A stretch of DNA of 64,000 nucleotides from positions 13,741 through 77,740 of the forward strand of contig CAZHNI010000004.1 in the NCBI GenBank assembly GCA_964533715.1, written 5' to 3'. The position numbers and the translations under genes were made by a program. Of this stretch, positions 1-64,000 are shown piece by piece; positions within the stretch are counted from its first letter, which is position 1, and each line of letters opens with the position of its first letter. The notes beneath the pieces are model-generated. The model was not told where the DNA came from, made no database searches, and worked only from the letters and a program-made list of their open reading frames with translations. Origin of the DNA: an uncultured Gammaproteobacteria bacterium. GTDB taxonomy: Bacteria; Patescibacteriota; Patescibacteriia; Magasanikbacterales; GWA2-37-8.

Positions 1-1
1 C

Positions 2-30
2 TTGACAACATAAATGAGCATTGGTATATT
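2..30 (+). promoter_or_regulatory. sigma70-like promoter (TTGACA 2-7, 17-nt spacer, TATATT 25-30)
   Basis: Near-consensus -35 and -10 hexamers with 17-nt spacing directly upstream of hrcA. The -10 overlaps the CIRCE left arm. Confidence 0.5.
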
Positions 31-55
31 ATCACTCAGAATGATAGAGTGATAA
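29..55 (+). promoter_or_regulatory. CIRCE-like HrcA operator variant TTATCACTC-N9-GAGTGATAA
   Basis: Perfect 9-bp inverted repeat with a 9-nt spacer. It differs from canonical CIRCE (TTAGCACTC-N9-GAGTGCTAA) at one position per arm and sits between the promoter and the hrcA start. Confidence 0.6.
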
Positions 56-75
56 ATTTAAAAATATCACAGCGT

Positions 76-762
76 ATGGAATCGCGCCAGGCACAATTAC
101 TTAATTTAGTTATAGAAAAATACGGAGCCACGGCCGAGCCGGTAGGGTCGCGTTTTTTGGTGGATTCGGAAGAGCTAGATTATAGTGAAGCAACCGTGCG
201 CAACGAACTGCGCGAACTTGAAGAACAAGGTTATTTAACTCATCCGCACACCTCAGCTGGGCGTATCCCGACTCTTAAGGGGTACCAACATTATTTAAAA
301 ACTATTAATTTTTCTGAACTTAAATTACCGGAATCTGAAGCTAAGATTCTTGAAAAATCGTTTAGTGTTGATGATGAATATGAACAAGCGCATAAAAATA
401 TTGCCAAAACGCTAGTTGATTTGTCCAATGAGACCGTAATAGTGGCTTTTTCTTCGGATTTTGTGTATTATACGGGCCTAGCGCGCTTATTTCAGAAGCC
501 TGATTTTATAGATAGAGAACTAATAGCTAATGTGTCAGAAGTGTTTGATAGATGTGAAGAAGTAATTCCTCGTTTTTTTGATGAAGTTTCGCGTGAACCT
601 AAGTTTTTTTTAGGGTCCGAACATCCATTTGGTGAGATGCTCTCTGTGATTTCTATGCGTTTTGGCAAGAACGGCGGATCCTTAATTGCGCTTCTTGGCC
701 CACAACGGATGGATTACAAACATAACTACGAATTGATGAGTAAGGCACGTGAGTTGATTTAA
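76..762 (+). CDS. hrcA: heat-inducible transcription repressor HrcA (short form)
   Basis: The N-terminal winged-helix region (QLLNLVIEKY...EPVGSRFL...SEATVRNELRELEEQGYL...SAGRIPTLKGYQHY) matches HrcA. The ATG at 76 is preferred over the GTG at 49 in the ORF track, which lies inside the CIRCE element. Confidence 0.8.
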   Translation: MESRQAQLLNLVIEKYGATAEPVGSRFLVDSEELDYSEATVRNELRELEEQGYLTHPHTSAGRIPTLKGYQHYLKTINFSELKLPESEAKILEKSFSVDDEYEQAHKNIAKTLVDLSNETVIVAFSSDFVYYTGLARLFQKPDFIDRELIANVSEVFDRCEEVIPRFFDEVSREPKFFLGSEHPFGEMLSVISMRFGKNGGSLIALLGPQRMDYKHNYELMSKARELI

Positions 763-767
763 TAAAA

Positions 768-834
768 TACACGATACATGGAAAACGATACACAACGAAA
801 ATGTATCGTAATATATGTATCGCGAATCGTGTAA
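768..834 (+). promoter_or_regulatory. nested inverted repeats between hrcA and grpE (TACACGATACAT ... ATGTATCGT ... ATCGTGTA)
   Basis: Outer arms are TACACGAT (768-775) and ATCGTGTA (827-834). Inner arms are ACGATACAT and ATGTATCGT. This could be a terminator/attenuator or an operator; its function is unknown. Confidence 0.3.
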
Positions 835-840
835 ATTGTT

Positions 841-1710
841 ATGCCAAGTGAAGATAAAAAATATCCCAAAGTTACCACCGGCACCGTTATTATCAACCGT
901 TTAGGTAAAGTTTTTTTAATGCGCAGTGAAACTCGTTTTCAAAAACAGTATCACATTCCTGGCGGTCATGTAGAGTGGGGCGAAACATTAGAGGATTGTC
1001 TTAAACGCGAAGTAAAAGAAGAGACCGGCCTAACAGTATATGCTCCGGAATTTATTCGCCCTGTTGAATTTGTTTTCTCGCCCTATTACGACGAGAATCG
1101 TCATATTATCCCTCTAGATTTTGCTGTAAGAACGGATGATGAAGAAACGGCTGTGCAATTGGATGACCGTGAGGGTGTGGCATATGCTTGGTTTACGGAA
1201 GACGAAATTAATAGCAGCAAAGAAATAGAAGCCACCACCAAAGAAACAATTTTAATGTACTTTGAGAGCAAGAAAAAAGATTCGCAATGCGCCGAATATA
1301 AAAGTGGCTGGCAACGGGCCGTGGCTGATTATCAAAATTTACAAAAGGAAGTCCGCGAACGTCGGCAAGAAATGGCACAAATGAGTGAACAGCAGATTTT
1401 GGAAGAGTTTATTCCGGTGTATGATAATTTGAAATTAGCAATTAACAACGAACAATTAACAAATAATAAAGATCCATGGCTCCAAGGTGTCAGGTATGTA
1501 GCCAAGCAATTTAGTGGCATATTAAAGGCGCATAACATTGAAGAGATAAAAACAGTTGGAGAAAAGTTGGATACTAAATTTCACGAAACAGTTGGTGAAG
1601 AAGAAAGCGACACTGAATCAGGAATAATTCTTAAGGAAGTTGACGGCGGGTATATAATGGGTGGGCGAGTTATAAAAGTTGCGAAAGTTATAATTTCTAA
1701 ACGTATTTAA
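841..1710 (+). CDS. grpE: NUDIX hydrolase domain fused to nucleotide exchange factor GrpE
   Basis: The N-terminal ~140 aa carry a Nudix box (GGHVEWGETLEDCLKREVKEETGL). The C-terminal ~135 aa are GrpE-like, with a long helix (QILEEFIPVYDNLKLAI) and a beta-domain tail (GYIMGGRVIKVAKVIISK). It is a single uninterrupted ORF. Confidence 0.7.
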   Translation: MPSEDKKYPKVTTGTVIINRLGKVFLMRSETRFQKQYHIPGGHVEWGETLEDCLKREVKEETGLTVYAPEFIRPVEFVFSPYYDENRHIIPLDFAVRTDDEETAVQLDDREGVAYAWFTEDEINSSKEIEATTKETILMYFESKKKDSQCAEYKSGWQRAVADYQNLQKEVRERRQEMAQMSEQQILEEFIPVYDNLKLAINNEQLTNNKDPWLQGVRYVAKQFSGILKAHNIEEIKTVGEKLDTKFHETVGEEESDTESGIILKEVDGGYIMGGRVIKVAKVIISKRI

Positions 1711-1716
1711 TTATTT

Positions 1717-2067
1717 ATGTCAGCAATGCGTGATAGGGCGCCCAGTGTGGCAGATCGCAAAAATATCTTAATAGATGAAATGAGAAAAGAAAATGTTGGG
1801 AAAATAGCCACGTACGATCCGTATATACAACAGGGGGCGAGTGTTGTCATTTTAGATGAAAATTTTTTAGGTTTTTTTGAATTAAGTTTTAGCGGTCGGT
1901 GCGAAGTAGGCAATTTTAGTTGGAGAGGAGGGGTTGCCGCTTGGGCCGATATTGTGTGTAATGGCAAGGTGATAGCTAAAAAAGTACCAATGACAAGCTT
2001 GCGCAAGTATTCTGAGTTTAAAAGTAAATTTATTGAAAAAGGCGGCGATTTATTGACTATAAATTAA
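1717..2067 (+). CDS. hypothetical protein
   Basis: ORF co-oriented with the chaperone genes, with no recognisable motif. The alternative antisense ORF 1707..2006 on the minus strand is considered less likely. Confidence 0.3.
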   Translation: MSAMRDRAPSVADRKNILIDEMRKENVGKIATYDPYIQQGASVVILDENFLGFFELSFSGRCEVGNFSWRGGVAAWADIVCNGKVIAKKVPMTSLRKYSEFKSKFIEKGGDLLTIN

Positions 2068-2120
2068 TTATTTAAATGCTCTGGCCACTGTTCGGTGGTT
2101 GGCGCTAAAAGGAGAAACAT

Positions 2121-2570
2121 ATGTCTCTCATTCGTTGGTCCCCCATGTTTGATCCTTTTTCAGACATGGACGAAGTGTTCAATAGGTTACCGGCAATGTC
2201 CAGTATGCAACAAATGAAATCGTTTGTGCCGGCAATTAATATGTATGAAACAGATGCGGCTGTGATGGTAGAAATTGCACTCGCCGGGGTAAAACCAGAA
2301 GATGTTGATATTAGTGTACAAAAAGGCGTTCTGGTTCTTAAAGGCCAAAGCAAAAAAGAACATGAAGTAGAGGAGAAGAATTTTTATCGTAAAGAAGTTC
2401 GGAGCGGATCATTTTATCGCGAAATTGCGCTCCCCACGCATGTACAGGAAGATAAAGTGACAGCCGAGTTTGAGGATGGCATGCTAAAAATTACTTGTCC
2501 CAAGGCCGAACCGGTTCAGGCAAAGAAGGTAAGTGTTAAGGTGGTAAAGAAAGAGAACGGGAAGAAGTAA
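2121..2570 (+). CDS. Hsp20/alpha-crystallin family small heat shock protein
   Basis: The alpha-crystallin domain pattern is present (AINMYETDAAVMVEIALAGVKPEDVDISV...FYREIALP...DGMLKITCPKAE). A GGAG ribosome-binding site lies upstream of the ATG. Confidence 0.85.
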   Translation: MSLIRWSPMFDPFSDMDEVFNRLPAMSSMQQMKSFVPAINMYETDAAVMVEIALAGVKPEDVDISVQKGVLVLKGQSKKEHEVEEKNFYRKEVRSGSFYREIALPTHVQEDKVTAEFEDGMLKITCPKAEPVQAKKVSVKVVKKENGKK

Positions 2571-2581
2571 ACACACATTTT

Positions 2582-2714
2582 TGTCATCCCGAGCGAGCGA
2601 AGCGACGAGCCTGCCTCCTGCATGCGCAGGCATGGCGCAGGCAGGGGATCTCTGTCCGTTTCGTCAACTAAACAATTGAGACAGAGATTCCTCCTTCGTC
2701 GTCGGAATGACAGT
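2582..2714. repeat. palindromic mini-element, long form (copy 1)
   Basis: It has TGTCATCCCGAGCG...CGTCGGAATGACAGT terminal inverted arms. The inner hairpin is GGATCTCTGTCCGTT...GAGACAGAGATTCC. The GC-rich core is the palindrome GCCTGCCTCCTGCATGCGCAGGCATGGCGCAGGCAGG. Confidence 0.85.
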
Positions 2715-2768
2715 TAATTTGTTCGCTCCATCCGGAGGTGACATGACGGATAGAGGTCTATAATTTTT

Positions 2769-3434
2769 ATGCCTAACTCAAAGTTTTATCAGTTTATATC
2801 CGCGTTGTTTGTCACCTGTTTAATTATTTCAAATATTATCGCCGTTAAAATTGGTGCGTTTGGCAGTTATTTTTTGCCAGTCGCCGTCATTTTATTCCCC
2901 ATTACATACATCATTGGTGATGTTTTAACAGAAGTCTATGGTTATGCCGCCGCCCGCCACGCCATTTGGATGGGGTTTTTCTGTAACTTGGTGGCAGTTG
3001 TTGCTATTTATATTGGTATCAAAATCACACCCGCGCCGTTTTTTCAAAATCAAGCGGCGTTTGAGCAAATCCTTGGTTTCACTCCACGCCTCCTTGTTGC
3101 CTCGTTTATTGCGTATTTGGTAGGGCAGTTTGTAAATTCTATGGTGCTGGCCAAAATGAAAATAGCCACGAATGGCAAACATTTGTGGATGCGCACGATT
3201 GGTTCCACCATTGTCGGCGAAGGTTTGGATTCCGCTCTTTTTATCTCAATCGCGTTTTGGGGCATAATGCCGCCATCGGTTATTGGTACCCTGATTGTAA
3301 CACAATGGATTTTCAAGACACTGTTTGAAACGGTTGCAACGCCGATAACGTACCTGGTAGTGGGCTATTTGAAGAAAAACGAGAAAATCGATGTGTATGA
3401 TAAGGACACTAATTTTAGTCCAGTCAAAATGTAA
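2769..3434 (+). CDS. queuosine precursor transporter, YhhQ/COG1738 family
   Basis: Polytopic membrane protein with the YhhQ-like motif PITYIIGDVLTEVYGY. It is adjacent to queF. Confidence 0.65.
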   Translation: MPNSKFYQFISALFVTCLIISNIIAVKIGAFGSYFLPVAVILFPITYIIGDVLTEVYGYAAARHAIWMGFFCNLVAVVAIYIGIKITPAPFFQNQAAFEQILGFTPRLLVASFIAYLVGQFVNSMVLAKMKIATNGKHLWMRTIGSTIVGEGLDSALFISIAFWGIMPPSVIGTLIVTQWIFKTLFETVATPITYLVVGYLKKNEKIDVYDKDTNFSPVKM

Positions 3435-3440
3435 TTTAGG

Positions 3441-3834
3441 CTGTCATTTCGAACGAATGTGAGAAATCTCTGTCCGTTATGTCACGCAATCACAATTACT
3501 ATGTTTATTTAATGGCAAGTGTGGCTTATGTGATATATATTGGAGTAACAAATGATCTAGTTCGGAGAGTCGAGGAACATAAGAACAAAATATCAGAAGG
3601 TTTTACTAAAAAATATAATTGTAATAAATTAGTTTACTACGAACATTTCGGCCATATTAATGACGCAATCTATCGAGAAACTGAAATAAAAAAATGGAGA
3701 CGAGAAAAGAAAGTTAAATTAATTGAGAGCGAGAATCCACGATGGAACGACCTGTATGACACCATTACGGACAGAGATTCCCCTAAGAGGGATCGCGAGA
3801 CCCCGTCGGCGCGAGCCTCGCTCGGAATGACAGT
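3441..3834. mobile_element. palindromic mini-element copy whose hairpin loop carries a GIY-YIG nuclease gene
   Basis: The left arm CTGTCATTTCGAACGAATGTGAGAAATCTCTGTCCGTT (3441-3478) is identical over 28 nt to the left arm of the copy at 63492. The right arm ACGGACAGAGATTCC...GCCTCGCTCGGAATGACAGT (3767-3834) matches the same copy's right arm. The GIY-YIG ORF sits exactly between the inner inverted repeats GAGAAATCTCTGTCCGTT and AACGGACAGAGATTCC. Confidence 0.75.
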
Positions 3835-3841
3835 AAAATAA
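3479..3841 (+). CDS. GIY-YIG nuclease family protein (UPF0213/YhbQ-like)
   Basis: The pattern YYVYLMAS...YIGVTNDLVRRVEEHK...KLVYYE matches GIY-YIG/YhbQ-type small nucleases. The C-terminal ~25 aa are encoded by the repeat right arm. Confidence 0.8.
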   Translation: MSRNHNYYVYLMASVAYVIYIGVTNDLVRRVEEHKNKISEGFTKKYNCNKLVYYEHFGHINDAIYRETEIKKWRREKKVKLIESENPRWNDLYDTITDRDSPKRDRETPSARASLGMTVK

Positions 3842-3842
3842 T

Positions 3843-4241
3843 ATGCCTACAAGTAAGAATGATTTAGCAAAACTCACCAAACTTGGTAAGGAAGCAAAAG
3901 CCTCTCGCACGCTGGAAGTGTTCCCAAATCATGCCCCTAAAGGTACCATTGAAGTTACTCTCCACTGCACCGAGTTCACCTGTCGTTGTCCCCTAACGAA
4001 CCAGCCAGATTACGCCGAAATACAAATTACCTACGTGCCGGATAAATTTGTGGTGGAATCAAAATCGTTCAAGTTGTATTTAGAAACGTACCGCGATGAG
4101 GGTGTATTCCACGAACATTTAGCGGTGGATATTGGCAAAGATTTTGTGAAGTTTGTAAAACCAAAAAGTTGTGAAGTGTTAGTTATGTTTAATACACGCG
4201 GAGGCATTGCGATTGACGCGAAGTGGAGTTATAAAAAATAG
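3843..4241 (+). CDS. queF: NADPH-dependent 7-cyano-7-deazaguanine reductase QueF (type I)
   Basis: EFTCRCPLTNQPDYAEI matches the QueF active-site motif (E-F-T-x-x-C-P-x-T-x-Q-P-D), and ~130 aa is typical of the YkvM type. Confidence 0.85.
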   Translation: MPTSKNDLAKLTKLGKEAKASRTLEVFPNHAPKGTIEVTLHCTEFTCRCPLTNQPDYAEIQITYVPDKFVVESKSFKLYLETYRDEGVFHEHLAVDIGKDFVKFVKPKSCEVLVMFNTRGGIAIDAKWSYKK

Positions 4242-4377
4242 TTTGTATGTCTAAAAAGCCTGAACTTAGCGGATTTTTTGGGAGTTTTGTAAAAAAGGCC
4301 AAGGGCGTGATTTTGGCCACGGAAATCGCGCATATTTTAGATGAGGGGGGAGTGGGAGGAAAGAAATAAAGAAAAAT

Positions 4378-4986
4378 ATGTTGTATTTTGTAGTTGGTTT
4401 AACAATTGTTTTGGCTCTCGTGTATATACTGTTGGCTAGTTATTTTAATAAAAAGAAATTTAATAATGATGATTGGCCAAGAGATTTTTTGGAAGACAAA
4501 TTTCTTCGTTTATTTGAATTAGTTGTTTTTGGCCTGGTTGTTACTGTCGCTGGAATTCTTGTGGCAAGATATTGGCAGGCAAGGGACGATAATGATTTGA
4601 AGAAGAGCAAGGTGGATTTGGCTGATGAAATGAATATTTCATCTATATGTAATTTTTCTAAAAATACAATGACAACTAGTACTAAAACCGGAACATACAT
4701 CATAGGGTTACCAAGTGATTCTTTCGAAATATCCATTTATTTTAGTAATGCTGATTATTTATCCAAATTACCCACTTCTACGTATAAAGATTATATTGAA
4801 TGGATTAGGATGTTGCGTGGGGCAAACACCATAGTCGGCGGACTCCCGTTTGTACCCGAAGGAACTGTCTATAAGTATAATACATTTTTGAACGCGATGA
4901 ATGCCGTCGTGTCTAAAATTCCAAAAGAAATTAAGAGCCAAGAATTTTATAAAAAATTAATTAACGAAAAAGGACAATGTTTATAG
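4378..4986 (+). CDS. hypothetical membrane protein (two N-terminal TM helices)
   Basis: Hydrophobic N-terminus and an AT-rich gene with no recognised motif. Confidence 0.35.
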   Translation: MLYFVVGLTIVLALVYILLASYFNKKKFNNDDWPRDFLEDKFLRLFELVVFGLVVTVAGILVARYWQARDDNDLKKSKVDLADEMNISSICNFSKNTMTTSTKTGTYIIGLPSDSFEISIYFSNADYLSKLPTSTYKDYIEWIRMLRGANTIVGGLPFVPEGTVYKYNTFLNAMNAVVSKIPKEIKSQEFYKKLINEKGQCL

Positions 4987-5136
4987 AAAAATCGAACGAT
5001 ATTTCAATAATTATTTAATAGGATTAATAATCTAATTTAATATGAGCAAAGTTTTAGGAACCCGCCTTCGCTACGCTACGGCGAGGCAAGCCGATCTCGT
5101 ATAGCAATTTTATAATCTTTTAATCTTATTTACACT

Positions 5137-7059
5137 ATGTCAAAGGTATTAGGTATAGACTTGGGTACAACTAACAGCTGTGTCGCCATTATTGAAGGCG
5201 GACAGCCAAAAGTATTAGAAAATAAAGAAGGGGCGCGAACAACCCCCAGTATTGTTGCTATTTCTAAATCGGGAGAACGATTGGTGGGGCAATTGGCTAA
5301 GCGTCAGGCGGTTACAAACCCGGAAAATACCCTGTTTTCCATCAAACGTCTTATTGGCCGCAAATGGGAAGATGCCGAAGTCCAGCGCGACCTTAAACTC
5401 ATGCCCTATAAAATTGTTAAGAGCGGCGAAGGTGTTAAAGTAACCATGCAGGGCAAAGATTATTCTCCACAAGAAATTTCGGCCATGGTATTACAAAAAA
5501 TAAAAGCTGATGCCGAAGAACGTTTGGGCGAAAAAGTAACTGAAGCGGTGATTACCGTGCCGGCCTATTTTGATGACGCCCAGCGCCAAGCCACGAAAGA
5601 CGCCGGTGAAATTGCTGGCCTTAAAGTGCTGCGTATTATTAACGAACCAACTGCCGCCGCCTTGGCCTATGGTTTTGATAAGAAAAAAGATGAAAAAATC
5701 GTTGTCTACGATTTGGGTGGTGGCACTTTTGATGTGTCTATTCTGGAAGTTAGTGCTGATTCCGTGCAAGTACTTTCTACAAACGGCGATACACACCTTG
5801 GCGGTGATGATTTTGATCAAGTTATTATTCGTTGGATTATTGATGAATTTAAACGTAGTGAAGGAATTGACTTGAGCAAAGACAATTTGGCGCTCCAACG
5901 TATTAAAGAAGCAGCGGAAAAAGCCAAAATTGAACTTTCAACCGCGCAAGAAAGTGAAATTAATCAACCATTTATTACCTCTGATGCCAATGGTCCAAAA
6001 CACTTGGTAATGAAGTTAACTCGAGCAAAACTAGAAGAACTAGTTGGCGAGTTGGTAGAAAAAACACTTGGTCCGGTGCGTCAGGCATTGTCGGATGCTA
6101 AACTATCGTCTAGCGATCTAAACGAGGTAGTAATGGTTGGCGGTATGACGCGTATGCCGCTTGTACTTCAAACCGTAGAAAAATTCTTTAACAAAAAACC
6201 AAACATTAGTGTAAATCCCGATGAAGTGGTGGCCGTTGGCGCGGCAGTACAAGGCGGTGTGCTCCGTGGTGATGTTAAAGACGTTTTGCTTCTTGATGTT
6301 ATTCCGCTTTCGTTTGGTATTGAAACCATGGGCAGTGTGATGACTAAGCTTATTGAACGTAACACCACCATTCCAACCTCCAAAACCCAAGTATTCTCCA
6401 CCGCGGCCGACAACCAACCGGGCGTGGAAATTCACGTACTCCAAGGCGAGCGACCAATGGCCGCGGACAATAAAACACTGGGACGTTTTATGCTCGACGG
6501 TATTCCACCGGCTCCACGTGGTGTACCGCAAATTGAAGTCAGTTTTGATATTGATGCAAACGGAATTCTTCACGTAAAAGCTAAAGATAAAGCGACCAAC
6601 AAAGAACAATCCATCCGCATCGAATCATCGTCTGGCCTTTCTAAAGAAGAAATTGAGAAAATGAAAAAAGATGCCGAAGCTCATGCCGATGAAGATAAAA
6701 AGAAGCAAGAGCTTATTGAAGCGCGCAACATTGCCGATACGATGGTGTATACCACCGAAAAAATGATGAAGGAAATTGAAGATAAAAAGGTCGCGAGCGT
6801 TACCGATGATGAGAAAAAAGCAGTGACTGAAGCGCTCGCTAAAGTAAAAGAAATAAAAGATAAGGATGATGTGGAAGCTATTAAAAAAGCGGCTGAGGAG
6901 TTATCTAAAGCAGCGCAGGCTGTTGGCACTAAAATGTACCAACAAGAACAGCAAAATAAAGGACCTTCCTCCGCTCCAGGAGGAGCTTCGGACGGCAAGG
7001 CCTCCGGTGAAGATGGCAAAGGGCCAATTGAGGGTGAAGTAGTTGATGATAAGAAGTAA
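5137..7059 (+). CDS. dnaK: molecular chaperone DnaK (Hsp70)
   Basis: Hsp70 signatures are present ([34 protein letters not shown]) and the length is 640 aa. Confidence 0.97.
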
Positions 7060-7084
7060 AAACGGTATAATTTTACCAAAGCGT

Positions 7085-7106
7085 GGGGCGAGAGTTTTCT
7101 CGCCCC
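7085..7106 (+). terminator. GC-rich hairpin after dnaK (GGGGCGAGA-GTTT-TCTCGCCCC) without a clear U-tract
   Basis: Perfect 9-bp stem 25 nt after the dnaK stop, with a weak or absent T-run. Confidence 0.35.
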
Positions 7107-7126
7107 AGCTATATTAAACAGAAAGT

Positions 7127-7639
7127 ATGTCCGAAGCAGGTATTGATTGGGGCAAAATTAAAGCTGATTGGAAGCAGCTGGATTTTAGCGAATCAAGAGT
7201 GGAACGCATAATTACCTGTGGACACAGTAATGGCGACACCGATCTTAAAGGAATTGTTTTGGAAAAAAGCACTATTCAGGACATCACTTCTTCATTAGAT
7301 TCTATCGAGTGTTGGTCATTATTTGTTGATTTTCAAAGAAAATTGGATGAAATATTTCAGTATAGAGAAAAAGATAAAGAAGCTATACCATGTATTACTG
7401 AAGCTTTGGAGCATGGACAAAAATTGACGGCATTAATACATGGTATTTTGGACAGAAAACCATCACCGCCAGCATCTGTTAAATCATTCCTTTCTTTTTT
7501 AGGTACAATAATTACTCCTATATATGGGGCTCTTCAATTAAATAGTTTGTTTGGAGGGGATGATTATAATTTTATGTGGTTGAAAAATCAACTAGCTGAT
7601 TTGAGAGGTAATCTTATCAAGAGAGGAATTGTATTTTAA
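7127..7639 (+). CDS. hypothetical protein
   Basis: ORF inserted between dnaK and dnaJ, with no recognisable domain. It overlaps the next ORF (ATGAATGA). Confidence 0.4.
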   Translation: MSEAGIDWGKIKADWKQLDFSESRVERIITCGHSNGDTDLKGIVLEKSTIQDITSSLDSIECWSLFVDFQRKLDEIFQYREKDKEAIPCITEALEHGQKLTALIHGILDRKPSPPASVKSFLSFLGTIITPIYGALQLNSLFGGDDYNFMWLKNQLADLRGNLIKRGIVF

Positions 7640-8078
7640 TTATTATATGAATGAAAGAGAAATAGGTAATCAGCTCCAGGCATTTAGAAGTGAAATTCAA
7701 TCTCACATTGAAAGACTCCGCGGCAAAGACGCAACGATTGTTTTAATTACTGATGTAAATGAACTCGATGAAGAAGATATGGAAAAATGGGATGTCCACA
7801 AAACAATTTTGCGTGGTATAAAGGATCTTGATATCGAAGCTGATCCAACGTATGTCCAGGAATATGTGGAACGACTTTTTATTTTGTCTAAAAGTTTATC
7901 TAAAAAAGTGAGTCAAGATCAAAAAAAATTAACCGCGGATTCCTCAAAATCTTGGTTTTTAAATTGGCTCAATAATCAAATTTGTTTCACTCATTTAGAA
8001 TCTGTTCATAAGAAACGTTCTACTGTCGTCAAGTTAAAAGAATTATTAAAAAATAAAATTGATGATTATCTTGTCTAG
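7629..8078 (+). CDS. hypothetical protein
   Basis: Translationally coupled to the previous ORF. It is AT-rich with no recognisable domain. Confidence 0.4.
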   Translation: MYFNYYMNEREIGNQLQAFRSEIQSHIERLRGKDATIVLITDVNELDEEDMEKWDVHKTILRGIKDLDIEADPTYVQEYVERLFILSKSLSKKVSQDQKKLTADSSKSWFLNWLNNQICFTHLESVHKKRSTVVKLKELLKNKIDDYLV

Positions 8079-8096
8079 TATTTCAGCTAATACCGT

Positions 8097-9200
8097 ATGT
8101 CAAAGGATTATTATAAAATTTTAGGCGTGGAGAAAAACGCTTCGACCGATGAGATAAAAAAAGCGTTCAAAAAATTGGCCATGCAACACCACCCCGATAG
8201 GCCAGGTGGCAATGAAGCGAAGTTTAAGGAAGTAAATGAGGCTTACCAGGTTTTGAGCGACCAAAGCAAACGTCAAAAATACGACCAATTTGGGTCCGAT
8301 TTTGAACAACAAGGTGGTTTTGGCGGCGGTGCCGGGTGGGAAGATTTTATGCGTGCCGCCCGCGGCCAAGGTGGGGGCGGTTTTGAATTTAATTTTGGCG
8401 GTGGTGATTTTGGCGATATTTTTGGAGACCTGTTTGGCGGAGGCGGCAGAGGGCGCCCTCGGCAGGGTGGGCAAACGCGCGGGCGAGATATTCAAGTGGA
8501 TGTAGAATTAGATTTTAAAGAAGCGGCCTTTGGCGTGGAACGCGTAATAAACCTACGCAAACAAAGCAAATGTGACGTATGTAATGGTTCTGGTGGTGAA
8601 CCTGGCAGTAAAATGGATTCGTGCGGCGAATGTAAGGGGCAGGGTCAAGTTGTACAAGTTCAACGTACTTTTTTAGGAGCTATGCAAACGGTTGTTACAT
8701 GTGCAACTTGCCATGGCCGCGGCCAAACACACAGTAAAAAATGCAAACATTGTAGTGGTCACGGAGTACTTGCGAAATCAACCACCAACAAAGTTAAAAT
8801 TCCGGCCGGTATCGATAATGGACAATCCATACGCGTCTCTGGGCACGGTGAGGCGGCCCCCCACGGCGGACAGAGTGGCGATTTGTATGTACAGGTTCAT
8901 GTAAAACCTTCCCAACAATTCGAGCGTGACGGATCTGATGTCTACACCACTGCGGAAATTAATTTTCCACAAGCCGTGCTTGGTGACCATATTGGGGTGG
9001 AGACAATTGATGGCACAGTAAAAGTAGTGGTTCCCGAAGGTACTGAATCCGGTCAGTTAATACGCCTACGCGGTAAAGGCATTCAACACCTTTCGGGCAG
9101 TGGTAGGGGAGACCATTACGTACGCGTTAAAATAAATGTCCCGCGTAAAGTTAATAAAAATGCTAAGAAACTTCTGGAAGATTTAAAAAAAGAGTTATAA
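8097..9200 (+). CDS. dnaJ: molecular chaperone DnaJ
   Basis: Has a J-domain (DYYKILGV...HPDR), a Gly-rich linker, four CxxCxGxG zinc-finger repeats and a C-terminal domain. Confidence 0.95.
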
Positions 9201-9208
9201 AGTAACTG

Positions 9209-9236
9209 TACACCTCCTACCAGGAGGTGTTTTGAT
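9209..9236 (+). terminator. intrinsic terminator CACCTCC-TACCA-GGAGGTG + TTTT
   Basis: Perfect 7-bp stem followed by a T-run, 10 nt after the dnaJ stop. Confidence 0.65.
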
Positions 9237-9301
9237 AAAAATTGCTTAGTGCGTTATACTAGAGACTGTACAATGAGCATGTTTTATTTTTATATTTCAA
9301 T

Positions 9302-10414
9302 ATGAAAAAGTCTAATGGAGGGCCAAAAATAGTAATAGCGGTGTGTTTGGTTATACTTATCACGCTTACAATTGTAGCCATGGTGGTTGCCTCAACTCAA
9401 AAAACTTCAGCCAAGTCTGTACTCGATTTAACGCTTAGTAGTTTAAAGCAACAACCAACCATACAAGTAAATGGTATATTAACGGTATTTGATGCGGCTA
9501 AAAAGCCTTTTATTCCCGCGGTATATTTTTCTGTTTCCACGTCTCCGGAAAAAGCCACTGCTCTATGGAAGCTTATTCCACAAAATAATCGTCCAGAAAA
9601 AATTAAGCTCAGTGGCCTTGAAGCTTTGCGTTGGAAAAATACTCTTTCGCTGAATAATTTAAATAGTATTCTCGCCACGTTGTGGCCGCTCTATAAAGGC
9701 AGCAGCTCAACTCCCGAACAAATTGCTTTTTTTAAACCGCCGCTCAAAAAATTAACCGGTATATATGTCCAGCCAGTCATTGGCAAAACAGATTATTTGC
9801 CGCGTCAAATTACACTCGGTTGGTTTGCTTTGCAGGGCAAAAAAACCTATTCAGTTAGAATTGCCTTGCAATTAAGCGGTTTTATTTCACCTCAAAAAAT
9901 AGCCCCAGACAAAAACGCCCAAACGGTAGTAAAATCAGTTACATCTTCACAAGAGCAAACCAGCCAACAAGATAATTTTTTAGCTCAAAACCAACCGGTC
10001 AATTCTCCATCTGCTCCAGGCAGAGCAGTTGATGTATTTGGAAATGGTGGAGTACAATCTAAAATGGTAGACAATCTGGGTGTGTCTGCAGGCCGAGACG
10101 CGCAGCGCCTTAACGATCTCAAAGCGTTGCAAACCGCGCTTGAGTTATATTTTTCTGACCAAGGAGCGTATCCGTCTGGCGTTGGTATTGCGCTTGGGGT
10201 ATCTGGCCACGATTGTTTAAATAGCGATGGTTGGGCTTCGAGTGCCGATTGCCCGTATCCGTATATGATGCGCGTGCCTAAAGACCCAGGGTCGGCTACG
10301 TATGTGTATACACAAACCAATTTATCTTATTATATTGATGCTCAATTGGAAGGCTCACAGAATAGTCTCAGTGAGTCAATTAGGCTAACTCCAGCAGGAA
10401 TTGCAAATCGATAG
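9302..10414 (+). CDS. membrane-anchored protein with a pseudopilin/type IV pilin-like C-terminal domain
   Basis: Has an N-terminal TM helix. The C-terminal segment RDAQRLNDLKALQTALELYFSDQGAYPSG resembles GspG/pilin globular-domain starts, but there is no prepilin leader. Confidence 0.4.
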   Translation: MKKSNGGPKIVIAVCLVILITLTIVAMVVASTQKTSAKSVLDLTLSSLKQQPTIQVNGILTVFDAAKKPFIPAVYFSVSTSPEKATALWKLIPQNNRPEKIKLSGLEALRWKNTLSLNNLNSILATLWPLYKGSSSTPEQIAFFKPPLKKLTGIYVQPVIGKTDYLPRQITLGWFALQGKKTYSVRIALQLSGFISPQKIAPDKNAQTVVKSVTSSQEQTSQQDNFLAQNQPVNSPSAPGRAVDVFGNGGVQSKMVDNLGVSAGRDAQRLNDLKALQTALELYFSDQGAYPSGVGIALGVSGHDCLNSDGWASSADCPYPYMMRVPKDPGSATYVYTQTNLSYYIDAQLEGSQNSLSESIRLTPAGIANR

Positions 10415-10419
10415 CTTGT

Positions 10420-10938
10420 ATGGTAAAAAACGGCAAGAGCGAATTTGAAAAATTTTATAATACCCATTTAGACAAAGTGTATCGCTTTGTTTTTTTTCGT
10501 AGTGGGGCAAATAAAGAATTGACCGAAGATTTGGTATCTGAAATTTTTATGAAAGCTTTGGAACACTTTGATAGCTACGACGAAACACTCAGTCAGAGTG
10601 CTTGGGTTATGACAATTGCCCGTAACCATCTTATTAACTATTGGCGAGACAATAAAAAAACCTATAGTTTGCCGGAGAGCCAGGAGCTTGAGGATGGGGA
10701 CTCGACAGTAGATGCATTTTGGCTAAAATCAGCTAAACATTTTTTTGATAAAGAGCAAAATAGGCGCGAAGTATATGAAGCTTTAGCCAAATTATCGCCC
10801 GAAGATGCTGAAATTGTAACCTTTCACTACCTTTTGGGGTATAGTTACTCAGAAATAGCCGCAATTAAACACACCTCGGAAGGAGCAATTAAAGTTGCTG
10901 CCCACCGGGCAATAAAAAAATTACGCATTGTTGTATGA
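10420..10938 (+). CDS. RNA polymerase sigma factor, sigma-70/ECF family
   Basis: Region 2 (DLVSEIFMKALEHFDSYD...AWVMTIARNHLINYWR) and region 4 (LSPEDAEIVTFHYLLGYSYSEIA) patterns are present. Confidence 0.8.
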   Translation: MVKNGKSEFEKFYNTHLDKVYRFVFFRSGANKELTEDLVSEIFMKALEHFDSYDETLSQSAWVMTIARNHLINYWRDNKKTYSLPESQELEDGDSTVDAFWLKSAKHFFDKEQNRREVYEALAKLSPEDAEIVTFHYLLGYSYSEIAAIKHTSEGAIKVAAHRAIKKLRIVV

Positions 10939-11816
10939 AATGGTTTCGCTACAACGCATGGAAAATCAAAAAGGATGTGAAACCAACAGCCAGGTTTCGA
11001 GCTGCACTTTCTAAAAAATTGTCAGCCGCGTGGCTGAATTCCTACCCCCGCCTTTCATGGTATAAGGTACATATTACCCAAATCATTAGTGCTAGTATTG
11101 CCGGAATAGTGCTCGCGGGGAGTGTTGGTACAGGCGCCTATGCTTATACTAGCCCGGATGTTACTGAAGGTCACCCACTTTACCCGCTGAAACAAACCAT
11201 AGAAAAAGTTGAAGAAAAAACACAAAGTTCGCCAGAAGCTAAGGCTCAATTTTATCTTAAACAATTAGCCAGGCGTGAAGCTGAAAAAAAGGTGCTCGAG
11301 CGAAAACAAAAACAAACGCAAAAATTGGAAGATCAGATGGATCGCGTTGAGAATAAATTAGAGACGGTTGAGCGACAAATAAATACCAGTACACTCGTTA
11401 CGAACACGGCCCTCCGAATCAAGATATACAACGCATTTCAAGAGCATCGCGAACGGCTGGAAAATAGAAAAAATATTTTAGCCAATCGTCTTCAAGAAAA
11501 AGATGGTGTTAAAGATACGACAAGCACAGAACCAAGCGACTTTGAAAATTTTTCAGATACTATTAAGATAGTACCAAATTATCAAGCCACAACAACGCAA
11601 GTCGAAGGGCAGCGCAAATATTTTTTCGACGCTCAAAAAAAACGGTTTGAACAAATTAACCAGCGCATTAAACGTATTAATGAAAAGCTCGACCGTTTAG
11701 AAAACGTTTCTTCTTCTGCTCAAGAAGAACCGAGTGGTGACCAGGAACTAAAGCGTGCCAAATCCGATAATGTAAAAATTGAACGCCAGGAACTAAAAGA
11801 CGAGAACCAAGAGTAA
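10935..11816 (+). CDS. putative anti-sigma factor-like membrane protein (single TM, coiled-coil)
   Basis: Its start overlaps the sigma-factor stop (ATGA). One TM helix (ISASIAGIVLAGSVGTGAYA) is followed by charged coiled-coil sequence. Confidence 0.4.
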   Translation: MKWFRYNAWKIKKDVKPTARFRAALSKKLSAAWLNSYPRLSWYKVHITQIISASIAGIVLAGSVGTGAYAYTSPDVTEGHPLYPLKQTIEKVEEKTQSSPEAKAQFYLKQLARREAEKKVLERKQKQTQKLEDQMDRVENKLETVERQINTSTLVTNTALRIKIYNAFQEHRERLENRKNILANRLQEKDGVKDTTSTEPSDFENFSDTIKIVPNYQATTTQVEGQRKYFFDAQKKRFEQINQRIKRINEKLDRLENVSSSAQEEPSGDQELKRAKSDNVKIERQELKDENQE

Positions 11817-11888
11817 CAAGATTAAATAGCACGATTTCGTATCGTCGAAACGAAATTATTAATTAATTTTTAAAAAAATGTATATTAT

Positions 11889-12812
11889 ATGAAAAAAATA
11901 TTTGCCACACTAACTATTTTAACTCTTGCTTTGGTGCAAACGGCCCCAGCGTTTGCCTCAGAAGCAACCAGCACATTGTCTACCGTTAAACGCGGAGAAG
12001 CAGTACGCGAATTACGTAAAGATATTAATGAACAGCGTAAAGAATTACAAGATAAGTTTAAAGATGAGCGCAAGACCGCCGAAAATAAGCTAAAGGAAGA
12101 AAAAAAAGATTTACAGAACAAGTTTAAAGATGAATTACAAAAGTTAAATGATTCCTTTAAACAAAAACGTGATGAATTGAGGAAAAAATTGTTTCGTCGG
12201 CAAGTAAATATTCGCGGAGAATTAACTACAATAAGCGGGGCTACTTTGCCAGCCACGCTAACGGTAAAAGTTAGTTCTATTTCACCAGATTTTCATGAGC
12301 AGTGGGCTACGGTTTCAAGTTCAACATTTCCAACTAAAGATTCAGTAGTTACAGTTAAAATCGACAATAAAGCAAGGTCAGTGCGCCGTTTTTGGGGCAA
12401 GAGTTCGCTAGATGAGTTTACCGCCGGCGACGCAATCCACGTGGTAGGCCGTTTAAACGCCGATGGCACCATCTCGGCATCGGTTGTACAAGATAATTCA
12501 ATTCAGGCGACTCACGCAGTGCGTGTCGGAACAATTGCTTCTCTGGATACCGCCGCCAAATCATTCACTTTAAATGCTGCTGGTTCATCGACATTAGCAT
12601 TCATCGTTAAAACCAGTAGTGCTACTCAGTTTAAGATTCCTGGATTAACCACCAGCACATTTTCCAACCTAAATGTAGGCGATAAAGTATGGGTTCGCGG
12701 TGTTGTAAACACGCGCACCAAAGTAATTAATGCCAGTGTTGTTAAGGTAATGAAGTCATTAGTCACTCCAACGTCACCAACGTCACCAACCTCAACTGCT
12801 TCATCGATCTAA
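11889..12812 (+). CDS. secreted coiled-coil/beta-repeat protein (DUF5666-like)
   Basis: Has a signal peptide (MKKIFATLTILTLALVQTAPAFA), a K/E-rich coiled coil, then repeated beta-rich modules and a PTSPTSPTS tail. Confidence 0.4.
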   Translation: MKKIFATLTILTLALVQTAPAFASEATSTLSTVKRGEAVRELRKDINEQRKELQDKFKDERKTAENKLKEEKKDLQNKFKDELQKLNDSFKQKRDELRKKLFRRQVNIRGELTTISGATLPATLTVKVSSISPDFHEQWATVSSSTFPTKDSVVTVKIDNKARSVRRFWGKSSLDEFTAGDAIHVVGRLNADGTISASVVQDNSIQATHAVRVGTIASLDTAAKSFTLNAAGSSTLAFIVKTSSATQFKIPGLTTSTFSNLNVGDKVWVRGVVNTRTKVINASVVKVMKSLVTPTSPTSPTSTASSI

Positions 12813-12823
12813 ATAGTATCACA

Positions 12824-12852
12824 AAAACAGACCCCAGAAGGGCCTGTTTTTT
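12824..12852. terminator. bidirectional intrinsic terminator between convergent genes
   Basis: Hairpin ACAGACC/GGCCTGT flanked by an A-run upstream and a T-run downstream. It lies between the stop of 11889..12812 (+) and the stop of rnhA (-). Confidence 0.5.
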
Positions 12853-13255
12853 ATTTCATTTTTTCATCCAGAACTTTATTTACCTCAGCGTCGGCTTCTT
12901 TATTCCCTGCTCGCAAAGTGTGCCGATATGTTACCTTTTTAAATTGGGCGGCTACATTGTATACTTGGATAAACAATTTTTGAAGTGTTGGTTCTTTAAC
13001 TTTATATTCTCGGCGCATCTGTTTTACAACAAGCTCGCTATCAAGCACACAATCTACCTCGGTAGCGCCAAGTTCTTTGGCTTTTTTAAGAGCCGAAAGG
13101 AGCGCAGAGTATTCGGCAAAGTTATTAGTTTGGTTACCAAGGTATTCTCCATAATGAGATAAAATTTCACCGGCCTCATTTTTGATAACAATGCCCGTCG
13201 CGGCCGGTCCAGGGTTACCGCGCGACCCGCCATCGGTGTGAGTAATTAACTTCAT
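12851..13255 (-). CDS. rnhA: ribonuclease HI
   Basis: THTDGGSRGNPGPAATGIVI...NFAEYSAL...GNKEAD matches RNase H catalytic motifs. Confidence 0.9.
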   Translation of the reverse strand: MKLITHTDGGSRGNPGPAATGIVIKNEAGEILSHYGEYLGNQTNNFAEYSALLSALKKAKELGATEVDCVLDSELVVKQMRREYKVKEPTLQKLFIQVYNVAAQFKKVTYRHTLRAGNKEADAEVNKVLDEKMK

Positions 13256-13259
13256 AAGA

Positions 13260-14591
13260 TTAATAGTTTAGTTTCCATAGTCCATGTGTATCTTGCAAAT
13301 AAAGCACTCGATTTGTTGTGTCGGCAGTTACATTTGTTATTCCAGATAGAGCAAATTCATCTTGTATAAGATAATTAGGAAACAGAATTGATAACCGACC
13401 ATCTCGGACGAGCGCCAGAGTATCATATTCATCAAGCGGAGTAACTGAGGATATTGACCCACCAAATCGATTAACTAATTTTGGGTCAGCTCCTTCCTGG
13501 TAATTCCACAACTCGGATGGTGTAGAAATAAACCAAGTATTAGTGAAAGCGGAACGTACTATAGAGCCATGCGGAAACATGAATTGAGTGCCTGGAGTAA
13601 GAAGAGCTGTATCATTAGTGATTTTATTTTTTAGAAAAATACTTTGTCCGGTGGCATAGATAAAACGCCACTGTGCAGAATTGTCCTGGAGAGTTATTTG
13701 TGGCCAACGATTTTTAAAACCAAGGGCATCTTTAGTTATATAAAGAGTAGTAGTTGTTTCCGGATCGAGAGTCCAAAGTTCACTCCCCTCCATAAACCAA
13801 CTTAATAGAGCCTGGGAATTAATAGTTATTTTTTGTTCAGTGCGTGGTAAAAAGCTGTACAGACCATTTGCGGTGCTATAGTAAAGTTCCGGTTCGGCGC
13901 TATTACGCCACTGCCAGTTGGTGATTTCAGTAGTATCTGGCGTAATAATTTTAAATTGTCGGTCAAAATGTTCAGCATCAAAAATTATTAAGTATGTGTA
14001 CGGTTCATTTGTTCCGCTCACCGCCACGTAATTAAATTTTGTTGACCAATGTAGTAATATATCTTGTGTTCCAGGTAAACGTGCCAGCTCACTAATTTTT
14101 TTGGTTGGCACGTTATAAAGCCAAAGGATAGTTGTGGTGGTATTTTTTTGAGGAAATATTACAAATTTACCGTCGAATGATATTTCAGGCTTCTCGAAAG
14201 TTCCAGACGCTATGAGTTCGGGTTTGGTATCGCGAATCAGGTGAAGATTATTTATATATAAAGTTTTACCGTTTTCAATGATAATTTCTTTTTCCCAACT
14301 ATGGTACCCAGGAGCGGTGAGACGCAGCTGATATTTTTGTGGCGAAATATTTGAGAGACGAATGGGAATAGTTTTGTCAAGAAGTAAGTTATTAAGGTAC
14401 GCGTTGGTTTGTTTGGGAACCACGTCTATACTGATGCTGCCAGTTTCTCGCCAAAAACCGTTGCGCGCATCATAACGAAATCCGGCAGTATAGAAAAGTA
14501 CCAAAGGCAGCGAAACACAAAAAATAATTAAAAAAATTATAAAAGTAAGCAGGCGCCAACGGTGTGTAAATATTGATCCTGGATATTCCAT
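13260..14591 (-). CDS. hypothetical membrane-anchored protein
   Basis: N-terminal TM helix with a large extracytoplasmic domain and no recognised motif. Confidence 0.4.
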   Translation of the reverse strand: MEYPGSIFTHRWRLLTFIIFLIIFCVSLPLVLFYTAGFRYDARNGFWRETGSISIDVVPKQTNAYLNNLLLDKTIPIRLSNISPQKYQLRLTAPGYHSWEKEIIIENGKTLYINNLHLIRDTKPELIASGTFEKPEISFDGKFVIFPQKNTTTTILWLYNVPTKKISELARLPGTQDILLHWSTKFNYVAVSGTNEPYTYLIIFDAEHFDRQFKIITPDTTEITNWQWRNSAEPELYYSTANGLYSFLPRTEQKITINSQALLSWFMEGSELWTLDPETTTTLYITKDALGFKNRWPQITLQDNSAQWRFIYATGQSIFLKNKITNDTALLTPGTQFMFPHGSIVRSAFTNTWFISTPSELWNYQEGADPKLVNRFGGSISSVTPLDEYDTLALVRDGRLSILFPNYLIQDEFALSGITNVTADTTNRVLYLQDTHGLWKLNY

Positions 14592-14608
14592 GGAAAAAGC
14601 ACTAAAAG

Positions 14609-15982
14609 TTGCTAAAATATACTCTGTACGGTATACTTAATAATACGCGAAAAATAACTATCAGTCAAAGCTATATGTCATATTTAACAATCAAAGGCGG
14701 GGGAAAATTACATGGTACAATTGAAAATCAAACTTCTAAAAATGCCGCTGAAGCAATTATTTGTGCAAGTGTGATGATTGGGGGCAAGACCACGCTTCGC
14801 GATGTCCCCAAGATCGAAAGCGTCAATCGTATTTTGGAACTTCTTGCAAGTATTGGCGTTCATATTGAGTGGACAAACGACGCGCGGTTAATACTGGACT
14901 CATCAGGGCCACTCGCGCTACAGTCTATGGACCGCCACGCCGCGGAAGTCGCTCGGACCTCGCTCCTACTCATGGGGGCCCTATCGTCTCGAACTAAACA
15001 ATATAAATTATATCGCTCTGGTGGTTGCCATTTGGGAGAGCGAACCGTAAGGCCTCATTTGTTCGCACTCAAAAAATTAGGTGTTCATGTTACCACACAT
15101 GACGGTTATTATAATATTAAAAATGATGCAGAACGGCGCGGCACCAAAGTAGTAATGTATGAATCTGGCGATACTACAACCGAAAATGCCATCATGGCGG
15201 CGGTATTAGCCAAAGGAACTACCATTATCAAAATGGCTTCGGCCAACTACATGGTGCAAGATTTGTGTTACTTTTTGGTGTCGGCTGGAGCGGATATTTC
15301 AGGAATTGGAACTACTACGCTTGTCATCAATGGCGTTAAAAAATTACACTCAGTAGACAATTATCCGGTTATGCCAGACCCGATTGCGGCCATGACTTTT
15401 GTTGCCGCCGCCATTGTTACCGGTTCCACGCTTACAGTGACAAATTGTCCGTTGGAATTTTTAGAATTAGAATTAGAAAAACTTTTGGTGATGGGCCAGA
15501 AGTTTGAAATTAAAAATCAACGCCAATCCAAAAATGGTTTTTTCGATATTGTAGATATCAAAATAATGCCAAGCCTGCTCAAGGCTTTGCCCGATAAAGT
15601 ATATGGCCGTCCGTTCCCTGGTTTAAATATTGATAATCTGCCATTTTTTATTCCTATTCTCACGCAGGCTACAGGCCGCTCGCTCGTGCATGATTGGGCT
15701 TATGAAAACCGTGCGGTGTATGCGTTAGAACTGCAAAAATTGGGCGCCGCTATCACATTGCTCGACCCGCACCGTTTGTGGGTTGAAGGGCCAACTATTT
15801 TTACTTCCAACGAAATTATTTGTCCACCAGCACTCCGACCAGCCGTTAATATTCTACTCTGTATGTTAGCCGCAAAAGGTACATCAGTTTTACGAAATAC
15901 CTACATAATAGATCGTGGCTATGAAAATTTATATGCTGTTTTAAACAAAGCCGGTGCGGACATCACAGTCCACAAGGAATAA
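14609..15982 (+). CDS. murA: UDP-N-acetylglucosamine 1-carboxyvinyltransferase MurA
   Basis: MurA/EPSP-fold motifs are present (LTIKGGGKLHGTI...KNAAEAIICASVMIGGKTTL). The true start is probably the internal ATG near 14672. Confidence 0.85.
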   Translation: MLKYTLYGILNNTRKITISQSYMSYLTIKGGGKLHGTIENQTSKNAAEAIICASVMIGGKTTLRDVPKIESVNRILELLASIGVHIEWTNDARLILDSSGPLALQSMDRHAAEVARTSLLLMGALSSRTKQYKLYRSGGCHLGERTVRPHLFALKKLGVHVTTHDGYYNIKNDAERRGTKVVMYESGDTTTENAIMAAVLAKGTTIIKMASANYMVQDLCYFLVSAGADISGIGTTTLVINGVKKLHSVDNYPVMPDPIAAMTFVAAAIVTGSTLTVTNCPLEFLELELEKLLVMGQKFEIKNQRQSKNGFFDIVDIKIMPSLLKALPDKVYGRPFPGLNIDNLPFFIPILTQATGRSLVHDWAYENRAVYALELQKLGAAITLLDPHRLWVEGPTIFTSNEIICPPALRPAVNILLCMLAAKGTSVLRNTYIIDRGYENLYAVLNKAGADITVHKE

Positions 15983-15994
15983 CTTCGTTATATT

Positions 15995-17266
15995 ATGGAT
16001 TCATCTTCATCTAACGGGCAACAAGTTGATAGCCGAGTTCGTTTTCACACATGGGTAATTTTTGTAGTGTTAGCGTTTGGTGTAGGTATTTTCGTTGGCC
16101 GAAAACAAATCGCAGGTTCGTCCCCATTGTCCGCTTCCAGTACCAGTGGAATAATTAATGTAGTTAACCAAGATCGTCTTGAGTCGCACGCCAAAAGTGT
16201 GGAGTTTAATCAATTTTGGCAAATTTGGGATCGTATTGAAAAAAAATTTGTTCACCAACCGGTTAAAGAGTCAGATATTTTTTATGGAGCCTTACAAGGC
16301 ATGGTAGCCGGTCTTGGTGATCCGTATTCAACATTTTTTCCTCCTAAAGCCGCCAGCGAATTTATAAAAAGTTTGTCTGGAGAGTTTAGCGGCATTGGTG
16401 CCGAAATTGGAATTAAAAATGGCGACTTAGTTGTAGTTGCCCCTCTGCCCAGTTCACCAGCCGAGCAAGCCGGGCTACGACCCGGGGACAAGATTGTGGC
16501 AATTGACGCGCTCCCGACGGCGGGGATGGATGTTAATACGGCGGTGATGCACATTCGTGGGCCGGCTGGGACTACCACCACTCTTTTTATTGCCCGTGAT
16601 GGTGTAAGTAAAGGCAAAGAATATATTATCAAACGGGCCAACATTAACGTACCGGCTATAATTATGAAAATACTGCCGGGGAATGTTGCTCATATTCGTA
16701 TTATGCAATTTAACGATCGTACCATGCCAGAGTTTTTAAATTCAATTAATGAAATAAAAAGAAAGCCTGTTGCCGGATTAATTATTGACTTGCGCAACAA
16801 TCCGGGTGGGCTCTTAGACAGCGCTGTTAGCATGGCCAGTCAATGGATAGAAAATGGGATTATAGTAAAAGAAAAACTATTCGATGGGAGCGAGCGTGTT
16901 CACGAAACAGAAGGCGATCATCCGCTCACCAAATACAAAACTGTTGTACTCATCAACGGCGGCTCAGCCTCAGCTTCAGAAATTGTAGCGGGGGCTCTTC
17001 ACGATCATAATAAAGCAACAATTATTGGTGAAAAATCATTTGGTAAAGGGTCGGTGCAAGATTTAGAAGAATTTTCGGACGGTTCTTCGCTCAAGCTCAC
17101 TATTGCCGAGTGGTTTACTCCTAACGGTGTTAATATTAATCAAAAGGGCATTGTGCCGGATATTGAAGTTAAAGAGGACTTTGAGAAAGAAAAAATTGGC
17201 GAAGATGTTATGATTAAAAAAGCCCTCGAATTATTAATTGGGGCTTCGACAACGGCCTCACTCTAA
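15995..17266 (+). CDS. ctpA: carboxyl-terminal processing protease (S41, PDZ-containing)
   Basis: Has a PDZ domain (GIGAEIGIKNGDLVVVAPLPSSPAEQAGLRPGDKI) and an S41 core (IIDLRNNPGGLLDSAV...GASASASEIVAGAL). Confidence 0.85.
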   Translation: MDSSSSNGQQVDSRVRFHTWVIFVVLAFGVGIFVGRKQIAGSSPLSASSTSGIINVVNQDRLESHAKSVEFNQFWQIWDRIEKKFVHQPVKESDIFYGALQGMVAGLGDPYSTFFPPKAASEFIKSLSGEFSGIGAEIGIKNGDLVVVAPLPSSPAEQAGLRPGDKIVAIDALPTAGMDVNTAVMHIRGPAGTTTTLFIARDGVSKGKEYIIKRANINVPAIIMKILPGNVAHIRIMQFNDRTMPEFLNSINEIKRKPVAGLIIDLRNNPGGLLDSAVSMASQWIENGIIVKEKLFDGSERVHETEGDHPLTKYKTVVLINGGSASASEIVAGALHDHNKATIIGEKSFGKGSVQDLEEFSDGSSLKLTIAEWFTPNGVNINQKGIVPDIEVKEDFEKEKIGEDVMIKKALELLIGASTTASL

Positions 17267-17290
17267 AGAAGTTATAAAAATATACTAAGG

Positions 17291-18160
17291 CTAAATGCGG
17301 TCCATCCAGTGTCGATCGGTTTCCACATTTAATTCAAGGTATATTTTTTTATTGGTGGCCTGCTCTAGCTCGCGTCGTGCGCCTTGACCAATTTCTTTAA
17401 TCGCTCGTCCGCCGGCGCCGATAATCATTTGTTTGTAGCGCTGATCAAACGTAAAAATCGTGGCCTTTATAACAATAATTTCTGGCTTTTCTTCCACTTC
17501 GGTAATTTCTACATGGGTAGAATAAGGAACTTCTTTGCGCAAGGCTAAAAATATTTTTTCTCGAATTAATTCCGCAATCCAAAAATTTTTGTCGATGTTA
17601 GTTAATTGTTCTGGCGGGTAGAAAGGTTCGCCTTCGGGAAGGAGTGTAAAAATTTTTTCAATTAACGGCTCGGTATGACGGTTGCGGAGGGCCGATAATT
17701 CAAACACGCTTTCAAATTCTGCGCTTAAAGCACGGTAATCTTCCAAAAATTCTTTTTGTTCTTTGGGGAGGTCGCTTTTATTTATAACTAATATTTTAGG
17801 AACATCAAGCGGGCGTAAGAGCGAGAGTGAAAAACGTTCTTCAGGACCAACTGGTTTTGTGGGGTCGACTACGTACAGAATTACATCAATATCACGAAGG
17901 GCATCTCGTACGCTCTCCAAAAGTTTACCGGCTAAACGGCTGCGTCCTTGTTTAAAAACACCAGGGGTGTCTACTAGCACAGCCTGTCCTTGGGGTCGGT
18001 TAATAACCCCATGAATAAGGTTACGAGTGGTTTGGGGCTTGTCGGTAACGGCTGCAATTTTAGTCCCAACCAGCGTATTCATAAGAGTGGATTTGCCAAC
18101 ATTGGAACGTCCAATTAGGCTTACCATGCCGCTTTTAAGTTGTTTTGTGCCAACTTCCAT
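17291..18160 (-). CDS. era: GTPase Era
   Basis: G1 (GRSNVGKSTL), G3 (DTPG), G4 (NKSD) and the C-terminal KH domain are present. Confidence 0.9.
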   Translation of the reverse strand: MEVGTKQLKSGMVSLIGRSNVGKSTLMNTLVGTKIAAVTDKPQTTRNLIHGVINRPQGQAVLVDTPGVFKQGRSRLAGKLLESVRDALRDIDVILYVVDPTKPVGPEERFSLSLLRPLDVPKILVINKSDLPKEQKEFLEDYRALSAEFESVFELSALRNRHTEPLIEKIFTLLPEGEPFYPPEQLTNIDKNFWIAELIREKIFLALRKEVPYSTHVEITEVEEKPEIIVIKATIFTFDQRYKQMIIGAGGRAIKEIGQGARRELEQATNKKIYLELNVETDRHWMDRI

Positions 18161-18279
18161 AGGCTAATTTGACAAGTAGGTAAATCAGTATTGCTCTCTT
18201 TTTTAAACTATTGTATAATACTAACAGAAATCTTGGTAAAAATCAAGATTAATTTATTGTTAAATTTAAATGAGTTATC

Positions 18280-18723
18280 ATGAAGGTAATTTTGCTACAA
18301 AAAGTCACTGGTCTCGGGAATGCCGATGAAGTAAAAGAAGTCGCCGAAGGGTATGCGCGTAATTTTTTATTTCCCAAGCATTTAGCTGTTCAGGCTTCCG
18401 GCCAAGCTATGCAAGAAAGGGATGCCCACCATCGCAAGCTCGCGAAAGAAGCTGAACAGGATTTAAAAATACAAGAATCGTTAGCCGAAAGATTAGATGG
18501 TCTTGAGATTGAGCTATTTGAAAAATGTAACGAAAATGGGTTGCTCTATGCGGCGGTAACACCTAAAAAGGTAAGCGAGGCACTCGCCAAAATGAATCTA
18601 GCTGTCGACGCTCAGCATATTCATATGCGGCCCATAAAAGAGCTGGGCAACGCAGAAGCAACCATTAAGTTGCAGCATGGTTTGGAGGCTACGGTTGCGC
18701 TGGTAGTGTCCCCAAAAAAATAG
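18280..18723 (+). CDS. rplI: 50S ribosomal protein L9
   Basis: MKVILLQKVTGLGNADEVKEVAEGYARNFLFPKHLAV matches the L9 N-terminal domain. Confidence 0.9.
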   Translation: MKVILLQKVTGLGNADEVKEVAEGYARNFLFPKHLAVQASGQAMQERDAHHRKLAKEAEQDLKIQESLAERLDGLEIELFEKCNENGLLYAAVTPKKVSEALAKMNLAVDAQHIHMRPIKELGNAEATIKLQHGLEATVALVVSPKK

Positions 18724-18734
18724 TTTACTTTTAC

Positions 18735-18756
18735 ATCAGCGGTCACGCTGATTTTA
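18735..18756 (+). terminator. intrinsic terminator ATCAGCG-GTCA-CGCTGAT + TTTT
   Basis: 7-bp perfect stem plus a T-run just after the rplI stop. Confidence 0.6.
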
Positions 18757-18777
18757 AATAATTCTCATTTGTGATGT

Positions 18778-20421
18778 ATGGCTAAGACGAAATATATCTT
18801 TGTGGTAGGGGGGGTAATGAGTAGCGTAGGTAAGGGAGTAGCCGCATCTTCGATTGGAGCAATTTTACAGGCGCGTGGTTTTAAAGTAACCAATGTTAAA
18901 TGTGACATGTACGTAAATTTGGACGCCGGCACCATACGGCCAACTGAACATGGTGAGGTTTTTGTTGGCGAAGATGGCATTGAAGCTGATCAGGATCTTG
19001 GCAACTACGAACGTTTTACCAGCAACCCCATGAGCTCCCTTAATTACGTAACGACTGGTCAAGTTTATCAAGAAGTTATTCGCCGTGAAAGAAATTTGGA
19101 ATATGGTGGGGAAGACGTTGAAGTGGTTCCCGATGTCCCTAACGAAATTATTAGACGTCTCAAGCTGGCCGCCAAAAAAGATGAAGCCGAAATTGTGGTG
19201 GTAGAATTCGGCGGAACAGTTGGCGAATATCAAGTGCTTCTTTTTTTGGAAGCGGCCCGCATTATGAAAGTAAAAAATCCTTCCGATGTTGCTTTTGTGT
19301 TAGTGAGCTATTTACCGCTTCCGCGCCATGTAGGTGAAATGAAAACCAAACCAACACAATATGCGGTGCGGACTTTAAATGCAGCCGGAATTATGGCTGA
19401 TTTTATTGTGGCACGCGGCGAACAAGCTTTAGACGCGCGCCGGAGACAAATTTTGGCTACAGTATGTAATTTGCATGATGGCATGGTTATAGCCGCACCA
19501 GATGTAGAATCGATTTATGATGTGCCAGTACAATTCCATAATCAAAATTTTGATGGTCGTTTACTGCGTTCACTTCATCTCCGGGCAAGAAAAAATGATT
19601 TTAAGGCGTGGAAAGATTTTTCTAAAAAAGTAAAAAAACTTAAAGGCACACTTAAAGTTGGTTTAGTAGGAAAATATTTTGCAACCGGTAATTTTACATT
19701 GGCCGACTCATATATTTCTGTTATTGAAGCAATTAAGCATGCCGCTTGGAGTGTGGGGGCCAAACCAGAATTGGTCTGGATAGATTCAGAAACATATGAG
19801 AAAGATCCTAAAAAAGTTAATGAGCTATCTCAGTTTGATGCTGTAATTGTTCCCGGTGGTTTTGGGACACGCGGTATCGAAGGCATTATTTCAGCAATTC
19901 GTTATGTTCGCGAACACGGTATTCCATACCTTGGTTTGTGCTATGGTATGCAACTTGCGGTTATAGAATTTGCTCGCAATGTGCTCGGTTTAGAAGGCGC
20001 CCACACGGTAGAATGCGCGCCAAATACCAAATTTCCCATCATTCATGTCAATTCTGTGCAGGCAAAAAATATTGCCGAGAATAATTATGGCGGCACCATG
20101 CGTCTTGGCAGTTATCGGTGTGCCTTAAAAAAAGGAACGCATTCCGAGCGTTTATATGGAGCTTCTGAAGTAAACGAGCGGCATCGACACCGTTATGAAT
20201 TTAACAACGAATTTCGTGCCAAAGTAGAAGCTGCTGGTCTTATAGTGGCCGGTGTTAACCCAGATAGAGATTTGGTAGAAATTATTGAACTTAAAAATCA
20301 TCCTTATTTTGTGGGTACTCAATTTCATCCGGAATTTAAATCAGGGCCACTGTCACCGCATCCATTATTTATTGGCTTAATGAAATCAGCCCTTGCCAAA
20401 CAGAAAAAGAGCCAAGTGTGA
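18778..20421 (+). CDS. pyrG: CTP synthase
   Basis: Has the synthetase domain (KYIFVVGGVMSSVGKGV) and the GATase domain (GLCYGMQLAVIEFARNVLG). Confidence 0.95.
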   Translation: MAKTKYIFVVGGVMSSVGKGVAASSIGAILQARGFKVTNVKCDMYVNLDAGTIRPTEHGEVFVGEDGIEADQDLGNYERFTSNPMSSLNYVTTGQVYQEVIRRERNLEYGGEDVEVVPDVPNEIIRRLKLAAKKDEAEIVVVEFGGTVGEYQVLLFLEAARIMKVKNPSDVAFVLVSYLPLPRHVGEMKTKPTQYAVRTLNAAGIMADFIVARGEQALDARRRQILATVCNLHDGMVIAAPDVESIYDVPVQFHNQNFDGRLLRSLHLRARKNDFKAWKDFSKKVKKLKGTLKVGLVGKYFATGNFTLADSYISVIEAIKHAAWSVGAKPELVWIDSETYEKDPKKVNELSQFDAVIVPGGFGTRGIEGIISAIRYVREHGIPYLGLCYGMQLAVIEFARNVLGLEGAHTVECAPNTKFPIIHVNSVQAKNIAENNYGGTMRLGSYRCALKKGTHSERLYGASEVNERHRHRYEFNNEFRAKVEAAGLIVAGVNPDRDLVEIIELKNHPYFVGTQFHPEFKSGPLSPHPLFIGLMKSALAKQKKSQV

Positions 20422-20448
20422 GGCTCTTTGCATAAAGTTATTGTTGTT

Positions 20449-21831
20449 TTAGCGTCCCGCCAAGGAACCAAGAATACCAATCGTCCTAAGGAGAATAATA
20501 CAATCGAGGATAAACCCTCGATTTTTTATGTAATATAAATCATATTCTAACTTTGCCAAATTTTCATCAATGGTTCCGTAATATGAACTGTGAAGCTGTG
20601 CCCAGCCAGTTATACCTGGTTTAATAAGATGTCGCAAAGCATAGGGTGGCATTCTGTCGGTAAGTTCTTTCACAAATTCTGGTCTCTCTGGCCGTGGGCC
20701 AACAATACCCATGTTGCCTTGCAGTATATTAATAAATTGGGGCACTTCATCCAGGCGTACGCGACGCAAAAATTTTCCAACCGCAGTTATACGGCTGTCG
20801 TTTATTTTGGCGAATTCCGGCCCGTCCACTTCAGCGCTGCCGTCTGCGGAAAGGGAATGCATGGTGCGAAATTTATAAATAGTAAAAGGCCGGCCAGCCC
20901 GCCCGATGCGTTTTTGTTTAAAAAATATCAGACCGGGTGAATTTATTTTAATAAGTAAAGCAACAAAAGGTAGTGTAATAAGGAAAAAAATTGCCATCAC
21001 AAGAGCCAGGGTGTAATCAAGCAAAATACGAATGCGATCGTAGATTTTTTTTTGGTGTTCACGTAAATTAGTTAAAAACCAAGCGTCGGCAAAAGTGAAT
21101 GGTGGAATTCTGCCTAGAATTTCTTCATAAAAATAAGCCAAATCAACCACCTCCACTTGTCGATATAAGTTAGCGTATAATTCTGCAAGTAATACATTAT
21201 TCTTAGTAAGTTCCGGGGCAATAACAATAAGTTGGACTTTTGAGACGTGTCTGTTGTTTTCCAGCTCTTTAAGGGTTGGAGCAATTGGCAAATCGGCGAG
21301 CGCAGGAGAAATATTTGGTATATCCCCAACATGAATAATTCCACTTACGGTAAACCCACGTTGTGATTCTTTGCGAAAAAGACGAACAAGCTCTTCGACT
21401 TCTGGGGTAACACCGGCAAAAACAACATTGCTGCGCAAAATAACTGCCGATACGAAACGATTGTGCAAGTAACGCCAGATGGCGACAAGACCAAAACCAG
21501 AAACGCTGGTTAGAAGTAAAATAGTTTTTGGTGTCAAAAAATTTGTCGGAAATAGATAAAAATAAATAATACCAACAACTATCCATAAAATAGCAACAAT
21601 CGCCAGTTTTTGGAAAAAAGTCCATGAGTTTTTGGCTCGGTTGACATCATATAAACCGGCGATAAATAAAAGCAACGCGGCTCCGAAGAACAAAATGATA
21701 AATGATGGGGTGAGTGTGACGAGACGATTGGTTGGAATTTCAAAATAACGAACGGCAAGCGCAGCGTAAAAACCAATAAAAAGTAAGATAATATCACCGG
21801 CAAACAGAATGAATTGTTTAAAACGATACAT
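20449..21831 (-). CDS. undecaprenyl-phosphate sugar-1-phosphate transferase (WbaP/CpsE bacterial sugar transferase family)
   Basis: N-terminal TM helices are present. The C-terminus KRIGRAGRPFTIYKFRTM...RVRLDEVPQFINILQGNMGIVGPRPE is the bac_transf signature. Confidence 0.85.
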   Translation of the reverse strand: MYRFKQFILFAGDIILLFIGFYAALAVRYFEIPTNRLVTLTPSFIILFFGAALLLFIAGLYDVNRAKNSWTFFQKLAIVAILWIVVGIIYFYLFPTNFLTPKTILLLTSVSGFGLVAIWRYLHNRFVSAVILRSNVVFAGVTPEVEELVRLFRKESQRGFTVSGIIHVGDIPNISPALADLPIAPTLKELENNRHVSKVQLIVIAPELTKNNVLLAELYANLYRQVEVVDLAYFYEEILGRIPPFTFADAWFLTNLREHQKKIYDRIRILLDYTLALVMAIFFLITLPFVALLIKINSPGLIFFKQKRIGRAGRPFTIYKFRTMHSLSADGSAEVDGPEFAKINDSRITAVGKFLRRVRLDEVPQFINILQGNMGIVGPRPERPEFVKELTDRMPPYALRHLIKPGITGWAQLHSSYYGTIDENLAKLEYDLYYIKNRGFILDCIILLRTIGILGSLAGR

Positions 21832-21899
21832 AGCGCTTACTAAACAAATAATTGTTAATATAAATAAAGTAAGGTATACTATAATAATAACCCTTAAAT

Positions 21900-23891
21900 T
21901 TGTATGGCATGTTTAAAGTATACCTCAAAACAGCAAAAAAATCAATATTAATTGGGTTTATCGCTACTTTTTGTTTAGTCAATAACCCGGTAAGTGCACG
22001 AACTCCGTTCGATCCAGAATATCCAACTCAGGAAGTCTTGTGGCAGCAAATCGGGGCCGAGAACGCTTGGAAATATACCACCGGGTCTCGTGATGTCACA
22101 GTGGCAGTTATTGACACCGGAATTGATACCTGGCACGACGATCTTCGGGACAATATTTGGACAAACCCCTACGAAATTCCTGGCAATGGTATTGACGATG
22201 ATCATAATGGGTATATCGATGATATAAATGGATGGAATTTTGTAGAAAATAATAATGACGTACGGACGTCGGTGATAGGAACGAGTAACGATCCAGAGGC
22301 AGTTCGACATGGTACCGTTATCGCTGGTCTCATTGGGGCAGTAGGAGATAATGGCAAAAATGGCACTGGTCTTAATTGGCATGTTAAAATAATGCCAATC
22401 AGAGCGATATTAAGTACCGGCGAGGGTGATTACAGTACGGTAATTCAAGCTATAGATTATGCCGTAAATAATGGCGCCGATATTATTAGCCTTAGTTTTG
22501 TAGGCAACGAAAACGATTCAGCTCTACGCGATCGTTTGCGGACTGCTTATGATAAAGGAATATTAGTTGTTGCTGCAGCTGGTAACCATACGCATGATAT
22601 AGTAGGCGATTTTGACAGTCGCCCAGTTTTTCCAGCTTGTTATGATAGTGGTGATACTGTTAACTGGATGTTAACCGTTGGTTCGGTAAATTCGTTTGGC
22701 CAGCTTAGCTCTTTTAGTAATTTTGGAAGTTGTGTTGATATAGTCGCTCCGGGAGAAAATATTTTTAGCACCGAACGATATGCTCCCCAGTATGGGTATT
22801 CGCGGGAGTTTGGTGGTCCCTGGAAGGGAACATCTTTTGCGGCACCGCTCGTAGCCGGCGCAGCCGCTTTGGTTAAATCACTCCAACCGGAATGGAGGGC
22901 AAAAGAGCTTATTGAGGTTTTAGATAATGCAGCTGACCCGATAGATTCGGTTAATTTGGCCTATCAGGGTAAGTTGGGCCACGGGCGTTTAAATGTCGCT
23001 AAGGCTGTCGATATTGCACTTAAATTAAAACCAAGTGGCCCAGTTGGCGGGTTCTATTATTATTTTTCATCCTCAACAATTTCTCGACTTAATTTCACTA
23101 CACGTAAAACAGAAACCGTTCAATCCCTCGGTGGCGACACAATTCAGAGCGTGGCTCTGTACAATCCAAACGTTGGACTCAAGGCACAAATAGCAGCTTT
23201 GGTTGCGAGGCGGTCATTTTATTATGTGCGCTTATTAAAAGATACGGGAGAGCCGCTGAGTGAATTTTCTTTAGAAATTCCAATTAACAGACAAACGGTA
23301 GTTAAAAAATTAAAGACAACTCCTCTGGCTTCTTCTCCTGGCAGATTTGTCGTTGAAGTATATTATCCACAGAAAAATAAAACAATATTTAAGGTATTCA
23401 ATGATCGTGGTGAGATAGTTAAAGAAATTCCATTTTTTGGATCAGTTGAAGCGTGGACACTCGGCCGTTTTGAACCAGTAATTTTTGTGGGTGCAAAAAC
23501 TAGCCGCAACCTTGTTTTTAGCCGCCTGCCGCTTGATGGATCGGTTGGTTCATCATACTCAATACCTCAAGCCGGTGCCGTTAAAATTGACGCTTTGCGT
23601 AGTGGTCACCTCAATCAAGGTGAAGGTGAAGAGATTGTTTTTTTAGCCCACCGTTCTAATAAAATTGAAAATATGATAGTAAATTTTGAAAAAAAGACCG
23701 CCACCACTACCTTGGTGAGCGAAACGCGCGATAAGGCGCCATGGCGTTTGCTGCTAGCCGACTCCACCGCTAGCGAGGAGGCTCTACTCTTTCCGTTTGC
23801 GGTAAATGGAGGTATTTTCCGTTTAGTAACCACGGATGGCAGTCCGGTAGCGGAAATTAAATTGCCTGTGCTAATTGGAACAACAGAATAG
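21900..23891 (+). CDS. secreted S8 subtilisin-like serine protease
   Basis: Has a signal peptide and the catalytic triad motifs VAVIDTGID, HGTVIAGLIG and GTSFAAPLVAGAAAL. Confidence 0.85.
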   Translation: MYGMFKVYLKTAKKSILIGFIATFCLVNNPVSARTPFDPEYPTQEVLWQQIGAENAWKYTTGSRDVTVAVIDTGIDTWHDDLRDNIWTNPYEIPGNGIDDDHNGYIDDINGWNFVENNNDVRTSVIGTSNDPEAVRHGTVIAGLIGAVGDNGKNGTGLNWHVKIMPIRAILSTGEGDYSTVIQAIDYAVNNGADIISLSFVGNENDSALRDRLRTAYDKGILVVAAAGNHTHDIVGDFDSRPVFPACYDSGDTVNWMLTVGSVNSFGQLSSFSNFGSCVDIVAPGENIFSTERYAPQYGYSREFGGPWKGTSFAAPLVAGAAALVKSLQPEWRAKELIEVLDNAADPIDSVNLAYQGKLGHGRLNVAKAVDIALKLKPSGPVGGFYYYFSSSTISRLNFTTRKTETVQSLGGDTIQSVALYNPNVGLKAQIAALVARRSFYYVRLLKDTGEPLSEFSLEIPINRQTVVKKLKTTPLASSPGRFVVEVYYPQKNKTIFKVFNDRGEIVKEIPFFGSVEAWTLGRFEPVIFVGAKTSRNLVFSRLPLDGSVGSSYSIPQAGAVKIDALRSGHLNQGEGEEIVFLAHRSNKIENMIVNFEKKTATTTLVSETRDKAPWRLLLADSTASEEALLFPFAVNGGIFRLVTTDGSPVAEIKLPVLIGTTE

Positions 23892-23987
23892 GTTATTGCT
23901 ATTATTGTCAAATAACAACAAAACTGATATAGTAACTTGTGTGGCAAAGTGCTAAAAATTATACAAATGCGTTATTTCTAGAGTTGT

Positions 23988-25022
23988 ATGGATAATCCTA
24001 TTTTTGAAAAAAAGAATGTCTTAGTCATCGGCGGGGCCGGGTTTATTGGTTCACATTTATGTGAACGAATCCTCAAAGAAGCAAATGTTATCTGTGTTGA
24101 TAATTTTTCCAATTCCCGTCCCGAAAATATTAGCCACCTTTTACAGTATTCGGACTTTGAATTTATTAATCACGACATTAACCAGCCGCTCAATTTAGAA
24201 GCGTTTGATGAGCTTGATAAATTTAAAGTTAAATTTCAAGGTGTTCAGGAAATTTATAACCTAGCCTGCCCCACCAGTCCGAAAAATTTTGAAAAACAAA
24301 AAATCCCAACGCTTTTTACCAATTCTATAGGAATGATTAACACACTCGAGCTCGCCGTTAAACACCGCGCCAAATATTTGTTTACTTCAAGTGCTGTAAT
24401 TTATGGTGACCAGGCCGATACCACTAAATACCTTAAAGAAAATGACCCAGGGTATGTTAATCAGCTTTCACCGCGTGCTTGCTTTGATGAAGGAAAGCGT
24501 TTTGCGGAAACCTGTGTGGCAACATATGGTCAGGTATACGGAATTGATACTAAAATTGCGCGTGTGTTTACCACCTATGGCCCACACATGCGTTTGTTTG
24601 AACAACAACTTATTCCCGATTTTATTATTAACGCGCTTGAAGGTAAAGATTTAGTATTGTATGGCGATGAAAATTTTTCTACCTCGCTTTGTTATGTAAC
24701 CGATATGGTGGATGGGCTAGTGCGTGTTATGGGGAGTAACCCGGAAGTAAAAGTAGTTAATATTGGCGGCGATCGCGCCATAAAATATCGTGAAGTAGCA
24801 CAAATGATTTTAAACATTACTGGCTCAAGTTCTAAAATTAGATTCGAACCGCCACTTCTCTTCTTAAGCAAGAAAGGCGCTCCGGATTTAAGTTTTATTA
24901 AAGAATCCTTGGGGTGGCTTCCGCTCGTTCGTTTAGAAGATGGTTTGCGCAAGACAGTAGACTATGTTATTTCGCATAAAGAAGTGTTAGTATTCGATGA
25001 TATGGGGCGTGCTGAAAAATAA
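23988..25022 (+). CDS. NAD-dependent epimerase/dehydratase (UDP-glucuronate decarboxylase-like)
   Basis: Rossmann motif VLVIGGAGFIGSHL and the SDR catalytic YGDQ/K region are present, and the layout is UXS/ArnA-like. Confidence 0.75.
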   Translation: MDNPIFEKKNVLVIGGAGFIGSHLCERILKEANVICVDNFSNSRPENISHLLQYSDFEFINHDINQPLNLEAFDELDKFKVKFQGVQEIYNLACPTSPKNFEKQKIPTLFTNSIGMINTLELAVKHRAKYLFTSSAVIYGDQADTTKYLKENDPGYVNQLSPRACFDEGKRFAETCVATYGQVYGIDTKIARVFTTYGPHMRLFEQQLIPDFIINALEGKDLVLYGDENFSTSLCYVTDMVDGLVRVMGSNPEVKVVNIGGDRAIKYREVAQMILNITGSSSKIRFEPPLLFLSKKGAPDLSFIKESLGWLPLVRLEDGLRKTVDYVISHKEVLVFDDMGRAEK

Positions 25023-25025
25023 TGT

Positions 25026-25688
25026 ATGGACGCGCTTGTATTAATTCCAGCATTCAATGAAGGAAAAATAATTGGTCGCGTTATTCGCGGCCTTTTTGAA
25101 CATGGGTGGAAGCAGGTTGTGGTGATTGATGATGGCTCGAACGACGACACGGCGGAAGAAGCGCAGAAGGCCGGGGCCTTGGTTCTTTGCCACAAAATAA
25201 ATAGGGGGCAAGGCGCGGCTTTAGAAACCGGTAACGAATACGCACGGCGCTTTGGCGCAAATTTTGTGGTTCATTTTGATGGAGACAATCAAATGAATGC
25301 GGAAGACATTGCTGGAGCTTTGCGGCGAGTAGAAAGTGGAGAAACCGACATAGTGCTAGGGTCCCGTTTTTTAGATAATCGTTCACGATTACCGTGGTCA
25401 AAAAAATACGTTATTTTACCATTAAGTCGCTGGGTAAATTTTGTGTTTACGGGCGTAAAGCTCACTGATGCTCACAATGGTTTTAGAATTTTTAACCGCC
25501 GGGCGCTTAATGCTATTACTATCACTCAAGACGGAATGGCTCACAATACCGAAATTCCTAGGCAAATTAAAAAATATAATTTAAAATTTGTAGAATATCC
25601 GGTTGAGATTGTGTATCATGAATATGGACAGGGGATGGGCGGCGGGCTGCGTGTGGTAATAGATTTAATCAAAGCTTTGTTTGTGTAA
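25026..25688 (+). CDS. glycosyltransferase family 2 (polyprenyl-phosphate sugar transferase-like)
   Basis: GT-A motifs are present: LIPAFNEGKII, VVVIDDGSNDDT and the DXD-like FDGDNQM. Confidence 0.8.
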   Translation: MDALVLIPAFNEGKIIGRVIRGLFEHGWKQVVVIDDGSNDDTAEEAQKAGALVLCHKINRGQGAALETGNEYARRFGANFVVHFDGDNQMNAEDIAGALRRVESGETDIVLGSRFLDNRSRLPWSKKYVILPLSRWVNFVFTGVKLTDAHNGFRIFNRRALNAITITQDGMAHNTEIPRQIKKYNLKFVEYPVEIVYHEYGQGMGGGLRVVIDLIKALFV

Positions 25689-25695
25689 AAACAAT

Positions 25696-25793
25696 TGTCA
25701 TTCTGAGGGAGTGAAACGACCGAAGAATCTCTGTCCGTTGATGATTGAGACAGAGATCCTTCCCCTCGACTTTACTCGGGGTCAGGATGACAT
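25696..25793. repeat. palindromic mini-element, medium form (copy 3)
   Basis: TTGTCATTCTGAGGGAGTGAAACGACCGAAGAATCTCTGTCCGTT...GAGACAGAGATCC...GGTCAGGATGACATT. It is about 85 percent identical to the copy inside rsmH. The right arm supplies the ATG (25787) of the downstream gene. Confidence 0.85.
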
Positions 25794-26137
25794 TAAAATA
25801 TTTTTTTATGTACCTAATCCAAATTCTTTTACCTCTCTTTTTTATCTTCGCTGCCATTAAGGCAATTGGCAAATATAAAAAAGGTGATATTACCCTTGGT
25901 ATGATGTTTATCTGGCTTCTGGTTTGGATAGTGGGTGTTGTGGTAGTTTTAACACCAAACAGCACATTTTATGCCGCTCGTTTTCTCGGTGTGACCCGTG
26001 GGGCCGATGCTGTTGTCTATAGCGCTCTAGCGGTATTATTTTTTGTTGTTTTTCGCATGCTTGTTTCTGTAGAGAAATTAAAGAGAGAAGTGACAAAGCT
26101 GACGAGAGAGCTTGCACTCAGGGATAAGAAAGAATAG
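25787..26137 (+). CDS. DUF2304-like small membrane protein (GT2-associated)
   Basis: Has two or three TM helices and a charged C-terminal coiled tail, and sits immediately after a GT2 gene as is typical for DUF2304. The ORF track starts at 25745, inside the repeat. Confidence 0.5.
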   Translation: MTLKYFFMYLIQILLPLFFIFAAIKAIGKYKKGDITLGMMFIWLLVWIVGVVVVLTPNSTFYAARFLGVTRGADAVVYSALAVLFFVVFRMLVSVEKLKREVTKLTRELALRDKKE

Positions 26138-26139
26138 TT

Positions 26140-27246
26140 ATGAAAATTGCCCATGTTGTTTCCACATTTTATCCGCACCACGGGGGGATGGGTGCAGTGG
26201 TTTATGATGAAGCTGGTGCTTTGGCTCGCCGTGGACACCAGGTAACTGTTCTTACCATGCGCTATCCGGGCGATGTAGAGGTAGAGGAGCGTGATGGTTT
26301 TTTTATTAAGCAATTAAGTCCAATTTTTCGTTTGGGAGATGGGGGAGTAGTAAGTTGGAAAGACCAACTGAGTAATTTTGATGTAATTCACCTACATGTG
26401 CCGTGGTATGGTGCTATAAGTGGTGCAATAGCGGAATGTGTGCGAATTCAAAAGCCTTTTGTTGTTACCATCCATATGGTGGGCAAACCGCGGGGCATAG
26501 TAAAAAATGTATTTAAATTTGTTGATGAGATTAAAACAAATAAAAAATTATTCAAATACGCTAAAAAGATATTTGTTGTTAATAAAAATTATTTTTTAAA
26601 TTCATATAAAGGCGCCGACCAAGCTATTGAATTACCAAATCTGATTGATACTAATATTTTTTCTCCGGGCGAGGCACAGCGAAATATTTTTGGTGAGTTA
26701 AACAAACCAGACACAAAAATAATTTTATTTGTTGGTAATTTGTTGCCCCTTAAGCGTTTGGATTTACTTCTTAAGGCTGTGGCGAACGGTGAAAAAAATT
26801 GGCGGCTGGCCGTGGTAGGAGGCGGCTACGCCGAAGCAGAGTATAAAAAATTAGCTGAAAAATTAGGAATTTCTAACAGGGTTACATTTTTTGGATCGGT
26901 CGAACGTCAAAAACTTCCTCTGTTTTACCGTAGCGCCGATGTTGTGGTGGTGCCATCGGATACAGAATCTTTTTCACTGGTTGCGGCAGAGGCTTTGGCC
27001 TGCGGAACGCCCGTGGTGGCGAGTGATAATGCCGGGCTAGTAGGGGCTTTGAAAAATATTAGTAATATCACTTTTTTTTCAGCCGGCAATTCTGTGGCAT
27101 TAACCGACGCTGTGAGGCAGGTATTTATGTGTGGCAATGATGAAGCTCGCCAACTATCCATTCGCGGTAAAAATGACGTAAATGAGCGTTATACAATTGA
27201 TAATCACCTAAATGTTTTAGAAAGTGTATATAAGACTTTGCTATGA
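26140..27246 (+). CDS. glycosyltransferase family 1/GT4
   Basis: The C-terminal GT-B motif ESFSLVAAEALACGTPVVASDNAG is present. Confidence 0.8.
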   Translation: MKIAHVVSTFYPHHGGMGAVVYDEAGALARRGHQVTVLTMRYPGDVEVEERDGFFIKQLSPIFRLGDGGVVSWKDQLSNFDVIHLHVPWYGAISGAIAECVRIQKPFVVTIHMVGKPRGIVKNVFKFVDEIKTNKKLFKYAKKIFVVNKNYFLNSYKGADQAIELPNLIDTNIFSPGEAQRNIFGELNKPDTKIILFVGNLLPLKRLDLLLKAVANGEKNWRLAVVGGGYAEAEYKKLAEKLGISNRVTFFGSVERQKLPLFYRSADVVVVPSDTESFSLVAAEALACGTPVVASDNAGLVGALKNISNITFFSAGNSVALTDAVRQVFMCGNDEARQLSIRGKNDVNERYTIDNHLNVLESVYKTLL

Positions 27247-27995
27247 AATTAATCTCCTTAAATATTTGGGGAGGGCGCGCGGGTTTTGGCAGATTGTTAA
27301 AATTTTTTTCGGATAATAAGGATGCTGATATTTTTTGTTTACAAGAAGTTTGGAATGGAGGGGAGGAAATTATGATTAAGCGTGTTGACCGTGGAAATGA
27401 CGCTTTTATTGTCCCAAGAAATTTGATAAGCATTGCAAGTATTCTCTCCGATTTTAATTATTATTTTCACCCACAAGTGAAAAATTATTATGGCTTAACA
27501 GTTTTTGTCAAAAAGACACTTGCCATAAAACAGATTGGAGAATTATTTGTGCATAAAGATAGAGAACTTGTGGGACCAAGATTTGGTGCTCACGGACGAA
27601 ATATTCAATATATTGTTATTGAAACAAACAATAGATTGCGAACCATAATAAATTTTCATGGTCTATGGACTGGTGACGGGAAAGATGATAATAACGACAG
27701 GTTGGTGCAGTCGAATAATATTATAAATTTTTTAAAGACCCAAAGCAACCCAATTGTTTTAGTGGGTGATTTTAATCTTTTACCAGAAACTGAAAGTATT
27801 AAAAAATTTGAAATTTTCGGAATGAGAAATTTAATTCGTGAAGGAGGATTTGTTTCCACCAGAACAAAATTGTATACCAAAGAGCATCGTTTTGCCGACT
27901 ATGCTTTTGTCACAAAAGATATAACAATAAAAAATTTTACTGTTATGCCAGACGAGGTTTCCGATCACAGTCCACTTTATTTAGAATTTGAATAG
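27243..27995 (+). CDS. endonuclease/exonuclease/phosphatase (EEP) family protein
   Basis: LVGDFNLLPETES and the C-terminal SDHSPLYLEF match EEP catalytic motifs. Confidence 0.7.
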   Translation: MKLISLNIWGGRAGFGRLLKFFSDNKDADIFCLQEVWNGGEEIMIKRVDRGNDAFIVPRNLISIASILSDFNYYFHPQVKNYYGLTVFVKKTLAIKQIGELFVHKDRELVGPRFGAHGRNIQYIVIETNNRLRTIINFHGLWTGDGKDDNNDRLVQSNNIINFLKTQSNPIVLVGDFNLLPETESIKKFEIFGMRNLIREGGFVSTRTKLYTKEHRFADYAFVTKDITIKNFTVMPDEVSDHSPLYLEFE

Positions 27996-28809
27996 AATGA
28001 CTTTTAATTACGAACAATCAATTTGGGGGAGAGGTGAAGCTAGTCTTAGGTGGAAAGACCCCACAGCCGTGCGGCTTAAGGAATCTCTACGGTCGCTAGG
28101 CCCTCTTGCCACAGGCGCAAAAGTGTTAGAAGTTGGCACGGGAGCCGGGCAGTTTATTCGTGCCATTAAACGCTTAAGAAGTGAGCTGGACTGTTTTGGT
28201 TGTGATATAAGTTCGGAAGCGATTCGGATTGCACGCGCCAAAAATGATGGTGTTGCCTATGAAGTAAGCCAAGACTACCATTTTCCGTATGCGGACAACT
28301 CGATGGATGCCGTGGTAATTTTTGATGTTCTTGAACATGTTGCAGACCCTAAAAAATTATTGGCAGAAGTGAATCGTGTGCTTAAAACTAGCGGCATTTT
28401 TTACGCCTTTGTTCCGTGTGAGAATGACGTTTCATCTTTGTGGCATTTGCTTAATTTTTTACATCTCAAGCGCAATCTCACACAAAAATATGCCGGGCAT
28501 ATCCAGTTTTTTAAAAGAAAGGAACTCCTTAAATTATTTCAAGAGGTCAACTTTACCATCACACGTCTGCGCTACAGCGAGCACTTTGTGGGGCAATGTC
28601 TTGGAGTCTTGGCCTTTTTATTAATGCATAGAGCCTCGCAGCGTTTAAGCGGCCAACAAATTAATAATGAAGCATATTTTACTCGTGCAAACGGTAATAC
28701 ATTTATTAGCGCTATCAAAAATTTTGTTAATCGTATCGTGTACCTAGAGTCCTCAATCTTATCTTTTTTGCCTTCACCTAATGTGCATGTAACTGTTTTT
28801 AAAAAGTAA
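27988..28809 (+). CDS. class I SAM-dependent methyltransferase
   Basis: Motif I (VLEVGTGAGQF) and the post-I acidic motif (FDVLEHV) are present. Confidence 0.75.
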   Translation: MNRMTFNYEQSIWGRGEASLRWKDPTAVRLKESLRSLGPLATGAKVLEVGTGAGQFIRAIKRLRSELDCFGCDISSEAIRIARAKNDGVAYEVSQDYHFPYADNSMDAVVIFDVLEHVADPKKLLAEVNRVLKTSGIFYAFVPCENDVSSLWHLLNFLHLKRNLTQKYAGHIQFFKRKELLKLFQEVNFTITRLRYSEHFVGQCLGVLAFLLMHRASQRLSGQQINNEAYFTRANGNTFISAIKNFVNRIVYLESSILSFLPSPNVHVTVFKK

Positions 28810-28839
28810 ATTATAGTGCAAAATGGCTAGGTATATAAT

Positions 28840-28953
28840 TGTCATTCCGACCGAAGTGGAGGAATCCCTTGATCCGTGAGTCACAACGGTCAAGCGATTT
28901 CTCGACTCGGCTTTCGCCTCGCCTGTCTGCGCAGGCAGGCTCGAAATGACAGT
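28840..28953. repeat. palindromic mini-element (copy 4)
   Basis: TTGTCATTCCGACCGAAGTGGAGGAATCCC...CTCGACTCGGCTTTCGCCTCGCCTGTCTGCGCAGGCAGGCTCGAAATGACAGT. It has the same terminal arms and a related GC-rich palindromic core. Confidence 0.8.
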
Positions 28954-29006
28954 CAGAGCAATTCGCGAATTATTCACCAAGCTCTGTAAAACATTTATAT
29001 TCATTT

Positions 29007-29633
29007 ATGACTCGCGTCGCCCATGTTATTCCTGCGGCCTTTAATTATTTTGACGATATTCAATCGGAAGCTTTTTCTTTAGTAGAAGGTCTAGGCGAAT
29101 TGGGCATAGACAATGAAGCGTTCACTATTGAGTTTGGTGGATCAGTTTCAAAATCAAAACACGAACGGGTGGAGCGAGTGGCACCTTCTCGTTCTTTTGG
29201 TGGTCTTTCTCCTTTTGCGGACGTAGTCGATTCTTTTGATCAATTTGATATTCTGCATGTCCATTGCCCGCTTTTTGGTGCGGCCGGGAAAATAATAAAA
29301 TGGAAAAAAGCTCACCCACACATTCCGTTTCTGGTAACGTATTATCATCCAATGGCTATGCCGGATTTTTTTAGCCTCATTATTATTGGATACAATGTGT
29401 TGTATCTTCCCAAATTGTTTATTTTGGCTGATGCCGTGGCATCTCCCGAACCGCATGGTATCCCAACAGGCTTGGTTGCTAAAAACAAGCGTATCCTAGA
29501 GGTAAATAGCGTGGTAAATTTTTCAAAAAGCGAATTAACCATAATTCCGGAAGGGGAGCGCCTTGCCCGAAATTATGCCATGTTGTATACTACCCTAGCC
29601 AATTGGATCGACCACTCGAATCCACTAATTTAA
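29007..29633 (+). CDS. hypothetical protein (possibly a glycosyltransferase N-domain-like remnant)
   Basis: There is weak resemblance to GT4 N-terminal domains (ILHVHCPLFGAAGKII...FLVTYYHP) but no C-terminal GT-B domain. Confidence 0.3.
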   Translation: MTRVAHVIPAAFNYFDDIQSEAFSLVEGLGELGIDNEAFTIEFGGSVSKSKHERVERVAPSRSFGGLSPFADVVDSFDQFDILHVHCPLFGAAGKIIKWKKAHPHIPFLVTYYHPMAMPDFFSLIIIGYNVLYLPKLFILADAVASPEPHGIPTGLVAKNKRILEVNSVVNFSKSELTIIPEGERLARNYAMLYTTLANWIDHSNPLI

Positions 29634-29643
29634 AAAAATATAT

Positions 29644-30510
29644 ATGAATGATAAAAAATCATTTTTTGAACTGCTAGATGCAAAGGGGGCTCTTTTGGTT
29701 GGGGTTGTAGGCGGTATTCTTACTCTTGGTACAATCGGTTTTATTATTTTAGGAATTTTAGCCATTCAGGGTAAGATAGGGCTGTCGCTCGGTAGCAGTA
29801 GCGGTTCCGTGGCTGTTTTGCCAACCCAAATTCCAGGAACCAACCAACAGCAGGGTAATACACCACCCGTGCCTTCTGTGCCAAAAGCCAATCGACCAAA
29901 AGTTGAATTATTTGTAATGTCGTATTGTCCATATGGATTGCAAATGGAAAAAGCGTATATTCCGGCTTGGCAGCTGCTCAAAGATAAAGCTGATATTGAC
30001 ATTAAGTTTGTTTCATACGCCATGCATGGGCATAAAGAAGTAGAAGAAAATACCCGACAATATTGTGTTCAGAAAGGACAAAAAGATAAATTCGTTTCAT
30101 ATCTCTCCTGTTTTATTGCTAGCGGAGACAGCGCTTCGTGTTTGTCAAAGACAGGTGTTAACGAAAATAAATTAGCTAGTTGCATGTCTCAAACCGATAA
30201 ACAGTTCGGCATTTCGGCAGAAGAGAAAGATCAAAGTAAATGGTTGTCGGGTCAATTTCCCATATTTCCAATCCACAAGGGTTTAAACGATACTTATGGT
30301 GTTCAGGGTTCGCCAACTCTAATCATTAACGGCTTAAAAGCAGAAGTTGCTCGCACTCCAGAATCTGTTAAACAAGTAATCTGCGCCGCTTTTAAAAATC
30401 CTCCAGCCGAATGTGGGCAGGCCTTAAGCACACTTGCTTTTCAACCCGGGTTTGGGTCCGAAACCTCTGCCGTTGGCGGTGGGTCCGCTACACCAGGGTG
30501 TGGAACATAA
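29644..30510 (+). CDS. membrane-anchored thioredoxin-fold protein (monothiol CPYG motif)
   Basis: Has an N-terminal TM helix and a Gln/Pro-rich linker. The Trx/Grx-like core (VELFVMSYCPYG) has only the first Cys of a CPYC motif. Confidence 0.4.
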   Translation: MNDKKSFFELLDAKGALLVGVVGGILTLGTIGFIILGILAIQGKIGLSLGSSSGSVAVLPTQIPGTNQQQGNTPPVPSVPKANRPKVELFVMSYCPYGLQMEKAYIPAWQLLKDKADIDIKFVSYAMHGHKEVEENTRQYCVQKGQKDKFVSYLSCFIASGDSASCLSKTGVNENKLASCMSQTDKQFGISAEEKDQSKWLSGQFPIFPIHKGLNDTYGVQGSPTLIINGLKAEVARTPESVKQVICAAFKNPPAECGQALSTLAFQPGFGSETSAVGGGSATPGCGT

Positions 30511-30534
30511 TTTAGGTATTTAATAACTACTCGT

Positions 30535-30837
30535 ATGGGAAGATTTAAAAAAGGGTTATTTCTTGGTGGTTTACTTGGCGCCGGGCTCATGTGGCTTAAC
30601 GCAACCCCTAAGGGTAAAGAACTGCGCTCAAAACTCGCTGCTCACTTAGAACCACTCTATAGTGAACTTAAGGTAAGCCTTAAGCAGCTTGATGGCCCGA
30701 CCAGAGAAATGTATGATGCCTTGGTGGAGCGAGCCGTAGAAGAATACTCAGCAAAAAAACAGCTAGCTCTAGAAATGAAAGATATTCTCGTTCGCGAGTT
30801 AAAGAAGAAATGGAAGGATCTTGAAAAAGAATTATAA
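30535..30837 (+). CDS. hypothetical small protein (N-terminal hydrophobic segment)
   Basis: ORF only. Confidence 0.35.
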   Translation: MGRFKKGLFLGGLLGAGLMWLNATPKGKELRSKLAAHLEPLYSELKVSLKQLDGPTREMYDALVERAVEEYSAKKQLALEMKDILVRELKKKWKDLEKEL

Positions 30838-30849
30838 AATATTTAAAAA

Positions 30850-30877
30850 ATCCCCCAAACTAAGGGGGATTTTTTTG
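30850..30877. terminator. bidirectional terminator ATCCCCC-AAACTAA-GGGGGAT + T7, overlapping the recJ stop
   Basis: Perfect 7-bp stem with T-runs on both strands. Confidence 0.6.
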
Positions 30878-32641
30878 TATGTCTTCTACTACGAGTTGGA
30901 GCTCTCGATTGCCGTTCCATTCATTAACGCCAATTGTAAAGGCCATATCAATGGTATCACCTGATTTTAAATTAACTTTCCAATCGGCAGGATGTTTTTC
31001 TGGATTACCAAATCCAAAGGCAATTGTTTTGCGTACCAGATGTGATTTGTGTTTAACCATAAGTCGTAAATGTTTTCCATCTTGTCCAACCGGCTCAACG
31101 CCCATTACCGTTAGACCTTTGGCGGCGTACACCGGCTCTTCGTTGGCTTGGCCAAAAGGTTCAAATTTTGAGAGTAGGTCGTATAATTTCCAATTTACCT
31201 CATCCAAATCAACCTCAGCATCAATGTGAATTTGAGGGGTAAGGTCAAGTTCAGCCGTGCCAATTTTGGCTTTTTCAAGCATCGCCTTTTTAAACTCTTC
31301 AAGCAGACTAATGTCCTTAAGAGAAAAACCACAGGCTTGGGGGTGGCCGCCAAATTTATGAAAGAATTCGGGGACAGTTTTGAGTGCTTCAATTAAATTA
31401 AAACCAGGGACACTACGACCAGAGCCGGTTACAACACCATTGTTAAGACCCATAACAAGAGTTGGTTTATAAAACTCTTCTTTAATTCGGCTCGCAATGA
31501 GACCGAGTATACCTGTGCTCCAGCCTTCGCCAACTACAAAAATTATTGGGTTATTTTCTTGTTCAGTTTTTACAATTTGGTAACGAGCCTCAGTTACTAA
31601 ATGCTCGGTAAGTTTTTGCCGGTCAGTATTATTTTTATTAAGTTGTTCGGCTAGCCGCTCGGCTTCTTCAAGAGTCTCGGCCATAAGTAAGGCAAAGGCT
31701 ACATTGGCATGGTCCATTCGGCCGGCAGCGTTAATGCGTGGTGCAATTTGAAACCCAATGGTATGAGTGTCAAAGGTGCGCTTGGCGTTGCCCTTTTCAT
31801 CCATGAGCCCAGCGTTTGTAAGCAGGCTCTTGAGCCCGATATTGCGTGTTTTAGTTAGTACCATTAGTCCATACCGAACGAGGGTACGCGATTCACCAAG
31901 TAGTGGCACCATATCGCCGACGGTGGAAATTGAAACCAAATCAAGGAGCCACTTTTCAAAGGCCTCGTGAGTTTGACCGTCAGAAAGAAAAGGATTTTTT
32001 TTATTATCTTCAATTAATAACGCTTGAGCCAGTTTAAAAGCCACCCCACCCCCAGCCAGCGTTTTGTCTGGGTATTTTTCTCCGGGAACCAGTGGGTGAA
32101 TAATGGCATCTGCTGGTGGAAAAATTTTTGGCATGGCGTGATGGTCGGTAACAACCACCTTCATATCAAGCTCTTTGGCGAGCACAATTTCTTCGTTGTT
32201 ACTAATTCCACAATCGCAGGTAATAATTAGCTTGGTATCTTGTTCGTGGAGCAATTTTACGGTGCGTGGGTTCATGCCATAGCCGTCGGTTTCGCGGTGT
32301 GGTAAAAAAATGCCGGTATTAGTGGCTCCTAATTTTTTGAGGGTTTTTAAAATAACCGCGGCGGCGCACACTCCGTCAGCGTCATAATCACCGTGCACGA
32401 CGATTCTTTTGTTTTCGGTAATAGAATCAAAAATGAGTTTAACGGCTGCTTCCATGTCATTAAAAAGAAATGGATCGTGTAGGTCGGTTGAATAGTCCGG
32501 ATTCAAAAATTCATCAATTTTTTCTTGCGTTTTAAGGCCGCGGTTCCACAAAAGGCGGGCCACAATTGGTGGCAGCTCTGGGTGCTCATTAATAAATTCT
32601 TGCGGGGGTACCCCATTAATAATCCATTTTTTTTCGGACAC
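30860..32641 (-). CDS. recJ: single-stranded-DNA-specific exonuclease RecJ
   Basis: DHH motifs (VVHGDYDADGVCAA, DHH) plus DHHA1 and OB-fold C-terminus; 593 aa. Confidence 0.9.
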   Translation of the reverse strand: MSEKKWIINGVPPQEFINEHPELPPIVARLLWNRGLKTQEKIDEFLNPDYSTDLHDPFLFNDMEAAVKLIFDSITENKRIVVHGDYDADGVCAAAVILKTLKKLGATNTGIFLPHRETDGYGMNPRTVKLLHEQDTKLIITCDCGISNNEEIVLAKELDMKVVVTDHHAMPKIFPPADAIIHPLVPGEKYPDKTLAGGGVAFKLAQALLIEDNKKNPFLSDGQTHEAFEKWLLDLVSISTVGDMVPLLGESRTLVRYGLMVLTKTRNIGLKSLLTNAGLMDEKGNAKRTFDTHTIGFQIAPRINAAGRMDHANVAFALLMAETLEEAERLAEQLNKNNTDRQKLTEHLVTEARYQIVKTEQENNPIIFVVGEGWSTGILGLIASRIKEEFYKPTLVMGLNNGVVTGSGRSVPGFNLIEALKTVPEFFHKFGGHPQACGFSLKDISLLEEFKKAMLEKAKIGTAELDLTPQIHIDAEVDLDEVNWKLYDLLSKFEPFGQANEEPVYAAKGLTVMGVEPVGQDGKHLRLMVKHKSHLVRKTIAFGFGNPEKHPADWKVNLKSGDTIDMAFTIGVNEWNGNRELQLVVEDIQKNPP

Positions 32642-32672
32642 ACTTTGTTAAATTAAATATAAGTAAAGATTG

Positions 32673-33071
32673 CTAATTTTTTTTGGAAAAAATTCCGCGA
32701 AAAGTTAAATTTCGAAAGTCCCAATACGAATCCGCCAAAAAAATAGTAAATAAAATAAACATAATTTCCAAAGACCAATAATCCAAAACAGATAGGGGGG
32801 TATCGTAACTTGCAAATAAAACAACACCAAGCGCAAGCCAGTATGCGAGACTTCGGCCGGTAAGTGCGCGGTGTTCTTGGTGTTTAATGCGCTTTCTAAT
32901 TTTTAAGAGCATTACAATGTAAAAAATTAATGCCGGCAGCGCAACATACCACTCAAATTTGTGTGCGTCTAAGCCTTGTAAATTTAGTAGTGAGAGCACC
33001 GACCATAAAATACCGGTCAAACCAAAAAAAAGAAATACAATTTCAAGTTGATATTTACGGAGGAGTACCAT
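32673..33071 (-). CDS. hypothetical membrane protein (4 TM)
   Basis: ORF with hydrophobic segments. Confidence 0.4.
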   Translation of the reverse strand: MVLLRKYQLEIVFLFFGLTGILWSVLSLLNLQGLDAHKFEWYVALPALIFYIVMLLKIRKRIKHQEHRALTGRSLAYWLALGVVLFASYDTPLSVLDYWSLEIMFILFTIFLADSYWDFRNLTFRGIFSKKN

Positions 33072-33077
33072 ATAAAT

Positions 33078-33173
33078 TTATTGGAATGCCGGTGCTATAG
33101 TAAAAAAAAGCATCGCGAAGATGCCAAGAATCGCAACGATGGTCCAAATTTTTTTAATAGTTTTTGATTTCAT
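33078..33173 (-). CDS. small hydrophobic peptide (31 aa, MKSKTIKKIWTIVAILGIFAMLFFTIAPAFQ)
   Basis: Its ATG is one nucleotide after the lepA stop. It has a single TM helix and is below the ORF-track size cutoff. Confidence 0.25.
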   Translation of the reverse strand: MKSKTIKKIWTIVAILGIFAMLFFTIAPAFQ

Positions 33174-33174
33174 A

Positions 33175-34983
33175 TTATCTTTTGAGTACGGCTAGGTAGG
33201 TTTCGCTTGGAATGTCTACTTTACCATGGGCTTTCATGCGCTCCTTGCCTTTTTTCTGTTTTTTAAGGAGTTTCATTTTGCGCGTCACATCACCACCGCT
33301 CATTTTGGCAAGCACATCTTTGCGCAGGGCCGAGAGTCGTTCCGCCGCAATTATTTTACCACCAATGGCCGCTTGAATTTTGAGCTCAAATTGTTGTTTG
33401 GGTAAAGATTCTTTGAGTGATTCAACAATTTTTTTGCCTGTTTTGTAAGCTTCATCACGCCACACCAAGGTTGCCAAGGCTTCAACGGCATCTTCCGCTA
33501 CTAAAATATCGAGTTTTACCACGTCAGTTTTTTCGTATCCTTTATATTCGTAGTTCATGGACGCGTAGCCCGAAGTGACTGTTTTAAGTTTATCATAAAA
33601 ATCAGTTACCAGCGAGGCGAGGGGAACTTCATAGTGGAGTAGCGCTCGTTGGTCGCTTCCGGTACTAAGATATTCGGTATTAATGTAGCGGCCCCTGCGC
33701 TCGGAAATAAGCGCCATTACATTTCCTACATAGTCTTTTGGCGTTATGATGTCGAGCGTCATCCAGGGTTCTTCTACCGAGGAAATATAATTTTGGTCGG
33801 GCATCTCTTGTGGACTTTTTATTGTTAATTCTTCGCCGTTCATTTTTTTAATATGATACGCCACGCTCGGCACCGTAATAATAATTTCTACGCCGTGTTC
33901 GCGTTTAACTCGTTCCTGAAAAATATCCAGGTGGAGCATGCCTAAAAATCCGCAACGAAAACCAAAGCCCAAGGCTGTAGAGTGTTCCGGTTCGTAAATA
34001 AGCGCGGAGTCGCTCAGCTTTAGTTTATCAATAGCATCGCGCAATTCTTGGTAGTTGTCACCTTCTTTTGGAAAAATACCAGCGAATACCATTGGTTTTA
34101 CTTCTTTATAGCCAGGGAGTGATTCTTTGGCGGTTGGGGAGCCTTCTTCATCAAGTGTGGTAATGGTGTCACCAACCCGACAGTCGCGCACATCCTTAAG
34201 GCCGGTTACCACATAGCCAATTTCACCGTTTAAAAGTTCGGTGGCCGGTTTAAATTTTGGTGTGTAATAACCAATTTCCAAAATTTCGGCCTGCGCATGG
34301 GTTGAAGTGAGGTAAATTTTGTTGCCCTTAGTAAGCGTTCCATCCACCACCCGCACCGATGTTACCACACCTTTGTACTCGTTAAATTGAGAATCAAAAA
34401 TAAGAGCGCGCGGCGGCTTATTCGAAAGATCGTGTGGCGGTGGAACACGTTCCACTATCGCGGTCAACACTTCGGTTACACCCTGGCCGGTTTTACCGGA
34501 AGCCAACAGTATTTCATCTTCGCGGCAACCAAGTAGGTGAATAATTTCTGCCTTGGTTTTTGCCACGTTGGCAATAGGCATGTCAATTTTGTTGATGACC
34601 GGGATGATGGTGAGATTTTGTTCCAGTGCCAAATAGAGATTGCCAATAGTTTGGGCTTGTACACCCTGCGTTGCGTCCACTAGAAGAATTGCTCCTTCAA
34701 CGGCTGCCAGCGAGCGTGAAACTTCATAATTAAAGTCAACGTGGCCGGGGGTGTCGATGAGGTTGAGAATGTAGGAAGTAGTTTGTAGCTGGTAGGACAT
34801 GCGAACGGGAGTTAGTTTTATAGTAATACCGCGTTCGCGCTCTAAATCCATGCTATCCAAAAGTTGGCTCTTCATGTCGCGTTTCGAAACTGTTCCGGTC
34901 AATTCTAAAAAACGATCGGCCAGGGTGCTTTTTCCGTGGTCGATATGAGCAATAATGCAGAAGTTGCGAATTAGTTTGTTCAT
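33175..34983 (-). CDS. lepA: elongation factor 4 (LepA)
   Basis: NFCIIAHIDHGKSTLADR, DTPGHVDF and the LepA-specific C-terminus are present. Confidence 0.95.
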   Translation of the reverse strand: MNKLIRNFCIIAHIDHGKSTLADRFLELTGTVSKRDMKSQLLDSMDLERERGITIKLTPVRMSYQLQTTSYILNLIDTPGHVDFNYEVSRSLAAVEGAILLVDATQGVQAQTIGNLYLALEQNLTIIPVINKIDMPIANVAKTKAEIIHLLGCREDEILLASGKTGQGVTEVLTAIVERVPPPHDLSNKPPRALIFDSQFNEYKGVVTSVRVVDGTLTKGNKIYLTSTHAQAEILEIGYYTPKFKPATELLNGEIGYVVTGLKDVRDCRVGDTITTLDEEGSPTAKESLPGYKEVKPMVFAGIFPKEGDNYQELRDAIDKLKLSDSALIYEPEHSTALGFGFRCGFLGMLHLDIFQERVKREHGVEIIITVPSVAYHIKKMNGEELTIKSPQEMPDQNYISSVEEPWMTLDIITPKDYVGNVMALISERRGRYINTEYLSTGSDQRALLHYEVPLASLVTDFYDKLKTVTSGYASMNYEYKGYEKTDVVKLDILVAEDAVEALATLVWRDEAYKTGKKIVESLKESLPKQQFELKIQAAIGGKIIAAERLSALRKDVLAKMSGGDVTRKMKLLKKQKKGKERMKAHGKVDIPSETYLAVLKR

Positions 34984-36602
34984 AGTCGTTTGGCTTCATC
35001 AATTCCGGAGGGCACATTCCACAGCCGGAGCCAGCGTTTTTTGAAGCTATTATGCAAATGAATCATTTCTTCCACCCTCAATATGTGACAAATAACCCCA
35101 TACACGAATAGTCCAAGACTACCAGAAATAAAGCCTTGAAGCAATACTCCCCAAAAATGAGTGAGGTCAAAAATTTTCGATAAAGGATATTTTAAAAATT
35201 GAATACTCAAACCCATGGCTAAGGCGGCTACCGCAATACGCAAAAGAAGAGAAACGATTTTTCCCTCTTCAAGGTTGCCGCTTTGGAGGCGCAAGGCAAT
35301 AACCAGCATGGTAATGTTAACAATGGCACCAATGGAACTAGCCAAAGCTAAACCGGCCACTCCGAGTGGTTTCATAAAAATAAGGGCAGCAATTATACTA
35401 ATAAGTTCTGCAATTACGCCAATAGTGAAGGGTGTTTTAGTGTTGGATAAAGCATAAAAGGCGCGTGCATAGAGGGGGATAAGCGATTGTGCAAATAAAC
35501 CTAAGGCGAAAAAAGCCAAGGCATCGGCTGTGTTGATAGTGGCAATCCAATCAAATTTTCCACTTCCAAGAACTACACGTACTATTTGTGCACGCAGAAG
35601 TAGAATACCAATTGAAGATGGTATGATTAAAAAAAGCACTTGGCGCATAGTGGCGCTGAGGTTTTTTATAAAAGCCGGCCCATTGTCTTCTGCCACCGCC
35701 TTAGAAAGTACCGGAAATACAGCTAAAGCAAATGGGACGCCAATAATGCCGGTAGGAACACTTTGCAAATTGTTAGCAAAACTAAAAACGGCAACACTCC
35801 CAGCCGGCAAGAGCGACGCTAACATAGTTATAATAACCGTGTTTAGTTGTGTAATTGCTACCCCCATTGTTCGTGGAATCATCAGTTTGCCAATGAGCCT
35901 TGTTTCCTTGTCTTTTAAATCAAAATGCCATCTCCAGCGCCAACCGGCTTGGTAGGCTCCGTACACTTGGATACCGGCGTGGAGTGAAGCGCCAAGCACT
36001 ACTCCAACTCCAAGGCCTAAGGTGCCAAGCGTGGAATGTGTTAGGACGGTTGCGCCGAAAATAATGCCAAGGTTGTAAAAAATAGGTGCAATCGAATATA
36101 AAACAAACTGTTTTAGGGATTGCAAAATTCCTCCAACTACCATGGAGACCCCCAAAATTAAAGGTGACAAAAGCATGATGCGGGTAAATTGTGTTGCTAA
36201 AGCCAGACTGTCACCCGTAAACCCGGGGGCAATAATTTTTACAAAAATGGGTGCAAAAATTAGGCCAAGCCCGCAGAGTATAATTAGAGAAACGGCCAAT
36301 ATGGTAATAATGTTATTGGCCAATCGCCACGCCGGAGCTCTATCGTCGGAACGATAAAAGAGCTTGGTAAAAGTAGGAATAAAACCAGCAGTGAGAGCCC
36401 CGACAATTAAAAGATTATAAATGAGGTCAGGGATTTTAAATGCTGCATAGTAAGCGTCCAAAATTTGTCCCGCACCAAAATAGTGGGCCAAAATTCGATC
36501 CCGTACCACACCAACAACATCACTTATTAATCCAGCCGCGCCAATTACAATAGCCGCGCCGGTTACGGATTTTGATTCGGAACTAAGCAGACGCTTTATC
36601 AT
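34980..36602 (-). CDS. murJ: lipid II flippase MurJ (MviN)
   Basis: 540-aa polytopic MOP-family protein with a MurJ-like N-terminus (ILAHYFGAGQILDAYYAAFKIP). Confidence 0.85.
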   Translation of the reverse strand: MIKRLLSSESKSVTGAAIVIGAAGLISDVVGVVRDRILAHYFGAGQILDAYYAAFKIPDLIYNLLIVGALTAGFIPTFTKLFYRSDDRAPAWRLANNIITILAVSLIILCGLGLIFAPIFVKIIAPGFTGDSLALATQFTRIMLLSPLILGVSMVVGGILQSLKQFVLYSIAPIFYNLGIIFGATVLTHSTLGTLGLGVGVVLGASLHAGIQVYGAYQAGWRWRWHFDLKDKETRLIGKLMIPRTMGVAITQLNTVIITMLASLLPAGSVAVFSFANNLQSVPTGIIGVPFALAVFPVLSKAVAEDNGPAFIKNLSATMRQVLFLIIPSSIGILLLRAQIVRVVLGSGKFDWIATINTADALAFFALGLFAQSLIPLYARAFYALSNTKTPFTIGVIAELISIIAALIFMKPLGVAGLALASSIGAIVNITMLVIALRLQSGNLEEGKIVSLLLRIAVAALAMGLSIQFLKYPLSKIFDLTHFWGVLLQGFISGSLGLFVYGVICHILRVEEMIHLHNSFKKRWLRLWNVPSGIDEAKRL

Positions 36603-36608
36603 AAAAAA

Positions 36609-37277
36609 TCACGGTAAATTTACCGTCATCACCACATAATCAGTCCCTGGACGACTTTCTTCATCTCCGGTAACGGCAATAATTCCGTCAATGGAATCTT
36701 TGTGGAACAAAACTCGTTTTGTACCCTGGTTTTCTTGATCAATTGTATAACCGGACTTACGAAGTTCTTTTTTATAATATGAAATAATAAAGCTTGGTTC
36801 GGCGTCTAATTTTTGCCATTCAATTTGCACACTGTCTCGCTTATCTGGTGCCGGCGACACTAATAATTGCCAAACTCTTTTTAAATACTCCCAACGAGTA
36901 GTAGGGGTGGCGGCAGTTTCAGCCCCTTCATCAATTCCTACATTGCCTCTAACCAACAGGGGGGAGAGTATTATTTTTGGAAAAAATCCGGCAATAGCTA
37001 CTCCACGGCTTCGATATCTTCCGGATATTATTGTTATTTGTTCAATGTTATCACGATCATAAATAGGGACGTCGGTTGGAAAATTTGCAGGAGTAGTTTT
37101 TACTGTCTTAGGCCCGGGCCCAATAATAAACCAAAGACCAACGATTATAAAAATTAAAAAAAATACTACACAGCCACAACCGGTGAGGCAAGTACGACGA
37201 AAACTCGATCGGTTTTTACTAAGTTCTTGAATAGGCGGTTCAACGATTTCAATCTTTTCAAAATTTGGTCGAGCCAT
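36609..37277 (-). CDS. hypothetical membrane-anchored protein
   Basis: Has an N-terminal TM helix and is arranged as an operon with murJ. Confidence 0.4.
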   Translation of the reverse strand: MARPNFEKIEIVEPPIQELSKNRSSFRRTCLTGCGCVVFFLIFIIVGLWFIIGPGPKTVKTTPANFPTDVPIYDRDNIEQITIISGRYRSRGVAIAGFFPKIILSPLLVRGNVGIDEGAETAATPTTRWEYLKRVWQLLVSPAPDKRDSVQIEWQKLDAEPSFIISYYKKELRKSGYTIDQENQGTKRVLFHKDSIDGIIAVTGDEESRPGTDYVVMTVNLP

Positions 37278-37390
37278 AGGGCGCCTTTATATGAGGGCAA
37301 ATAACAAAAAACTATCCACAAAATAATTTTAGAGAACAGACATAGTATACCAAAGATTACGTTCTTTGCCTAGCAAAACTAATTTGCTCT

Positions 37391-38827
37391 TTGTTTGCCA
37401 TATTGGTATACTTAAGTAATTCAACTATGAAAGTATCTTTTTTTGGTGCCGCCGGCGAAGTTACCGGTTCTTGTAGTCTAATAGAAACAGGGCAAAATAG
37501 CATTCTCATCGATTGCGGAATGTTTCAGGGCAGTGATTTTAACGATGCCAAAAATCATAAACCGCTGCCGTTTGATCCTAAAACGCTCACACATGTTTTT
37601 ATTACTCACGCCCACCTCGATCATACCGGGCGTTTGCCGCTTTTGGTTAAACAAGGTTATAGCGGGTATTTTTATGCTACCGCCCCAACACTCGAGTTGG
37701 CCGAATTGGTTATGAAAGATGCGCACAATATAATGGTCTACGATAATAAAAAATTTGGTCGGACCATTTTATATAGTGAAGAAGATATTGCAGGGGTGAT
37801 GGGAAGAACTAAGGCTGTAAAATACGGAGAGGAGTTGAAATTTGGTGGTATTGTTGGTGAAAGGGATTCTTCGGCTACGCTCCGCTCCGCTCAGAATGAC
37901 AATCTGGTGGTGAGATTTCACGACGTCGGCCACATTTTTGGTTCTGCTTTTATCGAAATTAACGCCGAGGGTAAGAAAATTGTATTCTCCGGAGATGTTG
38001 GTAATGTTCATGTACCTATTTTACGCGATACCGAAGCTTTGCCGAGCAATCTTGACCTTTTAGTTTGTGAGTCAACCTACGGCGACCGCCTGCACGAAGT
38101 TCGCGCCACACGAGAAGAAATGATTGAAGAGGCGATACTCGATGGTGTTGGTAGGGGAGGAGTTCTCATGATTCCTTCGTTTGCTTTGGAGCGCACGCAA
38201 GAATTAATGTATGAACTTAATAAACTCATTGACCACAAACACAAGCTCGGTGGCATTCCCATTTTTTTAGATAGCCCACTCGCTATTGACGCAATTAAAG
38301 TGTATCGCAAATACCCCGAATATTACGACGAAAAAGCCAATGAATATTTTAAAGATGGTGATGATATTTTTGATTTTAAGAACTTAATTACTACATATTC
38401 GCGCGAAGAATCCATGAAAATAAATCATACCCTTGGGCCTAAAGTTATTATTGCCGGTGCCGGCATGATGAACGGGGGTAGAATTTTGCACCACGCTCTT
38501 CGTTATTTATCGGATGCGCGTAACACAATTTTGTTTATTGGTTACCAATCTCCCGGGACGCTGGGCAGACAAATTCAAGACGGTCATTCAACCGTAGAGG
38601 TATTGGGCGAGCGCGTGCAAGTAAAATGCAAAATAAATAATATTAGTGCGCTGTCAGCTCATGGTGATCAAAATAAGCTCGTCAGTTGGATTGGGGCGGC
38701 TAAACCAAAACGTGTTTATTTTAACCACGGGGAAGATAGTGCCGCTCAGGCAATTAGTAGTAAATTATCTAAAGAATTTAATGTGGAAGCAGTTATAGCT
38801 AAACCAAAATTAACTATTCAAGTATAA
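37391..38827 (+). CDS. MBL-fold beta-CASP ribonuclease (RNA-metabolising metallo-beta-lactamase)
   Basis: HxHxDH motif (THAHLDHTGRLP) plus beta-CASP motifs. Confidence 0.8.
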   Translation: MFAILVYLSNSTMKVSFFGAAGEVTGSCSLIETGQNSILIDCGMFQGSDFNDAKNHKPLPFDPKTLTHVFITHAHLDHTGRLPLLVKQGYSGYFYATAPTLELAELVMKDAHNIMVYDNKKFGRTILYSEEDIAGVMGRTKAVKYGEELKFGGIVGERDSSATLRSAQNDNLVVRFHDVGHIFGSAFIEINAEGKKIVFSGDVGNVHVPILRDTEALPSNLDLLVCESTYGDRLHEVRATREEMIEEAILDGVGRGGVLMIPSFALERTQELMYELNKLIDHKHKLGGIPIFLDSPLAIDAIKVYRKYPEYYDEKANEYFKDGDDIFDFKNLITTYSREESMKINHTLGPKVIIAGAGMMNGGRILHHALRYLSDARNTILFIGYQSPGTLGRQIQDGHSTVEVLGERVQVKCKINNISALSAHGDQNKLVSWIGAAKPKRVYFNHGEDSAAQAISSKLSKEFNVEAVIAKPKLTIQV

Positions 38828-38856
38828 ATTTTTAGAATAAAAAATAACTTATCCAC

Positions 38857-38884
38857 AATCCCGAGTAACTCGGGATTTTTTGTT
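38857..38884 (+). terminator. intrinsic terminator AATCCCGAG-TAA-CTCGGGATT + T-run
   Basis: Perfect 9-bp stem followed by TTTTTTGTTTT. Confidence 0.7.
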
Positions 38885-38927
38885 TTAGATTAGCCAAAAA
38901 ATAAGGGTATTTTTATGGGGCAGTGTG

Positions 38928-38956
38928 TTGACGGGTGTTTCTAAGTGGTGTAAAAT
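38928..38956 (+). promoter_or_regulatory. sigma70-like promoter (TTGACG, 17-nt spacer, TAAAAT), candidate dcw/Pmra promoter
   Basis: Hexamers at 38928-38933 and 38951-38956. Confidence 0.45.
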
Positions 38957-38960
38957 GGAA

Positions 38961-38990
38961 GCAGGTGGGGAAAAGTGGTGAAACCACGGA
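38961..38990 (+). promoter_or_regulatory. candidate MraZ operator: GTGG repeats at 10-bp spacing (GTGGGGAAAA GTGGTGAAAC CACGG)
   Basis: Direct GTGG repeats with about 10-bp periodicity just downstream of the -10, resembling MraZ-box arrays. Confidence 0.35.
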
Positions 38991-39433
38991 TTTTTTCCAC
39001 GGATATTCACGGATTTTGTATGAGCGAAGAAGGGCTTGTTTTTAAAGAGATAACTCATGAGCTTATCGGTTGCGCCTACACTGTATTTAATGAGCTAAAG
39101 TTTGGCTACAGCGAAAAATATTATCAACGCGCTTACGCTCTTGAACTCCAGAAAAAAGCCCGTTCTTTTGTACGAGAGTTTCCAGTTCCTATTGCGTATC
39201 AAGGATGTTCGATCGGAAGATATATGCTTGATTTTCTGATTGATAACAAGATTATTGTTGAGTTTAAAGTTGGAAATGATTTTTCTCTGCAACATGTAGC
39301 GCAAGTTCTTGGATATCTCAAGGCTCTTAACAAAAAATTGGCGTTGATTATTCTGTTTTCTCCACACGGTGTAAAAGTTAAACGAATAATCAATTGATCG
39401 AATCCGTGTAAATCAGTGTAAAAGATCCGTGGT
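38981..39433. repeat. inverted-repeat-bounded cassette carrying a GxxExxY gene
   Basis: The left arm is CCACGGATTTTTTCCACGGATATTCACGGATT (38984-39016). The right arm is AATCCGTGTAAATCAGTGTAAAAGATCCGTGG (39401-39432), the imperfect reverse complement. The cassette lies between the promoter/MraZ boxes and the mraZ ATG. Confidence 0.5.
39020..39397 (+). CDS. GxxExxY protein (PD-(D/E)XK nuclease-like fold family)
   Basis: HELIGCAYTVFNELKFGYSEKYYQRAYALEL...FLIDNKIIVEFK matches the GxxExxY family. The ORF track starts at a GTG at 38975; an ATG at 39020 is also possible. Confidence 0.75.
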   Translation: MSEEGLVFKEITHELIGCAYTVFNELKFGYSEKYYQRAYALELQKKARSFVREFPVPIAYQGCSIGRYMLDFLIDNKIIVEFKVGNDFSLQHVAQVLGYLKALNKKLALIILFSPHGVKVKRIIN

Positions 39434-39435
39434 CT

Positions 39436-39867
39436 ATGTTTATTGGCGAATATTCTCACAATCTTGATGACAAAGGTCGGCTGGCAATTCCGGCCAAGTT
39501 TCGCGCCGCGCTCAAAAAAGGCGCAGTAGTCACTCGCGGTCTTGATAGTTGTTTGTTTTTGTACACCAAAGCTGAGTGGGAAAAACTCGCCGAAAAATTG
39601 GCCTCGCTCCCCATTAGCCAAGCCAACAGTCGAGCATTTGCTCGTCTTATGCTGGCTGGTGCTATGGATGTGGAAATGGATAAACAGGGGCGAGCAATTC
39701 TCCCTGAGTATCTCCGAAAATTTGCGAATCTCACTAAGTCCGTTGTGGTTGCCGGTCTTTACAATCGATTAGAAATCTGGGATTCAGAAAAATGGAACGT
39801 GTATAAAAGCCAAACCGAAAGTGAGAGCGGCGCCATTGCCGAACGTATGGCAGAACTTGGAGTGTAG
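39436..39867 (+). CDS. mraZ: transcriptional regulator MraZ
   Basis: MFIGEYSHNLDDKGRLAIPAKFR with duplicated SpoVT/AbrB-like halves. Confidence 0.9.
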   Translation: MFIGEYSHNLDDKGRLAIPAKFRAALKKGAVVTRGLDSCLFLYTKAEWEKLAEKLASLPISQANSRAFARLMLAGAMDVEMDKQGRAILPEYLRKFANLTKSVVVAGLYNRLEIWDSEKWNVYKSQTESESGAIAERMAELGV

Positions 39868-39942
39868 TTCATTAAAACACAAGAACACAAGAACATTAAA
39901 ACAATTGTTTTTTATGTTTTTATGTTTTAGTGTTTTTATGAT

Positions 39943-40956
39943 ATGCGCCACGTTCCAGTTCTACTTAATGAAGTAATTGCTGCCTTAGAGCCAAAATCTG
40001 GGATGAATTTTGTTGATTGTACTCTAGGCGATGGCGGTCATGCTGAAGCTATTTTGGAAAAAATAGCCCCGAGTGGAAAGTTGCTTGGAATCGACGCCGA
40101 TCCAGAATCACTCCTTCGCGCTAAACAATATTTGTACCGTTTTGGAGAGCGTGCTATGTATGTCCGCGATAATTTCGTACACATGAAAAAAATTGTTGCT
40201 GAAAACAATTTTGGTCATGTTGACGGAATACTTATGGATTTAGGTTGGTCAAGTCCGCAGTTTGCGGAACGGGGGAGAGGGTTTAGTTTCGAGAAGGATG
40301 AAAAATTAGACATGCGGTACGACCCCAACTGTCATTCTGAGGGAGGAACGACCGAAGAATCTCTGGCTCATTTGGAGAACGGGCAGAGATCCTTAATTCC
40401 GCTCAGGATGACATGTGAAACAGCTGCGGAGATAGTGAACGGTTATTCTGAAACAGAACTAAATCACATTTTTAAAACGTACGGTGAAGAAAAATTGTAC
40501 AAAGAAATTGCCGAAGCGATTGTTGCTACAAGGAACAAGGAACAAGGAACAAATAACAAAATCGAAACGACAAAACAATTAGTGGATATTATTTTGGAAG
40601 TTTACCGTAACAAATTAAATAGCACTAAAGAAATTCCCTGGATTGGTGGAATTCACCCGGCCACCAAGGTGTTTCAAGCTCTCCGCATTGAGGTTAACCA
40701 GGAATTAGCTGTTTTAAAAGAAGTTTTACCGCAATTAGTTGAAATTCTTTCTCCCGGTGGCCGTTTAGCAGTTATAACTTTCCACTCGTTGGAAGACAGA
40801 ACAGTAAAACAGTTTTTTCAAACAATAGCACATAAACAAATAAAATTAATTAATAAAAAACCGCTCACCGCAAGCGCAAAAGAATTAGCGGACAATTCAC
40901 GATCGAGAAGCGCAAAATTGCGAGTAGTGGAAAAAATAAATGAAAATAAAAATTAA
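39943..40956 (+). CDS. rsmH: 16S rRNA (cytosine1402-N4)-methyltransferase RsmH, with an in-frame ~29-aa palindromic-element insertion
   Basis: VPVLLNEV, DCTLGDGGHA, the FSF...LDMRYDP motif and TFHSLEDR are present. Residues ~129-158 (NCHSEGGTTEESLAHLENGQRSLIPLRMTC) are encoded by a repeat copy. Confidence 0.9.
   Translation: MRHVPVLLNEVIAALEPKSGMNFVDCTLGDGGHAEAILEKIAPSGKLLGIDADPESLLRAKQYLYRFGERAMYVRDNFVHMKKIVAENNFGHVDGILMDLGWSSPQFAERGRGFSFEKDEKLDMRYDPNCHSEGGTTEESLAHLENGQRSLIPLRMTCETAAEIVNGYSETELNHIFKTYGEEKLYKEIAEAIVATRNKEQGTNNKIETTKQLVDIILEVYRNKLNSTKEIPWIGGIHPATKVFQALRIEVNQELAVLKEVLPQLVEILSPGGRLAVITFHSLEDRTVKQFFQTIAHKQIKLINKKPLTASAKELADNSRSRSAKLRVVEKINENKN
40329..40414. repeat. palindromic mini-element (copy 5) inserted in-frame within rsmH
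   Basis: ACTGTCATTCTGAGGGAGGAACGACCGAAGAATCTCTGGC...GGGCAGAGATCC...GCTCAGGATGACATGT, about 85 percent identical to the copy at 25696. There is no stop codon in the rsmH frame. Confidence 0.85.
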
Positions 40957-41329
40957 TAATACAAACCATATGTTGCTCGTGAGAAATATCAAAAATAAAG
41001 TACGCTCAATTTCGACCAAAGTTTCATCTTTCGAACTTCCCGATTTTCTTACGGGGATTGTAGCTCGCGTTGTTCTCTCGGCATTTTTTCTTATTCTCGC
41101 GGGAGCATATATAATTGGCACCAATAATCTTTCTACCAGTGGATACGAAATTCACACCCTCGAACAACAAGTGGCGTCCTTAAATACAGAGGTTGAGCGA
41201 CTCAGCACCTCTTTGGCTGGTGCACAATCTATGGCCAGTATCCAAAAACGTTTGCCCGAAACAAAAATGGTAGCTGTTGCCAATGCCAAGTATATAAAAA
41301 TTGTACCAGTAGTTGTGGCGGAACGCTAA
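40940..41329 (+). CDS. ftsL: FtsL-like cell division protein (single TM + coiled coil)
   Basis: Its position after rsmH, its TM helix (VVLSAFFLILAGAYIIG) and a periplasmic coiled coil fit FtsL. Confidence 0.5.
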   Translation: MKIKINNTNHMLLVRNIKNKVRSISTKVSSFELPDFLTGIVARVVLSAFFLILAGAYIIGTNNLSTSGYEIHTLEQQVASLNTEVERLSTSLAGAQSMASIQKRLPETKMVAVANAKYIKIVPVVVAER

Positions 41330-41395
41330 AAATTAATAAAATTTTAGGTGCAACACCTTAATTTAGTATTTTACCGTATTATTAATTATAAAATT

Positions 41396-41421
41396 GGCTA
41401 TAACTAGCCTTTTTTTAATTA
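41396..41421 (+). terminator. intrinsic terminator GGCTA-TAACT-TAGCC + T7
   Basis: Hairpin plus T-run after ftsL, ending the short dcw head. Confidence 0.55.
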
Positions 41422-41459
41422 TTTTATGAAGAGACAAAGCTGCGCTTGATTGATTTTTA

Positions 41460-41921
41460 TTAATGAATTGAGGAGAGAATTGTTTGTTCTAATTTATTTG
41501 GTTCATCTGTGCCTATTCGGTGCGTTGTGCCATTTTTTAGTTTTATTTCCACCGCCTCAAAACCAGAGACATTGTAAATCCAGCGTTTGGGCCAGAGAGA
41601 CAATCGTACGCCCCAACCGCAGTACCAATGATTTTTTACGCTTTTCGCTGTGGTGATTTCGGTTAAAGGAAATTTTTTACGAAAAATGCCATAGCCAAAT
41701 TTGATACGTAAGTATTTTTCATCAATAGTTACTTGAAGTGATACAAACGAAGCCAGAACGAAGACTATTAATGTCATTATGGTAGTAATGGCAAAATTTG
41801 TGCCGGAGTTTGGCGAGGGTGGCTCCATTCTGGCGGTAATTTGTAGCCAAGCAAAAAGTGCCAGTACAGCCAGCGTAATAACTATCATTAGGTAGCCAAT
41901 TTGTGTGTGTTTGTAATTCAT
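41460..41921 (-). CDS. membrane protein with bacterial PH-like domain (2 TM + soluble domain)
   Basis: Topology only. Confidence 0.35.
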   Translation of the reverse strand: MNYKHTQIGYLMIVITLAVLALFAWLQITARMEPPSPNSGTNFAITTIMTLIVFVLASFVSLQVTIDEKYLRIKFGYGIFRKKFPLTEITTAKSVKNHWYCGWGVRLSLWPKRWIYNVSGFEAVEIKLKNGTTHRIGTDEPNKLEQTILSSIH

Positions 41922-42027
41922 ACAATTGTAGTTTCCTAGTTATCGTGTTTTTTTCGGTTCCTTCTCTCTTTGAGCAGAGGCCTAATTTTGGTAAACCGAA
42001 CCCTTATTTCAAGAATAGTCAACTTTT

Positions 42028-43353
42028 TTATTTTTCTTTTAAATATTGATATAAAGCTATGGCCAATTCACTCCGAGTGAGTTTTTTGGCTGGCTGAAGA
42101 GAGATGGTGTCTCGCCCCGGGAATAAGAGATATTTTTCTACAATTCCGGCGTAGTTGGACATTGCAGAATTAGCCGGAATGTCGGTATAGTTGTATGAAA
42201 GTTTATTTGGTAAATTTTCCACTTTAGCTAACATTACCAAAAAATCGATTGTGTTAATTTGATCGTTCGGACGTGGTGCTAATCCTAATCCCGCGCCCTT
42301 TATGTGAAGTGATAGCAAGTTAGAAGCTTTAACGTTCTTTATTGTGCTCACAGAAATACCATTGTGTAAAGTTATGAGCATGCTAGCAAGCTCTTCGCGT
42401 GTCACTTTTTCTGATCCTTTAAATTCGCCATTTGGTTTAGCGGTTATCACACCACGACGAAATAATTCAGCGGCGGCTTTGCCTTCATTTGTCTGTAGAT
42501 CGATATCCGGAAATGGAGACACAAATTTGCTAAAATCGGAAAGCACGGTTTCGCCTTGGGTGGCAGTTGGCAAAACACTCAAAGTTTTCGATAGAAACTC
42601 TCTTTCTGCGGCATATATGCGCGCTTCGAGTGGTGCAAAATAAGTATCGTAATAATATTGTATCTGCTGTTTTTTGGTGGCTTTATTTAATCCCAGCTTC
42701 AGCGCGCCATTTAAGGTTTTGGCAATAATATTTTTATAAGAGAAAATGCAAGTGACAAATCGATACTGATTATAGGCGTTGCCATCGCCGCATATCAAAA
42801 TTTTATTTGGCGTTTTTATTTGAATATATGGAATTTCTGGGGCATTTGCCATATAATTTGGCGATTCTGGGTCTAACATGTCCTGGGCGCTTTGGATGGA
42901 ATTGATTTTTGAAACAGCATAATTAGTAACAGTATTTAACCAATATTTTTTTTCTTTGGCTATTGGATTTTTGTTATATTTTGGACAAGGGTGTCCATAA
43001 CCATCTGGTCCAGCAGCCGAGTAGGAGTTTTGTATATAACTTTCAATGCTAGTAATACCGTCAATCCGTTCCGACTCTGGCTTTAAGAGGGCATTATAAT
43101 AAAAATTGAGTTCGTCAAAAAGAATTTTTTCCGTACCTATAAAAGTACAGGCGGGGAAAGCAACGGTTTTGATGTCAATATTTATGGAGCCGTCATCAGC
43201 CACAGTAAGTGAGTCTGCTTTGGCTGTCTTGGAACCAAAAATCACAGTTAGTGATATTGTGGTTATTAAAGTTATCAATAAATATTTTTTCATATTAGAC
43301 TGCATATAATTAGTTATCGGAAGTAAATAATTGTTTTTTTGTTTTTTCGCCAA
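42028..43353 (-). CDS. secreted protein with C-terminal SLH-like repeats
   Basis: Has a signal peptide. VTREELASMLITL and LTRSELAIALYQYL resemble S-layer homology motifs. Confidence 0.4.
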   Translation of the reverse strand: MAKKQKNNYLLPITNYMQSNMKKYLLITLITTISLTVIFGSKTAKADSLTVADDGSINIDIKTVAFPACTFIGTEKILFDELNFYYNALLKPESERIDGITSIESYIQNSYSAAGPDGYGHPCPKYNKNPIAKEKKYWLNTVTNYAVSKINSIQSAQDMLDPESPNYMANAPEIPYIQIKTPNKILICGDGNAYNQYRFVTCIFSYKNIIAKTLNGALKLGLNKATKKQQIQYYYDTYFAPLEARIYAAEREFLSKTLSVLPTATQGETVLSDFSKFVSPFPDIDLQTNEGKAAAELFRRGVITAKPNGEFKGSEKVTREELASMLITLHNGISVSTIKNVKASNLLSLHIKGAGLGLAPRPNDQINTIDFLVMLAKVENLPNKLSYNYTDIPANSAMSNYAGIVEKYLLFPGRDTISLQPAKKLTRSELAIALYQYLKEK

Positions 43354-43372
43354 TCAATATGTATGTATCTAT

Positions 43373-44131
43373 TTAAGCATTTTTACACCATGCACAATCT
43401 TGCTTGTGTAATAAATTTTCAACGTAATCTGTCTTCCTTTTTTCTTCATCATCTTCATGTTCAATCAGCCTTTTGATCGTATCAATAATCCGTTTTCCAA
43501 CTATTGGTGCGTTTTTTAGTAAATTTGTATAAGAATATCTGCTTGATAGCAGGTGATGTATTAAATGATTTCTGTATTTATAAAATTTTTGAATTTCTTT
43601 CGGTAAATCATAGGCAGTCCATAAATTTTTATCTGTATGTTTTAAAATTGCATCAGCGACACTTCCGAGCGTCATTCCACTCACATCAAATAAGAAATAT
43701 GGATTAAAAATTACATCTTCCTTTTTCTGTATCTTATCTGAAATTTTTTTACGTTCATTAAATTTGTTATTTAGATATTTTTTTGCTTTTTTAATTTTCC
43801 AATTATTATATCTACAAACGTTATCTAAAATCCCATCCATTATTTTTTCAGTATCCATTTTATTTTTTTTGTACAAAACACTCAAAAGGTGGCATGTAAG
43901 TTGCTCAATTAATAGACTTTCATTAAATATTTGATATTCCAGCCAAAAATTCCTCATCATTTTATTTACTACCTTTTTATCAGAATGCTGTTTTAGTCTG
44001 TATTCCAAATCAATAAAGCCCGCTGCCTCCAAAATGTTTTGGGCGTTGAAATATCTGGTAAAACCAAGACAAAATTTATTGTCACTGTGTTTGCCGCCAA
44101 TTTTTTTAACTCTGAGCACAAGATTCCACAC
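43373..44131 (-). CDS. hypothetical protein with a HEPN-like R-N-x3-H motif (KYRNHLIHH), in an AT-rich islet
   Basis: Very AT-rich, K-rich protein with a C-terminal RNHLIH motif typical of HEPN RNase or Abi-type proteins. Family assignment is uncertain. Confidence 0.3.
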   Translation of the reverse strand: MWNLVLRVKKIGGKHSDNKFCLGFTRYFNAQNILEAAGFIDLEYRLKQHSDKKVVNKMMRNFWLEYQIFNESLLIEQLTCHLLSVLYKKNKMDTEKIMDGILDNVCRYNNWKIKKAKKYLNNKFNERKKISDKIQKKEDVIFNPYFLFDVSGMTLGSVADAILKHTDKNLWTAYDLPKEIQKFYKYRNHLIHHLLSSRYSYTNLLKNAPIVGKRIIDTIKRLIEHEDDEEKRKTDYVENLLHKQDCAWCKNA

Positions 44132-44296
44132 TATAATTAAGTAAAATTTGTCACATTGTAATCACCGATCACAAAAACAATTATTTATTTCAGCTACTTA
44201 TATCCCAACTAGTGTTTAAATTAGCTAAAATATAATAAAATTTTTTTATAAATGGGGTTATAGCCATTGGGTGGGGTATAACCGTCGTTGTGGATT

Positions 44297-44319
44297 CCCG
44301 TTTTCACGGGAATGACAGT
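44297..44319. repeat. terminal fragment of the palindromic element (CCCGTTTTCACGGGAATGACAGT)
   Basis: Matches the right-arm consensus (GGAATGACAGT) with a short hairpin and has no left arm. Confidence 0.5.
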
Positions 44320-44397
44320 TTTATAGTAGCAAAGAATATACAGCGAGGTAATACATGTTGTTGACACGCTCTGTTCCGGTAGTATAATATAATCATT

Positions 44398-44712
44398 ATG
44401 GATGAAATCATAAAAAAACTCAAGGAGCAAGACAGTAGGTTTGACCAGCTTGATAAGCAGGTTGATTTGCTTGCTCGTACTGCTGTTGCTCACACGGAGC
44501 GGCTGGATCGGATTGAGGACAAGCTCGACGGTATGGTGACTAAAGGGGATAACCAGAAAGTAATGAATACCTTGGATGAGATTTTGAAATTGGCAAAGAA
44601 AAAGGATGAAGAGTTAACAGTACTAGTACATAATTTGAAACGAATGGATGATAAGGTTGAAAAACATGATAAAGATATAAAACAAATGAAACCTGCCCTT
44701 GGGTTAAGTTAA
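44398..44712 (+). CDS. hypothetical coiled-coil protein
   Basis: A strong TTGACA/TATAAT promoter lies at ~44355-44388. The protein is charged and helical. Confidence 0.4.
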   Translation: MDEIIKKLKEQDSRFDQLDKQVDLLARTAVAHTERLDRIEDKLDGMVTKGDNQKVMNTLDEILKLAKKKDEELTVLVHNLKRMDDKVEKHDKDIKQMKPALGLS

Positions 44713-44811
44713 TTTTTTCAAAAAACAAGCCGCTCCGTGTGGGTGGTTTTTTGTTTGGTTTAAAATATGGTATAATATTTACACACCTTTATTTGTAAGG
44801 AGTAAATTTGT

Positions 44812-45165
44812 ATGTTGGTTTTGCAGAGGATATTGTGGGAAGCGTTAATTGACATTTTCTATTTTCCGCTTTGGTGGTACGCCGGCGGTGCCAAGCACGC
44901 TTTGTTTTGGTGTGCAGGGTTATTTAAGCGCGGCAACCAGGCTTTGGGCCCTGGGCTTTGGCTTAAAAATATTTTTGTCCCCATGTACGGGCAATTTGAC
45001 TGGCAAGGGAGGCTAATTAGTTTTTTTATACGCCTCGTCAATGTTTTGGGGCGGTATTTTGCGCTTGTGGTATGGTTTGCCGTTGTCGGTTTTATTTTTT
45101 TATTGTGGCTTATTTTCCCGGGAATCGTTTGTTACGGGCTCATTAGATCTTTTACCAAAATATAA
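44812..45165 (+). CDS. hypothetical membrane protein
   Basis: Has 3 TM helices and ends 4 nt before the Clp-like ATPase gene. Confidence 0.4.
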   Translation: MLVLQRILWEALIDIFYFPLWWYAGGAKHALFWCAGLFKRGNQALGPGLWLKNIFVPMYGQFDWQGRLISFFIRLVNVLGRYFALVVWFAVVGFIFLLWLIFPGIVCYGLIRSFTKI

Positions 45166-45168
45166 TTT

Positions 45169-47931
45169 ATGCTTTTTGAACCAAGCAAGCCAATTCCGCT
45201 TCTTGTGTGTGAACACTGCCACGGCAGTGGTGTGTTGCTCTGGGGCCGATGCGGAGAATGCGGCGGCATGGCCATGGGGTATGGTAAGCGCAATCATTGG
45301 ATTTTTTGGCAGTATCCTCTTACACGCTCTCATCTTGCCCTGGAGCGAGGCAGGCGAATATTTAATCGTGTTCGTAGAATTACCACAGGCCTCCTGGGGC
45401 TCAATTTTTGGGTCTGGGCGCTTTGGTTTGGGTACCAGGGCGGGCTTCACCGCGATGCTCTAGTTTTGGTTAATGGACGTCTGCCCGCGCCCAGTGAAAA
45501 AAGTCTCTACCAGGCGCTTTTGTTATTTTTGCTTGGGGTAGTTTGTTTTTCGTATTTATTATATCGAAAAATAACAGAAAAACGCTCTCTTGCCGCGGTT
45601 GAGCATCATGATTACAAAGAAACCGGAGCAAGCGGAGTAATTGTTCCCGCAAATTGGGCGGAAGCAAAACGAACTCAAAGACGTCTGCGAAAAAATATTG
45701 CTGCCTCTTTTACCGATGAGGCTTTAAAAGTTTTTGACACCGCGTATCGAATTGGCGAGAAAGAAAATCTCCGCACGGTTACGCCCCTTCTTATATTTCG
45801 TAGTCTTTTAAAATCAGATCACATTGCCGGCATATTTATTCGTTTCGGCATCCCGCTTTCAATTGTTGAGAAAAAAATTGCTCCGCTTGCTCAGAGTACC
45901 AGTGTCAAAGATAGTGAGCTCGAAGTGCAAAACGATGTTCAACAAATACTTTTTCAATCATATGAAGAAGCGTACGATTCTCATCAGGAATATGTAAGTG
46001 TAACCGAAATACTGTTGGCCGTTGTACGGCAGTCGCCCGCCCTCCAGGATGTTTTGTATGATTTTGGTATCGATAAACAAAAATTAACCAACGTGGTTGA
46101 ATGGGTTCGTATTCGCGAACGGTTGTATCGACAATATGTACAATTCCGCCATGCGGCCAGTCACCGTTCCAAATATGGCATGGATAAAGCCATGACCGCT
46201 GTAGCCACTCCGTATCTTAATAAATTTAGTGATGATGTTACCATGCTCGCACAATTTGGCCACACCAGTCCAGCGGTGGCTCGCGATAAAGAGCTAGCCG
46301 AAATATTCCGCGTAGTCGAAGGTGGCCAAAACAATGTTATTTTGGTTGGTGATTATGGTGTTGGTAAAAAAAGTATTGTAGAAGGCATTGCCGAGCGCAT
46401 GGTAGAAGATGACGTTCCCGATAGACTTAAAGATAAAAGATTAGTTAGGCTCAGCGTACCTTCTCTTTTGGCTGGCACTACCCCCTCGGGAGCGGTGGAG
46501 AGGCTTATTACTATCATGAATGAAATTGCTCATGCCAGAAATATTATTTTATTAATCCACAATATTCAGGAGCTCATTGGTGTGTCGGCCGGCGCGCAAG
46601 GCGACAGTTTGGACGTGGCTGGAACGCTTGCCGACTTTCTTTCCGGCGGTCGGTTTATGACTATTGCCACGACCACGGTAGAGGCTCACACGCACTATAT
46701 TGCCAATTCTAAATTAAGCGCTGTTTTTAGCAAGGTAGAAATTGCCGAAATGTCCGAAGACCAAGCTATCCAGGTGGTAGAATCAAAAATTGGGTATATC
46801 GAATATAAACACAAGGTATTTTTTTCGTATGATGCCATTGCTAAAGCGGTAAAATTATCTAAGCAATTTATTCATGAGACGGTGCTTCCAGGCAGCGCAC
46901 TTGAAATAGTAAGCGAAGCCGCCAGTTTTACCTATAATAAAAAAGGTAAAAATTCGCTCGTCGGCTCCGATGAAGTAGCGGCGGTAGTGGCCGAAAAAAC
47001 AAAAATTCCTGTTACCACTGTTTCCGCCGATGAAACCACCAAACTCCTGCATCTTGAAGAAGCTATGCATCAGCGTGTTATTGGTCAAGATGAAGCGGTA
47101 AGCTTGGTGGCTAATTCACTGCGCCGGGCCCGCGCGCAAATTCGTTCCACCACCAAACCAATTGCCAATTTTCTATTTTTGGGTCCAACTGGTGTGGGTA
47201 AAACCGAACTTACCAAAACTATTGCCGAAGTCTATTTTGGCGGCGAAGAGCGCATGATCCGCCTTGATATGAGTGAATATCAAGATAAATCAAGTATACA
47301 CCGCCTCATTGGGTCTCCGGGCGAAAAGGGGAGTGGTGTTTTAACCGAAGCTGTCCGCCGCAGTCCATTTGCACTGGTGCTCTTAGATGAAATTGAAAAA
47401 GCCGATAAAGACATTCTTAATTTATTTTTGCAGGTAATGGACGATGGTCGTTTGTCCGACAGCACTGGCCGCGTGGTAGATTTTACCAATATTATTCTTA
47501 TTGCTACCTCAAATGCCGGCACTGCCTACGTTGGAGAGCAAATTAAAAACGGTCTTTCTTCCGATATTATTAAAGATCGTTTGCTCCACGGAGAGTTAAA
47601 AGATTATTTCCGCCCGGAATTTTTAAACCGGTTTGATGGTATCGTTCTGTTTAAACCACTCAGCCAAGCCGACATAAAACAAGTCGCTGGCCTTCTTTTA
47701 AAACGTGTCGCACGTGATTTGGAACAAAAAGGCATTGGGCTAGAAGTAACCGACGCCGCGCTGGAGTATTTTGCCGGCATTGGGTTTGACCCGGAATTCG
47801 GGGCCCGTCCTATGCGGCGTGTTATTCAGGAACGAGTGGAAAACGAGCTTGCTGAACTTCTGTTAGCGCAAAAATTACAACGTCGCAGCACGGTGGTTAT
47901 AGGTAAGGAGGGTAAGCTGGATGTCAAATAA
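45169..47931 (+). CDS. membrane-anchored Hsp100/Clp-family AAA+ ATPase with N-terminal zinc ribbon and degenerate D1
   Basis: Has an N-terminal CxxC...CxxC ribbon (CEHCHGSG...CGECGG), 2 TM helices and Clp_N-like repeats. D1 is GDYGVGKKS/ILLIHNIQ, where canonical is GEPGVGKTA/ILFIDELH. D2 is canonical (FLFLGPTGVGKTELTK, LLDEIEKA). Confidence 0.75.
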   Translation: MLFEPSKPIPLLVCEHCHGSGVLLWGRCGECGGMAMGYGKRNHWIFWQYPLTRSHLALERGRRIFNRVRRITTGLLGLNFWVWALWFGYQGGLHRDALVLVNGRLPAPSEKSLYQALLLFLLGVVCFSYLLYRKITEKRSLAAVEHHDYKETGASGVIVPANWAEAKRTQRRLRKNIAASFTDEALKVFDTAYRIGEKENLRTVTPLLIFRSLLKSDHIAGIFIRFGIPLSIVEKKIAPLAQSTSVKDSELEVQNDVQQILFQSYEEAYDSHQEYVSVTEILLAVVRQSPALQDVLYDFGIDKQKLTNVVEWVRIRERLYRQYVQFRHAASHRSKYGMDKAMTAVATPYLNKFSDDVTMLAQFGHTSPAVARDKELAEIFRVVEGGQNNVILVGDYGVGKKSIVEGIAERMVEDDVPDRLKDKRLVRLSVPSLLAGTTPSGAVERLITIMNEIAHARNIILLIHNIQELIGVSAGAQGDSLDVAGTLADFLSGGRFMTIATTTVEAHTHYIANSKLSAVFSKVEIAEMSEDQAIQVVESKIGYIEYKHKVFFSYDAIAKAVKLSKQFIHETVLPGSALEIVSEAASFTYNKKGKNSLVGSDEVAAVVAEKTKIPVTTVSADETTKLLHLEEAMHQRVIGQDEAVSLVANSLRRARAQIRSTTKPIANFLFLGPTGVGKTELTKTIAEVYFGGEERMIRLDMSEYQDKSSIHRLIGSPGEKGSGVLTEAVRRSPFALVLLDEIEKADKDILNLFLQVMDDGRLSDSTGRVVDFTNIILIATSNAGTAYVGEQIKNGLSSDIIKDRLLHGELKDYFRPEFLNRFDGIVLFKPLSQADIKQVAGLLLKRVARDLEQKGIGLEVTDAALEYFAGIGFDPEFGARPMRRVIQERVENELAELLLAQKLQRRSTVVIGKEGKLDVK

Positions 47932-48964
47932 GGTTTTTATGCTCATATATTTTTTTTGCTCCCTCGCTCTCGCATCCGTAACCACGGTTTTGGTCCGCAA
48001 AATTGCCAACCGGTTCAAGGTTGTTGATGTCCCAAATCAAGATCGTAAAACACACTCAGGTCCAGTAGCTCTTCTTGGCGGCGTTGGTATCTTTTTTTCT
48101 TTTTGGGGAATTATTTTTTTTATTTTGCGGTGGCACCAAATCAACGGCATTGAACTTTTATTTCCAAAATTAGAAGCGGCCTTTTTGGGTAGTTTTATTT
48201 TACTCTTAATTGGTATTGCGGATGATATTCGCCCTTTTTCCGCCCGGGCACGGTTAACTATTGTGTCGGTTGCTGTTTTAATTACCGTGCTCTCTGGCGG
48301 CGGACTCGAAAGAATTACTAATCCATTTGGTGGATTTATAAATCTTGGTTTATTTGTTGGGTATTTTTTTGTTTTTGCTTGGCTCATGGGCATGACCTAC
48401 ACCACCAAAATTTTGGATGGGCTCGACGGCCTAGCGAGCGGTGTTGTTTTAATTGGGTCACTTCTTATTTATGCGGTTACGGCTACGCGTCAATTTTATC
48501 AGCCCAATGTAGGTCTTGTGGCTATTATTTTTGCCGGTGTGTGCGCCGGATTTTTAATTTTTAATTTTTCACCAGCGTCAATTTTTTTAGGTGAATCGGG
48601 TAGCCTGTTTATTGGGTTTATGCTGGGGGTGCTTGCGGTAATTGGCGGAGGTAAACTCGCCACGGCGCTACTCGTTATGGCGGTACCTATTTTTGATTTG
48701 GCCCGGGTTATGTATGTTCGCTTAAGGCGAGGCAAGCCCCTTTTTGAGGGGGACCGAGAGCATCTGCATTTTCAGCTTCGTGATTTGGGTTGGTCGGAGC
48801 GTCAAGTGGTTTTTTCTTATTATGCCATTGCTACTCTGTTTGGTTTAACTACCTTGTTTTTACAAAGTTATCAAAAAATTGTAGCACTCATTGTTTTATT
48901 GGTAGTCATGGTCGGTTTTGGTTGGTATGTTGGGTCGCGCAAGTATAGTAACAAAAAACAATAA
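47921..48964 (+). CDS. polyprenyl-phosphate N-acetylhexosamine-1-phosphate transferase (WecA/TagO-MraY superfamily, GT4)
   Basis: 10 to 11 TM helices. The N-terminus RKIANRFKVVDVPNQDRKTHSGPVALLGG is WecA-like, and the DGLDGLA motif is present. Confidence 0.7.
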   Translation: MSNKVFMLIYFFCSLALASVTTVLVRKIANRFKVVDVPNQDRKTHSGPVALLGGVGIFFSFWGIIFFILRWHQINGIELLFPKLEAAFLGSFILLLIGIADDIRPFSARARLTIVSVAVLITVLSGGGLERITNPFGGFINLGLFVGYFFVFAWLMGMTYTTKILDGLDGLASGVVLIGSLLIYAVTATRQFYQPNVGLVAIIFAGVCAGFLIFNFSPASIFLGESGSLFIGFMLGVLAVIGGGKLATALLVMAVPIFDLARVMYVRLRRGKPLFEGDREHLHFQLRDLGWSERQVVFSYYAIATLFGLTTLFLQSYQKIVALIVLLVVMVGFGWYVGSRKYSNKKQ

Positions 48965-49445
48965 TATGTTGTTTAAAAAAAATAAAAATTTGGAATTAAA
49001 AAAATGGCATGTGTATTTTTTAGGCTTACTGATTATTTTTGCTATCGGTTATAAAATTTCGCAAAATGTGTGGGCCAAGGGGTTTGTAAATATTCGTGGG
49101 CAAACCATTCGCGTTCTTGTTGCTAATAATTTTATGCATCGCTACAAGGGTTGGAGTAATCGTGACTCTATGGGTAACTACGGCGGGATGCTTTTTGTTT
49201 TTCCTACACGTGAACAACATACTATGGTTATGCGTCATATGCGATTCCCCCTGGATATTATTTGGATAGATAATGGGGTTATAATAGATATTGCCCCAAA
49301 TTTACCTCCAGATTTAGCAAAAAATGAAACTGATTTGAAACAATATTCGGCTCGGTTGCCATCCTCAGCGGTTTTGGAAGTTCCGGCTGGTTTTGTGGCG
49401 AAGTATGGGCTTAAAATTGGGGATGCTATTAAAATGAGTGACTAG
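48918..49445 (+). CDS. DUF192 domain protein
   Basis: MRFPLDIIWIDNGVIIDI...VLEVPAGF matches DUF192. Confidence 0.7.
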   Translation: MVGMLGRASIVTKNNNMLFKKNKNLELKKWHVYFLGLLIIFAIGYKISQNVWAKGFVNIRGQTIRVLVANNFMHRYKGWSNRDSMGNYGGMLFVFPTREQHTMVMRHMRFPLDIIWIDNGVIIDIAPNLPPDLAKNETDLKQYSARLPSSAVLEVPAGFVAKYGLKIGDAIKMSD

Positions 49446-49484
49446 CAAGGTTTAACCTTGACGTTTTTTTAATGGTGGTGTATA

Positions 49485-49826
49485 ATGGGCACACTTATTA
49501 CTAATCTTCGGATTTTCTATATGTTGGCAGTAATTGCTACCGGCGGCAAGCAATATCTTGTTAAAACCGGTGATACTCTCAAAATCGAAAAAATTGTCGG
49601 CAATGCAGGCGATAAAATTACTTTTGATCAGGTGTTTTTAACTGCAGAAGATGATGGTTCAAATATAAAAGTTGGCACACCAACGGTTGTGGGCGTAAAA
49701 GTTTTGGCCACAATTGTAAAACAAGGCAGATACAAAACAGTGCGTGCCGAAAAGTTTAAGCGCAAAGTTCGTTACCACAAAGTAACCGGCCTACGCCAAC
49801 CATTTACGGAAGTAAAAATTGACTAA
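49485..49826 (+). CDS. rplU: 50S ribosomal protein L21
   Basis: MLAVIATGGKQYLVKTGDTLKIEKI matches the L21 N-terminus. Confidence 0.9.
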   Translation: MGTLITNLRIFYMLAVIATGGKQYLVKTGDTLKIEKIVGNAGDKITFDQVFLTAEDDGSNIKVGTPTVVGVKVLATIVKQGRYKTVRAEKFKRKVRYHKVTGLRQPFTEVKID

Positions 49827-49834
49827 AATTTTAC

Positions 49835-49870
49835 AAAAAAATCCGGTGCCCTAAGGCCCGGATTTTTTTT
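49835..49870. terminator. bidirectional terminator (A6-ATCCGGTGCC-CTAA-GGCCCGGAT-T8) between rplU and recR
   Basis: Strong hairpin with an A-run upstream and a T-run downstream. It overlaps the recR stop. Confidence 0.65.
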
Positions 49871-50462
49871 GTAAACGATTTTGAATTGCGCTCGCAAGTG
49901 TTATTTCGTCGGCGTAGCGCAAGTCGCTCCCCATGGGTAGGCCCCGCGCGAGGCGGGAAATAGCGAGTCTGGGATTAAGAGCGCGCAATTCTTTCTCCAA
50001 AAAAAGTGCGGTGGTCTCTCCGGCAACGTCCGGGCTAAACGCCAAAATTATTTCGTGTACACCATTTTTTACAGCTCGTTGTTTTAGTTCGCGTATTTTT
50101 AGTCTGTGAATATGCTCTATGTCGGTCGCATCAAGCAAACCGCGCAGCACATGGTACATTCCTTTGTATTCATGAGTTCGTTCAATGGCTGCCACGTCCT
50201 GTGAATCGGCTACAACACAAATAGTGGTATGATCTCGTTTGGGGTCACTACAAATAACGCATGGATTTTTGTCACTAAAATCCCAGCACTCTTCACAACT
50301 TTTTACATTTTCAAGCAGTTCATCAAGCGCCTCAATCATTTCGGAGACTTCTTTTTTGCCCGATTTTAATAAATAAAAAACAAACCGTTCGGCAGTACGA
50401 GTACCAACTGTTGGCAGTTTTTTAAAGGCATTAATTAGTTTAGTTATCGGTGGAGAATACAT
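49851..50462 (-). CDS. recR: recombination protein RecR
   Basis: Has an HhH region, a C4 zinc finger (CEECWDFSDKNPCVICSD) and a Toprim domain. Confidence 0.9.
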   Translation of the reverse strand: MYSPPITKLINAFKKLPTVGTRTAERFVFYLLKSGKKEVSEMIEALDELLENVKSCEECWDFSDKNPCVICSDPKRDHTTICVVADSQDVAAIERTHEYKGMYHVLRGLLDATDIEHIHRLKIRELKQRAVKNGVHEIILAFSPDVAGETTALFLEKELRALNPRLAISRLARGLPMGSDLRYADEITLASAIQNRLQKKSGP

Positions 50463-50547
50463 ACCAGTACTAAGCCGGTAAGTGTTAAGAACGTTTTCAG
50501 GGTATCTTAGGTAGTGTCTTAAATTTGGGGCTTACCTGGCTTGGCTT

Positions 50548-50874
50548 CTACCCAATACTTGGCATGCCTGGCATGCCGCCCATTTCTTGCATCTTGGCTG
50601 CAATAATTCGTTGCATTTTTTTCAACGCGTCGCCGTGAGCTTCTTTAATGGCGGCTTCTAGTTTGGTTTTAAACCCAGGAGATAATACTTCAGGATCAAT
50701 AACAAGGCCGGTAATTTGTAAATTACCATCCATAGTTAAAAGAACTTTATCGCCCATTGTTCGTACTGTTACTGTTTCACCAGCCAATGCGCCTTGGAGT
50801 TTCTTGCCCTGTTCACGTAAATCTTTGAACTGTTTGAGTTTTGAAAATACGGACATATGAATTTCCTTTCGCAA
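50548..50874 (-). CDS. ybaB: nucleoid-associated protein YbaB/EbfC
   Basis: ~100 aa with the YbaB pattern and a Gly/Met-rich C-terminal tail. Pairs with recR as is common. Confidence 0.8.
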   Translation of the reverse strand: MRKEIHMSVFSKLKQFKDLREQGKKLQGALAGETVTVRTMGDKVLLTMDGNLQITGLVIDPEVLSPGFKTKLEAAIKEAHGDALKKMQRIIAAKMQEMGGMPGMPSIG

Positions 50875-50983
50875 GCGAATTTATCTCGCAATAAATTCGG
50901 TCCAGAGCGAATCGCAATGAGCGATGAACATCCTCATGAACCGGAAATAACGGAGAAGATTCCTTGGAATAATAATTAATAAA

Positions 50984-52435
50984 TTAAAATTGTGGAATTG
51001 GTGGGGGAGAAGATTCAACTGGTTTAGCAAAAGCGGATTTTGGTTTTAAAGCTCCCGAGCTCTGGTCGTTATAGTGTGTTTCTAAATTCCTAAACGAAGC
51101 TAGAGTTTCGTTAAAAGCAACTTTAACGAGTCCGGTAGGACCATTGCGATGCTTGGCGATATGAATTTCTGCCAGATTTCTTTCATCCGGCGGTATGTCT
51201 TCCATTCGGTAGTTACGATCGGCTGATTTGCGATAAATAAAAATGACGACGTCAGCATCCTGTTCAATGGAACCAGATTCGCGCAGGTGTGAAAGTTTTG
51301 GAATAGCTGGTTTACTTTGTTCCACCACGCGTGAAAGCTGAGAGAGCGCCAGAACCGGAATGTTAAGCTCACGCGCAATACCTTTAAGGCCACGAGTAAT
51401 TTCGGCAATTTCTTGGGTACGGTTATCGTTAGAGGAATGCGATTCCATAAGCTGTAAATAGTCTACCACAATAAGACCAAGTCCATGCTCTGCCTGGAGA
51501 CGTCGCGCTTTTGTTCTAATTTGCATTATATTTACATTGGGGGCGTCATCAATAAAAATAGGCGATTCGGATAAAACACCAATTGCGTGTCCAATGCGCG
51601 GGAAATCATCATCTTCTGGTCGGTCAGAAAGCCTGCCGGTGCGCATTTTCCACAAATCAACGCCAGCTTCGGAGCAAAGCATTCTATCAACTAGTTGTTC
51701 TTTGCTCATTTCAAGAGAGAACAGCCCAACCGGCACTTTTTGTTTGGTGGCAACATTGCGTACAATATCGAGGGCAAATGAAGTTTTTCCAACACTCGGG
51801 CGGGCGGCCAAAATAACCAAATCAGATTTTTGAAGGCCGGCTAATAAATTATCGAGCTGTTTAAAACCGGTTGGTACGCCGCGCAGTTGCCCTTTATTTT
51901 TGTGCAATTCGTCAATGCGGTCAAAAGCATCCGCAAGCACCCCGCGAATGGGGGTAAAAGCCTGTTTAAAATAAATATTGGAAACTCCAAATAAATGACG
52001 TTGGGCCTCGTCAAGCAATTCTTCAATGTTATCTTGTTCTTCGAGGTAGGCTAAGCGGGAAATTTCGTATGACGAAGTTAACAGCCGTCGCCGAGTAGCT
52101 TTGCGATGAATAATATGGCCATAATTTACCACGTTTGAGGCTGTTGGCACGGCGTTGGTGAGGGCAGCGAGGTATGCTCTGCCACCAATCATCTCTAAAT
52201 GCCCTTTTTCTTCCAACCGAGTTGAGAGAGTCAAAAGATCAATGGGGTCATTTTTGCCGTAAAGTTCTAAAATACATTCAAAAATTTTAACATGAGCATT
52301 TTTATAAAAATCTTCCGGCGTTACGATATCAGCCACCTTAAGAATTGCTTCTTTATCAATTAAAAGCGAGCCTAAAAAAGACATTTCGGCTTCCAAACTT
52401 TGCGGCGGAATTTTTTCAATTTCATCTGTGGGCAT
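50984..52435 (-). CDS. dnaB: replicative DNA helicase DnaB
   Basis: Has the N-terminal domain (SLEAEMSFLGSLLID), Walker A (ARPSVGKTSFALDI) and the RecA-like C-terminus. Confidence 0.9.
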   Translation of the reverse strand: MPTDEIEKIPPQSLEAEMSFLGSLLIDKEAILKVADIVTPEDFYKNAHVKIFECILELYGKNDPIDLLTLSTRLEEKGHLEMIGGRAYLAALTNAVPTASNVVNYGHIIHRKATRRRLLTSSYEISRLAYLEEQDNIEELLDEAQRHLFGVSNIYFKQAFTPIRGVLADAFDRIDELHKNKGQLRGVPTGFKQLDNLLAGLQKSDLVILAARPSVGKTSFALDIVRNVATKQKVPVGLFSLEMSKEQLVDRMLCSEAGVDLWKMRTGRLSDRPEDDDFPRIGHAIGVLSESPIFIDDAPNVNIMQIRTKARRLQAEHGLGLIVVDYLQLMESHSSNDNRTQEIAEITRGLKGIARELNIPVLALSQLSRVVEQSKPAIPKLSHLRESGSIEQDADVVIFIYRKSADRNYRMEDIPPDERNLAEIHIAKHRNGPTGLVKVAFNETLASFRNLETHYNDQSSGALKPKSAFAKPVESSPPPIPQF

Positions 52436-52590
52436 ACTTTAGCAGTTAGTTGTGGTATGGTAGCCGAAGTACAGTCTTTCGGCAAGGGCAAACGTGTGTA
52501 TTAATTGGGGGTATTTTGTGCAAAAAAGAACGCCCCCCTCCTTCTTTTTTTAAGATTTGCTTGGTATACTGTGAGTACCCGCGTTATTAT

Positions 52591-54378
52591 ATGATTATTC
52601 GAAAAAGCAGTATCGGTATTTTTTTGACTACCTATATAGCGTCAGTCGCATATGGGTTTTATCTTTTGTTCGCTGCTCGTACCGGGGGAGCAATTACTTC
52701 TCCTTGGCAAACCATTGCCCCGCGGTATGTTGTGGTATTTTTTTTAGCGACAGCAATTTTGGGAAGTCTAATTTTTTTACGTTTAAAAACAAGTATCATT
52801 TTATTTTTTTTAATTCTTCACTCACTGCTGTTGCACAGTTATTTGCCGTTAACTCATCAGCTTCTCTACGGTGCCGACCAATGGCGTCACATGGCAGTTG
52901 AGACGCGAATAGCGTCCGGTCTTCCTTTTTTAACCCCAACTTTGGCGAATGGGCAAACCGGTAGTTTTATAAACAATTTTGTTGGTCGTGTGGGCTATAG
53001 TAATTTATGGTACCTCAGTGCCGGGCTCTCTTTTTTTAAATTAAGTTTACTCGATATTAACAAATGGTTGGTACCAATTTTGTGGTCAATTTTTTTCCCG
53101 CTTCTTTTTTACACACTGCTCAAACAAACCGGCTGGTTTGAAAAAAGAACCGCTCTTGTTATTGTTTGGCTTTCGGCTTTGCCATTTACCTGGCAGGTAA
53201 ATGGCTCCTTAACACTTCCGGTGAGTTTAGGATTTTTATTTTTTCTTGGCGCACTCATTTTATTGATCGTACACTTCCAAACCAACTCAAAAATACATTT
53301 GGTTTGGATTGCGCTGGCCGAAATTATTTTATTGTTTAATTACCCACTGTACGCGGTGCTATTTTTTATTTTTTGGCTCAGCGGTGAATTATTGTTCTAT
53401 CGTAAAGTGATTATAAGCGCTGGCGTTAAAAAAGTTGTTACCGGTTTGATATGGCTTTTCGTTGCGCTCAGCATACCAACTGTAGAATTGGTTGCCGGTT
53501 ACAGCACTTTAAAACAACCAATGTCTTTTTTAAAATCCACCGTTCATGTCATTAGTACCTTTTTAGCTCTGCCACTCGCCAAGGGCCCTCCGCCAAACGA
53601 CACGCTGGAAGGCAATATTATTTTTAATCAAATTCCGCGAGTGGCTTTCGTGCCAAACATATTTACCAATTGGCGCTCCTGGATTCCGGTTTTTTTATTA
53701 GCATTTTGGCTCGCAGTTTTTTATGGAGGAAAAAAATTAATTAAAACGGGTTGGCTCGGCTCCTGGTGGGTGCTTTGTGGAAGTGCCGGTTTATTCGGGT
53801 ATATTCTTAGTCGTTATTTTTTGGTAGGGGAGCAGGTGTTGTCGCGGCGTCTGGATTCTACAATTGCGCTGTTTGCTATTGTGCTTTGTGGCAAAGCATT
53901 GGCCGATTGGCTAAATTCACAAAAAATGAACGTTCCCATTATAAAAGTTTTAATTGTAGGTATTTTTTCAATTGCCATTGCCGCTTCATATTCGTTGGGG
54001 CCAGACACAAACGCGGTAAGCCTTGATGAATACCACGCCATGCAATATGTTTGGCAGCAAGAAAAAAACGAAACAAAACATTGTGTCATTGCAGATACGT
54101 ACCCGCTTCTTGCCCTGGAAGCAATTTCGGCTCGGCAAATTATTGGTGGTGGTTTTCCAATTAATTCTACTTTTGCGCAGCCAGAGCGTTCAGCCTTGTT
54201 TAGTTGGGCTTTGGGCAACAATATCGATTGGCTGTCTGCGCACAGTTTAACGGGCGCTCAAAATTGTTGGCTCGTGGTAGGGAATAAAAAACAGTATATA
54301 AATAATAATGAACAGCCGTGCGGTTTATTTAAAAATTTTGGTGGCACAATAGTTTGGCGTGAAGGTTCTTGTAAATAG
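52591..54378 (+). CDS. large polytopic membrane protein (possible GT-C-like glycosyltransferase or polymerase)
   Basis: Has at least 12 TM helices. The ORF track starts at 52450, but the first 47 codons look like non-coding leader and an ATG at 52591 is preferred. Confidence 0.4.
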   Translation: MIIRKSSIGIFLTTYIASVAYGFYLLFAARTGGAITSPWQTIAPRYVVVFFLATAILGSLIFLRLKTSIILFFLILHSLLLHSYLPLTHQLLYGADQWRHMAVETRIASGLPFLTPTLANGQTGSFINNFVGRVGYSNLWYLSAGLSFFKLSLLDINKWLVPILWSIFFPLLFYTLLKQTGWFEKRTALVIVWLSALPFTWQVNGSLTLPVSLGFLFFLGALILLIVHFQTNSKIHLVWIALAEIILLFNYPLYAVLFFIFWLSGELLFYRKVIISAGVKKVVTGLIWLFVALSIPTVELVAGYSTLKQPMSFLKSTVHVISTFLALPLAKGPPPNDTLEGNIIFNQIPRVAFVPNIFTNWRSWIPVFLLAFWLAVFYGGKKLIKTGWLGSWWVLCGSAGLFGYILSRYFLVGEQVLSRRLDSTIALFAIVLCGKALADWLNSQKMNVPIIKVLIVGIFSIAIAASYSLGPDTNAVSLDEYHAMQYVWQQEKNETKHCVIADTYPLLALEAISARQIIGGGFPINSTFAQPERSALFSWALGNNIDWLSAHSLTGAQNCWLVVGNKKQYINNNEQPCGLFKNFGGTIVWREGSCK

Positions 54379-54814
54379 ACTATTAACATGTTATCTTTTT
54401 ATGCATATGAATGAGTGTTTGTTTTGTAAAATTGTTGTTGGTACTATTCCAAATTACACTGTTTATGAAGATGAAAACGTGTTGGCATTTTTAGATATTC
54501 ATCCGTGCAGCAAAGGTCATACCGTAGTTATTCCTAAAAAACATTTTAACAACGTACAAGAAATGAGTTCCGGAGAGTGGCTGAGTTTAATGACGGGAGT
54601 CCGGTTAGCTATGGAAAAAGTCCAAAATACTTTGAATCCAGGTGGCCTGAATATGGGTATTAACGATCGACCAGTAGCCGGGCAAGCGGTGGGCCATGTG
54701 CATTGGCATATTATTCCGCGTTACGTCGGTGATGGCGGTGGCTCAATGCACTCAATAGTTCGGAGCAAAAAGAGCGAGGCGGTAGAAGAGGTGGCCAAGT
54801 TATTTTTTAGATAG
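54359..54814 (+). CDS. HIT family hydrolase
   Basis: Histidine triad GHVHWHIIPR. The likely start is the internal ATG near 54398. Confidence 0.8.
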   Translation: MKVLVNRLLTCYLFMHMNECLFCKIVVGTIPNYTVYEDENVLAFLDIHPCSKGHTVVIPKKHFNNVQEMSSGEWLSLMTGVRLAMEKVQNTLNPGGLNMGINDRPVAGQAVGHVHWHIIPRYVGDGGGSMHSIVRSKKSEAVEEVAKLFFR

Positions 54815-54820
54815 TTTAAC

Positions 54821-55360
54821 ATGACGCAACCTTATAAAAAAATCTCAACCGAAGTTATTCATCATAATCCGTGGTGGAAGTATTGTCACGATCGGTATGT
54901 ATTGCCTGGAAATGGTGAAGGTGATTATTTTTATGGAGAAAAAGTTGGCGGAGTTATTATTATTCCTGTTCTCGATGATGGCAAGCTTCTTTTGGTTCGC
55001 CAGTATCGTTATTTACAAGAAAAGTTTTCGCTTGAATTTCCGCGTGGCGGTATTGAAACAGATGAAACACCGCTCGTTGCAGCCCAGCGCGAATTTTTGG
55101 AAGAGACGGGGCAATCAGCCAGTAGCTACATTCATATTGGTACGTTTGAGCCTTCGTGTGGGTTATTTAAGGAACCAATGCACGTATTTATAGCTAGTGG
55201 TATAGCGCCTTCTGTGGCAGAATCTGAAGACCAGACCGAAGCTATTGAAACACTTTCACGCCGAGTTGATGAGCTGGAAGATATTATTAAGCGTGGTGAA
55301 ATTTGGGATGGAGAAACTTTAGCGGCGTGGGGGTTAGCACGTTTTAATTTTGTACATTAA
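54821..55360 (+). CDS. NUDIX hydrolase
   Basis: Nudix box GGIETDETPLVAAQREFLEETG. Confidence 0.8.
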   Translation: MTQPYKKISTEVIHHNPWWKYCHDRYVLPGNGEGDYFYGEKVGGVIIIPVLDDGKLLLVRQYRYLQEKFSLEFPRGGIETDETPLVAAQREFLEETGQSASSYIHIGTFEPSCGLFKEPMHVFIASGIAPSVAESEDQTEAIETLSRRVDELEDIIKRGEIWDGETLAAWGLARFNFVH

Positions 55361-56600
55361 TTATATGGGAGAAGGAAATCGCCCTGGTATGGAATTCATG
55401 ATGCCAAAACGTCATATTCCCGACATAGCGAAAGCTACTCTTTTGGCAACAACGCTCGCCGTAGGGGCAGATTGTGGTCCAACTGATGAAAAAAGAGAAG
55501 AAAGCCATTCCGGCGCTCATGAAAAAAAGACACGCCCCACAGAAAAGAAAAAGCCTGATGTCCCTGTAGAGAAAAAACCAGAAAAAAAAGATTCATCCAA
55601 GTCTCTCGAGAAAAAAGAAAAAAAATCAGAAAAATTGCCTGCCATTGAGTTGGGTGGAACAATATTGGGGAAAGAATTTTCCCACTCATTAGAACATATT
55701 TCAGAAACGCAAAATCTCACGACCGCTGATAAAAAAAGAGCGATCGCGCGCTGGAATGGAATTGTGGGTGAGGTAAGAACTAAATTACTGCATGATAAAT
55801 ATCATGCTAAAAGTTTTAAAGACAAAACCCCCAAAGAATTTTTTGATAAATGGCTCTCTTCAGAAATTGGCAAAGAAACTATTCGTCTATTAACAAAATA
55901 TTGCGATGGCCAAGACGGTCGCCCTGGTCCAGAATATCGCAACATGTTTTTGGCGTTAATTATTATTGAGAGTGATGGCAACCCCAATTTGGTGCAGCCT
56001 GGTTCGGGAGCAATTGGGTTGTCTCAGGCAATGCCAGAAGTGGCGGTGGATATTGGAATTATTCCAAGCCAAGGAGATAAAGATAAACTAAAAGATCCGG
56101 AAACCAATATCAAATATCTTATTAAATTATGGTGGAAAATGTACCATGAAGATGAACATCGTGGTTTTGGGTATGCCACTTCAATTGCCTATAATGAAGG
56201 TGAGGGTAATTTTAAGCATCAATTACGGGTAATTGGCGAGGATATTTTAAAAATAGGGCGTATTAATGACGATTCGGTGGTAAAAAAAGTTTTAGGAAGA
56301 ATGACACCTGCGCGATTATATCACATTTTTAAGACCCATAAATTTAGAAGCATGGTGCACCCGGAGAATGGCCCACGCAGTTATCTAGATAGTGCGCGGT
56401 ATGCAGTAAATATAGCAGTCATAGAGAGGCATCTTTCTCAGCGTCTCGCTCCCAAACCGGCTAAAAAGAAAAGTATTGCCCTACCCAAAAGTACGCCGAA
56501 AAAAATAATCCCTCATGAAGCTGCGCAAAATAAATTTACAAAACCAAATCCTGGCACTCGTCGCTCCGTTAAACCGGTTAATCGTTCGCGAGGTCGTTAG
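55350..56600 (+). CDS. lytic transglycosylase (SLT domain) with K/E-rich N-terminal region
   Basis: IIIESDGNPNLVQPGSGAIGLSQAMPE matches the SLT catalytic motif (ES...GLMQ). Confidence 0.7.
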   Translation: MYINYMGEGNRPGMEFMMPKRHIPDIAKATLLATTLAVGADCGPTDEKREESHSGAHEKKTRPTEKKKPDVPVEKKPEKKDSSKSLEKKEKKSEKLPAIELGGTILGKEFSHSLEHISETQNLTTADKKRAIARWNGIVGEVRTKLLHDKYHAKSFKDKTPKEFFDKWLSSEIGKETIRLLTKYCDGQDGRPGPEYRNMFLALIIIESDGNPNLVQPGSGAIGLSQAMPEVAVDIGIIPSQGDKDKLKDPETNIKYLIKLWWKMYHEDEHRGFGYATSIAYNEGEGNFKHQLRVIGEDILKIGRINDDSVVKKVLGRMTPARLYHIFKTHKFRSMVHPENGPRSYLDSARYAVNIAVIERHLSQRLAPKPAKKKSIALPKSTPKKIIPHEAAQNKFTKPNPGTRRSVKPVNRSRGR

Positions 56601-56609
56601 TAGCATTAT

Positions 56610-57185
56610 ATGAAACAGATTGGTATTGGTTTAAGTGTTTTACTGTTTGTAGTTCTATCGGTCTGGGCTAGCCAAAATTTTTCTCCTCAGAAACAAAATT
56701 CTGGTACAAAATTTTCTGATAATATAACTACGACACCACGACAGATAGCACGGCGTTTAACCAAAACTAATACCATAACCATGCCAGCAGACAGTGTTTT
56801 GGTAAAAAGAGTTGTTGACGGCGACACTATTGAACTTGAGAGTGGAGAGAAAGTTCGCTATATTGGTATTAATACTCCGGAGACAGTCGATGCGCGCAAA
56901 CCAGTACAATGTTTTGGCAAAGAGGCCTCGGAATATAATAAAAATTTGGTAGAAGGGGAAGCAGTCAATTTAGTAAAAGATATTTCTAATGTCGATCGGT
57001 ATGGTCGTTTGCTCCGCTACGTGTATTTGAAGAATGGTATATTTGTAAATCTCAAATTGGTGCAGGAAGGATATGCGTATGCCGCAACTTTTCCTCCCGA
57101 TGTGCGCTATAGTCAATTATTTAAAAACGCTGCTGCGGAAGCAGAGAGCAACAAGCGCGGCCTCTGGGCAGCTTGTAAAAATTAA
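56610..57185 (+). CDS. secreted thermonuclease (SNase-like)
   Basis: Signal peptide, plus the SNase motif VVDGDTIELESGEKVRYIGINTPE...RYGRLL. Confidence 0.8.
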   Translation: MKQIGIGLSVLLFVVLSVWASQNFSPQKQNSGTKFSDNITTTPRQIARRLTKTNTITMPADSVLVKRVVDGDTIELESGEKVRYIGINTPETVDARKPVQCFGKEASEYNKNLVEGEAVNLVKDISNVDRYGRLLRYVYLKNGIFVNLKLVQEGYAYAATFPPDVRYSQLFKNAAAEAESNKRGLWAACKN

Positions 57186-57193
57186 TTATAATT

Positions 57194-57685
57194 ATGAAAA
57201 TTAATAAAACCAAAAAATACACTGCACTTCTAAAAACTTTGGCTGGGGATATTGTAATTGAACTTTCCGCCAGCAAGACCCCAATTACGGTAAATAATTT
57301 TGTGGAGTTGGCTCAGAAAAATTTTTATGATGACACTATTTTCCACCGTGTTATTAAGGGGTTCATGATTCAGGGCGGTGACCCACTTGGTAATGGCACG
57401 GGTGGACCTGGGTATCGCTTTGACGACGAGCCGTTTGATGGCGAATACACGCGCGGTACCTTGGCTATGGCCAATGCTGGCCCCAATACCAATGGAAGCC
57501 AATTTTTTATCATGCACGCAGATGTTGCGCTTCCAAAAAATTATGTTATTTTTGGTAAAGTGGTTAAAGGGCTTGAGGTAGTAGACGCAATTGCTAATGC
57601 ACCAGTTATGTACGGTGCGAGTGGCGAAGCCTCGCAGCCGGTGAGTCCGGTAACAGTACAGACAGTAGAAATAATTGAAGAATAA
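57194..57685 (+). CDS. peptidyl-prolyl cis-trans isomerase, cyclophilin type
   Basis: FHRVIKGFMIQGGDP...GTGGPGY...GTLAMANAGPNTNGSQFFI. Confidence 0.9.
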   Translation: MKINKTKKYTALLKTLAGDIVIELSASKTPITVNNFVELAQKNFYDDTIFHRVIKGFMIQGGDPLGNGTGGPGYRFDDEPFDGEYTRGTLAMANAGPNTNGSQFFIMHADVALPKNYVIFGKVVKGLEVVDAIANAPVMYGASGEASQPVSPVTVQTVEIIEE

Positions 57686-57693
57686 TTTGTTAA

Positions 57694-57731
57694 CTGTCAT
57701 TTCACTGCGCTACGCTCCAGTCGGAATGACA
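57694..57731. repeat. palindromic mini-element, minimal form (copy 6; ACTGTCATTTCACTGCGCTACGCTCCAGTCGGAATGACAAT)
   Basis: Only the terminal arms plus a short core. The right arm contains an in-frame ATG for the downstream gene. Confidence 0.7.
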
Positions 57732-57746
57732 ATTAAAGTAATTTGT

Positions 57747-58457
57747 ATGGCTACTCTCGTTTTTGATATTGAAACAGTTGGTGAGGATTTTGATGCGCTT
57801 GATGCTACCACACAAAAAATGCTTACGCGTTGGCTTAAGCGCGAATCATATGATGATGAAGAGTATCAAACCGCTCTTCTTGATATAAAAAATGGTTTAG
57901 GTTTTTCTCCGCTTACCGGCGAAATTGTAGCCATTGGGGTGCTTGATGTCGAAAAAAATAAGGGGGCAGTATATTATCAAGCACCCGGGCAAACCAATCG
58001 GGATGAAGAAATTGATGGTGTTAGTTTTAAACAAAAAACCGAAAGTGAAATGCTTCAGAGTTTTTGGGAGGGGGCGAAGCAATATCAACATTTTGTAAGT
58101 TTTAACGGTCGTCAGTTTGATGTTCCATATTTAATGGTTCGTTCCGCCATTCACAAAATAAAACCAACTAAAAATTTGCTAGCAAATCGGTATCTTAATT
58201 ATCAGCGCGATGATGCCAAGCATATTGATTTACTCGATCAACTTAGTTTTTACGGTACGGTTAAACGAAAGGGGAGTCTCCATTTGTGGAGCAGGGCATT
58301 TAACATTAAAAGCCCCAAAGCGGATGGGGTAGACGGTGATGATGTGGCCGGGCTATTTAAAGCCAAAAAGTTTTTAGACATTGCCAAATATAATGTGGGG
58401 GATTTACGCGCCACGAAAGAACTTTTTGAATGTTGGAAAGAATATTTTGATATTTAA
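57747..58457 (+). CDS. RNase H-like 3'-5' exonuclease domain protein
   Basis: LVFDIETVG is a DEDD-type Exo I motif, and FNGRQFDVPYL is also present. The alternative start is the ATG at 57726 inside the repeat arm; the ORF track starts at 57675. Confidence 0.6.
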   Translation: MATLVFDIETVGEDFDALDATTQKMLTRWLKRESYDDEEYQTALLDIKNGLGFSPLTGEIVAIGVLDVEKNKGAVYYQAPGQTNRDEEIDGVSFKQKTESEMLQSFWEGAKQYQHFVSFNGRQFDVPYLMVRSAIHKIKPTKNLLANRYLNYQRDDAKHIDLLDQLSFYGTVKRKGSLHLWSRAFNIKSPKADGVDGDDVAGLFKAKKFLDIAKYNVGDLRATKELFECWKEYFDI

Positions 58458-58459
58458 TC

Positions 58460-59029
58460 ATGTTTAATACAAGCGACACAAAAATGTTGTTGGCATTGGC
58501 TCGTCAATCCATTGAGCATTTTTTGACAACCGGTACAAAATTGAGTGTAAATGCAAAATCAATTCCAAAAAATTTGCTAGAGAAACGCGCTTCTTTTGTT
58601 ACTCTTACCAAAGATTTTGAATTGCGCGGTTGTGTTGGTCATCTTACAGCAATACAGCCTTTGTATTTAGATATTACGGAGAACGCCTACTCGGCGGCCT
58701 TTGAAGATGATCGGTTTTTGCCGCTCACCAAAGAAGAATTACCTCAGGTAGTTATTGAAATTTCAATTTTAACTCCGCCTCGGCCGCTTGCGTTTTTATC
58801 TTCTCAAGAATTACTTAATAAATTAACTATTGGTGTGGATGGAGTAATTATTTCGCGAGGAGGAAAAAGTGCCACATATTTACCACAAGTATGGGATGAG
58901 ATTTTAGATAAAAAAGATTTTCTCTCATCGCTCTGCCTTAAGGCTGGCTTACCACCCAATGATTGGCAAAAACCAGGAATCAAAATCAGCACATATCAAG
59001 TAGAAATTATTCAAGAAACGACAATATAG
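58460..59029 (+). CDS. AMMECR1 domain protein
   Basis: LRGCVGHL matches the AMMECR1 signature. Confidence 0.75.
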   Translation: MFNTSDTKMLLALARQSIEHFLTTGTKLSVNAKSIPKNLLEKRASFVTLTKDFELRGCVGHLTAIQPLYLDITENAYSAAFEDDRFLPLTKEELPQVVIEISILTPPRPLAFLSSQELLNKLTIGVDGVIISRGGKSATYLPQVWDEILDKKDFLSSLCLKAGLPPNDWQKPGIKISTYQVEIIQETTI

Positions 59030-59041
59030 CAACTTAACAAA

Positions 59042-61207
59042 ATGCAGTCATTCCGTTGTGTTGAACTACATCACCATGTATTGTATACTATAGGTATGGA
59101 AGAACCAGCCAAACCAATTCAAGCACCAGAAATAAGAGTTGACCCTGATATCAACTTTTTTGGCGTTACCAACTATCGTAATCAAAACCGTAAATTTGGC
59201 ATTAAAATTGATGATCGTCGTCGGCACATGTATGTGGTAGGTAAAACCGGCATGGGCAAAACCACTATTTTGGAAAATATGGTGCTTAATGATATTTATG
59301 CCGGCCACGGTGTTGGTGTAGTTGACCCTCATGGTGATTTTGCCGAAAAAATTATTAACTATATACCATCTAATCGTATAAATGACGTGGTGTATTTTAA
59401 CCCATCCGATTTGGACTACCCAATTGGGTTCAATATTTTAGAGACAATTCGTCCAGAGCAAAAACATTTGGTAGCCTCTGGCCTTATGAACGTCTTTAAA
59501 AAAATCTGGCCCGATGTGTGGAGCGCACGCATGGAGTATATTTTAAACAATACCATTTTGGCACTGTTGGATTTTCCAGGTACAACGCTCCTGGGTATCA
59601 ATCGCATGTTGGCCGATGAAGAATATCGTAAACGCGTAGTTAATAATACGCAAGATCCAGTAGTTAAAGCCTATTGGCAAACAGAATTTGCCAATTATAG
59701 TGATAAATTTCGTTCCGAAGCAGTCTCTCCAATTCAAAATAAAATTGGTCAATTTTTATCAGCTTCAGTTATTCGTAATATTGTGGCGCAAGTTAAATCG
59801 CGAATTAACATTCGCGAAATAATGGATCAAAAGAAAATTTTTGTAATGAATTTGTCAAAAGGTAGAATCGGTGAGGATAACTCTCGTCTTTTGGGTGGTA
59901 TGCTGGTAACAAAAATTCAACTCTCAGCTATGGAGCGGGTAGATATTCCCGAATCGACTCGTAAAGATTTTTTCTTGTATGTTGATGAGTTTCAAAATTT
60001 CGCTACTGAAAGTTTTGCCAATATTTTGTCCGAAGCGCGCAAATATCGCCTCGATTTAATTATGGCTCACCAGTACATGGAACAATTGGACGAAACCGTA
60101 CTGGCCGCTGTTATTGGTAACGTGGGTACTATGGTAACTTTTCGGGTTGGTTCAACCGATGCCGAAATTTTGGCCAAAGAATTTGCCCCCACTTTTGTAG
60201 AAGAAGACCTGGTTAATTTGCCCAAATACCACACCTATCTTAAACTCATGATTGACGGTGTAGCGTCACGCCCTTTTAGCGCATTGACGTTGCCACCAAT
60301 TGGGTCGCCAACCAGTAGCGCCGAAAAGGTAATTCGTGTTTCACGTGAGCGATACGCTGTACCGCGCGATAAAATTGAAGATAAAATTGCTCGCTGGAGT
60401 GGAATGGTAATAATGACCGATGAACAATCGGCTATGCTTGATGTAGATGAAGAAGAAGCAGCGTTTAAAAATGCTATGCCTTCAATTTCTGGGGCACCTA
60501 AAAAATCAGAACCACCTGCCGCAGCGTCCCTTCAACCGGTGGTTCGTCGCTCCGAAACGCAGCCATCACCAAAGACTGCACTACCACGCGAATCTCCTCG
60601 ACAAAATCCACCACAAAATAATAGCCAACCACCGACAGTGCGGCCAGCAAGTCCTTCTGTTTCGCCAGCTTCACGCCCTCAGTCTTCGCCAGTACAAATG
60701 CAACGACAACCGCAAACAATGGGTAGCTGGTCGTCATCGAGTAACCAACAAAATCCAGATGGGCCACGCAAAAGAAAACGAAAACGCGGTGGTAAAAATC
60801 GAGGTTCTAGCGGTCAGCCTGGCCAGGAAGGTCAAGAAGTTCTTTTGGTTGATCCAACACAGCGCGGCATTTCGTTGAATTCCATGCTTAATAGTAGAGA
60901 ACAAAGTCAAAGACAACCTTCAGAAAACAAACCGCAAGAATCTCGCCAATCAGAGTCTGCGCAGTTCATGCCCCAAGAATCTTCTTTAAAACAACCTGAG
61001 CCTCCGCCGCTTGATCTTGGTTTTTTGCCTATTGATATTCCTACACCACCTCCGCCGCCTCAAAGCCCAGCGAAGAATGAGCCACAACAGTCTGTATCAC
61101 CGCCACGGGTACAAGCCGAACCAGTACCTGCCCCAGCCCCACAGCCAAATTCACCAACTCCTCTTAAAATAGTTGAACCAGGAAAAATTGTTAAAATTGA
61201 TGATTAA
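59042..61207 (+). CDS. VirD4/TraG/TraD-like type IV coupling-protein-family ATPase with long Pro/Gln-rich C-terminal tail
   Basis: Walker A (VVGKTGMGKTT), Walker B (FFLYVDEFQNF) and an LIMAHQYMEQL motif matching the VirD4/TrwB HQ signature. There is no N-terminal TM helix, and the last ~250 aa are low-complexity P/Q/S-rich. The probable start is near 59096. Confidence 0.6.
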   Translation: MQSFRCVELHHHVLYTIGMEEPAKPIQAPEIRVDPDINFFGVTNYRNQNRKFGIKIDDRRRHMYVVGKTGMGKTTILENMVLNDIYAGHGVGVVDPHGDFAEKIINYIPSNRINDVVYFNPSDLDYPIGFNILETIRPEQKHLVASGLMNVFKKIWPDVWSARMEYILNNTILALLDFPGTTLLGINRMLADEEYRKRVVNNTQDPVVKAYWQTEFANYSDKFRSEAVSPIQNKIGQFLSASVIRNIVAQVKSRINIREIMDQKKIFVMNLSKGRIGEDNSRLLGGMLVTKIQLSAMERVDIPESTRKDFFLYVDEFQNFATESFANILSEARKYRLDLIMAHQYMEQLDETVLAAVIGNVGTMVTFRVGSTDAEILAKEFAPTFVEEDLVNLPKYHTYLKLMIDGVASRPFSALTLPPIGSPTSSAEKVIRVSRERYAVPRDKIEDKIARWSGMVIMTDEQSAMLDVDEEEAAFKNAMPSISGAPKKSEPPAAASLQPVVRRSETQPSPKTALPRESPRQNPPQNNSQPPTVRPASPSVSPASRPQSSPVQMQRQPQTMGSWSSSSNQQNPDGPRKRKRKRGGKNRGSSGQPGQEGQEVLLVDPTQRGISLNSMLNSREQSQRQPSENKPQESRQSESAQFMPQESSLKQPEPPPLDLGFLPIDIPTPPPPPQSPAKNEPQQSVSPPRVQAEPVPAPAPQPNSPTPLKIVEPGKIVKIDD

Positions 61208-61332
61208 AATTGTTAAAGTTAGATTGAAAAAGGTAGCATTGTAAATGTTGTCTTTCCAGTCTACTAGCTTAATTGACGTAGTGAGTTGGATCACACGAAA
61301 AGTGTAAAAAATTTTCCGACAGGTTGTAAATT

Positions 61333-62403
61333 ATGGAAAAAATTCAAATAATTTTCACTCGTGACTTTGATCAATGGATACAAGAAATGATTCGTAATTC
61401 TCTTGTTGTTGGGGTCAAGACAATTTGGGGAATTAGTTTTTCTGATCAGATTGTTCATTTTAATGGTAAAACTTTTACTTGGTACCGTTATGATGATGAT
61501 ATGCTCAGAGTTAAAAATTTTTTAATCAGCCATCCGCTAGATGAATATATTTTTAGTGAACAAAGTCAGAAAATATTTTTAGAACGAGTTGCTGAATTAA
61601 GAACAATGAGTAGCGTGCCTCCTCGTAGCATTCTTAATAATTCCGAATATTTACAAAAAATTACAGACCTTTTCGTTAAAATGTACCCATACTATCCATT
61701 GGGTATTTTTATTCCAGGCCATTGGCGACAAGAATTTTTGCAGCTTCATGGTAAGGATGGAGAAAAAATACTGAAGAGACTTTATAATAGCCGTACACGC
61801 AGCGAGGGACTCCTTAAAGAAGTTGGAAATTTTTTAAGAGCCTGGCTTTCACCTGCCTTAGAACAGCATAGTTATTTAACTGAATATGTTAGACTCCTGA
61901 CCGTGGGAGAAATTAAAAATTTAGTAGAAAATAATTTGTTACCAGAACGAAACGTTTTAGAAGAAAGAGGCAAAGGTTACGTTTATTTTGATAATGAAAT
62001 TTTTCCAATAACTAACTTTGAAGAATTTTTAGAACAGCACAATTTGTTTTTACCCAACAATTTATCTAGTGATGAGAGTGGTTTTTGTAAAGGCACGGTG
62101 GCCTACCCTTTTTCTGGTCTACTGGAAGGCAAGGTGCAACTCATGTATAATTCTTACGATGTTAACGGTTTTAAACCAGGCTCTATATTAGTGACTCCAA
62201 TGACATCGCCTGAATATTTACCAGCCATGAAAAAAGCTAAAGCTATTATTACCGATGAAGGAGGTCTAACCTGCCATGCCGCTATTGTGTCGCGAGAATT
62301 GGGCGTTCCCTGTATTATTGGCACCAAGATTGCCACACAGGTTTTAAAAGACGGTGATATGGTAGAAGTTGATGCAGAGAAGGGGATAGTAAGAAAAATT
62401 TAA
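61333..62403 (+). CDS. protein with C-terminal PEP-utilising-enzyme mobile (phosphohistidine swivel) domain and unknown N-terminal domain
   Basis: The C-terminal ITDEGGLTCHAAIVSRELGVPCIIGT matches PF00391. The N-terminal ~270 aa are uncharacterised. Confidence 0.7.
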   Translation: MEKIQIIFTRDFDQWIQEMIRNSLVVGVKTIWGISFSDQIVHFNGKTFTWYRYDDDMLRVKNFLISHPLDEYIFSEQSQKIFLERVAELRTMSSVPPRSILNNSEYLQKITDLFVKMYPYYPLGIFIPGHWRQEFLQLHGKDGEKILKRLYNSRTRSEGLLKEVGNFLRAWLSPALEQHSYLTEYVRLLTVGEIKNLVENNLLPERNVLEERGKGYVYFDNEIFPITNFEEFLEQHNLFLPNNLSSDESGFCKGTVAYPFSGLLEGKVQLMYNSYDVNGFKPGSILVTPMTSPEYLPAMKKAKAIITDEGGLTCHAAIVSRELGVPCIIGTKIATQVLKDGDMVEVDAEKGIVRKI

Positions 62404-62404
62404 T

Positions 62405-63490
62405 ATGTCACACCTCAAATTTTTTAAAGATATTACCAAATCAAGTGTCGCCGAAGCCGGAGGTAAAGGTGCCTCACTTGGTGAAATGACTAACGCCGGC
62501 ATCCCAGTGCCGCCTGGTTTTGTAGTTGTAGCCAACGCCTTTGATAGATTTGTGGAAGAGACACTGCTTAAGGAAGAAATTGCGGCACGGCTTAAAGAAG
62601 TAAATCCCGCCGATATCAATACCGTAGATCGCGCCAGCAATGTTATTCGCGATTCTATTAATGACCGCCCCATGCCCAAGGATTTAGAAGATGAAATTCT
62701 TAAGGCGTTTGATGAGTTGCAAGACCTCTCCCTACCCGCTCCTTTGCAAAGGAGAGGGGGCGGCGGCGATTCTTTCTCGCCTCCGCAGAGGAGAGAACGG
62801 GAAGAGAGGTCTGGAAATTTTTTTGTAGCCGTCCGCTCCAGTGCCACTGCGGAAGATTCGTCCGTTGCCAGTTGGGCAGGGGAGTTAGAAACGTACCTTA
62901 ACACCACGCGCGAAAATGTGCTTGAGCGTGTTAAAAAGTGTTGGTCATCTTTATTTACGCCGCGTGCTATTTTTTATCGTCATGAAAAAAATTTAGCTAA
63001 TACGCACGTTTCGGTTGCAGTAGTTATTCAAAAAATGGTACAATCAGAAATCTCGGGCATTGCATTTACCGTCCACCCCGTTACCGAAGATTATGACCAA
63101 ATGATTATTGAGGCTGGCCTCGGCCTTGGTGAAGCAATTGTAAGTGGCCAGGTTACGCCCGATAGTTATGTGGTAAGTAAAAAAGAAATGAGCATACTTG
63201 ATATAAGCGTAAACATACAAACCAAGATGTTGGTTAAGTCAAAAAAGCAACATACCAGTGGAGTAATAAAACAAGTGGTGGCTGAAGACGGTATATCAAA
63301 TGAATGGATTGAATTAAGTGAGACTGAAGGGGGTAAACAAAAACTCACCGGCAAACAAATTATTGAAGCCGCCCAAATTTTTTTGCATATTGAAAAACAT
63401 TATGGTTTTCCGTGCGATATTGAATGGGCATTTGCGGATGGAAAATTTTATATTACGCAGAGCAGGCCGATAACGACACTTAAAAAATAA
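62405..63490 (+). CDS. PEP/pyruvate-binding (ATP-grasp, PPDK_N) domain protein
   Basis: GGKGASLGEMTNAGIPVPPGFVV, VAVRSSATAED and SGIAFTVHP are PEP synthase/PPDK N-terminal motifs. Its start is 2 nt after the previous stop. Confidence 0.75.
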   Translation: MSHLKFFKDITKSSVAEAGGKGASLGEMTNAGIPVPPGFVVVANAFDRFVEETLLKEEIAARLKEVNPADINTVDRASNVIRDSINDRPMPKDLEDEILKAFDELQDLSLPAPLQRRGGGGDSFSPPQRREREERSGNFFVAVRSSATAEDSSVASWAGELETYLNTTRENVLERVKKCWSSLFTPRAIFYRHEKNLANTHVSVAVVIQKMVQSEISGIAFTVHPVTEDYDQMIIEAGLGLGEAIVSGQVTPDSYVVSKKEMSILDISVNIQTKMLVKSKKQHTSGVIKQVVAEDGISNEWIELSETEGGKQKLTGKQIIEAAQIFLHIEKHYGFPCDIEWAFADGKFYITQSRPITTLKK

Positions 63491-63491
63491 T

Positions 63492-63634
63492 TGTCATTTC
63501 GAACGAATGTGAGAAATCCCTGTCTGCGCCATGCCTGCGCATGCAGGAGGCAGGTCTGTTTCACTCAACGGACACTCATCACTATTGTGACAGAGATTCC
63601 TCGTCGGCTGCCAAGCCTCGCTCGGAATGACAGT
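63492..63634. repeat. palindromic mini-element, long form (copy 7, inverted relative to copy 1)
   Basis: TTGTCATTTCGAACGAATGTGAGAAATCCCTGTC...GACAGAGATTCC...GCCTCGCTCGGAATGACAGT. Its core CTGCGCCATGCCTGCGCATGCAGGAGGCAGG is the exact reverse complement of the copy-1 core. Confidence 0.85.
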
Positions 63635-63644
63635 ATGTGAGACT

Positions 63645-64000
63645 ATGAATCCAGTATTAGCATTAATTCTCGCCAACAGTATTTGGGGTGCCGGGCCACC
63701 AATTTTTAAATTAGCCCTAACTAACATTCCACCCTTTACGTTGGCGTTTATTCGGTTTTTTTTAGCCGCAATTATTTTTTTACCTATTGCCTTGCGCCAA
63801 CCGCTTCGAGCGCTTAATTTTAAAGATTGGGCGGCCATTGTAGTAGGTTCATTTTTTGGTGTCACTGTTAATATTGGTGCTTATTTTTTGGGGCTTGAGC
63901 GCGCTGAAAGTATCAATGCTTCGGTTATTGCATCAAGTGCGCCAGTATTTGTTTTCTTTTTATCCATTCTTTTTTTACACGAAAAAGCACGTCTGCGCAC
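63645..64000 (+). CDS. EamA/DMT-family transporter (5' partial, runs off window)
   Basis: IWGAGPPIFKLALTNIPPFTLAFIRFFLAAI is EamA-like. It is not in the ORF track because it has no stop within the window. Confidence 0.6.
   Translation, partial: MNPVLALILANSIWGAGPPIFKLALTNIPPFTLAFIRFFLAAIIFLPIALRQPLRALNFKDWAAIVVGSFFGVTVNIGAYFLGLERAESINASVIASSAPVFVFFLSILFLHEKARLR

Follow-up and report, generated by a model that had tools for sequence, protein, structure and literature searches.

A TGTC-tagged palindromic repeat in frame within rsmH of a Patescibacteria genome

Introduction

In-frame "protein-coding palindromes" have so far been viewed mainly as a curiosity of Rickettsia. The stretch of DNA analysed here, a window of 64,000 nucleotides from a Magasanikbacteria genome, carries such a palindrome within rsmH, an rRNA methyltransferase gene of the essential type, which raises the questions of what kind of element it is and how it came to occupy a conserved coding sequence. 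The phenomenon is of a known kind, found here in a new lineage, the Patescibacteria, where it occurs in ultra-small genomes and in at least three housekeeping genes. Its form is unusually clean: a short palindrome whose loop is either empty or holds the gene of an Ssn-like nuclease.

The insert in rsmH

The host gene, the insert and the parts of the insert are as follows.

39943 to 40956, forward strand: rsmH (16S rRNA m4C1402 methyltransferase), 337 aa, intact open reading frame, host of the element.
40330 to 40413, forward strand: palindromic element of 84 nt (28 codons), in frame in rsmH, encoding CHSEGGTTEESLAHLENGQRSLIPLRMT; a gene-less copy of its family.
40330 to 40361, forward strand: left arm, consisting of a TGTC tag, the 5-nt half stem ATTCT, a 17-nt loop, AGAAT and C; an NTS-like unit.
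40388 to 40413, reverse strand: right arm, the NTS-like unit of the left arm inverted (TGTCATCCTGAGCGGAATTAAGGATC), so that the tags face outwards.
40355 to 40394, unstranded: inner stem (AAGAATCTCTG / CAGAGATCCTT) with an 18-nt apical loop, delimited from folds and from comparison with the copy at 3442-3832 and with L210, L211 and L213.

The rsmH product matches Pfam PF01795 with an E value of 7.9e-100 in a profile search and RsmH structures in the PDB with E values of 5e-54 to 9e-46. Its alignment is split in two: residues 1-129 and 159-335 match PF01795 and the structures 1wg8, 1m6y and 3tka, and the residues of the structures run on without interruption there (123 to 128, 134 to 139 and 165 to 168), so that about 29 residues of the product are extra. 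All residues invariant in 72 RsmH sequences, catalytic and structural alike, are present, and the gene order of beta-CASP, mraZ, rsmH and an ftsL-like gene is conserved. The palindromic insert that had originally been predicted within rsmH is confirmed, with its boundaries lying one base off at each end (40330-40413). Compared with the intergenic copy at 25696-25792, 73 of the 84 rsmH bases are identical (87%), or 74% of alignment columns when the 15 gap columns are included; the earlier value of about 85 percent is therefore fair for matched bases. The first 36 nt equal that copy except for two 1-nt indels. As for the frame bias that was to be looked for, only one of the six frames of this copy is open, that of rsmH, and the other five contain stops. 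Judged from sequence, copies of the TCTGAG subfamily whose length is a multiple of three would be open at both ends only in the CHSE...RMT frame.

The whole 84-nt element folds as one long hairpin. As single-stranded DNA it reaches -16.6 kcal/mol (z -3.4, with none of 200 shuffles as good), and folded as RNA together with its context -35.4 kcal/mol (z -2.7). The arms taken alone give -1.6 kcal/mol with z about 0 (0.4 for the left arm) and do not fold independently. An arrangement as two separate hairpins was also considered, and is ruled out by the folds of the arms against that of the whole element. A scan for terminators and promoters around the element returned nothing above chance, and the hairpin lacks a terminator-like tail; a role as terminator was rejected on this basis.

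An AlphaFold2 model of the product (mean pLDDT 87.5, pTM 0.84) keeps the RsmH fold, with target-normalised TM scores of 0.86-0.90 against solved RsmH structures. Residues from about 130 to 158 are modelled at pLDDT values of about 48-61, a low confidence that is not in itself proof of surface exposure, between flanks above 90; the helical domain begins at residue 161. The split structure match and the low-confidence loop between confident flanks place the insert between the methyltransferase core and the helical domain, as had been anticipated, and support the view that an in-frame palindromic repeat is tolerated here as an additional loop, much as Rickettsia palindromic elements are.

The repeat family in the window

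The rsmH element belongs to a family of TGTC-tagged palindromes with at least eight copies in the window. Of the eight listed there, six lie between genes and two are in frame within coding sequences. Besides the rsmH copy, the family and related features comprise:

2582 to 2712, unstranded: intergenic copy of 131 nt with a nested GC-rich palindromic module.
3442 to 3832, forward strand: putative autonomous copy, consisting of left arm, GIY-YIG (Ssn-like) gene and right arm.
3479 to 3841, forward strand: open reading frame of the GIY-YIG nuclease, 120 aa, matching PF01541 over residues 6-78 (E 3.7e-13).
25696 to 25792, unstranded: intergenic copy of 97 nt, the closest in the window to the rsmH copy.
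28840 to 28951, unstranded: intergenic copy of 112 nt.
37865 to 37901, reverse strand: decayed half copy, in frame (RDSSATLRSAQND), in the beta-CASP/RNase J-like gene at 37391-38827.
44290 to 44317, reverse strand: canonical short NTS/CGTC-1-like hairpin TGTCATTCCCGTGAAAACGGGAATCCAC, intergenic (single-stranded DNA -7.8 kcal/mol, z -3.4).
57695 to 57731, unstranded: miniature variant of 37-38 nt, termini only.
63492 to 63632, unstranded: intergenic copy of 141 nt, with arms 97-100% identical to those of the GIY-YIG-bearing copy (repeat families D2 and D16).

The lengths of the intergenic copies (97, 131, 112, 37-38 and 141 nt) are free of any multiple-of-three constraint. The 15-mer GTCATTCTGAGGGAG occurs exactly twice in the window, at 25697 and 40331, and eight times with up to three mismatches, where 0.71 matches are expected. 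The terminus GTCATYYYGA is found 14 times against 1.08 expected, a 13-fold excess. The short hairpin at 44290-44317 has an 8-bp stem, a 4-nt loop and a CCA tail.

All related genomes examined have the family in their intergenic DNA, and it also occurs within two other genes. At the beta-CASP site of the half copy, the orthologue in L086 has a full element, and those in L081 and L083 have none. Likewise, LepA of L081 carries an in-frame copy and its orthologues do not. Around approximately 30 copies listed with their flanks, no direct repeat indicative of a target-site duplication was found, and no clean pair of empty and filled sites with alignable flanks was seen. An Rfam search of the whole window matched no family, and a tRNA scan of the window returned nothing.

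The nuclease-bearing copy

The apical loop that is empty in rsmH houses a GIY-YIG gene in the putatively autonomous copies (3442-3832, L210, L211 and L213). In all four cases the open reading frame lies between TGTCATYCYGA..GRATCTCTGTC and GACAGAGATYC..YTCRGRATGACA. The last ~25 residues of the protein at 3479-3841 are encoded by the right arm, and its homologues measure 87-100 aa. By BLASTP it is 45% identical over 89 residues (E 2e-25) to a 94-aa SsnA-type GIY-YIG protein of Neisseria gonorrhoeae, whose gene has seven NTS repeats around it; tblastn gives an E value of 5e-16. The nearest solved structure is UPF0213 BH0048, at an E value of only 4e-4, and an NCBIfam search with the nuclease found no match.

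Turnover of the element among rsmH orthologues

The rsmH insertion is neither recent nor private to the genome of the window. In nine further rsmH genes of Magasanikbacteria an element interrupts the sequence at the same codon, and each of these elements is in frame. At the DNA level, all ten genes have the MRY motif and three codons ahead of the element and two codons and the TAA motif behind it, and the elements, 69-126 nt long, are all multiples of three and stop-free. The original prediction had named a homologous segment in unrelated orthologues as a sign of an ancestral loop. This test was triggered in part, since nine related Magasanikbacteria orthologues share the position; the segment nevertheless remains a repeat by its termini, its palindrome and its intergenic copies. 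Most RsmH proteins of the phylum do not have the element, nor does any solved structure, and many close relatives have a loop of 5-9 residues at the site; the phyletic spread of occupied sites is based on 14 hits among the 120 best to RsmH. The unmistakable repeat features, together with the lack of the segment in most RsmH proteins of the phylum, argue for an old element insertion and not for an ancestral RsmH loop.

The copies at this site are of different kinds. Group A elements (the window, L081, L083, L086 and L089) are 70-87% identical to one another, and those of group B (L082, L084 and L085) and of L088 have different termini (TGCGAG/CTCGCA) and different interiors. L087 and L086 are 93% identical in the nucleotides of their host genes. 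L087 retains the old right arm (33 of 33 nt), and in place of the left 45 nt it has a different element of 85 nt together with 8 further nt; by this comparison, L087 appears as a clear partial replacement of a resident element. When the insert is masked, carriers and non-carriers interleave on an RsmH tree; this was a quick neighbour-joining analysis of a single protein, from which gains, losses and replacements are not reliably countable.

What is conserved in these copies is the DNA of the arms, and the peptide has no conserved function. Among codons that specify the same residue, the synonymous third position agrees in 78-100% within the arms, compared with 42-67% within the host gene (P 0.004-0.06 per pair, the pairs being non-independent and the codons few), a pattern that gene conversion from other copies could also give. 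Whole elements are 79-87% identical where their host genes are 65-73% identical.

Wider scans yielded some side observations. A scan of a genome collection with RsmH protein drew mostly Shewanella with the peptide patterns, and only L001 and L002 proved useful, as empty-site comparisons. In a metagenome scan with the rsmH/element junction pattern, the rsmH genes among the matches listed were L103, L106, L108 and L206, and three duplicated known loci. The 68-aa segment spanning the insert, searched against 1.8 billion representatives, found only two short spurious repeat-array reading frames, P0241 and P0242.

Origin of the insert

The explanation preferred here, with a probability of roughly three in four, is that the insert is a translated, non-autonomous palindromic copy that entered a permissive RsmH loop long ago and was followed there by element turnover. 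On sequence grounds, it is a gene-less copy of an element of the Ssn/SRM class. The full form of this small, IS-like element comprises a TGTC-tagged arm, an Ssn-type GIY-YIG nuclease gene and an inverted arm. The entry of the element into the linker that joins the Rossmann core to the helical domain would date back to an ancestor shared by several Magasanikbacteria lineages. Survival within rsmH would then have been limited to copies with a length divisible by three in the frame open at both ends, which would be why every copy reads C/R-H-S/C-E ... M-T. Later, the resident copy would have given way, wholly or in part, to other subfamilies of the element, and it would have been lost from some lineages. 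The order of insertion, replacement and loss is probably as given here, and preservation of the frame suggests that the element is translated in vivo.

Copy number, patchy presence and the replacement in L087 point to a mobile element. Mobilisation may occur in trans, through an Ssn-like nuclease acting on extruded single-stranded hairpins. Ssn-type recognition of the rsmH arms is an extrapolation, since these arms fail the SRM pattern and do not fold independently, and we know of no strand transfer by GIY-YIG nucleases. More tentatively, the rsmH copy might be a long-lived resident and not just tolerated junk, overwritten repeatedly by nuclease-driven copy-and-replace, in which another element serves to repair a break beside the hairpin. 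In that case, elements of the Ssn type with a GIY-YIG gene would be actively mobile in Patescibacteria and would use occupied sites as landing pads, and the pair L086/L087 would be a natural snapshot of the long-sought mechanism by which repeats of the CGTC-REP and RPE class propagate.

The same distribution might instead have arisen by recurrent, independent insertion, in which case the element or its nuclease would target this exact position and each lineage would have gained its rsmH copy on its own. This is a possibility of some weight, though a doubtful one. Sister lineages do carry different subfamilies at the same codon (L081 versus L082; L083 versus L084/L085), the group B copies are 84-85% identical to an intergenic copy of L085, and a fresh event took place in L087 at an occupied site. 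Distant RsmH proteins also have related peptides slightly shifted in the same loop (P0029, P0105 with CHPRENGDP...SHFRGNDR, and P0092 with VIPAKAGM). However, group A shares characters that intergenic copies do not have, such as the right arm GATCCTTCGTTCCACTCAGGATGACA in L081, L083 and L089, and the similarity among its members slightly exceeds that to any intergenic copy. Neither the empty sites L001-L004 nor the flanks of the intergenic copies have a target-like sequence in common, and self-targeting of occupied sites accounts for the replacements without any specificity for rsmH.

It is unlikely that the hairpin is kept for a role as nucleic acid, either as a structure of the mraZ-rsmH-ftsL transcript affecting translation or stability, or as an Ssn site that restrains recombination or transformation where the division cluster begins, a function that has been suggested for Neisseria NTS. 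Such a role would suit a palindrome that outlasts subfamily replacement while its peptide is not conserved, as well as the greater conservation of synonymous sites in the arms, and NTS repeats of Neisseria modulate the integration of transforming DNA (PMC11893778). But the many close relatives with the short loop do without it, the conservation of the arms is equally expected from recognisability by the nuclease or from homogenisation by conversion, and neither a terminator-like tail nor an Rfam family accompanies the hairpin.

That the 84 nt go untranslated, be it that they are excised from the RNA as an intervening sequence or that the gene is a pseudogene or an assembly artefact, is very improbable: strong hairpins can serve as substrates of RNase III and the genomes are metagenome assemblies, but ten independent assemblies have stop-free elements in multiples of three with unrelated interiors, the invariant residues are intact, and a message cut at the hairpin and not religated would be lost. 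An ordinary lineage-specific RsmH loop with a secondary or coincidental resemblance to repeats is hardly credible, for although several related orthologues share the segment at one position, it has the 36-nt stretch of the intergenic copy, perfect family termini at both ends and a significant long hairpin, its family occurs in intergenic DNA of every related genome covered and in two other genes, and most Patescibacteria RsmH proteins and all solved structures do not have it.

Implications

The enzyme of CGTC repeats was unknown in 2013, and its only candidate, Ssn, dates from 2025. Since the rsmH site holds different subfamilies and one replacement caught in progress, it offers natural before-and-after states for studying how such elements spread. 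There is also a practical side. Inserts of this kind inflate and diversify conserved proteins in metagenome-assembled genomes, which affects annotation and marker-gene alignments, and spurious reading frames derived from repeats, such as P0241 and P0242, likewise matter for annotation.

Comparison with known systems

Classical DDE-derived MITEs differ from the present family, whose terminal inverted repeats have no target-site duplication around them in the approximately 30 copies listed with their flanks. This feature is shared with REPIN/RAYT systems, as are the inverted doublet of short palindromic units and the large excess of non-autonomous copies over a single repeat-flanked enzyme gene (PMC3116915, PMC3337134). 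The tag here is TGTC and not GTAG, and the enzyme in full copies is a GIY-YIG nuclease and not an IS200/IS605-like HUH tyrosine transposase. To our knowledge, no transposition chemistry has been described for a GIY-YIG enzyme.

The original prediction had drawn an analogy to RPE-1 of Rickettsia. The likeness to Rickettsia palindromic elements is apt, and by the TGTC tag the likely relatives are RPE-4 and RPE-6, not RPE-1. As summarised in PMC3733652, RPE-1 is a longer, Rickettsia-specific element (Ogata et al., 2000, 2002). According to that summary, it shares with the present element tolerated in-frame palindromes at fold-compatible positions of conserved genes, as well as intergenic copies; the difference is that the present element, by its tag, groups with RPE-4 and RPE-6.

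CGTC-tagged REPs include dRS3 of Neisseria and RPE-4 and RPE-6 of Rickettsia conorii, and the study that described them found no dedicated enzyme (Di Nocera et al., 2013; PMC3733652). Their terminal CGTC (or TGTC/CCTC) tag and a stem starting with AT recur in both rsmH arms (TGTC followed by AT(T/C)C(T/C)). They are mainly inverted dimers foldable into one large stem-loop, and the rsmH arms are opposed in the same way. In-frame intragenic copies of 20-30 residues in housekeeping genes are another common trait, with 28 residues in rsmH and further cases in beta-CASP and LepA. In contrast, the defined families have stems of 8-9 bp, loops of 4-5 nt and a 3-nt tail at or near CCA, which only the hairpin at 44290-44317 fits here; in the rsmH arms, the stem measures 5 bp and the loop 11-17 nt, and the tail reads CTC. 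The present family is also distinct in that a nuclease gene lies inside the element.

Ssn nucleases cut single-stranded DNA beside NTS/SRM hairpins, and their genes are typically flanked by such hairpins (Chenal et al., 2025; PMC11893778). Cleavage is sequence-specific, occurs just upstream of the motif and does not extend to double-stranded DNA or RNA; SsnA homologues are single-domain GIY-YIG proteins of about 90-100 aa, for which that study sets a threshold of E < 1e-10 (PMC11893778). The nuclease described here is a small single-domain GIY-YIG protein within that E value, its gene has its own repeat on either side in four of four cases, and this repeat starts with (C/T)GTC, followed by ATTCC...GGAATC, in many and mostly intergenic copies. 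SRM units are self-folding hairpins of 20-50 nt (PMC11893778). Their published pattern, HGTCWYN(0-2)YYVSBRHN(0-5)WNVSBRGN(0-2)RNCYNB, has its sole match in the window at 44290-44317 and none in either rsmH arm or in any arm of the long copies. Once the pattern is relaxed to loops of up to 26 nt, both rsmH arms match, among 10 hits in the window against 0.06 expected.

There are also differences from the Ssn/SRM system. The arms are longer, with a 5-bp local stem and an 11-17 nt loop, and instead of folding alone they pair together into one palindrome of 70-140 nt. The nuclease gene lies neatly in the apical loop of this palindrome, so that full and gene-less forms make a tidy pair. Coding copies in frame are a prominent feature of the present family, whereas NTS of N. 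meningitidis seldom lie within genes (2%), and the host belongs to the Patescibacteria, a lineage that goes unmentioned in the text of that study (PMC11893778). By its TGTC tag, the element in rsmH is grouped with the CGTC-tagged REPs (RPE-4, RPE-6 and dRS3) and with the Ssn/SRM system.

An in-frame palindromic element in rsmH

The window (G+C 41%) comes from a Patescibacteria genome whose closest RsmH relatives carry the label Candidatus Magasanikbacteria. Its ORF 39943-40956 encodes a 337-aa RsmH (Pfam profile PF01795, E 7.9e-100) that matches the solved structures 1wg8, 1m6y and 3tka in two pieces, residues 1-129 and 159-335. The residues of all three structures are contiguous across the break, so the window protein has about 29 extra residues, immediately following the LDMRYDP motif and preceding the ETAAE helix. 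The inserted DNA (84 nt, 28 codons) begins with TGTCATTCTGAG and ends with CTCAGGATGACA. Its first 36 nt are those of an intergenic copy at 25696 except for two 1-nt indels, and 73/84 of its bases match that copy. Element termini occur 14 times in the window against 1.08 expected, and at least eight copies share them:

2582-2712, intergenic copy
3442-3832, intergenic copy with GIY-YIG gene
25696-25792, intergenic copy
28840-28951, intergenic copy
37865-37901, half copy within a beta-CASP gene
40330-40413, copy in rsmH
57695-57731, intergenic miniature of 37 nt
63492-63632, intergenic copy

The rsmH element folds as a single long hairpin on both strands. Together with the split structure match and the family termini, this confirms the palindromic in-frame insert of the original prediction; the feature is real and was correctly read, at the claimed site, with each boundary one base off. 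The element is open in the rsmH frame alone, with stops in the other five of six frames.

An AlphaFold2 model based on an alignment of 72 sequences (mean pLDDT 87.5, pTM 0.84; target-normalised TM 0.77-0.90 against RsmH and METTL15 structures) places the insert in the linker ahead of the helical domain. Predicted confidence falls to pLDDT 48-61 at residues ~130-158 and the helical domain starts at residue 161, in agreement with the expected loop between methyltransferase core and helical domain. Every residue invariant across the 72 sequences is retained.

Full and gene-less forms of the element

Each full copy has two stems, the outer formed by its TGTCAT... termini and the inner by GAATCTCTGTC / GACAGAGATTC. 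In the copy at 3442-3832, an ORF of 120 aa with a GIY-YIG domain occupies the loop that the inner stems enclose. The arms of this copy and of the gene-less one at 63492 share 97-100% identity. The same pair of inverted arms encloses three close homologues in other Patescibacteria (loci L210, L211 and L213), so that the order arm, nuclease gene, inverted arm holds in 4/4 cases. The gene-less palindromes look like non-autonomous derivatives of this arrangement. The ORF itself (3479-3841) extends across the right arm of the element that houses it, and its final ~25 residues (RDSPKRDRETPSARASLGMTVK) are repeat-encoded; homologues end sooner, at 87-100 aa.

Two copies contain a nested 37-nt GC-rich palindromic module, CCTGCCTCCTGCATGCGCAGGCATGGCGCAGGCAGGG, at 2610-2646 and 63518-63554, in opposite orientation and 97% complementary, and a third has a shorter relative (28925-28945). 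The module looks like a second small repeat inserting into the first. The related locus L086 has nested or abutting intergenic copies at 4309-4488 and 9868-10010, with a second 5' terminus within a longer copy, consistent with elements inserting into or beside each other. The database 'proteins' P0241 and P0242 consist purely of translated repeat-class arrays, for example VIPSEAELSFRAKPNCHSERSRT x4, and are spurious ORFs that repeat families have seeded into protein databases.

Other genes also carry copies. The beta-CASP/RNase J-like gene (37391-38827) translates its decayed half copy in frame as RDSSATLRSAQND; at this position the L086 orthologue carries a complete element (5824-5896), and those of L081 and L083 have no element. 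LepA of L081 contains an in-frame copy, MSFRAKQSEVEESLTPSKRDPSTTVGMT, that is lacking in LepA of the window, L083 and L086:

3890-3972 (-), L081, lepA copy in a different reading frame (MSFRAK...VGMT)

Since the TCCGAG subfamily is stop-free in this frame, usable frames vary by subfamily. Between the beta-CASP gene and mraZ lies a PD-(D/E)XK_3 gene (PF13366, 38975-39397), present in L085 and L086 and absent from the same interval of L081 and L083. It is thus a small gene of variable occurrence in a region whose synteny is otherwise conserved.

Occupancy and turnover of the rsmH site

Most of the 120 best RsmH matches have a linker of 5-16 residues. The linker peptide begins C/R-H-S/C/Y/P-E/R in 14 of these matches, ending in M-T in 13 and in RGNDRT in the remaining one (P0105). 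DNA was compared for nine of the 14 genes, and all nine carry an element with family termini at the same codon (MRY + 3 codons / element / 2 codons + TAA). These elements measure 69-126 nt, every length a multiple of 3 and every copy stop-free.

Group A copies (window, L081, L083, L086, L089) are 70-87% identical. Group B copies (L082, L084, L085) have TGCGAG/CTCGCA termini and an unrelated interior, the L085 copy is a chimera, and that of L088 is a third type. The clearest case of turnover is L087. At the nucleotide level its host gene and that of L086 share 93% identity, and 33/33 nt of the L086 right arm are kept; in place of the left 45 nt stands an entire 85-nt element from a different subfamily, together with 8 further nt, and the frame is preserved. 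Masking the insert gives a neighbour-joining tree in which carriers are intermixed with non-carriers and sister lineages bear different subfamilies. [quoted passage not shown]

Related peptides occur in the same linker of distant RsmH proteins (P0029, P0105, P0092) at slightly shifted positions, as do peptides typical of other short repeats, which argues for a linker that is simply very permissive. In other Patescibacteria the latter include TTDYGLQTT (P0018, P0020, P0075, P0111), ELIINNYKLII / ELKITNYEL (P0036, P0053, P0061, P0070, P0078, P0100) and KSEIQNPKSE (P0010, P0019, P0043, P0112); TTDYRLQTT is also found in LepA of L086. Seen at the protein level only, these cases suggest that short DNA repeats of several unrelated kinds settle in the same permissive loops.

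Conservation of arm DNA

The encoded peptides differ wholly between subfamilies, which leaves no conserved peptide function. The arm DNA is conserved: for pairs whose host genes are 65-73% identical (39-51% at third positions), group A elements show 79-87% identity. Among codons that encode one and the same residue, the third position agrees in 78-100% of cases in the arms versus 42-67% in the host gene (per-pair P 0.004-0.06, the pairs being non-independent). This fits either a copy that must stay recognisable to the enzyme or homogenisation from other copies, and does not by itself demonstrate a cellular function.

Comparison with Ssn and CGTC-tagged repeats

Ssn enzymes are single-domain GIY-YIG proteins of ~94 aa. 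They cleave single-stranded DNA immediately upstream of a repeat that forms a hairpin, called NTS in Neisseria (CGTCATTCCCGCGMAVGCGGGAATCYRG) and SRM generally; ssn genes typically have these repeats on their flanks, and the IS-like appearance of NTS-ssnA-NTS has been remarked (Chenal et al., 2025; PMC11893778). By analogy, the hairpin would extrude in single-stranded DNA and the nuclease would cut each strand on the 5' side of its TGTC tag. GIY-YIG enzymes are not known to ligate. No target duplication was seen in the flanks of ~30 listed copies. Speculatively, the chimeras in L087 and L085 would be consistent with break-and-copy repair templated by another element.

A tblastn search found one 94-aa homologue of the window nuclease in an N. 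gonorrhoeae chromosome, amid 7 NTS repeats. In a BLASTP comparison the two proteins are 45% identical over full length (E 2e-25). This 2.17-Mb chromosome (L215, NZ_CP119140.1) is filed as a plasmid and nearly unannotated. A limited literature search found no prior description of the element class in the host phylum, which is weak evidence that this known kind of element is in a new setting. Its added value lies in the tidy pairing of full and gene-less forms, an rsmH site occupied long-term with visible turnover, and synonymous-site conservation of the arms.

CGTC-tagged REPs, whose tag is often TGTC, include Neisseria dRS3 and Rickettsia conorii RPE-4 and RPE-6; inverted dimers predominate, in-frame intragenic copies code for 20-30 residues, and no dedicated enzyme was known as of 2013 (Di Nocera et al., 2013; PMC3733652). 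The likeness to Rickettsia palindromic elements drawn in the original prediction therefore exceeds an analogy of behaviour, although the likely relatives are RPE-4 and RPE-6, not the RPE-1 it named. In a scan of the window, the arms of the long copies gave no match to the published SRM pattern, and the sole match was a short hairpin:

44290-44317 (-), intergenic, canonical short NTS/CGTC-1-like hairpin TGTCATTCCCGTGAAAACGGGAATCCAC

Because this hairpin alone fits the pattern, the repeat class is present in the genome in two forms. The element arms differ from canonical SRMs: their local stem is 5 bp and its loop 11-17 nt, and they are not self-folding; the whole element folds. On these sequence features, the element is filed as a relative of the Ssn/SRM and CGTC-REP class whose palindrome is modified and bipartite, and not among the canonical SRMs.
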